Positions 1 through 32,820 of a DNA stretch of 32,820 nucleotides are shown here, in pieces (the first letter of the stretch is position 1; each line of letters starts with the position of its first letter). Made by a program: the position numbers and the translations under genes. Source of the DNA: Promethearchaeota archaeon (GTDB lineage: Archaea; Asgardarchaeota; Lokiarchaeia; Sigyniarchaeales; SOKP01). Under the pieces are notes generated by a model. It was given only the letters and a program-made list of their open reading frames with translations. It ran no database searches and had not been told where the DNA came from. The DNA is taken from positions 1 through 32,820 of the forward strand of contig JBHLNT010000033.1 in assembly GCA_048941265.1 (NCBI GenBank), written 5' to 3'.

Positions 1-630
1 GAGATATTCACCTTAGATATTGAAATGGCTTTTGCTAATATGAATGATGTACTTAAAATTTTAGAGGAAATAGTCCATCAGGTAATTAAAAATGTTAGAG
101 AGAAGGAAATGAATTCCTTAAAATTATTAAATATGGAAAAAAAAACTATTATTCCGGAACTTCCATTTCCCAGATATACTTATGAAGAAATGCTTGATTT
201 GATAAAGACCAAATTTGGGATCTACATAGAATTTGGGGAAGATATTTCTACTGAAGCATATCGTAAATTAGGAAAAGAATTACCTGGATATTATTATATT
301 ACCCATTGGCCAATGTCAATTAAGCCCTTTTATATAATGCCCTCAAAAGATCCCAAATATAGCGAATCGTTTGATTTACAAATGGGATGGCTTGAATTAA
401 CCTCAGGAGGGACAAGAGTGCATAATAGTGAGCAACTACGTCAAACTCTAGAAGCAAAAGGACTCAATCCAGTTGCATTTGAATCCCATCTGAAAGTTTA
501 TGATTTTGGAATGCCGCCACATGCTGGAGTCGGATTAGGGATAGATAGGTGGATTACATTCTTATGTGGGTTAGATGATATAAGAGAAGCAGTAATGTAT
601 CCAAGAACCCCTGATCGACTTACTCCCTAA
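1..630 (+). CDS. aspS: Aspartyl-tRNA synthetase, C-terminal part (gene begins upstream of the window)
   Basis: Frame is open from base 1 (EIFTLDIEMAF). Class IIb motifs KPFY, SESFDL, ELTSGGTRVH and GMPPHAGVGLGIDR, with C-terminal YPRTPDRLTP typical of archaeal AspRS. Confidence 0.93.
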   Translation, partial: EIFTLDIEMAFANMNDVLKILEEIVHQVIKNVREKEMNSLKLLNMEKKTIIPELPFPRYTYEEMLDLIKTKFGIYIEFGEDISTEAYRKLGKELPGYYYITHWPMSIKPFYIMPSKDPKYSESFDLQMGWLELTSGGTRVHNSEQLRQTLEAKGLNPVAFESHLKVYDFGMPPHAGVGLGIDRWITFLCGLDDIREAVMYPRTPDRLTP

Positions 631-665
631 TTTATATAAAAATATTAAAATCTTACCTATATATC

Positions 666-1583
666 ATGAGTGAAGGTTATATTAAAGATTATGTTAAAGC
701 AGGGAAAGCAGTAATTGCTGCTAAAAAATTAGCAAGAAAAATTATTAAACCTGGAGCTTCCTTCTTAGAAGTGGCAAATAAAATAGAAGCAGAGATTTAT
801 AAAAATGATTGCGAATTGGCATTTCCTATTAATATGTCCCTGAATGAAGTAGCAGCACATTATAGCCCGATCATTGACGATGTTACGTTAGTTCCTGAAA
901 AAGGTTTATTGAAAATAGATTCTGGTGCTCATTGCAATGGTTATATAGCTGATTCGGCATTTACCATTAATTTAGATGAAGATCCTATACTTCAAAAGTA
1001 TATTAATGCTGCAAAAGAGGGTCTTGAAGCTGCAATTGAGCTATTTAAACCTGGTACTAAGTTATATGAACTAGGAGAAGTAATCGCTCAAAAAATAATC
1101 AGTCATGGTTTAAGGCCAATTACAAACTTAGGAGGTCATGAATTAAAGCAATATAATTTGCATGCAGGACCTTTTATACCTAATTATAAAGAAACATTGC
1201 ACAATCAAATCTTAAAACCAGGTGACGCTTATGCGTGCGAACCCTTTGCTACATCAGGAGTAGGAAAAGTAGTAAATGGAAAACATTCCTATATTTACCG
1301 CTTTGCCAGAAGAATTAAGAAGAATTTACCTTATGAAGAACAAGGTTATATGAATAAAATTGAAAAAAACACCAAAAATCTCCCTTTCTCTCCTCGGTTA
1401 TTGGAAAATAAGAACATAATACCCAAAAATAAAATTCAAAGAACTATTGATGCATTTGTAAGAAAAAAAATTCTTGATCATTATCCGCTTTTAATTGAAA
1501 GATCTGGTGAATTTGTGGCTCAACAAGAACATACGATAATAATTGACTTGGATGGGAATACAATTGTCACTACAAAAGAATGA
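666..1583 (+). CDS. map: Methionine aminopeptidase, type II
   Basis: AFPINMSLNEVAAHYSP, KIDSGAHCNGYIADSAFT, NLGGH, ACEPFAT and AQQEHT metal-binding motifs, plus the type II helical insertion. Confidence 0.96.
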   Translation: MSEGYIKDYVKAGKAVIAAKKLARKIIKPGASFLEVANKIEAEIYKNDCELAFPINMSLNEVAAHYSPIIDDVTLVPEKGLLKIDSGAHCNGYIADSAFTINLDEDPILQKYINAAKEGLEAAIELFKPGTKLYELGEVIAQKIISHGLRPITNLGGHELKQYNLHAGPFIPNYKETLHNQILKPGDAYACEPFATSGVGKVVNGKHSYIYRFARRIKKNLPYEEQGYMNKIEKNTKNLPFSPRLLENKNIIPKNKIQRTIDAFVRKKILDHYPLLIERSGEFVAQQEHTIIIDLDGNTIVTTKE

Positions 1584-2400
1584 TGTAAAGAATATTATTA
1601 TTGCTGTTATATTATGTGCTGGAGAGGGCAAAAGATTAAATGAAATTATTAAGGACATTCCAAAATCCTTGATAAAGATTAACGCCTTAGGCAATAAATC
1701 GATATTACATCATACTATTGAATTATTACATAAATTAGGAGTTTTTCAAATAGCTATAGTCAAGGGTCATTTAGGTAAGAAGATTGACGAATTTTTTGAT
1801 TTATTGACAAAGAACAATATGCAATTAAAAGAAAAACTGATTTTGATTGATTCTTTAGAGCAATATAAATTAGGACCACTCTATTCTTTTCTTTCAATCA
1901 CTAAGCATAAAAATATTTTCCAAGATAAATATCACTATCTCATAATTCCTGGAGACACAGTTTTTCAATACGACCTTATATATGAGATTATCTCAATTTT
2001 AGATGAGAAATATAAATTAAGGCTAATATATCCTCTAATTTTTTATAGAAAAATTAAAGTAAGTTCTCTGAGACAAAGAACTAAATCGGAATCAATTTCA
2101 ATTATAGAGTTAAAGAAAATTAATTCGCAAAAATTTCTTAAAAGCATTAATCAAGTGAAATTAGATGATCTTTCAAACGCTGAATTTATTAATCAAATTA
2201 TCCCGGTTTTTTTATTTCCCTATCAATTCATCCAAGAAATTATCAATATGGTAAAATTAATTTCTGTGCATACGATAAAAGAAATTGTAAATCAATTGAT
2301 AATCAGGGGTAGTAAAATTTTAGCCATCATGATTGACGATGATTATAATTTCTATGACATAGACACTGAGTTAGATTTAATTGAAATAGAAAAATTGTAA
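1564..2400 (+). CDS. NTP transferase family protein (sugar/choline/inositol-phosphate nucleotidyltransferase-like); probable TTG start at 1564, overlapping the map stop
   Basis: N-terminal ILCAGEGKRL...PKSL signature, PGD motif and C-terminal DIDT. The start is uncertain (1543, 1552 or 1564). Confidence 0.8.
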   Translation: MSLQKNDVKNIIIAVILCAGEGKRLNEIIKDIPKSLIKINALGNKSILHHTIELLHKLGVFQIAIVKGHLGKKIDEFFDLLTKNNMQLKEKLILIDSLEQYKLGPLYSFLSITKHKNIFQDKYHYLIIPGDTVFQYDLIYEIISILDEKYKLRLIYPLIFYRKIKVSSLRQRTKSESISIIELKKINSQKFLKSINQVKLDDLSNAEFINQIIPVFLFPYQFIQEIINMVKLISVHTIKEIVNQLIIRGSKILAIMIDDDYNFYDIDTELDLIEIEKL

Positions 2401-2408
2401 AAAAAAGG

Positions 2409-3000
2409 TGGGAAAATAAGAGTCTCCGAATATTGTATAATTCTCTGGGATTTTGCTTCTATGGGTTTAAGATCTCCTGAGAATTTTTATTCATTCATTC
2501 GGAATAAAGTTCCCAATATAAAAACACACTTAAATTCTATGAGATTTTAGACGTAACGTACTCTCTATCTCGGAAGCAGTAAGTTTTTTGGATTTTCAGA
2601 GGTAATTTTATTTTAGTACCCAATAAATATTGCTTTTGTGGTAATTCATTGTAAAAAAGTACTACTTCGTAAAGTTATAAATGTATTAATCATAGTGAGA
2701 GAAACTCTTTGAATTTAAATGTATCATTTATCTTCCGTATCAACGGATTTTATTCTTTTTTAGAAATTTTGATATTTAAATGTTATATGCAGTGATTCGA
2801 AGTAAATTAGTACCATTATACTAATGTACTAAGGAATTTTAGGTAAAATAACATTAGATTTTAGTGTATTTTTTAATCTCCGCAAAAATAAAAAAAAAAA
2901 TTTCGTCGGAAATTATGAATCAATTAATTTTATGCTTACAACTAACCAATGTTTAGTTCCGCATTAACGAAATTTAAACCAATGCTTATTTATTTTCCCA
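2409..3000 (+). ncRNA. Candidate large structured non-coding RNA (~590 nt), family unknown
   Basis: No ORF of 60 aa or more. Termini pair (TGGGAAAATAA 2409-2419 / TTATTTTCCCA 2990-3000). More than 10 nested helices were found by eye, several needing G-U pairs that work only on the + strand. Confidence 0.55.
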
Positions 3001-3196
3001 AATAATTAATATAAAAATGAGATATATAAATCTTCCTATTAATTTTTCCAAATTCTCAAAAATTATATTAAACTGAAAATATCATGCATAAATCGTTTCT
3101 ATTGCTAGATTAATAAAGAGAAAATGTATAAAAATCAAGTTTTTATTTGATTTAATTTATCTTATTATTAAACAATCAATTTATCTTTAATTCAAC

Positions 3197-3583
3197 ATGT
3201 CAGATAAAGGAGACATCTCGATCCGAATAGAAATTTTCGGTGTGGGAAATGTAGAGGGGGTCATAATAAGACATTTAGGTCCCATTTCGGCAGATGCGAT
3301 TCTAAGCAAATTGCCTTTTGTTCTAAGAGGGAGATTTGCTATTGGGTCGAAAAATTATTGGACTCTTCCAATTGGAATAAAAAAAGGTCCCGACTCTAAA
3401 GCTACAAAAAATGTGGAAAAAGGGGATATAATATATAATCCTAAAACAGATGAGATGATTATTCTTTTAGAAACTATTGAAATGCCAAATAAAGTAAATA
3501 AAATTGGCAGAATTACGGCTAATATCGAATTGTTTCATAAAGCAACTAATGGAATGAATACAAAAATATCTCTATTAAAATAA
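3197..3583 (+). CDS. Cyclophilin-like fold protein (TM1367/DUF369-like, archaeal)
   Basis: GPISADAILSKLP, VEKGDIIYNP and VNKIGRI match the small archaeal cyclophilin-like family pattern; 128 aa. Confidence 0.7.
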   Translation: MSDKGDISIRIEIFGVGNVEGVIIRHLGPISADAILSKLPFVLRGRFAIGSKNYWTLPIGIKKGPDSKATKNVEKGDIIYNPKTDEMIILLETIEMPNKVNKIGRITANIELFHKATNGMNTKISLLK

Positions 3584-3603
3584 AAAAAGCATTAAGGTTT
3601 GTA

Positions 3604-4446
3604 ATGGCAATCGAAAGAAAATTGACAAGCGTCTTTATGTTCTTTTATTTAGCCGTAATAATTTACCTATTATTATTTATATTAGTCCCTAGCATTAAGG
3701 AAGCAATTATGCAATCTAGGCAAGATATTGCGAATTTAACTGAAGGATCAAATTATTACTGGGCACTGTTATTTGCCCTAATAATATGTTTCATAGGATC
3801 TGCTTCAATTGGTTTTCCTGTTCCGTTCCCTTTTGTGCTGTTCAGCCTATCTAATTCAATATATTTAAGATTTACAAATCAAGGGCTAATATTAAGCGAA
3901 ATTTTAATGAATGGTCAATTCTGGCTTGAAATTATGGGCATCGCGATTGCTGGCGGCCTTGGTGCAGCTTTAGGTGAAATCACGAGCTTTATATTAGGTC
4001 GCGGAACAAAAATTATAGTCGAAAAATCAGATAAAAAATCAAAAGTTCTTTACAATATTGAAGGTTTTGGAAAATTAATAATAGAGCATCCAAATAGAAT
4101 GTATCTATATGTCTTTATTGCCGCGGCTCTTCCTATTCCTGATGATCCTCTTTGGATAGCCTTAGGAATGTCAGAAAAGAAAATTAGTATACCAAAATTA
4201 ATTATCGCAGGTTGGGCTGGAAAAACAATTACTACCACATTTTACGTGTTGCTTCCCATACTAATTATTTTAGGATTTGCCGCCTCGGGCATTGAAGTAA
4301 ATGATGAATCAACAGTAATTACTGAAGCAATCATGCTTTTGGTTACACTTACTATAATGTTCTTTATCTTAGCTTTCGATTGGAATAAATTCCTTGAAGA
4401 TAAAAGAAAACAGCTGAAGCAAATTATGAACTATCGTAAAAACTAA
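3604..4446 (+). CDS. DedA/VTT-domain membrane protein
   Basis: Multiple TM segments. GSASIGFPVPF re-entrant motif, GLGAALGEITSFILGR, ALPIPDD and WAGK. Confidence 0.82.
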   Translation: MAIERKLTSVFMFFYLAVIIYLLLFILVPSIKEAIMQSRQDIANLTEGSNYYWALLFALIICFIGSASIGFPVPFPFVLFSLSNSIYLRFTNQGLILSEILMNGQFWLEIMGIAIAGGLGAALGEITSFILGRGTKIIVEKSDKKSKVLYNIEGFGKLIIEHPNRMYLYVFIAAALPIPDDPLWIALGMSEKKISIPKLIIAGWAGKTITTTFYVLLPILIILGFAASGIEVNDESTVITEAIMLLVTLTIMFFILAFDWNKFLEDKRKQLKQIMNYRKN

Positions 4447-4478
4447 TAATTATTGCTTTTAATGAGAACTGGAACTCA

Positions 4479-4652
4479 CTACTTGTTATTATTTAAACAA
4501 TTCTTACAGACGAATACAATTTTTTGTTTATTACCTGAATTTTCGTCATGGTAGATTTGTTTAAAAATATAGCTTCCGCAAATCTCACAAACCGCTGGTG
4601 TTCGGGATTCTCCCAATAATGGTCCTAAATGCTTAAAATTAGCTGATGTCAT
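4479..4652 (-). CDS. Small zinc-ribbon protein, 57 aa (not in the ORF track)
   Basis: Manual translation: MTSANFKHLGPLLGESRTPAVCEICGSYIFKQIYHDENSGNKQKIVFVCKNCLNNNK*. It has two CxxC pairs, and its ATG lies 3 bp after the Alba-like stop codon. Confidence 0.8.
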   Translation of the reverse strand: MTSANFKHLGPLLGESRTPAVCEICGSYIFKQIYHDENSGNKQKIVFVCKNCLNNNK

Positions 4653-4655
4653 AAA

Positions 4656-4976
4656 TCACATTAACGTCTTGGTTTTGAGCGTAATCTCAATCTGTGAAAC
4701 TAAATCTTTTTTATTCCGATTATTATATTTGTTATAATTACTCCCTCTTTTTCTACGTACAAAAAATGGACGACTCCCTAAAGAGACATTTCCTATTTCT
4801 ATTCCAGGATACAGTCTACTTTTTAGAATTTCGGCAATTTCTACAGCAGTCGATATTTCATCTCCTTCACCTTTAATTAGAAGGGATTTTTGACCGCCAG
4901 AAAAAGCAAAAATTACGTCTTTAATAATTTTCTCTTTCTCTCTTCTATTTTTGATATAAAAAACGTTATTATCCAT
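4656..4976 (-). CDS. Divergent Alba-family nucleic-acid-binding protein
   Basis: NVFYI...LLIKGEGDEISTAVEIAEILKSR...IGNVSLGS...VSQIEITL follows the Alba pattern (IKARGRAISRAVDVAE...IGS...VSTIEIxL). Confidence 0.82.
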   Translation of the reverse strand: MDNNVFYIKNRREKEKIIKDVIFAFSGGQKSLLIKGEGDEISTAVEIAEILKSRLYPGIEIGNVSLGSRPFFVRRKRGSNYNKYNNRNKKDLVSQIEITLKTKTLM

Positions 4977-5204
4977 GAAAAATCATAAGATTAAATTGTA
5001 TTTGAAATAAAAGAAGTTTTACATTAAGTTACATGTTTTTATTGTTATAAAAGTTTGCTATAATCTATAAGGTTATTTTGATTTCAAAATATTTAAACTT
5101 GCTTTAATTTTATTATCTAATTTTTTCTTTATAATATAGAGTGTAGATTTTAAAAATCTGGTTTCAATATATTAAGTATATTTAAAATTCATATCTAAAA
5201 AACG

Positions 5205-5747
5205 ATGAAAGTTATAGGTTTTTGTGGTTTACCTGGTTCTGGGAAATCTACAGCAATAGAAGCAATAGCTGAGCTAGGGAAAATAATAACAATGGGAGAT
5301 GTTATTAGAGATGAGGCAAAAAATAGAAATATTGAACCTTCCGGAAAAAATTTAGGTAAAATTGCTAAAGAATTAAGAAAAAAGGGAGGATCTGCTATAA
5401 TTGCTAAAAAATGTATTGAATTAATTAAAAATTTAGATGATGAGATAATTATAGTAGATGGAATCAGATCATTTTATGAAGTAAATGAATTTCGTAGAGA
5501 ATGGAAATTTCCGTTAATAGCCATAGAATTAAATGATCAGGAGAGAATTAAAAGGCTTTATGATAGAGCTCGGAGTGATGATTCAAAAACCATTAATGAG
5601 ATAAAACAGAGGGATCAAAGAGAGATCGGTTTTGGACTCAAAGAAGTGGTAAATAAGGCAAATTATAAAATTCAAAATGATTCAACTGTAGAAGAACTAA
5701 AAAAGAAAACAAGGAATATTGTCTTAGAAATACTCCAAACCTATTGA
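5205..5747 (+). CDS. UPF0200 / dephospho-CoA-kinase-like P-loop kinase
   Basis: GLPGSGKS Walker A, MGDVIR, VDGIRS, RARSDD and RDQREIGFG. Confidence 0.85.
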   Translation: MKVIGFCGLPGSGKSTAIEAIAELGKIITMGDVIRDEAKNRNIEPSGKNLGKIAKELRKKGGSAIIAKKCIELIKNLDDEIIIVDGIRSFYEVNEFRREWKFPLIAIELNDQERIKRLYDRARSDDSKTINEIKQRDQREIGFGLKEVVNKANYKIQNDSTVEELKKKTRNIVLEILQTY

Positions 5748-5758
5748 AAACAACGTGT

Positions 5759-6664
5759 TTATCTTAAATAATCTGCGATTGGTTTTGCTAAAGAGACTTT
5801 TGCAACTTCATTGTCTATGGAATCAGTACCGATAATTTCATCTGCTCCCGCTTTTAATATGCGATATTTAGCATTTTGTAATAGAAGAGCGTGTGAAGCA
5901 ACCGCATAAACCTTACGAGCCCCACTCTCTTTAGAAAGCTTTATTGCTGTAGCCATAGTTCCTCCAGTTGCGATAATATCATCTGAAATTACGACATCTT
6001 TTTCCTTAAGACTTAATTTGCCTGACATTGTTATCTCACCCGTTTTCACATCTCTTTTTTTATCAAAAAAATCCACTGGCACTTCCTCTCCAAAATATTT
6101 AGCAAATGCTTTCGATCTTTCCACAGCACCTTTATCAGGAGCAACAACGACTATATCTTTAGCACCTAAAGATTTAATATAATCCGCCAACATTCTCATA
6201 GTGTCAATATTTACTACTTTATTACATATTAAATCTTGCAAAACCTTAGGAGCATGCACATCACATACATATAGCTCATCTATTCTCATAGAGTCAATTA
6301 TACTCAAAATTACATTAGCAAATACACATTCCCCTGGTCTAAAAATTTTATCTTGCCGGGCATAAGCGAGATAAGGTATAATTACGATAATTTTTGCAGC
6401 TCCCATCCGCTTTACAGCATCAATCATCATGAAAAGTTCGAATAATCTGTTGTTTTGGTTTCCACTGGAACTCGGACCTGTGGACTGAACGATAATCACA
6501 TCTTTTTCTGCTATTTTTGTTTCATCTTCAATATCAATACGTAAATAGTTTTCTCCATCCGGGAAAGTCTTGAATTCAGTGTTAAAACTTTCTATTCCCA
6601 ATTCATTAGCAATTTTTACTCCGAGAATTTGGGAAGCGGGTCCTACAATTAGGATTTTATTCAT
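5759..6664 (-). CDS. prs: Ribose-phosphate pyrophosphokinase
   Basis: FPDGE, PYLAYARQDK, DVH, APDKGA and DDIIATGGT. Confidence 0.97.
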   Translation of the reverse strand: MNKILIVGPASQILGVKIANELGIESFNTEFKTFPDGENYLRIDIEDETKIAEKDVIIVQSTGPSSSGNQNNRLFELFMMIDAVKRMGAAKIIVIIPYLAYARQDKIFRPGECVFANVILSIIDSMRIDELYVCDVHAPKVLQDLICNKVVNIDTMRMLADYIKSLGAKDIVVVAPDKGAVERSKAFAKYFGEEVPVDFFDKKRDVKTGEITMSGKLSLKEKDVVISDDIIATGGTMATAIKLSKESGARKVYAVASHALLLQNAKYRILKAGADEIIGTDSIDNEVAKVSLAKPIADYLR

Positions 6665-6713
6665 TATCTTTTCACTTTTTAATATTTTGATATATTATTT
6701 ATTACTCTCTTTT

Positions 6714-7445
6714 TTATAATTTTTTTAAAAATTCTAGTGAATGCTCAAAAATCTCATCGCGATGCCCTCTAAATGAATGTCCCCCCTCTTCAAAGGCTAA
6801 TGAATTCTCATCATTTAATCCGAGATGTTCTTTAATATGAATAAAATTTTCAAACGGGACAATATCGTCATCTCGACAATGAGCAATTAAAATTCGTTGA
6901 TTATTTAAGGGATTTTTGTTCAAAAAATATTTTGGACTAATTTTTTTTATGATCTCTTTAGAGAATTTTATTCTGTGGATTTCATAGTCATAACGCCCAG
7001 ATAAAGCGATCAAGATTTTTGCTCTATGATCTATAAATCCATGTGTTAAAATAATGGCGGCCCCTAAACTTCTCCCTAATAATGCAATTTTTTTATCCAA
7101 CAGTCTTTTAGATTGCTCTTCTAAAATCCAACTAATTACTTCGTTGATATCTGAATAAATTTTTGGATACATTTGATATCCTCTTTTAGAAAATAGTTCC
7201 CCTGTCTCCTTTGCAGTTTCTCCGTGGCCACGGTAATCATAAGATAAAATATAATATCCCACTTTAGCGAAATTTTCATTGTAAGAATTAATAAATTTAG
7301 TTTTTCTATGACCCCCAAAAGCTGCTAATGTAATTATCCATGGAGCCTTATTAGGCGTATGAGACGTAAAATATATGGATCCCTTAAGAGTGACATTATC
7401 TGATTTTATCGGAATGTCAACATTTTCGATTTGAATATTTTCCAT
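6714..7445 (-). CDS. Alpha/beta hydrolase (tandem paralog A)
   Basis: YDYRGHGET, nucleophile GRSLG, HCRDD acid residue and GGHSF His. Confidence 0.9.
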   Translation of the reverse strand: MENIQIENVDIPIKSDNVTLKGSIYFTSHTPNKAPWIITLAAFGGHRKTKFINSYNENFAKVGYYILSYDYRGHGETAKETGELFSKRGYQMYPKIYSDINEVISWILEEQSKRLLDKKIALLGRSLGAAIILTHGFIDHRAKILIALSGRYDYEIHRIKFSKEIIKKISPKYFLNKNPLNNQRILIAHCRDDDIVPFENFIHIKEHLGLNDENSLAFEEGGHSFRGHRDEIFEHSLEFLKKL

Positions 7446-7506
7446 GATGAAAAAATATATTCTTTCTTTAAAATTTATTAAAAAATATGCTTAATTTTTT
7501 GATTCT

Positions 7507-8232
7507 CTATATATGTTTTTTTAAAAATTCAATAGATTTCTCAAAAATTTCGTCTCTATGGTCCTTAAAAGAATGGCCTCCGGTATCAAATACAATAACA
7601 TTTTCCTCTGATAACCCAAGTTGTTCCTTTATAGACTCAAAATTGTGAAAGGGTATTCGTGGATCATCACGACAATGTGCTATTAAAATTCTTTCATTAT
7701 TCTTAGGATCTTTTCTCAAAAAATATCTAGGACTGACTTTTTCTACAATATCTTCGGGAAATTTAATAGATCCTACAGTATGATAATCATATCGAGCACA
7801 GAGCGATATAAGAACTTTAGCTCTCTGATCCATAAAACCTCGCGTCAAAATTATTGCTCCTCCCCAACTCCTTCCAAATAGCGCAATTTTCTCATCTAGC
7901 AGTCTATGAGATTGATTCTCTATAATCCAAGCTATAACTTCATTAAAATCAGAAAATATTTCCGATATCATCTTTAGTACATTTTTACCTGTCTGTTTTG
8001 CAGTCTCTCCATGCCCCCGATAATCATATGATAAAACATAATATCCTGCTTTAGCAAACTTTTCAGTATATAATTTTACAAAATAACTTTCTCTGTGATC
8101 CATCATACCAGCCAAATTTACAATCCATATTCCTTTTGAAGGAGTATTTAATGAATAATAAATAGAGCCTTTAAGATTGATATTATCAGATTTGATAGGA
8201 ATATCAATATTTTCGATATGAAGATCTTCCAT
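7507..8232 (-). CDS. Alpha/beta hydrolase (tandem paralog B)
   Basis: YDYRGHGET, GRSWG, HCRDD and GGHSF; colinear with 6714-7445 over the full length. Confidence 0.9.
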   Translation of the reverse strand: MEDLHIENIDIPIKSDNINLKGSIYYSLNTPSKGIWIVNLAGMMDHRESYFVKLYTEKFAKAGYYVLSYDYRGHGETAKQTGKNVLKMISEIFSDFNEVIAWIIENQSHRLLDEKIALFGRSWGGAIILTRGFMDQRAKVLISLCARYDYHTVGSIKFPEDIVEKVSPRYFLRKDPKNNERILIAHCRDDPRIPFHNFESIKEQLGLSEENVIVFDTGGHSFKDHRDEIFEKSIEFLKKHI

Positions 8233-8254
8233 TATGAATTGTAATTAGGTTTCA

Positions 8255-8686
8255 TTATTTTTTATATTTTTGAATTGCACATTTTAATGTTCTTATGGCT
8301 AATTCGGCACAATGTTTTTCATTATTAGGTATTCCCGCTAATGCCTCATCCAGATTTTCTGGTTTTAAACTCTCTGCAAATTCTAAAGATCTACCTTCAA
8401 TTAATAATGTAGTTTGACTCGCAGTAGCTACCATAACGCCACAACCATCTGTTATAAAATTTGCTTTAGCAATTACATCATCCTCTATTTTTAAATATAA
8501 TCCTAAGAAATAATTTCTAGGCCCTCCTCTATATTCCTCAGACACCGTTATATCTTTCTTCGGAGGTTTTCCCCAATTTTGAGGATTATGAAATAAATTT
8601 ACAATTTTCTCATTATGATCCTCAATATCTTTTTTGATTATTTCTTTTTGAAGTTTTTTTACAAACTTATCAAAATTTTCTGACAT
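8255..8686 (-). CDS. NifU/IscU N-terminal-type Fe-S scaffold-like protein lacking the first Cys
   Basis: FHNPQNWG, ANFITDGCG...ATAS and KHCAELA. Confidence 0.85.
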   Translation of the reverse strand: MSENFDKFVKKLQKEIIKKDIEDHNEKIVNLFHNPQNWGKPPKKDITVSEEYRGGPRNYFLGLYLKIEDDVIAKANFITDGCGVMVATASQTTLLIEGRSLEFAESLKPENLDEALAGIPNNEKHCAELAIRTLKCAIQKYKK

Positions 8687-8704
8687 TTTATTAATTCGGG
8701 CGGA

Positions 8705-8974
8705 TTATTCGATATGTTTTAAAACGTGTATTTCCAAGCCTGCTAAATTTTCAGGTGTTTTTGTGTATTTTCTTAAAATACTTATTATATTTTTGTTTAA
8801 TTCATAATGTTCAGAGGGACAAGAAGTTTTTTTTAAAAATTCTTCTCCCCGACGAATGGTTGCCGTATTCTCTGTTATTTTTATCAATTCTGTTGCGATA
8901 ATCCCATTTATATAAAGCAATTCAGAAAGTTTATCAGAAATTTCTTCTAATAATAATAATTGTTCCCTTGTCAT
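8705..8974 (-). CDS. Hypothetical protein, 89 aa
   Basis: ATG-initiated ORF in an operon-like arrangement 18 bp upstream of the NifU-like gene; no recognised motif. Confidence 0.7.
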   Translation of the reverse strand: MTREQLLLLEEISDKLSELLYINGIIATELIKITENTATIRRGEEFLKKTSCPSEHYELNKNIISILRKYTKTPENLAGLEIHVLKHIE

Positions 8975-9133
8975 AATTTAATCAAATTTTATTAATTTTA
9001 ATACGTTTCCATTATTTTAAATTTCAAAGAGATAAAATAACCTTGCTATTACCTATATAAACTTGTAAAAAATGCCAAATTTAAATAGATCATTAGTGAT
9101 GCCTTATAATTTTAAAAATTCTTTTATTTTTAT

Positions 9134-10942
9134 TTAAATAGCATCATTTACACATAGATATAGAAAACGTTCCATATAATAGAGGAAAACCATATTATAA
9201 TATCCATTAAAATATATATCAGCAGCATGTCCTCCTAAAGGTGCCCATAATATCGCACATTTTTGATTTTTTTTTTCCGTATAGGCATCCTTAAAGTCTT
9301 GAGCGATACTAGGATTGGTTAAACCGTCATTCGATCCTTGGAAAATTAGGCAGGGGGGACTATCCTTTTCTACAAGTTTAGCAGGATCTATGAATTTCTT
9401 TTTTCCATCAAGATTCGAAAGTTCAGGTAGTCTATTGCCCGGATAATATGGTATGAATCCTTTAACTTTTCCTGTAACATTTGATGGAAAAATATCCTCA
9501 TAATCTCCGCTCTGTATTGCGAGAGCAGATACACAAGCCAAATGACCTCCTGCTGATCCTCCACTAATAAATATTTTGTTAATATTAGCATTATATTCCT
9601 TGTAATGATTGATCAAGTATTCTATGAAAATCCCTATATGTTTTACCATATCTGTTATGTTGAAATCTCCTTTTACATGTTCGGGTGTATCTAAAAAAAA
9701 TCTCGGATTTGTTCTTCGTCCTGAATCAAATAATCCATATTCAATATCAAATACTACATAACCTTGGGCAGCAAAATATTTATTAAATTCAATACGATAA
9801 CCTCCCTTATCTCCAGATACCCATCCACCGCCGTGAATCCAAATCAAAACACTATGATCTCCCGGTAAATCATCGTTATCTTCTCTAGGCATATAAGCAT
9901 CAAATTTTAGCTTAAAATCTCCGTCTCTATAGAAAGTAATATCTTTCTCTATCTTACATGATTTTGGTTGCGATCCGAAAAAATAGTATGGGATGGAAAA
10001 AGGAGTTTTTAAAAAATATTTCTCTTCTATACTTTTAGGAATATTTTTTCTCCAATTCTCCCCAAATGCGTTCGTAAAGTTTTGTTCCGCAGTGTATACA
10101 TAATATGGGGTTAAACATAAAGGTAACATAAATATAATTGCAAGAATAACGCCAGTCATTCCTATTGAATAATATCGCTTAGGATTTTTTCTTTTATCTA
10201 TTACTTTTAAATTTAAAATTGCCGCTGAAAGAAATACAAAAGCATACGCTAATCCAAAAATTGCTATAAACATTCCAATTACTCCGATAACCCAATTAAG
10301 TGCAATAACATATAACATTCTGTCATTATAATATTCGGGAGGTTGGAGACCAATCACCGACCCTAAAATCATAATAAATGCAAATAAAATTCCCGTTGCT
10401 ATGCTAATATAACAGAATAAAGCAATTAACTTTTTTAATAACTTCTTTAAAATTAAAATCTTTTTAGATCTATTGGTTAAAATTTGAATTTTTACTTGAT
10501 TCATGCTTAAATTTTTAATATTTAATACCGACACTAGTACTCCAAGTGATAATAGGCCATAGATAGCTGTATAAATCCATCCATACCACCTTCCTAAATC
10601 ATTGATGTTATTTGAGTAGGTTGCGGTAATTTGATTATTAGCCCTTATGATTATATACATTGCTAAAATTGAGAATAACAAATAAAAATAGCTTAATAAA
10701 TTAATTATATTTCCTATTTTCGTTTTTCTATTAATATTTCGCGAGCTCATATGAACTAATAATAAATTAGCAAACCAAGTTGAAAGTAGAATAAATCCAA
10801 ATATATCCCATAAAATGTTATAACTTTGTACGATTAAAAAAGGAATACTAAATGCAATACTTGATATATTTAGTAAAAGTACTGTGAAACTTACCCTTTT
10901 AGGTGTTAAAACAAAATTTAACTGATTTAAGATTTTTTTCAT
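9134..10942 (-). CDS. Membrane-anchored HSL-family esterase/lipase (about 7 N-terminal TM helices plus alpha/beta hydrolase)
   Basis: Hydrophobic N-terminal half; WIHGGGW oxyanion motif, GGSAGGHL nucleophile, QGSNDG and GGHAAD. Confidence 0.88.
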   Translation of the reverse strand: MKKILNQLNFVLTPKRVSFTVLLLNISSIAFSIPFLIVQSYNILWDIFGFILLSTWFANLLLVHMSSRNINRKTKIGNIINLLSYFYLLFSILAMYIIIRANNQITATYSNNINDLGRWYGWIYTAIYGLLSLGVLVSVLNIKNLSMNQVKIQILTNRSKKILILKKLLKKLIALFCYISIATGILFAFIMILGSVIGLQPPEYYNDRMLYVIALNWVIGVIGMFIAIFGLAYAFVFLSAAILNLKVIDKRKNPKRYYSIGMTGVILAIIFMLPLCLTPYYVYTAEQNFTNAFGENWRKNIPKSIEEKYFLKTPFSIPYYFFGSQPKSCKIEKDITFYRDGDFKLKFDAYMPREDNDDLPGDHSVLIWIHGGGWVSGDKGGYRIEFNKYFAAQGYVVFDIEYGLFDSGRRTNPRFFLDTPEHVKGDFNITDMVKHIGIFIEYLINHYKEYNANINKIFISGGSAGGHLACVSALAIQSGDYEDIFPSNVTGKVKGFIPYYPGNRLPELSNLDGKKKFIDPAKLVEKDSPPCLIFQGSNDGLTNPSIAQDFKDAYTEKKNQKCAILWAPLGGHAADIYFNGYYNMVFLYYMERFLYLCVNDAI

Positions 10943-11132
10943 TATTTTTTTATGGCTATATTATCATTTTTCGGTTGATTGAGATAATAAATATTATATA
11001 TGTAATTTTCTTAAAGATTTTTTATTTTTAGAATTTTTTATATCTTTAGAGTCATGAAATTGTTTTTTAAAAAAATAAACAAACTTATGAAAAAATATTA
11101 TAGAATGTAGAAATAAATGAATTTCTTTCAAG

Positions 11133-11633
11133 ATGGATTTTAAGGACTTTCGAGAAGGTTTACTCTCTTTAGCTTTATTAATATTTATATTTTCACTCAC
11201 ATTTATGATTGGATCAATTCTTCTGAGACCTTATATCAATTTAGAAATTGAAGATCAAAATTTTATAATAATTTTAAATGCGATTAACATAATCTTTAGT
11301 GTGTATTACTTTTTTGAAGCTTTAAGTTTAGAAAAAATCTTTAAATTAGAAGATAAACACATAATCAAATTTGGCAAAAGAATAGGGATCATTACTTTAT
11401 TTTATATGTTCCATTTTTTTTTAATGGGCTCATTGTTATTTCGAGAACTTCATAGTCTGCAGAATATGATGATTATTTCAATTATGCTATTGGAATTAAG
11501 TCTTCTTGCAGTGGTTTTGAAAGAAGTCTACGATTTAGTATTTTTAGAAGATTCTCAAAGGAAACTTGAATTAGACAAAAATCGTAGGATGTATATAAAA
11601 AGAGAGAGACTCCATCCTAAACAATCGGATTAG
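11133..11633 (+). CDS. Hypothetical 4-TM membrane protein
   Basis: Four hydrophobic segments and a charged C-terminal tail. Confidence 0.75.
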   Translation: MDFKDFREGLLSLALLIFIFSLTFMIGSILLRPYINLEIEDQNFIIILNAINIIFSVYYFFEALSLEKIFKLEDKHIIKFGKRIGIITLFYMFHFFLMGSLLFRELHSLQNMMIISIMLLELSLLAVVLKEVYDLVFLEDSQRKLELDKNRRMYIKRERLHPKQSD

Positions 11634-11635
11634 AG

Positions 11636-12871
11636 CTATGATTTTGATAATTTTTCGATAGCAGTATCAATCATTTCTAGTTTTGTGGAATATTTTTCCA
11701 TAAGATTTGCAAATTTCTCAAGATCGATCTCCTTATTTTCCTTTAAAACCTTCAGCTCATTAATCGTTCTTATTATACCTGCTTTTTTGTCGAGAAGCTT
11801 TTCCTTTTTGCTATAGGGGATTTTCTTGTCTAATTTCTTCCGTTGAAAGTTCTTGAATCGTTTAATATTCAGATCTTTTGGGATGAATTTAGTCAGATAG
11901 ACGGTACTCTTAGGTACAAATGGTGCCAAGTTTTCAGGTATAATAATTATTGGCTCAGGATCCTGAATCTTTTTTATTTCCTCGTAATCCAAAACATCCT
12001 CGTTAATTTCTTTAATATTTTCGTTTACAACAGAAATATTATTTTCGATACTTTCCTTTTCTTCTATATCAAGGTCTTTTAAATTGTCGAGCATACCTTC
12101 CCAAATATCTCTACCTTTCATATAGTAAAACTGAGCTTTTTGTTTTAATTTTTTTACTTTATCCTGATTAATAGATGCTATGGAGGATTCTAATGAAGCT
12201 ATAGCCTTTAAATGACATGCTCTGCCCATATCATAATGAAATTGAGCTCTAATCTTTTGACGTTTCTTTTCTCCATGCTTTCTAAGGTAGAAAATTCTTT
12301 TTGAAAGAAGAGAAAGGCCCGAATATAATTTTGAAGCAAAATATATATTATTCTTATGCTCTTCCCATGTTGCTGCTATACTCTGTGCCCAAACTCTTCC
12401 CTCCTCTGAATTTAATTCTAATTCTTCAGAAGCTAATACAGTACCCTTGTCATTTTGATAGACTGTAGCGGCACTAAAATAAGCAGCTGTTTTATAAATT
12501 TTACTACATTCAACCATAGCGATAATGGAGTCTTCCCAATCTTCTTCTTCTTCATAATTTTCTGAAAGATGATAGTATGCTCTTGCTAAAACCCATAATG
12601 CCCGAGCACATTCAAACATAAGGTCACTGATATCAATTTCTCTATTTTCTATATGATCATAAAAAGAGGGTGTGATATCCAATTCCTTTAGGATTTTTTT
12701 ATGACTCTCGTTTTTATAATTTATGTTTAGAATCATAGTATATTCTAATACTAGATTAAGGTCATCTAAAGAGTAATCCTCTTCTTCTTTTTCTAAAGCT
12801 TCTTCGACTTTTTTAATTGAGTAATGAAGGAATCTAATTCTCTGCATTACCTCATCAGCAAAAAACGACAT
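11636..12871 (-). CDS. Helical-repeat protein, putative BRO1-like domain plus C-terminal steadiness-box-like helical hairpin
   Basis: SDLMFECARALWVLARAYYHLS, SKIYKTAAYF, LASEELEL...WAQ and ASKL occur in BRO1 order. The tail GIIRTINEL...EIDLEKF...STK resembles the TSG101/Vps23 SB. The CDS itself is secure; the domain call is by eye. Confidence 0.6.
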   Translation of the reverse strand: MSFFADEVMQRIRFLHYSIKKVEEALEKEEEDYSLDDLNLVLEYTMILNINYKNESHKKILKELDITPSFYDHIENREIDISDLMFECARALWVLARAYYHLSENYEEEEDWEDSIIAMVECSKIYKTAAYFSAATVYQNDKGTVLASEELELNSEEGRVWAQSIAATWEEHKNNIYFASKLYSGLSLLSKRIFYLRKHGEKKRQKIRAQFHYDMGRACHLKAIASLESSIASINQDKVKKLKQKAQFYYMKGRDIWEGMLDNLKDLDIEEKESIENNISVVNENIKEINEDVLDYEEIKKIQDPEPIIIIPENLAPFVPKSTVYLTKFIPKDLNIKRFKNFQRKKLDKKIPYSKKEKLLDKKAGIIRTINELKVLKENKEIDLEKFANLMEKYSTKLEMIDTAIEKLSKS

Positions 12872-13005
12872 AAAATCAACACTTTTTTTTATTAAATTTG
12901 AGTTAGTAACTGTAATAAAAAATGGTTTTAAAATCTTTAGAAGTTTTATTTTTTTTAGTTTTCAAATAACCTATAAATATTCTTTTATAAAAGTATTTAT
13001 TAAAC

Positions 13006-14325
13006 ATGAGTGAAAATAGGATTTTTATTTTTGAATTTGTCTCTGGTGGTGGTTTTAATCAGGTTGAAATTCCCTCTTCGCTCTTTTGCGAAGGATATAG
13101 TATGTTAAGAACGATTATAGCAGATTTTAAAGCAATGGATTTTGAAATTACCACCCTATTAGATGAGAGAATAAACTTCTTAATACCCTATTTAGAAGCT
13201 GATTCTTTACAATGTATAAAAAATGATGATAATTATATTACTATATTTAAAAAAGTATTAAGAGATTGTGATTATGCTTTTATTATTGCGCCTGAATTTA
13301 CAGATATATTATATGATTTGACGAAAATAGTACAAGAAGAAAAAAAAAAGCTTCTGAGTATATGTTTAAAAGGAATTGAGTTAGGATCGTCAAAAATTAA
13401 AACTTATGATTTTTTTAGAAAAATTAATATTAAAACTCCAAAAACTTATCAAATTCCATTAAAAAATGGTTTGGATGTGGACTTTATTACTCAAAAACTT
13501 AAAGAATTTAAATCTCCAATAGTTATAAAGCCATTTGATGGTGTTGGAGCTGAGTCCATATATCATTTCGAAAAAAAAAATCAAATTTACAATTTTTTTA
13601 ATGATTCAAAAGCCAATAATATTGATCTGAATAGAAAATTTATCGTTCAAGAATATATTAAAGGAGAAGATTTAAGTGTTTCATTAGTAGGAATCCCATT
13701 CAAAACTAAGCAAGCTTACATTCCTCCTAAAATTTTAAGTATAAATTATCAAGATATTAATATTAAGAATTCAAGAGGAGATTCGGAATATTTTGGTGGA
13801 TCCACTCCAATAGAAAATTATACGCATATGATAAAGAATATAATAAAAGTTCTTGAGACACTAGATCTATCAATGTTCAATAGCTTTTTTGGAATAGATT
13901 TTATAAAAAATCAGAATTCTCTGGCATTTATTGAAATAAACCCAAGATTGACGACCTCCTATATCGGAATTAGGAATATTTTAAAGTTTAATCCTGTTGA
14001 GTTACTTTTCAATAATTACTCTAATTCTATGGATTATATGAATTATGAGTTTCAACATCATTCTATTTTTAAAAGGTTAGAATTAGAATACATGGGAGAT
14101 AAGACGATTAATGAAATTATAGATCAAATAGTTCCTAAATTGTTAATTGACATACCTGAATTTATTACGCCTCCTATTTCATTTAAAAAATCAAATAAAA
14201 GTAATAAAATCCATTTTTCTAGCTTTATAGCTACGAAAGAGAAAGATAGTAACTCCTCTCGAAAGCGATTAGCTAAAATTAATGATATTCTCAAAAAAAA
14301 ATTTGAGTTCAGAGTAATTAAATAG
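13006..14325 (+). CDS. ATP-grasp ligase, MfnD (tyramine-L-glutamate ligase)-like
   Basis: FIFEFVSGGG, EGYSML, IIAPE, IKPFDGVG, QEYIKG and EINPRLTTSYIG. Confidence 0.78.
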   Translation: MSENRIFIFEFVSGGGFNQVEIPSSLFCEGYSMLRTIIADFKAMDFEITTLLDERINFLIPYLEADSLQCIKNDDNYITIFKKVLRDCDYAFIIAPEFTDILYDLTKIVQEEKKKLLSICLKGIELGSSKIKTYDFFRKINIKTPKTYQIPLKNGLDVDFITQKLKEFKSPIVIKPFDGVGAESIYHFEKKNQIYNFFNDSKANNIDLNRKFIVQEYIKGEDLSVSLVGIPFKTKQAYIPPKILSINYQDINIKNSRGDSEYFGGSTPIENYTHMIKNIIKVLETLDLSMFNSFFGIDFIKNQNSLAFIEINPRLTTSYIGIRNILKFNPVELLFNNYSNSMDYMNYEFQHHSIFKRLELEYMGDKTINEIIDQIVPKLLIDIPEFITPPISFKKSNKSNKIHFSSFIATKEKDSNSSRKRLAKINDILKKKFEFRVIK

Positions 14326-15217
14326 ATAAGAACAAAACGATAGTAAAGCTACCATAATGAAGCAGCAGGGCGATAATTAACCCTCTTTCAATTTTCAAAC
14401 CTTTACTTTCTTTTAAATTATAAGTTAAGAGCCATAATGATAAAATTTGAAAAAAAATCAACAATACTGTATCTATAAAATTAATAATAGCTATTTGAAT
14501 CAATTCTGTAGATAGCAAAATAAAATGAATTAATAAATATATTACCATTGGATATAAAATAATAGGAAAAGAAAGAAAGAAGTTAAGGGTATTTTCCTTT
14601 TTTCTATAGAATAGTCGACAAGAAATTTCTACAAGTAGAAAATATACAAAAAAGTTTATTATAAACATGACGGCAAAAATTACATGAGAAATAAGCGATA
14701 ATTGATAAATGTCTTCTGGAGTCTTTATAAAAAACAACAAAAATGAATAAAATCCATTTAAACCGCATAATATTGTACCCAATATTAATATTACGATTGA
14801 GATGATTACATTATATGGTTTATCCTTTTCCTCAAATGAAATAAACTTTATAGGTGTTAATGCAAATAAGAATTTTAAAAGAGGAGAGTTATATTCTCCT
14901 TTAGAAAATTTTGATGATTCCATTATTTCTATATTTTCCTTTAGAGAATTATATGCATGAAGTCCTAAATCTGTAAGATAATATTTCTTGTTTTTTCCTT
15001 GTACGATTAGTTGAGATAAAGAGTCTAGATGGTGGTATATTGTACCAGTACTCACTTTTAACGTTTTTTTTAGGTGGGTAAAAGAGGAAAATTCATTATC
15101 TCCGATAATTTGGATAATCTTTCTGCGAATTTCATGGCTTAACGCATAATAAAAACTAGATTCAACATCATGACTATTATCTGCTTCTGACGTTTTTTCC
15201 TTATTGAACTTATTAAT
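14318..15217 (-). CDS. ArsR-type winged-helix protein fused to a multi-TM domain; N-terminus extends beyond the ORF-track start, probable ATT start
   Basis: The frame stays open upstream of GTG 15055 and gives FYYALSHEIRRKIIQIIGDNEFSSFTHLKKTLKVSTGTIYHHL, a complete wHTH. The bounding stop is at 15224-15226 and GGAAGGT lies just upstream. Confidence 0.78.
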   Translation of the reverse strand: MNKFNKEKTSEADNSHDVESSFYYALSHEIRRKIIQIIGDNEFSSFTHLKKTLKVSTGTIYHHLDSLSQLIVQGKNKKYYLTDLGLHAYNSLKENIEIMESSKFSKGEYNSPLLKFLFALTPIKFISFEEKDKPYNVIISIVILILGTILCGLNGFYSFLLFFIKTPEDIYQLSLISHVIFAVMFIINFFVYFLLVEISCRLFYRKKENTLNFFLSFPIILYPMVIYLLIHFILLSTELIQIAIINFIDTVLLIFFQILSLWLLTYNLKESKGLKIERGLIIALLLHYGSFTIVLFLSI

Positions 15218-15236
15218 AGTTAATTACCTTCCTTAA

Positions 15237-15662
15237 CTATTCTTTTGCTATTAATATTAAAATGATATTTACAATCATTATCATAAATCCCGCAATACAC
15301 AAATAAAATCCTATTCCCGCTTTTGAAAGATACAATAATTCCCCTGGTATAAAATCCACTAAAAAAAGGCTAAGAAACCCTAAACCAATAAGAGTAATAA
15401 TCACTGAATTGATTTTGTATTCTAGATTAGATAAAACTAAAAGACTTGCTATTAAGCAAATGACACCACTGATGATTGGAAATAAAAATATAAATGATTC
15501 CTCTACTGCTGTATTTGTATATAAAATATATACATCAAATAAAGAATATTCGGAAAACCATGGTAAAAACTCGGAAACGATTAATAATATAGATCCAACT
15601 AAGCCTACTAATCTGAAATCAAGAAAATTCAATGATTTCTCTTTATAATTTATTGGAGTCAT
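15237..15662 (-). CDS. Hypothetical 4-TM membrane protein
   Basis: Four hydrophobic helices with FLPWF and GIGFYL motifs; co-oriented with the wHTH-membrane gene. Confidence 0.75.
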   Translation of the reverse strand: MTPINYKEKSLNFLDFRLVGLVGSILLIVSEFLPWFSEYSLFDVYILYTNTAVEESFIFLFPIISGVICLIASLLVLSNLEYKINSVIITLIGLGFLSLFLVDFIPGELLYLSKAGIGFYLCIAGFMIMIVNIILILIAKE

Positions 15663-15836
15663 GTTTTTGCTATTTTTGTAAAATTCTAATAATCTAAAAT
15701 ATATATATTAGTGAACATCTAATTAATATTAATTGTGACTAATTGAAATTTTAAATCAATCAATTATAAAATAAATTTAGTAAATATTAATTTTTTTTAA
15801 AACTAAATAAAGCAAAACGATTTATTATTAATATAA

Positions 15837-17273
15837 ATGTCATCAGAAAATATAATAGAAAAGGAAACCGATCCAGAAGATCTCATTAGTTATTTAAAAG
15901 AAGAGATCCCCCTCGAAGATATGCGGGATTATGCTAGCCCTCAAAGGATTGAATCCATCGATTTCGTGAAAGGATTTGCCATGATCTTTATAATTATATG
16001 CCATTCTACACTTTTTTGGTTCGATAAGGATTGGATTTTTCTAAATGGGATGGTTTATTCCGTGCTTGATATTTTAGGTCCGTCGCTCTTCGTGTTTCTT
16101 TCCGCATTAAGTGTTATATTTAGCATTAGGCGAAAAAAGGGAAAATTACCGGAAAAGGTTATTCGAGCTCGTATTTTTTCACGAGGAATTTCCATTATGG
16201 CTATAGGAGTATTATTTAACATCGTCGGTTTAAGCGTTGTACGCCCTGATATCCCATTTCCTATGAATCTTTGGGGATGGAATATCTTAATGTTCATAGG
16301 CTTTTCTCAAATAGCATCGTATTATGCACTTAAATTAAAGAAATTGCTCCGAGCGTTAATTGGCGTAGCAATTATTTTGATCTCGCCATCGTTACGAATG
16401 TATCTATATGTTGAACAAAACTCAAGTCTATTAATATTTATTTTACACTTTATCATTACTTCACCAACTCCAGAATTAACTCTTCTACCATGGTTAGCGA
16501 TATGTTTTATTTCAACCATATTCGGTGAAATTCTTTATGAAACGATGATCAAGGGAACCGAAGAAGCATATTGGCATCTATTTCAACAGTTTATGCTATG
16601 GGGGGTCATTCTTTTAGTTATTGGATTAATAACAGGTTGGCAATTATATACTCCTAAAACATTACCAGAATCAGAGTATCCACACTTAAGATTATATACA
16701 ATTATGAATCAACAAGATTATTATAAATTCCCCGGAATGCCTGCATTCTTAATAAGGGGTACAATCGGAAATATGTTCTATAATATGGGTGCTGCTTTAA
16801 TAATTATTGCTATCTGTTTTTATCTCATTGACATCAAAAAGAAGGACAACCAATTCACTAGTATGGTAATATATTACGGAAAAGTTTCATTGAGTCTTTT
16901 TTTAATCCACTTTATATTTCTTCCGATTTTCGTAGGGCAATTTAGTATCATATACATGCCTTTCATCGTTGTGGCCTATATTGGATTTCTTGGATTTTTA
17001 ATGTATATCTGGAACGAATATGGGAATGGATTCGGGTCACCTGAGTGGTTCATGATACAAATCGGAAGAGTTGGACAAAAAACTGGAGAGAAAGTAAAAG
17101 AAGAAGTTGTAAAGACTGAAGAATTTATTACAAAAGAGATTAAAAAAACTGAAGTATTTATAACTAAAGAAATAAAAAAAACAGAAGATTTTATTACAAA
17201 GGAAACTAAAAAGATAAAGGAAAAAACTAAAGAGCTTAGAAAAAAAGACCAACAACAACAAAATGAAGGATAA
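15837..17273 (+). CDS. HGSNAT/DUF1624-like multi-pass membrane acyltransferase-family protein with a repetitive C-tail
   Basis: RIESIDFVKGFAMIFIIICH, FVFLSALS, LLPW and YYGKVSLSLFLIH; about 10-11 TM segments. Confidence 0.75.
   Translation: MSSENIIEKETDPEDLISYLKEEIPLEDMRDYASPQRIESIDFVKGFAMIFIIICHSTLFWFDKDWIFLNGMVYSVLDILGPSLFVFLSALSVIFSIRRKKGKLPEKVIRARIFSRGISIMAIGVLFNIVGLSVVRPDIPFPMNLWGWNILMFIGFSQIASYYALKLKKLLRALIGVAIILISPSLRMYLYVEQNSSLLIFILHFIITSPTPELTLLPWLAICFISTIFGEILYETMIKGTEEAYWHLFQQFMLWGVILLVIGLITGWQLYTPKTLPESEYPHLRLYTIMNQQDYYKFPGMPAFLIRGTIGNMFYNMGAALIIIAICFYLIDIKKKDNQFTSMVIYYGKVSLSLFLIHFIFLPIFVGQFSIIYMPFIVVAYIGFLGFLMYIWNEYGNGFGSPEWFMIQIGRVGQKTGEKVKEEVVKTEEFITKEIKKTEVFITKEIKKTEDFITKETKKIKEKTKELRKKDQQQQNEG
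17112..17210 (+). repeat. Three 33-bp imperfect tandem repeats in coding sequence (11-aa unit KTExFITKEIK)
   Basis: aagactgaagaatttattacaaaagagattaaa / aaaactgaagtatttataactaaagaaataaaa / aaaacagaagattttattacaaaggaaactaaa. Confidence 0.9.
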
Positions 17274-17451
17274 TACACAAACCATTATTATTAATTTTAG
17301 CAAAGTAGAATAAATTTTTTGAATAACTTTATTTTTTTAAATAACCTTTAAAATAATTTCTAGCCAATTATTATATAGAATGAAATAGATCAAATATTAA
17401 AAGAAAAAGAAAATCAATATCAATTTGAAATAAATTAATGAGGTTTTCACG

Positions 17452-17979
17452 ATCTCTGATATAGAGGAAAGTTATAAATTTAAGATTTGTATTTATGGCG
17501 CGGGTGGTGTTGGTAAAACCTCACTCTTAATCCGTTATGTTCAGGATAGATTTGAGGAAAATTTAATTAAGACAATTGGGACAAATTTTCTCATTAAAGA
17601 TGTAAAAATTGATGATATAAATCTTAGATTATTACTGTGGGATATTGGGGGTCAAGCTCAGTTCGCAAAGCTTAGAACAATCTATTTTAAAGGGAGTAAT
17701 GCGGCACTTGGTGTTTTTGCTCTCGATAATTTACCTTCCTTACTTAAATTACCTGGTTGGGTCAGTTCTATTAAAAAAACGGTGAAAAAATCTATCCCCA
17801 TGATAATTTTAGGCAATAAATCAGATTTGACACGTCAAGTTGATCAAGCAGAGGCAGAAGATTTAGCCAAAAGGTTAGGCGGTGAATATTTAGAGACGTC
17901 AGCAAAAACAGGAGACAATGTAGAGCTGGCATTTAAAAAAATTGCAAAAGCATGTCTCGAGAGTGTTTTAATTGAATAA
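17452..17979 (+). CDS. Rab-like small GTPase (Ras superfamily), about 175 aa; probable ATC start
   Basis: In frame with the 17782 ORF: YKFKICIYGAGGVGKTSL (G1), KTIG (G2), LWDIGGQ (G3), GNKSDL (G4) and ETSAK (G5). The upstream in-frame stop is at 17431-17433 and GAGGT is at 17440-17444. Confidence 0.92.
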   Translation: MSDIEESYKFKICIYGAGGVGKTSLLIRYVQDRFEENLIKTIGTNFLIKDVKIDDINLRLLLWDIGGQAQFAKLRTIYFKGSNAALGVFALDNLPSLLKLPGWVSSIKKTVKKSIPMIILGNKSDLTRQVDQAEAEDLAKRLGGEYLETSAKTGDNVELAFKKIAKACLESVLIE

Positions 17980-18039
17980 TTGATGATTCAAATCTAATTT
18001 TTTTTTGTTAATAAAGATTTTATTATTCTAAATTTTCTT

Positions 18040-18663
18040 TTAGTTAATATTTATTCCTAAATTTCCTAATTCTTCAATTAAATTTTCCACAGTCGTAAAA
18101 TGAATTCCCTTTATCCCTACCTGCTTAGCAGATACCACATTATTAACACCATCATCGATTAATAAAATTTCTTTTGGTTTGCATCCCGCTTTTTTGATTG
18201 CAAACTCGAAAATCCTTCTTTCAGGTTTTGTCATGTGTACTTCATGGGAAAGTATTAATTCATCAAAATATTCAATAAATTCCCATTTTTGCTGTAATAA
18301 ATAATCCCAATGACTTGCGTTTACGTTTGATAAAGCAATTAGTTTATATGCATTACTATTTTTCAACTTTTTTAATATTTCTATGATTTCTTGATTAAAT
18401 CCTGAAATTATGCTATTAAACGCATCAAAAAATTCATTTTGATTTAAAGCGCAGACTTGCAATAATTCACAGGCAAGCTGGTAAAATTCATCGTCACTCA
18501 TATTTCCTTGATGGTAGATATCTGATTGTCTGAAAAATTCTAACATAATTGGAGTTTGTGGTTTATTTAATGGGGATAGCGTTATAATTCTATTATAAAA
18601 ATTTGAAAAATCTAACTCTACAATTACACCGCCTAAATCAAAAATTATAGCTTTAATCGTCAT
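18040..18663 (-). CDS. HAD-family phosphatase (YihX-like)
   Basis: IIFDLGGV, LSN, KPE and IDDGVNNV. Confidence 0.92.
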   Translation of the reverse strand: MTIKAIIFDLGGVIVELDFSNFYNRIITLSPLNKPQTPIMLEFFRQSDIYHQGNMSDDEFYQLACELLQVCALNQNEFFDAFNSIISGFNQEIIEILKKLKNSNAYKLIALSNVNASHWDYLLQQKWEFIEYFDELILSHEVHMTKPERRIFEFAIKKAGCKPKEILLIDDGVNNVVSAKQVGIKGIHFTTVENLIEELGNLGININ

Positions 18664-18682
18664 AAATCTCGATAGTAAACAC

Positions 18683-20743
18683 TTATTTACGGAATGATAC
18701 TTTAGTAGAAAACTTCCTAAATGGGATAGGAAGCTTATGTTTTGGAAATCCTCTTGTATCTTCTTTAAGCATTTCTAAGAATTCTTCAAGTTGAATATTA
18801 TTGAATTGCTCAGAAGTCCTTTTTTTTGGTCCAAAAGGTTTTCCTATGAGTCTCTTTCGAATAGAAACAGTTTCATTTTCTTCTTCTTTTTTTCCTAAAA
18901 TAACGATGTATGGAACCCAATCGATTTCTGCTTGTCTTATTTTTTTTCCTAATGTTTCTTCTCTATCATCGAAATCAGCACGATAACCTTCCTTATTTAG
19001 AATATTTAAGATCTTTTGAGCATACTCATTTTGTTTATCACCTACGGTAAGCAATCTCGCTTGAATAGGGGCTATCCATGTTTTAAAACCGGGAACAATT
19101 GTATCCTTATTTCTTACAGCAGTTTCAATTAATCCCCATAACACTCTCTCTAATCCCCCTGTAGGTGAATTATGAAGAATAATAGGATATTTTATTTGAC
19201 CATCTACATCAGTAAAATGGATATTGTATTTTTGCCTCTTTTTCCCCTCAAAATCTTCCATAAATTCTAAAGAACTTTCTACATCTATTTGGTTCGTTGC
19301 TAAAGTTGCGCTCTTATTTTCCGCTGAAAGGACATTTCTTTCAAATTTTAATATATAATAATAATATCTATCTTCCCATAATTCAATTAAGGCAGGTTTT
19401 TCTTCAGATTTAATTAATTCAATAATCCAATCTTTATTATCTTCATAAAAATCTGTAGTTGCTCTAAATATAGCATAACTTATGATTCCTAAATCTTGTT
19501 CCAGATTCTTTATTAACTCATATTGAAGTTTAAATTCAGTAATAGAAGATTCTAAATCCTTGCAGAGAGTGTGCATGTCTGGCATGATAAATCCCCGCAA
19601 TCGCCTTATACCTGATAATTCGCCTTCTTGTTCTCTACGAAAATCATATTGTTCATATTCATATGCTCTTAACGGTAAATATTGAGGTTTTAAATTCATG
19701 CTACTAAATAAATCAAATAATAAGAAATCAGAAGCATATCTCAATAAATATCTATCACTCCCAGATTCAACCCAATAACTCCTTGCCGGGAATCGAGCTG
19801 TTTGAGCAGTTAACTTTTTATTTTTTACAGTATACATTATTGGAGTATCAATAAGAATTGCCCCATAATCTATTAATCTATCTTCAATGAAATTTTTTAT
19901 TAAATTTTTCATGATTACCCCTTTCGTATACCATCGAAAATTGCCTTTATCCGTATTTTCATCGAAATCAACTAGCTCAAATTCCTGCATAACTTTTATG
20001 TGGGCTGGTTCAATTGCTTTATCTACTATCCTAGAACCCAGTTCAGACTTTAGGAACAAATTAAAGTCTATGTCTTTAATATCTTTTAAGGGTAAAGCTT
20101 TCCCTTGTTTATCAAATTTTAAATCAATCTCCTTCCCTGCGGTAGTCACCACTTTAAATATGGAATTTTTGATTTGCTCCTCAGGTTTAATGGCTAACTT
20201 AACATCTCGATACATTTCCGCAACTTCATGACCAATACAATTGATTTTAAAAGATTTGTACCATCCAAACGGAGAAAATTTTGCCTCGATTCCTTTTTCT
20301 TCCAATAATTTTGCAATTTTAGGACAAACTTCCATAGCATTGGACTCATGACTTAAGAATTTGCTCAAATGCGCCCAAGGATATACTAAAACCTTATCAA
20401 CACGATACATATCTCTATCCTTAATTAATTCTATAATGTTTCGAGACTTTCCCTTAATTTTACCATTCTCAATATTTTTATTATATTCTCTTATTTCTTC
20501 ATTTTTCTCTCGAATTTTTTCAGGAAAACTCGTAATTTGGATGATTGCGTCTTCAACCACTTGTGCTCCTTGATTCGCGATAATATCGGTATCATATGTA
20601 TCTTGATCCTCAACAGATACATATGCTACTAGAACCAAACCCTCCATTTTAATGACATTTTCGGGAAATTCTTGAGGTTCACTTGTAGCTGGTTTATGCT
20701 TAACAACTTCAACACCATCTGAATGTATTAGTAAAATCTTCAT
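18683..20743 (-). CDS. thrS: Threonyl-tRNA synthetase, archaeal type with N-terminal editing domain
   Basis: MKILLIHSD, YPWAHLS and PFGWYKSF editing motifs; FRREQEGEL, MPDMHT, GGLER and the anticodon domain DDREETLGKKIR. Confidence 0.96.
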   Translation of the reverse strand: MKILLIHSDGVEVVKHKPATSEPQEFPENVIKMEGLVLVAYVSVEDQDTYDTDIIANQGAQVVEDAIIQITSFPEKIREKNEEIREYNKNIENGKIKGKSRNIIELIKDRDMYRVDKVLVYPWAHLSKFLSHESNAMEVCPKIAKLLEEKGIEAKFSPFGWYKSFKINCIGHEVAEMYRDVKLAIKPEEQIKNSIFKVVTTAGKEIDLKFDKQGKALPLKDIKDIDFNLFLKSELGSRIVDKAIEPAHIKVMQEFELVDFDENTDKGNFRWYTKGVIMKNLIKNFIEDRLIDYGAILIDTPIMYTVKNKKLTAQTARFPARSYWVESGSDRYLLRYASDFLLFDLFSSMNLKPQYLPLRAYEYEQYDFRREQEGELSGIRRLRGFIMPDMHTLCKDLESSITEFKLQYELIKNLEQDLGIISYAIFRATTDFYEDNKDWIIELIKSEEKPALIELWEDRYYYYILKFERNVLSAENKSATLATNQIDVESSLEFMEDFEGKKRQKYNIHFTDVDGQIKYPIILHNSPTGGLERVLWGLIETAVRNKDTIVPGFKTWIAPIQARLLTVGDKQNEYAQKILNILNKEGYRADFDDREETLGKKIRQAEIDWVPYIVILGKKEEENETVSIRKRLIGKPFGPKKRTSEQFNNIQLEEFLEMLKEDTRGFPKHKLPIPFRKFSTKVSFRK

Positions 20744-20878
20744 AATAATCTATAATCTTTATATTTCTATACTATTTCTACTAAAAAATTCTAAATATTT
20801 TTAGAACTATGATAATTAATTATATTTAAAATCAAAATTAATCATTACTAAAATTTTTATCGCATTTTTCAAAGCATA

Positions 20879-21520
20879 GTGAGTATGAATCTAAATAATA
20901 TTTTTTCGGAATTAATTGAAGCATTAGATAAATTAGATCAAGATAGAGAAGAGATTTTAAAACTTTCTCGGCAAATAATTCGGGATTGTAGTGTTGCAAT
21001 CAAGCATATCCACAGGAGAGAATTTAACCTATATCAAGAAAAAATTGATAATGTAAAAGTAATTCATGAAAAGCTGGTATCATTGGTTAATAAAAATATC
21101 GGAGTTTTTTTCAAGTATTTGAAAACTCCTGAACAAGAATATGCTGAGGCCGTTTCATTTTTTTCCATTATCATGAAGAAAGATTTACCAATGTCGAAAG
21201 TATTAAAAATTAATCCTTTAAACTATGCATTAGGTTTAGCAGATGTAGTTGGAGAATTACGTAGATATGTTTTAGATAATATAAGAAATTCTCAAATTGA
21301 CAATCTTAATGATATTTTAGAAAGTATGGATGAAATTTATACCTATTTGTTTTCTTTAGATTACCCCTCAGGAATTACGCAAGATTTAAGACATAAAACT
21401 GATCAGGCAAGAAATATTATTGAAAAAACTAGAGGAGATATCTCAATTTCTCTTCAAATGAATAGCTTAAGAGAATGTATAGAGAGTAATGTGCAAGATA
21501 ATGATCCAAAGAAAAAATAA
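20879..21520 (+). CDS. Translin/Trax (C3PO) family protein
   Basis: REEILKLSR, QEYAEA, YALGLADVVGELRR and LRHKTD. Confidence 0.9.
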   Translation: MSMNLNNIFSELIEALDKLDQDREEILKLSRQIIRDCSVAIKHIHRREFNLYQEKIDNVKVIHEKLVSLVNKNIGVFFKYLKTPEQEYAEAVSFFSIIMKKDLPMSKVLKINPLNYALGLADVVGELRRYVLDNIRNSQIDNLNDILESMDEIYTYLFSLDYPSGITQDLRHKTDQARNIIEKTRGDISISLQMNSLRECIESNVQDNDPKKK

Positions 21521-21537
21521 TTTTATAAGGTTTAAGA

Positions 21538-23100
21538 ATGCCCTTCGATACTGAAAATATTAAAAGACAAGCAAAGCGTAATTATGAAAAGGCATGGTTA
21601 GAAACTAAAATACTTTTAAAAGCAAGTGGAAATTATTTTAACCTTCAAAATAAAGGCAAATCTCATCCTGTTAATGATTTCATCTCTGATGCCAGAAAAA
21701 AAATGATTGCTTTAGGTTTCGAAGAAGTCATTTTGCCGATGTTTGTTGAAGAAGAGGAGGTATATAAACAATACGGGCCCGAGGCGGTCTTAATACTTGA
21801 TAGATTGTTTTACTTAGCTGGATTACCCCGCCCCGACATTGGAATTTCAAAAGATCGAATTGATAAAGTAAAAGATATCGCACCTAATGCCGTTAATCCT
21901 ATGGATGCCTTAAAAAGTATCTTTCGTATGTATAAAACAGGTGATATTGAGGCAGATGATATGCTTGAATTCTTAACTGAAGAATTATTAATTTCGGAGA
22001 GTCAAGCTTCAGAAATAATTGATAAAGTTTTTCCTGAGTTAAAAACATTAAAACCTATCCCTACTAAAACAACTTTAAGAAGCCATACCACGGCTTTATG
22101 GTTTAAAGTGTTAGCAGAGTTAAAAAAGAAGATGAGGCTCCCCCTTCAATGCTTCTCAATATGTACTAAATTTAGAAGGGAGCAAAAAATTGACGCTACG
22201 CACCTGTATGATTCAAATACATTATCTTTAGTAATCATGGCTAAGGAAATTTCATTACAAGATTGTCACAGTATATCTTCATTGATTTGCGAGCAATTAG
22301 GATTTAAAAACAGCAGAGCAGAAATCAAAAAAGCAACTTCAAAATATTATGCACCTCAGATGGAATTTGAGATATTCGTAGAACATCCAAAAACTAAAGA
22401 ATGGATTGAGATAGGCGATGGAGGTTTTTATAGTCCTGTCAGTCTTGCTCAATATGGAATACAATATCCTGTTTTTAACATCGGTTTTGGAGTAGAAAGA
22501 ATTTGCATGATAAAAACTGAAAATGAAGATATTAGAAAGCTTGTATATCCATATTTTTACGAAGATATCTCTTTTACAGATGATGAAATTTGTAAAGGCA
22601 TTAAATATAAAAAAATACCCCTCACAGAGAAGGGAACTGAAATTAAGGATGCTATTGTTAAAACAGCCATTAAACATAAAGATGAAAATTCACCCAAAGA
22701 GATCAAAGTTTGGCAAGGAACAATCAAAGACAAAAATATAGAGGTCTATATCTGGGAAAAAGATAAAAATGTGAAACTTTTAGGACCAGCAGCATTGAAT
22801 AAAATATGGATAAAAGATGGTAATGTGTTAGGACTTGCTTCTGGAGAAATTTTGGATGATGGGATAGATACTGGCAAAACTTATCTTGAAGGAATTGCAT
22901 CAGAAATGGCATATACTATTGAAATTATGCTCGATCAGAACAAATCAACGTATGATCATAGAGTAAAAATGTGCTATAGAGCATCTGAAATAAATATTGA
23001 AGTGGATGATATTATATTAGAATATATTCATTCCAAACAAAAAAAAATTGACATTAGAGGCCCTGTATTCATAGGACTCTCCTTTAAAATTATTGATTAA
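21538..23100 (+). CDS. sepS: O-phosphoseryl-tRNA(Cys) synthetase (SepRS)
   Basis: GKSHPV, KQYGPEA..ILDRLFYLAGLPRPDIG, TLRSH, FRREQ, SKYY, NIGFGVER, KLLGPA and IDIRGPVF. Confidence 0.93.
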   Translation: MPFDTENIKRQAKRNYEKAWLETKILLKASGNYFNLQNKGKSHPVNDFISDARKKMIALGFEEVILPMFVEEEEVYKQYGPEAVLILDRLFYLAGLPRPDIGISKDRIDKVKDIAPNAVNPMDALKSIFRMYKTGDIEADDMLEFLTEELLISESQASEIIDKVFPELKTLKPIPTKTTLRSHTTALWFKVLAELKKKMRLPLQCFSICTKFRREQKIDATHLYDSNTLSLVIMAKEISLQDCHSISSLICEQLGFKNSRAEIKKATSKYYAPQMEFEIFVEHPKTKEWIEIGDGGFYSPVSLAQYGIQYPVFNIGFGVERICMIKTENEDIRKLVYPYFYEDISFTDDEICKGIKYKKIPLTEKGTEIKDAIVKTAIKHKDENSPKEIKVWQGTIKDKNIEVYIWEKDKNVKLLGPAALNKIWIKDGNVLGLASGEILDDGIDTGKTYLEGIASEMAYTIEIMLDQNKSTYDHRVKMCYRASEINIEVDDIILEYIHSKQKKIDIRGPVFIGLSFKIID

Positions 23101-23123
23101 AATATTAAAAGTTTGAGGAAAAG

Positions 23124-23579
23124 ATGAAGAAAAATAAGAAAAAAGTAATGATTGCTGGTACCTTTGATATTTTACATCCAGGTCATATATTTTTAATAAA
23201 TGAAGCAGCTAAACTAGGAGATGTTTATGTAGTCGTAGCCACAGATAAAAATCGAGAAACATATTCCGGAATTGCCCCCATTGTTCCAGAAGAACAGAGA
23301 TTAGAATTGATAAAAAATATAAAAAATGTAAAAGATGCCAAATTAGGAAGACATGATAATGATACCCTAAAAACTGTTCAAGAAATTAACCCCGATATTA
23401 TATTGTTAGGACCTGATCAAAAATTTAGTGTTGAAAAACTTCAAAATGCACTTGAGATGAAAGGAATGAATCATATAGAAGTAAAAAGATTAGAAACATA
23501 TTATGATAAATTTGAACTACACTCGTCAAGTTTAATTAAGAATAAAATTATTGAACAAAAGAAAAAGAATCAATTATAA
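23124..23579 (+). CDS. ribL: FAD synthase (cytidyltransferase fold)
   Basis: GTFDILHPGH, PEEQR, PDIILLGPDQ and SSSLIK; adjacent to ribK. Confidence 0.85.
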   Translation: MKKNKKKVMIAGTFDILHPGHIFLINEAAKLGDVYVVVATDKNRETYSGIAPIVPEEQRLELIKNIKNVKDAKLGRHDNDTLKTVQEINPDIILLGPDQKFSVEKLQNALEMKGMNHIEVKRLETYYDKFELHSSSLIKNKIIEQKKKNQL

Positions 23580-23591
23580 AAAAGTAATAGT

Positions 23592-24302
23592 ATGTCAGAA
23601 GAATTTAAAATTAGTCCCGAAAATTATGCAAATTGGTTCGCGCTCTATCATCTTTGTCAGCAAATTGGAAATCAAAAGGCTATTTATATAAGTAGTGCGG
23701 AGTTGGGGGATATAATGGGAGTAAGCCAACAGACGGCCTCACGAAGAATACAAGATTTAGAGAAATTAGGGTGGATTAAACGAAGAATTGAAGGAAAAAC
23801 CCAGATAATTATGATACCGAAGCAAGGAGCAGATGCAATGCTTAAAGTTTATAAAGAATTAAAGCATATCCTTGAAAATATCTTGATAGTTGGTATTGTA
23901 TCTGAAGGTATGAAAGAAGGTGGATATTATGTTGCAATTAAAGGATATTATGAGCAATTTAAGGAAAAATTAGGATTTAAACCGTTTAAAGGTACACTAA
24001 ATTTAAAATTAAGTGAATTAAATAAAGCACTATTGAGAGAAAATCTTGAGACTCGAATGCCAATCATTATTGATGGATTTAAAGATGAAAATTCAGAGCG
24101 TACTTATGGAGAAGTAAAATGTTATGGGTGCAAAATTTCCTTATTAGATGATAGAGAACATAAAATTGATGCGGCTATTTTAGATATTGAGAGGACACAT
24201 CACCACGAAAATATTGTGGAAATCTTAGCGGAACCTTACCTAAGGGATTTTCTTAACTTAAAAGATGGAGATAAATTAATTATTGAATTAATTAAACACT
24301 AA
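23592..24302 (+). CDS. ribK: CTP-dependent riboflavin kinase with N-terminal wHTH (RbkR-like)
   Basis: SQQTASRR HTH, GMKEGGYY, PFKGTLN, RTHH and LRDFLNLKDGD. Confidence 0.92.
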   Translation: MSEEFKISPENYANWFALYHLCQQIGNQKAIYISSAELGDIMGVSQQTASRRIQDLEKLGWIKRRIEGKTQIIMIPKQGADAMLKVYKELKHILENILIVGIVSEGMKEGGYYVAIKGYYEQFKEKLGFKPFKGTLNLKLSELNKALLRENLETRMPIIIDGFKDENSERTYGEVKCYGCKISLLDDREHKIDAAILDIERTHHHENIVEILAEPYLRDFLNLKDGDKLIIELIKH

Positions 24303-24309
24303 AAATGTC

Positions 24310-24951
24310 TTATTTCTTATTTTGTTTCTTTTTAATTATATTATTAATCTTGAAAAATCTAAAAAAGGCTGTTCCGAGTACTAAACACATGAAAAGAAAT
24401 AGAAATTCGTTATAAAATGCATTTATACAAAAAGCTATTATTGAAGTAATGAAAATATAAAATAAACGCTCTGATCGGGCCATTAATCCTAAATCAAACT
24501 CCCGTTTATTAAATTCTCCTTTAAAAAAATTTTCTGCTCTCGCTCTCACATAACTCGTCATTAATGTGGCTAAGAATGTAATAAATATAATTAATTTCAT
24601 ATCAATTAAATTCCATAGAAATTCATTCCACGAAAATATTAATAAAGCTAAGAAAATAACGAATTCTGAAATCCTATCCATTACAGAATCAAAAAAACCT
24701 CCAAAAGCACTTGACTTGTTAGTTAATCGAGCAATAGCGCCATCACATCCGTCCATAATACCGGTAATAAACACAAATATCCCGAAAATCAAAAGGTTAA
24801 AAAAAAAAACTAATGCAATAAAACTTAAAATTGCACTAAAAAGCATAAGAATTGTTGCTAAATTTGGTGTAATTCCAATTTTACTTAATACTTTTGCAAT
24901 TAAATTAACAAGGGGTCGAAAAATATACCTTAAACGAAGTTTTGATGGCAT
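24310..24951 (-). CDS. CDP-alcohol phosphatidyltransferase (archaetidylinositol-phosphate synthase-like)
   Basis: TPN, DGCDGAIAR...GGFFDSVMDR signature, SYVRARAE and RSER. Confidence 0.9.
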   Translation of the reverse strand: MPSKLRLRYIFRPLVNLIAKVLSKIGITPNLATILMLFSAILSFIALVFFFNLLIFGIFVFITGIMDGCDGAIARLTNKSSAFGGFFDSVMDRISEFVIFLALLIFSWNEFLWNLIDMKLIIFITFLATLMTSYVRARAENFFKGEFNKREFDLGLMARSERLFYIFITSIIAFCINAFYNEFLFLFMCLVLGTAFFRFFKINNIIKKKQNKK

Positions 24952-25277
24952 TTTATAGTTTATAAAGAAATCGAAGATGAGATGTTTAAATAGTAAAACA
25001 TGATATTAATTTATAATATTTTTATTTCTCACATAATTTCAAATGTAATTAATGATTGATTTTTAACCAATTCATCTAATAAATATTTTCAATCTTGAAA
25101 ATAATGAATTATTAATTAATATTAATTAATCAATATCATCAACCTGTAAACGGAATCTATATTATTTCTATAAAAAAAGATTCTTTGAATAACCATTTAT
25201 TGATAAATAGATTTTTTTATCATAAATGTTTTAAATTAATAATCAATACTGACCTACAATAATGAGATTGAAAATCG

Positions 25278-25583
25278 TTGAAATTACGTTTAGTCTTAAA
25301 ATCTAAAACAAAGAAAGGAAAAGAAATAAACATTAAGTTTAATATTGCGCCAAGAAAACATATTGGTTTTATTAATTTTATCAATTTAGCATTAAATCAA
25401 GATGCTCCCATCGAATTAACTTTTGAAAAAATATCAAAATCAGGTGAAAAAGAAGAAAGCAAGGTTTTTGGACAATTTAAATTACAAGGTAAAGATGCAG
25501 GAAGATTAATGCAGTTGGAAGAAGAGATTCAAGAAAAAGAACAAAAAAGAAAAAAACAGCACGAGAGAAGAAAGCATAAATAG
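25278..25583 (+). CDS. Hypothetical basic protein, 101 aa
   Basis: TTG-start ORF filling the gap, with a beta-rich N-terminus and a charged C-terminal helix. Confidence 0.7.
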   Translation: MKLRLVLKSKTKKGKEINIKFNIAPRKHIGFINFINLALNQDAPIELTFEKISKSGEKEESKVFGQFKLQGKDAGRLMQLEEEIQEKEQKRKKQHERRKHK

Positions 25584-25603
25584 AATTTTTGTATTCCCAA
25601 ATT

Positions 25604-27469
25604 CTATACTTTTCGATATCCGTCTTCCCACTTTTTTTTCAGCCATAAAGCGCTCTCTTTTGTATCATACACAATGGATCGTTCAGAAATGCCGCCTAAG
25701 TACTCTTTTTCAATGTTAATATGGTGGGAAAAAAGTTCTTTTTTAATTGCATCAATATTATCTTGAAAATCTCCTCCTTGTTCATAAATATTGTTAGCTC
25801 CTCCAACTATAATCGCTTCAAGATTATCTTTATTAGCGCCATTATATAAAATTGTATCCAGCAGTAAAGATACAGAAGTATCTATATATCTATGAGGGAA
25901 TAATGTAGTATCATTTTTTACAACCGGCGATTTTGGAAGTATCATATGGGACATCGCATAAACCTTATGAACTTTATCTTGAAGAATTAATGCTATTCCA
26001 GAACCCAGCCCATAAATTGAGAATTTTGAAGATTTATTCCCATCATCATGAGAATTAATTAGGGCATAATGACCAACCGGTAAATTTAATTCCCCTTTAA
26101 TATTTGGATGGATTATTCTATCAGGATCTTCCATAATAGATAAATCGACTGGTTCTGATTTTGGCGCTAAAGATTTATTTTTTAATCTTTGTTGCTTAGT
26201 AGGTGTTTTTAGATGGCTTTTTGTTTTCTTTATATCTTTTTCTTTTACCTCAATTTGCTCTAACAGATCTTCAATCTGTTTTTCTCTTAACCCTACTAAG
26301 ACTTCTCTTTGCCCTAACTGTGCTTCTTTTTGTTTAATTTTTGATTCTCTCTCATTTAATTGTTTCTCTCGTAACTCAATTTGATTTAATCGTCTGATAA
26401 TTTGAAGTTCACGTTGGTCTAATATCTTTTTACGGGAATCTATTTGGGTTTCTGTTTCGACTTTAATGTTTTTAATTGGTTCTGTTTGTTTAATCTTCAT
26501 CCTTCTTTCTTGTGAAGGTGGAGACGCACTTTTCCTCGAATTTTCTCGTTTGATTACCTTTTTCTCTACTTTATGTTTAATTTCCTTTTTATTAATCTGT
26601 ATTTTGGTGGGTTTTTGGGATTTTTGACTAATTTTAATCTTTTGATTTAACTTGTTTTTCACATAAAAATGGTTATTAGTATCAATTGATTTGAAGTTAC
26701 TCTGTACATTAACTAACATCTCTGTCTTTCCTAAAATTAGGAGTCCCCCCTGCACTAAATGATTTTCTAAAGTTCTTAATAGTTTTTCTTTCGATTCGCC
26801 ATTTATGTAAATTAGAAGGTTTCTACAAAATATTACATCATATTTTGTATTAGTCTTATGCCCTCTGATAATATCCTCTTCAAAAAATTCAACCTTATTT
26901 TTTATTTCATTACTAATTTTAAATTTAGGGCCTAGTTGAGTATCTAGTTTAGTAAAATGAGTCTCCAAATAATTTTTAGGAACCTCATGAATAGAATATT
27001 CACCATACACCCCGGCTCTAGCAATTTTTAAAGCTGTTTTATCAATATCAGATGCCACAATCTCGTAATCAGGAAAATTTATAATTTTAGATTTCAATTT
27101 ATTAAATAATATAGCAATCGAATAGGGTTCCTCTCCAGAAGCACAAGGAGCAGACCATATGCGGATTGGTCTTTTGAGATCTGACACATATTGTCTTATA
27201 AATTCTTCAAATCTTTCAAAAACTTCGTAATTTCTAAAAAAATATGTATAGTTTATAGTGAATTTATCAAGAAAATGGTTGATCTCATTTGGATTAGATG
27301 CGAGATAATTAATATATTCTTGATACGAATTTATATCTAAATTTTTAACTCTAAAATGAATTCTTCTTTCGAGGAATTTCCTTTGATAGTATTCAAACTT
27401 AATTCCCGTTGCATCTTTTAATTTATCTATTAATAAATCAATCGAATTAGATTCTATCGCAATTGTTAT
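25604..27469 (-). CDS. CheR methyltransferase - coiled coil - CheD-like fusion protein (about 620 aa); N-terminus extends beyond the ORF-track start, probable ATA/ATT start
   Basis: The upstream in-frame extension gives the CheR N-domain (DATGIKFEYYQRKFLERRI...FTINYTYFFRN). CheR motifs IWSAPCASGEEPYS, ASDID and DVIFCRNLLIY; CheD motifs GLGS, HMILP, IVGGA and GGISERSI. Confidence 0.88.
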   Translation of the reverse strand: MTIAIESNSIDLLIDKLKDATGIKFEYYQRKFLERRIHFRVKNLDINSYQEYINYLASNPNEINHFLDKFTINYTYFFRNYEVFERFEEFIRQYVSDLKRPIRIWSAPCASGEEPYSIAILFNKLKSKIINFPDYEIVASDIDKTALKIARAGVYGEYSIHEVPKNYLETHFTKLDTQLGPKFKISNEIKNKVEFFEEDIIRGHKTNTKYDVIFCRNLLIYINGESKEKLLRTLENHLVQGGLLILGKTEMLVNVQSNFKSIDTNNHFYVKNKLNQKIKISQKSQKPTKIQINKKEIKHKVEKKVIKRENSRKSASPPSQERRMKIKQTEPIKNIKVETETQIDSRKKILDQRELQIIRRLNQIELREKQLNERESKIKQKEAQLGQREVLVGLREKQIEDLLEQIEVKEKDIKKTKSHLKTPTKQQRLKNKSLAPKSEPVDLSIMEDPDRIIHPNIKGELNLPVGHYALINSHDDGNKSSKFSIYGLGSGIALILQDKVHKVYAMSHMILPKSPVVKNDTTLFPHRYIDTSVSLLLDTILYNGANKDNLEAIIVGGANNIYEQGGDFQDNIDAIKKELFSHHINIEKEYLGGISERSIVYDTKESALWLKKKWEDGYRKV

Positions 27470-27609
27470 TACTTATTGCACCTTAACCCTTAATTTCCTT
27501 GAATATTTAAAATTATATAATAATTCTTTAATACTACTACAAAATTTTGTAATTTAAACTTATTTTTTTCTTATGATATTTCTATCCAATATAACGTAGA
27601 AAATATTCA

Positions 27610-28311
27610 TTAAGATAATGATATAAATCCAAATTTAATTAAATTCTTGCTTATCGCATAAACTCTCTCTTCATCCATTTTTAACTCTTCTGCGATTTGT
27701 GATATCGATTTTTTACCATTTATTTTATTAAATACTATGCAAGAGGTTTCACCAGTTAAATAATGCTCTGGATTTATGTTTTTAGAAGTTTTAAATTGAG
27801 GGACATAATTAAAATAATCTGGAACGTTTTCCAGATTTTTAGAATTTGAGAGTTCTTTAGGAGGATTATAAATTTGTATTTCCTCACCCGCGTCCTCATC
27901 ATTTTCTAAAAAATTATCGATAACATCCTCAAAGGTTTCAAACATCTCCCTTCTCCCCGCCCATTTTTTTATTTGGTCGATTCCAAATCTATTTACAAAG
28001 CCCTTTGAGACATTCTTTAAGAAACTCCTAACATCTCCACTATTGGAAGTATTATCGAATGTAGCCAAATACACTAAATTTTGAACATTTGTATCATTCA
28101 AGAATGATAATTTTAAGTTATTTTTAGATAATTTTAGTTCTTTGATTGAACCTAACTCTTCAAATTGGTCTGAAAAAGAATTTAACGCAGAAAAGAAGCC
28201 TGATAACATAATAAGGTCATTATCTTTAGTAAAAATTCCCTTTTGAGAATTTGAGAGATTCTTAGCAAGTAATGGAACACCATCCTTTATGATAACTAAA
28301 TCCTTTATCAT
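27610..28311 (-). CDS. Longin-like domain plus C-terminal winged helix (Asgard-type)
   Basis: LVIIKDGVPL and MLSGFFSALNSFS...IKELKL fit a longin-like pattern; INGKKSISQIAEEL...NLIKFGFI is a wHTH. Confidence 0.65.
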   Translation of the reverse strand: MIKDLVIIKDGVPLLAKNLSNSQKGIFTKDNDLIMLSGFFSALNSFSDQFEELGSIKELKLSKNNLKLSFLNDTNVQNLVYLATFDNTSNSGDVRSFLKNVSKGFVNRFGIDQIKKWAGRREMFETFEDVIDNFLENDEDAGEEIQIYNPPKELSNSKNLENVPDYFNYVPQFKTSKNINPEHYLTGETSCIVFNKINGKKSISQIAEELKMDEERVYAISKNLIKFGFISLS

Positions 28312-28442
28312 AGTTTTAAAATATATTTAAATTTAAATCTTAGAAACCCAAAGAAAAAACAATATCTATAGAATCATAATTACTTATGATATTAAGAAAA
28401 AAAAAAGCTATAATATGTAAATATTATAAGATCTAGAGTACG

Positions 28443-29546
28443 ATGATAAAAATTAGATCTCCAGGACGCATTTGTCTTTTCGGAGAGCATCAGGATTATC
28501 TAAATTACCCAATTATCGCCATGGCTATCTCGAAATACATTTATCTTGAAGCTAAAAAAATAAAAGATCCGTATTTTAAGATATATTTGCCCGATATTGA
28601 TGAAATTATAGAAATTCCACTAATTAATAAAGAATTAGAATATAAATCGAATAGAGATTATATAAGAAGTGGCTACAACCAATTATTAAGAAAAGGAATT
28701 GTTTTCAATAAAGGGTATAAAATTAAAATAACAGGGGACATTCCAATAGGCGCAGGAGTTTCTAGTTCTTCCGCGTTAGTTATGGGTTGGCTTTCATTTT
28801 TAAATTTAATATCAAAAAATTCATTAAATAAGGATCAATTAGCTCTTGAAGGATATAATACAGAAGTTAAAGAATTTAATGAAGCTGGTGGAAAGATGGA
28901 CTTCTTTACCGCAATTTATGGAAATCTTATATATCTACATCTGCAAAATAAGCAGAATGTTTTAAAAGTTGACATTAAATTAGATGGGTTTGTTTTAGGC
29001 AATTCTTTGGAAAAAAAAGACACTGTTCAAGATTTAATGAGAGTTAAAAATACTGCGCTTGAAGGTTTTAAAGTCCTTAAGGAAATATATCCAAACTTTG
29101 ATAGGTATAAGACTCCGCTTAATGAAATTACACCTTATTTACCCAACTTAGATAAATATTCTCAACAAGTAATAATAGGAAATATAAAAAATCGGGATAT
29201 TACTTTACAAGCTAAAAAACTGCTTGTAGATAATAAGAATCTTTTACAAGGACAAACAAAAGAATCCAAAAAATGGAATTTATTTTATAAACAGTTAGGA
29301 AATCTATTAAATAAACACCACACCCAATTAGATAAAAATGTTGGAATCTCAACAAAAAAAATTAATACTATGATTAAAAATTGTCTAGATGCAGGGGCTT
29401 TTGGTGCTAAAATAAATGGTTCTGGTTTTGGGGGAACAATGTTTGCACTATTCCCTGAAAATGAGAAATCCATAAAAGAGGCAATAGAACAAGCAGGCGG
29501 AGAAGCATATCTAATAAAAACAAGCAACGGAGTTGAGATCTATTGA
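28443..29546 (+). CDS. GHMP-family sugar kinase (galactokinase-like)
   Basis: SPGRICLFGEHQDY, IPIGAGVSSSSA, GGKMD and GAKINGSGFGG. Confidence 0.92.
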   Translation: MIKIRSPGRICLFGEHQDYLNYPIIAMAISKYIYLEAKKIKDPYFKIYLPDIDEIIEIPLINKELEYKSNRDYIRSGYNQLLRKGIVFNKGYKIKITGDIPIGAGVSSSSALVMGWLSFLNLISKNSLNKDQLALEGYNTEVKEFNEAGGKMDFFTAIYGNLIYLHLQNKQNVLKVDIKLDGFVLGNSLEKKDTVQDLMRVKNTALEGFKVLKEIYPNFDRYKTPLNEITPYLPNLDKYSQQVIIGNIKNRDITLQAKKLLVDNKNLLQGQTKESKKWNLFYKQLGNLLNKHHTQLDKNVGISTKKINTMIKNCLDAGAFGAKINGSGFGGTMFALFPENEKSIKEAIEQAGGEAYLIKTSNGVEIY

Positions 29547-30286
29547 AAGCCATAATTTTATGTGCGGGTTATGGAAAACGATTGAAACCTTATACAGAGA
29601 CCTACCAGAAAACTATGATTCCCATCCATGGCAAACCTTTATTGGAATATATTATAAATGGAGTTAATTCAGCGGGATTTAAAGATATTATTATTGTTGT
29701 AGGATATCGTAAAGAACAAATTATAGATTACTTTAAAAATGGCGAGAAAATGGGAGTAACTATTGAGTATATTGAACAAAAAATAATGAATGGTACTGGT
29801 GGAGCGTTAATATTGTGTGAGAGTTTAATAAAAGAATCTCATTTTTTTTTAACCTGGGGGGATATTTTAGTACCAGATAGGATATACAAAGAAGTCTGTA
29901 ATACATTTAAAAATGAACGTCAAGATTTCATTCTCGTAACTAATTATACTGATAATCCCTATAAAGGCGCCAATATCACGTGTAACGGAAATTATTGTAT
30001 AGATATTGTTGAAAAACCTCCTAGAGGTGCCCCTTATACAAACCTTAATAATAGTGGCATTTTTATATTCTCGAGGGAAATTTTTGAAGTGCTTAACACT
30101 CTTCAACCCTCTAAAAGAGGTGAAATCGAAATACCTGATGCATTAAGTACTGGATTAAATGAAAGAAATTGGCAAGTGCGTATATTAAAAATGGATCAAA
30201 GAGACTTTAGAGGCGATTTTGGAGATATTAGAGAATATGAGAGGCTAAAGGAAGATAAAAAATGGCTTAAAGATTTAAAATCTTAA
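29543..30286 (+). CDS. Sugar-1-phosphate nucleotidyltransferase (RmlA/GlmU N-domain-like)
   Basis: ILCAGYGKRLKPYT, EQ...GTGGA, WGD, IVEKP and SKRGEIEI; overlaps the kinase stop by 4 bp (TTGA). Confidence 0.9.
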   Translation: MKAIILCAGYGKRLKPYTETYQKTMIPIHGKPLLEYIINGVNSAGFKDIIIVVGYRKEQIIDYFKNGEKMGVTIEYIEQKIMNGTGGALILCESLIKESHFFLTWGDILVPDRIYKEVCNTFKNERQDFILVTNYTDNPYKGANITCNGNYCIDIVEKPPRGAPYTNLNNSGIFIFSREIFEVLNTLQPSKRGEIEIPDALSTGLNERNWQVRILKMDQRDFRGDFGDIREYERLKEDKKWLKDLKS

Positions 30287-30464
30287 GATGGGTACTTACT
30301 ATTAAAATTTTTAATTTTTATAAATTGATATGAAAAAACTTCTGTCATAAAAAGAATTTGATCTATATTTTTCTATAATTCATAAAACCAACTTATATAA
30401 TTCTGTTGAATTTCCTATTTCTTGCTAAACTAAATTTCATTAATTTATGAATGAGTGATAAAAT

Positions 30465-31340
30465 ATGAATGACATTCGAAAAGTACGGTTAACTTTAAAA
30501 AGTAGGCCAACCCTCGAAGGTGCTGGAGTACACTTGAAAAGAGCATTCGGTTATGAAGACCCTTGGCTAGACCCTTTTTTGCTTTTAGATGATTTTCACT
30601 CCGACAACCCAGATCATTATATGGCAGGATTTCCTTGGCATCCACATCGTGGCATCGAGACAATAACCTATATGCTCCATGGAAAAGTTGAACATGGAGA
30701 CAGCATGGGTAATGGTGGGGTGATTGAATCAGGAGATGTTCAGTGGATGACTGCCGGAAACGGAATTATACACCAAGAGCTCCCGAGGCACAATATGGAC
30801 GATACTTTGCTGTGGGGTTTTCAGTTATGGGCAAATCTTCCATCCTCTCATAAGATGATGGATCCTCGCTATAGGGGTATAAAAAAAGATGAAATCCCTG
30901 AGGTTGAATTGAACGGAGGAGATGTAAAAGTCAAAATCATCTCTGGGGAAGTTCAGGGAACAAAAGGCCCTGTTCAAGACATAATTACTGAACCAGAGTA
31001 TTTAGATGTTACAATAAAACCAAATTCGAAATTTCGGCATTCCATACCAAGAGGCCATAATGCATTTGCTTATGTAGTTGAGGGGAAAGGTTATTTTGAT
31101 GATGAAAAAAAGCAGATTATATCAAATGAAAATTTGGTAATTTATCGAGAAGGAGATGAAATCCTTATTAGCACTACTGAAGAAGGAGTGCGATTTCTAT
31201 TAGTTTCGGGCAAACCGATACGAGAGCCAGTGGCGTGGCGTGGTCCAATAGTTATGAATACTGAAGAGGAGTTAAGAATTGCTTTTGAAGAATATCGAAA
31301 TGGAACATTTCTTAAACACGGTAAAGAAGTATATACCTAA
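30465..31340 (+). CDS. Pirin family protein
   Basis: DPFLLLD, GFPWHPHRGIET, WMTAGNGIIHQE, QLWANLP and GPIVMNT. Confidence 0.96.
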   Translation: MNDIRKVRLTLKSRPTLEGAGVHLKRAFGYEDPWLDPFLLLDDFHSDNPDHYMAGFPWHPHRGIETITYMLHGKVEHGDSMGNGGVIESGDVQWMTAGNGIIHQELPRHNMDDTLLWGFQLWANLPSSHKMMDPRYRGIKKDEIPEVELNGGDVKVKIISGEVQGTKGPVQDIITEPEYLDVTIKPNSKFRHSIPRGHNAFAYVVEGKGYFDDEKKQIISNENLVIYREGDEILISTTEEGVRFLLVSGKPIREPVAWRGPIVMNTEEELRIAFEEYRNGTFLKHGKEVYT

Positions 31341-31908
31341 CTTCTAAGCTCTTAAAATCATTTCAGTAATTTTTTTTTAGTGCTTCAAAATTACATCTGG
31401 TTTTAAAATTTTTGCTTATCTCAATTCAAGTACTTTCAGAGTTGCTTCATGAGAAGATGGATACCAAACTACACAAGCACCATCAATACTCATAAAAATT
31501 AAAAATCTTCTATTTAAGAGAGGCAATCTTTAAAAAATAGGTCTATTAATTTAATTTGACTATTTATTAAACAAAATATTTTATTTTCCCTTAATAATAA
31601 CTTTTTATTAATAATACTCTCTCAAAATTGTTAAGTTATTCAAATTCTGAATCCGATTTCTCCAATATTCCTCTAAATATATAAACTCTTTTCCAAAATA
31701 TTAATAATTAAATAACTTATTCATCAATTAATAAAAAGTGACTCAGAAAATATATATTATCAAAATAATTTAATTTAAATAAGTTCTCATGATTACGCTA
31801 ATGGCATATTATCCTAATTTTTTATTTCTATCAAACTGCTAGATTAAATTAAGATTATGAAGAACTAATCATTCAAATATTTTATAGATGCATTTAAATA
31901 AGAAATAG

Positions 31909-32097
31909 ATGAAAAATTTAAATGGAGAAAAAATGACCGAAAATAATTTAGATGCTTATTGTGAGCTATTTGAATTCAGAAATCAAGTTGAAAAAATCGT
32001 GATAACTTTTCACGAATTAAAAAGATTGCATGAAAATACTGTTATATCTTCACATAATATGGAGGTACTTAATCAAACCATAAAATTTGAAGAATAA
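31909..32097 (+). CDS. Possible small hypothetical protein (62 aa, or 53 aa from the second ATG)
   Basis: ATG ORF upstream of and co-oriented with the secreted-protein gene; no motif. Confidence 0.35.
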   Translation: MKNLNGEKMTENNLDAYCELFEFRNQVEKIVITFHELKRLHENTVISSHNMEVLNQTIKFEE

Positions 32098-32158
32098 AAC
32101 ATCATAATTGGTTTGTTAAAAGAAAAATAAAATTATAATTTGGAAAAAAACCCTAAAC

Positions 32159-32820
32159 GTGATTTTAATTAAAAAAAAGCTGATAATATTTTCCATATTA
32201 ATTGTCTCATTACTTGTTTTTATAAATCCTTCTTTAGATCGTTATAAGATCAATAATAAATCTGTATCTGAACTAAAGTATATTACTAAAGGTTTAGAAA
32301 TTTCTTCTGAAAATGGAGGGGGATATGAAATGGATTCAGACGCCCTTTTTTCTTGGATTGAAATTAATCAAACTGGTACTCGATTAAATGATATATCTAA
32401 TGGAGATGATGAATCCGAGCCCATTTCATTTTCTTCATGGAGTTTTCCTTTTTACGAGAAAGATTATAGTACAATATATGTTAGTTCAAATGGCTGGATG
32501 ACTTTCTCTGATTTATCAGATGCTGAAAAACTCTGTGATCCCATTCCTAGTTTGGAGCAACAAAATATTGATTGTGTTTCCCTATTAAGTGTTGATTTGG
32601 ATCCGAGTTTAAATGGGGATGTCTTTTACAATTTCTCTGGAACTATTCCTAATAGATATCTAATAATAGAATTTTATAATGTGAGTCATAAAAATAGTAA
32701 TTTAGTTGGGTCCTTTGAAGTTATTTTCTATGAAAATGGAACAATTATATTTCAATATAAGGAATTGCGTTATTTAGATAATTATATTATAGGTCTAGAC
32801 CATGGAGATGGTGTAAATTA
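32159..32820 (+). CDS. Secreted/surface protein with NIDO-like extracellular domain, 5' part only (runs off the window; not in the ORF track)
   Basis: Manual translation: (M)ILIKKKLIIFSILIVSLLVFINP signal/anchor, then FSWIEI, DDE and FPFYEKDYSTIYVSSNGWMTF, followed by DLDP and FEVIFYENGTIIFQY. Confidence 0.8.
   Translation, partial: MILIKKKLIIFSILIVSLLVFINPSLDRYKINNKSVSELKYITKGLEISSENGGGYEMDSDALFSWIEINQTGTRLNDISNGDDESEPISFSSWSFPFYEKDYSTIYVSSNGWMTFSDLSDAEKLCDPIPSLEQQNIDCVSLLSVDLDPSLNGDVFYNFSGTIPNRYLIIEFYNVSHKNSNLVGSFEVIFYENGTIIFQYKELRYLDNYIIGLDHGDGVN

Follow-up and report, generated by a model that had tools for sequence, protein, structure and literature searches.

A putative single-copy noncoding RNA gene with a covarying terminal helix in one family of Lokiarchaeia

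To our knowledge, few large stable RNAs have been described in archaea besides rRNA, RNase P RNA, and SRP RNA. tmRNA combines an end helix, a D-loop-like GG motif soon after it, and a large insert. The Sm-class and scaffold RNAs of eukaryotes (U snRNAs, yeast telomerase RNA, and 7SK) are built of short conserved islands, oligo-U beside stems, sealed ends, and a variable linker, and Y RNAs possess a sequence-conserved end helix, a U-rich loop, and a 3' oligo-U. OLE, GOLLD, ROOL, and their like are large orphan RNAs of bacteria (10.1101/2024.12.08.627333). They are several hundred nucleotides long, form transcription units of their own, have paired ends, and are obscure in function.

The window analyzed here (i.e., the whole stretch of 32,820 nucleotides, contig C225 of the Promethearchaeota archaeon genome referred to as G000) includes an intergenic gap at 2400 to 3197 that, judging from the comparison of sequences, very probably holds a single-copy chromosomal gene for a folded noncoding RNA on the minus strand. 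It is likely that this RNA represents a previously undescribed family, found in one family of Lokiarchaeia. Like OLE, GOLLD, and ROOL, it would be a unit of several hundred nucleotides with paired ends, but it is archaeal, chromosomal, single copy, and not ornate, its interior varies twofold in length, it has no Rfam match, and no partner gene is known. OLE, GOLLD, and ROOL themselves were rejected as identities, with no match to their family models and an interior that is not conserved. The archaeal RNase P RNA (RF00373) and SRP RNA (RF01857) are likewise stable stand-alone RNAs in which a U-tract follows a terminal helix; the RNA described here differs in having no catalytic-core or SRP motifs, in its larger size, and in its restriction to a lineage. 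It resembles tmRNA in its end helix, GG motif, and large insert but has no T-arm, CCA, or tag open reading frame (ORF), and no SmpB was found. With the eukaryotic Sm-class and scaffold RNAs it appears to share a layout, as an analogy, and no sequence or covariance-model similarity was found. The end helix, U-rich loop, and oligo-U recall Y RNA, which is three to seven times shorter and is bound up with Ro60/TROVE, for which there were no matches in five genomes. A literature survey of listings and the first parts of abstracts, with subscription papers mostly beyond its scope, returned no report of such an RNA in Asgard archaea, and the main-text passages of two 2026 genome-language-model preprints name neither Loki nor Promethearchaeota. 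In one of these preprints, every intergenic region of archaea was included in a clustering, and the family may be present as an unnamed cluster in the supplements (10.64898/2026.10.21.760802).

The gap, described as the largest intergenic gap in the first-pass annotation of this DNA, is the largest between ORFs of at least 80 amino acids (aa) in the window, an ORF-free contig end aside, and it contains no ATG-started ORF longer than 29 aa. Both flanking genes lie on the plus strand. The nucleotidyltransferase gene (Pfam NTP_transf_3; 1543 to 2400) is the constant tail-to-tail neighbor of the RNA gene, and the cyclophilin-like gene (3197 to 3583) is its usual divergent neighbor; in genus g6, the former still adjoins the RNA gene and the latter is found at another place. 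The predicted RNA gene occupies 2399 to 2999 on the minus strand (about 590 nucleotides [nt] plus a U-tail), its limits being set by promoter spacing, the terminal helix, and the U-tract of homologs. The RNA would start at about G2999, with its 3' end within or just before the U-tract. Following the minus strand, the gene comprises an archaeal promoter (3023 to 3037; TATA box 3030-3023, preceded by a BRE-like, purine-rich segment); the 5' strand of a terminal helix, P1 (2990 to 2999); the motif (G)CAWUGG(WW) (2976 to 2985; core 2984-2979); and, about 80 nt past the motif, a short stem predicted for the window's clade, whose loop contains an internal oligo-U (2879 to 2910; oligo-U at 2900-2890). 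Then come a variable interior with local hairpins (2504 to 2878; e.g., 2734-2747), a 3' hairpin with an internal loop, P6, which adjoins P1 (2425 to 2503), the 3' strand of P1 (2410 to 2419), and a U-tract terminator (2399 to 2406) that overlaps the stop codon of the convergent nucleotidyltransferase gene. Both strands of P1 were defined by covariation in homologs, and P6 was defined by pairing probability and clade consensus. The interior is weakly conserved even inside the genus, and its segment at 2570-2651 has diverged in close relatives. Since the transcript heads toward the 3' end of a gene that converges on it, the RNA is no leader. Elsewhere in the window, positions 25604 to 27187 of the minus strand encode a 527-aa protein in which a CheR methyltransferase domain is fused to a CheD domain.

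Both ends of the RNA were found by BLAST in three genomes of the window's genus. With the cyclophilin-like protein as a guide, the syntenic interval was located in 124 genomes of the family out of 135; a part of these 124 was examined, namely the intervals obtained directly as loci together with 40 regions retrieved in addition. An identical minus-strand start was seen in 76 loci from 11 genera. Removal of five incomplete or misbounded loci and addition of five others (two g6 loci, one g5 locus, a recut G153, and one metagenome locus) gave a working set of 76 full-length elements. The RNA is about 355 to 790 nt long with a fast-changing interior, and the elements, including about 10 flanking bases, measure 367 to 804 nt (median, about 504). 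The shortest homologs, those of G021, G025, and G032, are about 360 nt long. Collection of the syntenic interval, which the first-pass annotation had proposed as a check, thus provided homologs in which conservation and covariation were found.

A sequence-only model of the promoter and 5' end (R1), trained on 45 sequences, matched 76 of 84 family genomes with E values of 1.3e-5 or better, at 77 places, G020 alone having two. In the eight misses, the cyclophilin-like gene was absent or at a contig end; i.e., the locus was unassembled. The second copy in G020 (L387:5800-6250; contig C87) consists of the promoter and the first ~110 nt only, followed by a small ORF, so that one of the two copies in this genome retains just the first module; either decay to a relic or contamination of the bin could explain it. 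A different arrangement was observed in G003 (L016:690-2065; contig C170), where a displaced duplicate of the 3' part of the RNA lies beyond a 128-aa ORF, adjacent to a full copy whose 3' end is different, a pattern of an element integrating into a stable RNA gene. The 3' end in the window resembles that of the full copy in G003.

Outside the family, R1 gave nothing convincing in 16 genomes (best E value, 2.4e-4) and four weak matches in an overlapping set of 110 genomes. The weak matches inspected were inside ORFs or had no helix, save one short RNA candidate in a genome of a neighboring family (L165:349-470; G049:C84). This candidate consists of a consensus TATA box and an RNA of ~70 nt that would be closed by an end helix of 9 bp, contain an inner hairpin, and finish in a pyrimidine tail; a search of 13 other genomes of that family gave no homolog. 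Twenty cyclophilin-like loci of other families showed neither the neighbor gene nor the element, the nucleotidyltransferase loci of three neighboring-family genomes showed no such RNA, and a search for the motif pattern in five near-complete genomes of other families gave 20 matches, none of which stood out for the architecture and most of which were on ORFs. Because the searches were sequence only and promoter inclusive, the result outside the family means "not found" rather than "absent."

The homologs share one order of elements: a purine-rich stretch, the TATA box, a spacing of about 24 nt, the 5' strand of P1, a short spacer, and CAWUGG, and then the interior, the 3' hairpin, the 3' strand of P1, and the U-tract. 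A consensus TATA box on the minus strand, with the start about 24 nt downstream, is common to all of them. Six promoter columns were invariant across 45 aligned 5' regions, which had been chosen by a TATA-containing pattern, and the promoter was retained in three genomes whose CAWUGG domain is gone. The U-tract comes after P1 in the full-length homologs (a T-run had been part of the search), and archaeal termination is driven by U-tracts (PMC8716108). Dinucleotide shuffling, a check proposed in the first-pass annotation, bore out better-than-chance folding strongly for the minus strand (z, -4.55; 0 of 50 shuffles as good) and weakly for the plus strand (z, -2.38; 1 of 50); a 20-shuffle run gave z values of -4.71 and -2.10, respectively. 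The minus strand had the lower folding z in 20 of 24 homologs (8 shuffles each). For helices drawn for the two largest genera, G-U cells outnumbered A-C cells on the minus strand (150 versus 62), most clearly in the 3' hairpin (57 versus 10), with three helices showing the opposite. Promoter, terminator, wobble bias, and folding therefore all indicate minus polarity. The first-pass annotation had favored a plus-strand RNA and had taken a G-T bias on that strand as a sign of selection, a bias that proved to be an artifact because the helices had been picked on the plus strand. Its caveat, that a minus-strand TATA-like box (3023-3030) and an A-tract (2399-2406) would fit transcription of the other strand, was the correct reading, and both features are conserved in homologs.

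Helix P1 covaries. Across 70 of the 76 elements, its 9-bp core took the form of 14 different strand pairs, and of their 126 cells, 124 were paired; the other six were left out as unanchored, the helix being shifted outward in five of them. Two-sided changes occurred at positions 1, 2, 4, 6, and 9, and position 4 showed all four Watson-Crick types. This covariation extends over 350 to 790 nt, with G-U permitted on one strand only. In the window, the closing helix had a probability of 0.94 to 0.98 on either strand, and on this point the original drawing was right. The drawing had further placed three nested domains inside that helix. Twelve named helices, part of helix II-d, and the hairpin at 2807 do match the DNA letter by letter; as a fold, however, the nesting was not supported. 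On the plus strand, helices I-a to I-e and II-a had probabilities of 0.00 to 0.01, II-c of 0.14, and II-d of 0.08, and most inner helices were broken, in the aligned register, in G001 and G003, the two full-length close homologs tested. Helices III-a and III-c were likely on the plus strand only (0.81 and 0.72) and were not kept in these two homologs. Helix II-e held up as a likely hairpin (0.85 to 0.95), one that is specific to the window.

The bases assigned to domain I instead form the local hairpin P6 at 2425-2503 (2425-2431/2497-2503 and 2439-2445/2479-2485), with probabilities of 0.78 to 0.90 overall and 0.78 to 0.88 on the minus strand. P6 was also predicted by the clade consensus of four sequences, and the main helices of its equivalent in the two largest genera had 85 to 90% of cells paired. 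A structure of 46 pairs drawn from element L027 was evaluated in a 30-sequence alignment, mostly from the two largest genera, in which kinship inflates the figures: 80.8% of cells were paired versus 77.4% in shuffles, and 22 pairs showed two-sided change versus 14.7. None of 500 shuffles was as high for cells paired, two-sided changes, or covariation score; further pair types were not beyond shuffles at that level (32 of 500). Slid controls had 38 to 48% of cells paired. Helices 2, 3, and 9 of the drawn structure were weak (51 to 66% paired), and the window's own clade aligns badly to the interior of L027.

A genome-wide pattern search served as a control. Among the matches listed, 42 of 62 with flanking genes closed a helix of -14.3 kcal/mol or lower before a T-run, versus 2 of 33 full-flank chance matches without flanking genes; the rest of the 62 appear to include truncated loci. 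One locus labeled as a Nanopelagicaceae bacterium (L293) carries the pattern and a flanking-gene match and is probably a misbinned Lokiarchaeia contig. The pattern was also present in L220, L269, L275, and L277, labeled as other Asgard groups, with labels taken as given. A separate small RNA candidate was noted in the genome of the window (G000:C341:5365, plus strand), where a TATA box is followed by a strong end helix (-21.1 kcal/mol) that closes about 120 nt before a T-run. Genera g11, g2, and g6 and part of g1 have an extra internal copy of the P1 5' strand upstream of the 3' hairpin. This copy changes together with the 3' strand of P1, which implies that two strands compete for that 3' strand. 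Of the 16 elements looked at, those of g7, g8, and g9 and that of the window had only a weak copy or none.

The motif reads CAUUGG in 70 of the 76 elements, CAAUGG in 5, and CAUUGU in 1 (that of G013), the elements having been selected by the motif; with the same selection, CAWUGG was the top enriched word across genera. It sits 10 to 22 nt from the RNA start. In 39 elements folded, it had no constant partner in cis, predicted partners lying 13 to 591 nt away. The possibility that it is a general promoter element was rejected (2 of 430 TATA sites versus 6 expected). A run of six or more U residues starts 60 to 97 nt downstream of the motif in 58 of 76 elements, versus 56 of 675 background windows; it often lies in a hairpin loop and is missing from genus g8 (0 of 5). 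The first module has a fixed length. Neither the motif nor the oligo-U is indispensable, since the former is deleted in three genomes and the latter is absent from 18 of 76 elements. The deletion, in G067, G117, and G079 of genus g11, removed the motif and domain 1 and kept the promoter, the end helix, and the 3' half. The oligo-U is a candidate Sm/Lsm site, although we regard this assignment as doubtful. Of the features of the RNA, it alone has an evident candidate reader, the Sm/Lsm paralogs. Four Sm/Lsm matches were found in G000, and Sm/Lsm genes also occur in families for which the searches recovered no such RNA. A run of 7 to 11 U residues could equally be an internal terminator yielding a short RNA of about 110 nt.

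Traces of the element were also recovered from RNA libraries, which were chosen because they hold it. Three soil metatranscriptomes from one study contained 4 to 5% of the element's words (shares of 0.04 to 0.05, which are uninformative on habitat). Nine contigs of close relatives lie inside 2408-2969 (80% likeness, tested over 600-4500), none of them more than 95% alike, and one begins at 2408, adjoining the predicted 3' end. Because the runs were selected and the contigs, which come without strand or level, may be DNA, these data are compatible with transcription and go no further. No contig fell on the 3.3 kb of flanking genes, an absence that carries no weight: the element itself was the criterion for choosing the runs, and the relatives' genes are about 70 to 80% identical there, at or below the 80% cutoff.

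Known RNA families offered no identity. At the gathering threshold, Rfam 15 had no match in the window, the best E value on the gap being 2.3. In 20 homolog loci, with E values of up to 10 admitted, the best E value was 3.8 and no family appeared twice; four unrelated snoRNA matches (E values, 3.8 to 9.8) were all that these loci gave. The view of the first-pass annotation that a large structured RNA of no known family lies here was therefore upheld, by conservation, covariation, promoter, and terminator together with the lack of an Rfam match. A selenocysteine insertion element was considered and set aside: one weak SECIS_5 match (E value, 2.3) was not repeated in the 20 homologs, and a lokiSECIS or eukaryote-type element was rejected given the gene's own promoter and the lack of a gene upstream on that strand. 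K-turns and bulge-helix-bulge motifs, looked for by eye, were not seen conserved.

We consider the best explanation, with a probability of about 0.5, to be a stand-alone minus-strand noncoding RNA, presumably stable and abundant, that acts as an end-sealed protein scaffold. In such a scheme, the polymerase would start near 2999 and stop at the U-tract; P6 would fold first, and the 5' end would then zip onto the 3' end, shielding both ends within P1. Where present (g11, g2, g6, and part of g1), the internal copy of the 5' strand would compete for the 3' strand. The sealed end and the first ~100 nt, with the motif and oligo-U, would be the conserved docking parts, the oligo-U being a candidate landing site for three to four Sm/Lsm paralogs, and the interior would serve as a free linker. 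A scaffold rather than a guide or mimic is a tentative choice, made from sequence features: short conserved islands on a plastic backbone, a conserved end helix, and a motif lacking a constant partner fit protein docking better, because a ribozyme core would keep its interior and no target for a guide was found in 23S rRNA or its leader. More specifically, the RNA might be part of an undescribed Asgard ribonucleoprotein, i.e., a flexible end-sealed RNA with an Lsm ring at the oligo-U and CAWUGG exposed by strand exchange for substrate recognition; we think this analogy-based version improbable.

The alternative that survives best, though unlikely, is a guide or chaperone RNA that pairs in trans via CAWUGG with rRNA ends or tRNA CCA ends. 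U3 and U8 pair with rRNA ends, and T-boxes and RNase P contact tRNA CCA ends through UGG. CAWUGG is the best-kept sequence of the RNA, its lack of a constant cis partner would suit pairing in trans, and competition for P1 could free the 5' leader. CCAAU is present at the 23S 5' end in most family rRNAs examined, but G027 and G015 have a different 23S 5' end and an unchanged motif, and two internal 23S sites fail to track the RNA. A 9-nt stretch of 23S matching the 5' strand of P1 and a 23S site matching the motif were rejected as targets after failing covariation or shuffle tests. Complementarity to the pre-23S leader was at the level of shuffles in 16 genomes, and pre-23S has its own processing stem; no supported pairing was thus found in 23S or the pre-23S leader. 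The leader itself, in the regions up- and downstream of 23S genes (L185-L212), is about 400 nt long in the family. It contains several conserved blocks, one of them with a box C-like word, and pairs with the trailer in a long processing stem. Three 23S genes (L199, L209, and L202, in G123, G067, and G098) are unlike those of the family and are probably foreign rRNA genes in bins.

Somewhat less probable is a product limited to the first ~110 nt up to the oligo-U, or a dispensable, vertically inherited relic, e.g., a non-autonomous mobile element with inverted ends. The fixed length of the first module, its sole retention in one of the two G020 copies, the fast-changing interior, and ends that are inverted repeats would all suit such an origin. 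A short product or relic is harder to reconcile with P1 covariation across the whole length with one-sided G-U, with the three genomes that keep everything but the first module, and with RNA-library contigs that cover the interior and 3' part. Moreover, there is one copy per genome, at one site, with no nearby transposase.

We give little credence to a tRNA-derived mimic of tmRNA-like build, with the ribosome or tRNA enzymes as its target. Its appeal lies in the GG-started terminal helix and the motif behind it, which by eye resembles a tRNA or tmRNA D-loop, in the displaced 3' duplicate of G003, as islands leave in tRNA genes, and in a genome of a neighboring family (L355) in which a tRNA gene and the orthologous nucleotidyltransferase gene converge at a distance of about 280 nt. 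Two other genomes of that family, however, have no RNA gene there, and U replaces the tRNA purine 15 in 71 of 76 elements. No T-arm or encoded CCA is apparent, the 3' region being one long hairpin; ARAGORN found no tRNA or tmRNA, Rfam matched neither, SmpB had no match in G000 (91% complete), and the RNA contains no conserved tag ORF. The gene in question is a tRNA-Arg (L355:2520-2600; G050) on the far side of a small cysteine-rich ORF, at about the place that the RNA gene takes in the family of the window. Five contigs of G000 (C92, C107, C148, C204, and C222) carry tRNA genes seemingly with introns at noncanonical positions, which ARAGORN misses or misreads.

Still less plausible is the idea that a known ribonucleoprotein RNA (a second RNase P/MRP-like RNA, SRP RNA, or box C/D or H/ACA RNA) is present here in a copy that has diverged or been rearranged. 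Read on the plus strand, the order of end helix, looped hairpin, and AAAGUCC-like word recalls RNase P/MRP, but that is the wrong strand and no P4 partner is present; inspection of the alignments showed no pairing of CR-I with CR-V as in the P4 pseudoknot, and no model matched. The RNA locus had no match to SRP Alu or S domains or the helix 8 motif. A canonical RNase P RNA (C190; 121.6 bits) and an SRP RNA (C271; 69.4 bits, below the cutoff) lie elsewhere in G000, the Rfam matches of homologs were unrelated, and the tandem G-A of K-turns was not conserved in the alignment inspected by eye. Finally, a nested three-domain RNA on the plus strand, or a 3' untranslated element of the nucleotidyltransferase mRNA, is very improbable: its helices are drawable, the plus strand folds slightly better than shuffles (z, -2.4), and the linkage to the 3' end of the nucleotidyltransferase gene is constant, but promoter and terminator oppose it in all homologs, wobble bias favors the minus strand, and the inner helices are improbable and not conserved.

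If the RNA were part of an undescribed Asgard ribonucleoprotein as outlined above, homologs would be present in other Asgard families but too diverged for a sequence-only model. An RNA of 350 to 790 nt with a near-perfect promoter, present in every assembled locus of a large family of Lokiarchaeia, would suggest that the archaeal lineage closest to eukaryotes possesses an unrecognized RNA machine. Even if confined to the family and dispensable, it would be a new large archaeal noncoding RNA family for Rfam, for which the alignment supplies exact predicted ends, strand, motif, oligo-U, and natural deletion variants.

Follow-up and report, generated by a model that had tools for sequence, protein, structure and literature searches.

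P0001, a 411-residue protein of a Loki-type Asgard archaeon (Promethearchaeota archaeon, GCA_048941265.1 JBHLNT010000033.1), is predicted to join a BRO1 domain to a steadiness-box-type helical hairpin at the C-terminus in a single chain. It may serve as a one-chain ESCRT adaptor working in parallel to ESCRT-II, with the hairpin on ESCRT-I boxes and the BRO1 groove on an ESCRT-III helix, a reading to which we assign a probability of about 0.45. The gene and its surroundings were analysed in a window comprising the whole 32,820-nt stretch of DNA, and the features discussed below are collected in Table 1.

Table 1. Features of the P0001 gene and its two neighbours (window positions)
Feature	Position	Strand	Basis
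Gene for BRO1-steadiness-box protein P0001, 411 aa	11636..12871	-	ORF and translation
Predicted BRO1 domain, P0001 residues 1-320	11912..12871	-	VIA-align and Foldseek on predicted structure
Helices bearing the putative counterpart of the CHMP4-binding groove (A166, W169, F178, L182)	12326..12376	-	profile alignment to HD-PTP
Pro-rich segment DPEPIIIIPENLAPFVP, residues 304-320	11912..11962	-	within structural alignment; kept in hairpin-less homologs
Flexible linker, residues 321-351	11819..11911	-	low pLDDT
Steadiness-box-type helical hairpin, residues 352-411	11639..11818	-	structural and profile matches
ATP-grasp protein, divergent neighbour	13006..14325	+	Pfam ATP-grasp_3, E 5e-26
166-aa hydrophobic protein, convergent neighbour	11133..11633	+	no Pfam family match

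The P0001 frame is a real, conserved gene. A search in which 8000 candidates were scored returned 734 relatives at E ≤ 0.001, which are named as hypothetical proteins of Promethearchaeota or Lokiarchaeota. Within its own Lokiarchaeial family, the gene was found in 67 of 68 genomes by a single-protein search and in 127 of 134 by a profile search, and eleven pattern matches on viral contigs included no confirmed case. All peptides quoted in a preliminary description of this DNA lie within the 411-aa frame where they had been placed: the segment SDLMFECAR...ACHLKA covers residues 82-223 (12628-12203), and the tail described there starts at K363 (11785). The ATP-grasp gene and the gene of the 166-aa hydrophobic protein are both syntenic, each accompanying P0001 orthologs in 27 of 30 loci, where no sign of a functional link between the ATP-grasp protein and P0001 was seen.

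The structure of P0001 was predicted from 131 aligned sequences (pLDDT 88.6, pTM 0.77). The model begins with three helices and a β-hairpin (residues 69-80). Six long helices follow, then a Pro-rich end in extended conformation, a loose linker and the final hairpin. In an exhaustive VIA-align comparison of residues 1-320 with 48,161 chains, the five best matches were all BRO1 domains, from HD-PTP, Bro1, ALIX (twice) and BROX, with Z scores of 21.1-22.3 and rmsd values of 3.4-4.2 over 270-294 residues. They were followed by the best TPR chain with a Z score of 11.8 (rmsd 6.0), so that BRO1 fits far better than the generic TPR solenoid against which the preliminary description had weighed it. 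At E ≤ 0.001, Foldseek produced 21 matches. The 18 listed among ranks 1-21 are all BRO1 domains (E 2.6e-6 to 5.8e-4), and the first other fold appears at E 6.8e-3. On the predicted structure, residues 1-320 almost certainly adopt the BRO1 fold. The Pro-rich segment had previously been taken for a linker to the tail, but it forms the end of the BRO1 domain, with structural alignments reaching residues 319-320. The flexible part follows it, with pLDDT values of 49-65 across residues 321-360 that fall below 50 at 331-335 and 351-353.

The BRO1 resemblance proposed in the preliminary description is borne out by this structure and by homologs, and not by sequence matches of P0001 itself. Searched alone, P0001 has no BRO1 or Vps23_core match in Pfam at E ≤ 1 and no match among PDB sequences at E ≤ 10, the family profiles A1 and A3 gave no BRO1 or Vps23 match in either collection, and the Pfam BRO1 and Vps23_core profiles run over its own genome gave no match at the gene. 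The bridge is provided by the homolog P0147, which the family profile matches with an E of 1.7e-46 and which aligns with P0001 at 26% identity over 392 columns (E 1e-26). The best Pfam match of full-length P0147 is BRO1 (PF03097, E 3.2e-8), in agreement with a precomputed PF03097 annotation; its 33.3 bits place this best homolog just under the gathering cut-off of 35.1 bits, and its sequence has no match in PDB. Four further homologs match Pfam BRO1 at E 5e-4 to 0.09, and the profile A4 aligns weakly with HD-PTP (5crv, E 0.031). In the atlas, the cluster containing P0001 has been named automatically as 'putative BRO1 domain-containing protein'; the matches that come next are eukaryotic BRO1 clusters at 0.81-0.85, a lead only, as these values are below the 0.9 line of the tool. 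Because of the fold and the transitive homology through P0147, P0001 can be regarded as a BRO1-domain protein despite its position below the Pfam cut-off.

P0001 shares the whole-domain fold with eukaryotic BRO1 proteins (PF03097), including HD-PTP/PTPN23 (3rau), yeast Bro1 (1zb1), ALIX/PDCD6IP (2oew, 3c3o) and BROX (3r9m, 3um3), with Z scores of 21-22. The Pro-rich end segment of eukaryotic BRO1 domains is kept, as the L202 and I206 groove positions would be on a weak alignment, whereas identity to the BRO1 structures is just 10-14% and the putative counterpart of L189 is Ala. In contrast to ALIX, Bro1 and HD-PTP, P0001 has no V domain, and only 91 residues, which bear the hairpin, follow its BRO1 domain. 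Neither a P[ST]xP nor a YPxL motif is present in P0001. Lacking both the V domain and a PSAP-type motif, it is not an ALIX ortholog.

The putative ESCRT-III groove was mapped through the weak profile alignment to HD-PTP 5crv, in which L189, K192, L202 and I206 of HD-PTP correspond to A166, W169, F178 and L182 of P0001. According to the available text of PMC5501724, these four HD-PTP residues are among the CHMP4 contacts, the double mutation L202D/I206D blocks CHMP4 binding, CHMP4 is anchored in the groove by a Trp, and the Trp-less helices of SARA and endofin use the same groove. On this weak-alignment mapping, Phe occupies position 178 in 99 of 100 orthologs and Leu occupies position 182 in all 100, whereas position 166 invariably holds Ala or Ser; at position 169, 83 orthologs have Arg or Lys, and P0001 has Trp. 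Two of the three core CHMP4-binding hydrophobes would therefore be kept and one reduced. The helix near K124 was left out of the comparison because of a three-residue ambiguity in its register relative to HD-PTP K141/T145/Q148. The BRO1 form of another Asgard family, f18, retains Leu at the position of HD-PTP L189. As to the ligand, the ESCRT-IIIB of the P0001 genome is a Vps20/32/60-class protein (E 5e-73 to 9fn1) whose C-terminal helix, like those of 29 orthologs, is of the type L-x-x-E-I-x-K-L-x-x-E-L, and a CHMP4-type Trp occurs in none of the 30 family tails. Since the HD-PTP groove takes the Trp-less SARA and endofin, ESCRT-III could still be bound by P0001; for the same reason, a kept groove does not name its ligand.

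Such a groove would also suit a cargo adaptor attached to ESCRT-I, with the hairpin on Vps28 or Znr_PH_CC_SB (asCOG cog.011556 in the available text of PMC10936438) and the groove occupied by a helix of a cargo or regulatory protein instead of ESCRT-III. P0001 would then be one of many Asgard fusions of a box with a presumed recognition domain, a role proposed in the parts of Makarova et al. 2024 at hand (PMC10936438); like P0001, these fusions are encoded outside ESCRT operons. This reading gains from the small residue at the L189 counterpart, from the Trp-less ESCRT-IIIB tails, from the non-ESCRT-III helices bound by HD-PTP and from the N-terminal helix-hairpin-helix domain added in paralogs. 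Nevertheless, it appears unlikely, given the near invariance of the L202 and I206 counterparts and the precedent of SARA and endofin, after which a Leu-rich Asgard tail could fit the groove.

The tail of P0001 forms two helices (residues 355-378 and 384-410), and its best structural matches are three chains of the yeast Vps23 steadiness box (2caz, 2p22, 2f66), with Z scores of 9.7-9.8 and rmsd values of 1.2-1.9 over 59-62 residues (2caz_D, Z 9.8, rmsd 1.2; 2p22_A, Z 9.7, rmsd 1.2). Unrelated hairpins reach Z 9.3, within one Z unit of the Vps23 box. Compared by hhalign, 15 tails of the family and 14 Asgard UEV-Vps23 boxes align at 97.7% over 60 ungapped columns. In contrast to Vps23, P0001 lacks a UEV domain, a coiled-coil stalk and a Vps23_core match. 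The tail profile found matches in 91 of 151 Asgard genomes, and all five loci inspected outside the family encode ESCRT-I-type proteins: three are UEV-Vps23, adjoining Vps28 and Vps22, and two are Znr_PH_CC_SB, adjoining ESCRT-III genes. The remaining matches outside the family mostly lie in frames of about 250 or about 500 codons, the sizes of these two proteins. On the Vps23 box profile, 14 of the 15 family tails score above all 739 scored shuffles.

The steadiness-box assignment made in the preliminary description is therefore supported at the level of the family, but the copy in P0001 is weak. On its own, the P0001 tail scores 11.4 bits on the Vps23 box profile (shuffles up to ~10), and this profile, run over the P0001 genome, reports Znr_PH_CC_SB at 36 bits and Vps28 weakly, but not P0001. 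Against PDB, the tail profile places yeast Vps23 at ranks 8 and 11 of 13, beneath unrelated chains (E 0.69-1.0). A SHOCT-like generic hairpin, the alternative named earlier, retains some probability: Pfam matched SHOCT in four of the 15 tails and Vps23_core in one, although ESCRT-I boxes lead among the matches of the tail profile outside the family. The tail belongs to a broad Asgard class of box-like hairpins; this class is promiscuous and the P0001 copy is a weak member. The tail is probably akin to Asgard ESCRT-I boxes and would likely dock on ESCRT-I. A 578-aa protein of the same genome (G000:C347:163-1899) has an internal hairpin, the second-best tail-profile match there (E 0.023). In family f7, a bactofilin-like protein (L068:1480-2382, L071, L073, L076) bears a box-like hairpin at its N-terminus, with weak matches to CdvA and SHOCT, and is encoded next to an HTH gene.

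The SHOCT matches would suit an ESCRT-III binder whose hairpin, as a SHOCT-like oligomerisation module, associates only with itself, yielding a dimeric cross-linker similar to BROX or ALIX and unconnected with ESCRT-I. The P0001 tail also prefers the N-terminal hairpin of a bactofilin-like protein, scoring 23.8 bits on its profile, above its Vps23 box score. Furthermore, homologs in three other Asgard groups have no hairpin, and genomes in which Vps28 was not detected still keep the gene: a single-protein query missed Vps28 in nine of 41 family genomes, including all seven of the genera g7, g8, g71 and g72, which carry the P0001 gene. However, the family tails align with the bactofilin hairpin at 95.8% over 45 columns, less than with the Vps23 boxes in both respects, and the best tail-profile matches outside the family are ESCRT-I boxes, which makes a hairpin that only self-associates quite unlikely.

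A broad profile run over 281 Asgard genomes gave strong BRO1-family matches in only four of 29 families sampled (own family, 63 of 64 genomes; f29, 10 of 10; f18, 4 of 5; f3, 1 of 1), with six weak partial matches elsewhere; all four Hel-type genomes match this profile. The BRO1-fold family is present in at least four Asgard groups with 15-25% identity between them, a divergence that suggests a domain of old archaeal origin. In a midpoint-rooted FastTree tree of 33 archaeal rows, from which duplicates of the P0155/P0141 type were left out, the hairpin-bearing forms make up one clade with a support of 1.0. The architectures are diverse. Longer paralogs have the order helix-hairpin-helix, linker, BRO1-box; at L031-L036 and L046-L050 (458-726 aa), most carry an N-terminal helix-hairpin-helix and a charged linker, the paralogs sometimes stand in tandem, a small membrane gene of their own follows in 10 of 11 loci, and dnaJ/dnaK are often near. 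The f18 form (L040-L043) continues from BRO1 into an acidic repeat linker (e.g. VEDAVE) and a 90-aa C-terminal domain of no assigned kind, and the f29 form ends in a zinc ribbon.

In Helarchaeota, fusions of about 580-600 aa (P0179, P0185, P0205-P0218; L176-L179) contain a JAB/MPN (JAMM) protease, a short helical pair and a BRO1 domain, in this order. The JAB motif HxH-x7-S-x2-D is intact, with the metal-binding motif invariant in 16 sequences, and the predicted structure of the fusion matches both HD-PTP BRO1 (E 6.6e-7) and Rpn11 (E 1.2e-6). It is a putative deubiquitinase carried by a BRO1 domain.

As the preliminary description had noted, the P0001 gene lies outside any ESCRT operon: a Pfam scan found no ESCRT gene within the window, and none adjoins the gene in the 16 ortholog neighbourhoods viewed. 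Other genes on the minus strand of the window include one for a membrane protein with a weak Yip1 match (E 2e-4) and an HTH-like N-terminal start (14318-15055). Another encodes a 527-aa protein in which a putative CheR methyltransferase, a coiled coil and a putative CheD seem to be combined (25604-27187). A third encodes a 233-aa protein that by eye is longin/roadblock-like and has a winged helix at its C-terminus (weak match to TrmB, E 0.007; 27610-28311). In f29, a conserved operon (L044:2834-6500, L051-L061; 12 loci) encodes an MreB/actin-like protein, a 230-aa low-complexity protein, the BRO1-ribbon protein and a small GTPase. The lack of ESCRT neighbours, the MreB/actin-like and GTPase genes in the f29 operon and the patchy spread over four of 29 families would fit a genuine BRO1 homolog with a role apart from the ESCRT pathway, as a general peptide-binding scaffold. 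This is distinctly improbable, as the domain has been fused twice independently, once with a steadiness-box-type hairpin and once with a JAMM protease, and both cases speak for the ubiquitin-ESCRT system. A generic TPR solenoid convergent on BRO1 can hardly be right: despite the TPR_16 match (E 0.12) that is the sole repeat-like Pfam match of P0001, the designed TPR proteins topping the PDB sequence search (E 0.006-0.03) and the low identity to BRO1 structures, it is largely refuted by the ten-point Z gap, a match spanning the whole domain including the β-hairpin and the Pro-rich end, a clear homolog matching Pfam BRO1 at E 3e-8 and a second, independent model (the Helarchaeota fusion) that gives BRO1 too.

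The potential partners of a one-chain adaptor are encoded on other contigs of the P0001 genome, namely Vps28 with an N-terminal box (C196:8523), Znr_PH_CC_SB (C335:47278), Vps22, two Vps25-like proteins, two ESCRT-IIIA proteins, one ESCRT-IIIB (C335:50485-51141) and Vps4. The proposal that P0001 bypasses ESCRT-II did not hold, and a replacement of ESCRT-II was rejected: with Vps22 and both Vps25-like proteins present, a route through P0001 would be at most parallel. Among the matches listed for 83 genomes of the family (f1), none is a full-length UEV-Vps23; they are partial (best E 4e-12) and represent E2 domains or the box of Znr_PH_CC_SB. As a control, a genome from a different order of the class matches the UEV-Vps23 profile end to end (3e-93). 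Vps28 and Znr_PH_CC_SB are common in the family. If full-length Vps23 is absent, the Vps28 box would be short of its usual partner, a situation that would suit a BRO1-box subunit. Full-length Vps23 was also not found in four genomes searched of the sister family, where the P0001 gene was detected by profile search in none of 14 genomes, and three single-contig genomes gave no P0001 match at E ≤ 0.05. A strict tie of P0001 to the loss of Vps23 was therefore rejected, and Lokiarchaeial ESCRT would work without this protein.

Eukaryotic ALIX and Bro1 make a route from ESCRT-I to ESCRT-III, parallel to ESCRT-II, through peptide links. In the one-chain adaptor that we favour for P0001, the hairpin would find its partner in the Vps28 or Znr_PH_CC_SB boxes, the flexible linker would join it to the BRO1 domain, and the BRO1 groove would take the C-terminal helix of ESCRT-III. 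The two ESCRT stages would thus be linked within one polypeptide while ESCRT-II operates alongside. Both contacts, like the role in the pathway, are proposed here as the most probable of the readings considered.

The Pfam family PF18097 is the C-terminal domain of Vta1. In the material at hand from Eme et al. 2023 (PMC10307638), an Asgard 'Bro1' appears in four table rows under this family, with lengths of up to 180 aa and no Lokiarchaeial entry. It was rejected as prior art, because only the name is shared. The same rows are reused in the dataset of a 2026 review (PMC13037920), where the part at hand gives Bro1 as 0% in Lokiarchaeales. The available text of the 2024 archaeal ESCRT survey (PMC10936438) describes many other steadiness-box fusions and states that no Bro1/Alix orthologs could be recognised in Asgard archaea. 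BRO1-like Asgard folds, by contrast, have already been tabulated: in supplementary file 3 (Data_S3) of Kostlbacher et al. 2026 (PMC12962969), the rows at hand list five Asgard models with a BRO1 or PalA match, three from Loki and one from Hela to BRO1 and one from HeGe to PalA/RIM20. The covered ranges are 246-610, 247-613 and 177-540; 253-574; and 23-337. Two Loki rows are flagged as not significant, and four of the five are labelled 'ESP, Liu et al. 2021'. Judged from these ranges alone, the rows would correspond to the longer paralogs of Loki, to the JAB fusion of Hel and probably to the f29 form of 372 aa. The hairpin is not mentioned in these rows, and 'bro1' does not occur in the main text. 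The BRO1-steadiness-box fusion itself was not found in print: a literature search, with most subscription journals outside its reach, returned no paper describing it, and term searches of PMC9192718, PMC13734099, bioRxiv 2024.07.03.601958 and 2025.11.01.685982 gave nothing on it. Any claim of a pre-eukaryotic ALIX branch is tempered by the table of PMC12962969, which in the rows at hand lists such structural matches without comment.

With the different fusions taken together, a broader reading can be proposed, although we consider it rather doubtful, in which BRO1 is older than eukaryotes and was pre-wired into the Asgard ubiquitin-ESCRT system. Eukaryotes split the delivery of deubiquitinases to ESCRT-III between Bro1 with Doa4 and AMSH. 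According to this proposal, P0001 would represent a single-chain precursor of the ALIX branch, occupying a Vps23-like seat within the ESCRT-I headpiece and directly recruiting ESCRT-IIIB in a family seemingly without UEV-Vps23, and the BRO1 domain of the Helarchaeota fusions would carry a JAMM deubiquitinase to ESCRT-III. A conserved Asgard BRO1-fold family whose fusion partner is a steadiness-box-type hairpin, a JAMM protease or a zinc ribbon would put ESCRT-III recruitment of the ALIX type before eukaryotes, a question that becomes testable by means of small soluble proteins and peptides.
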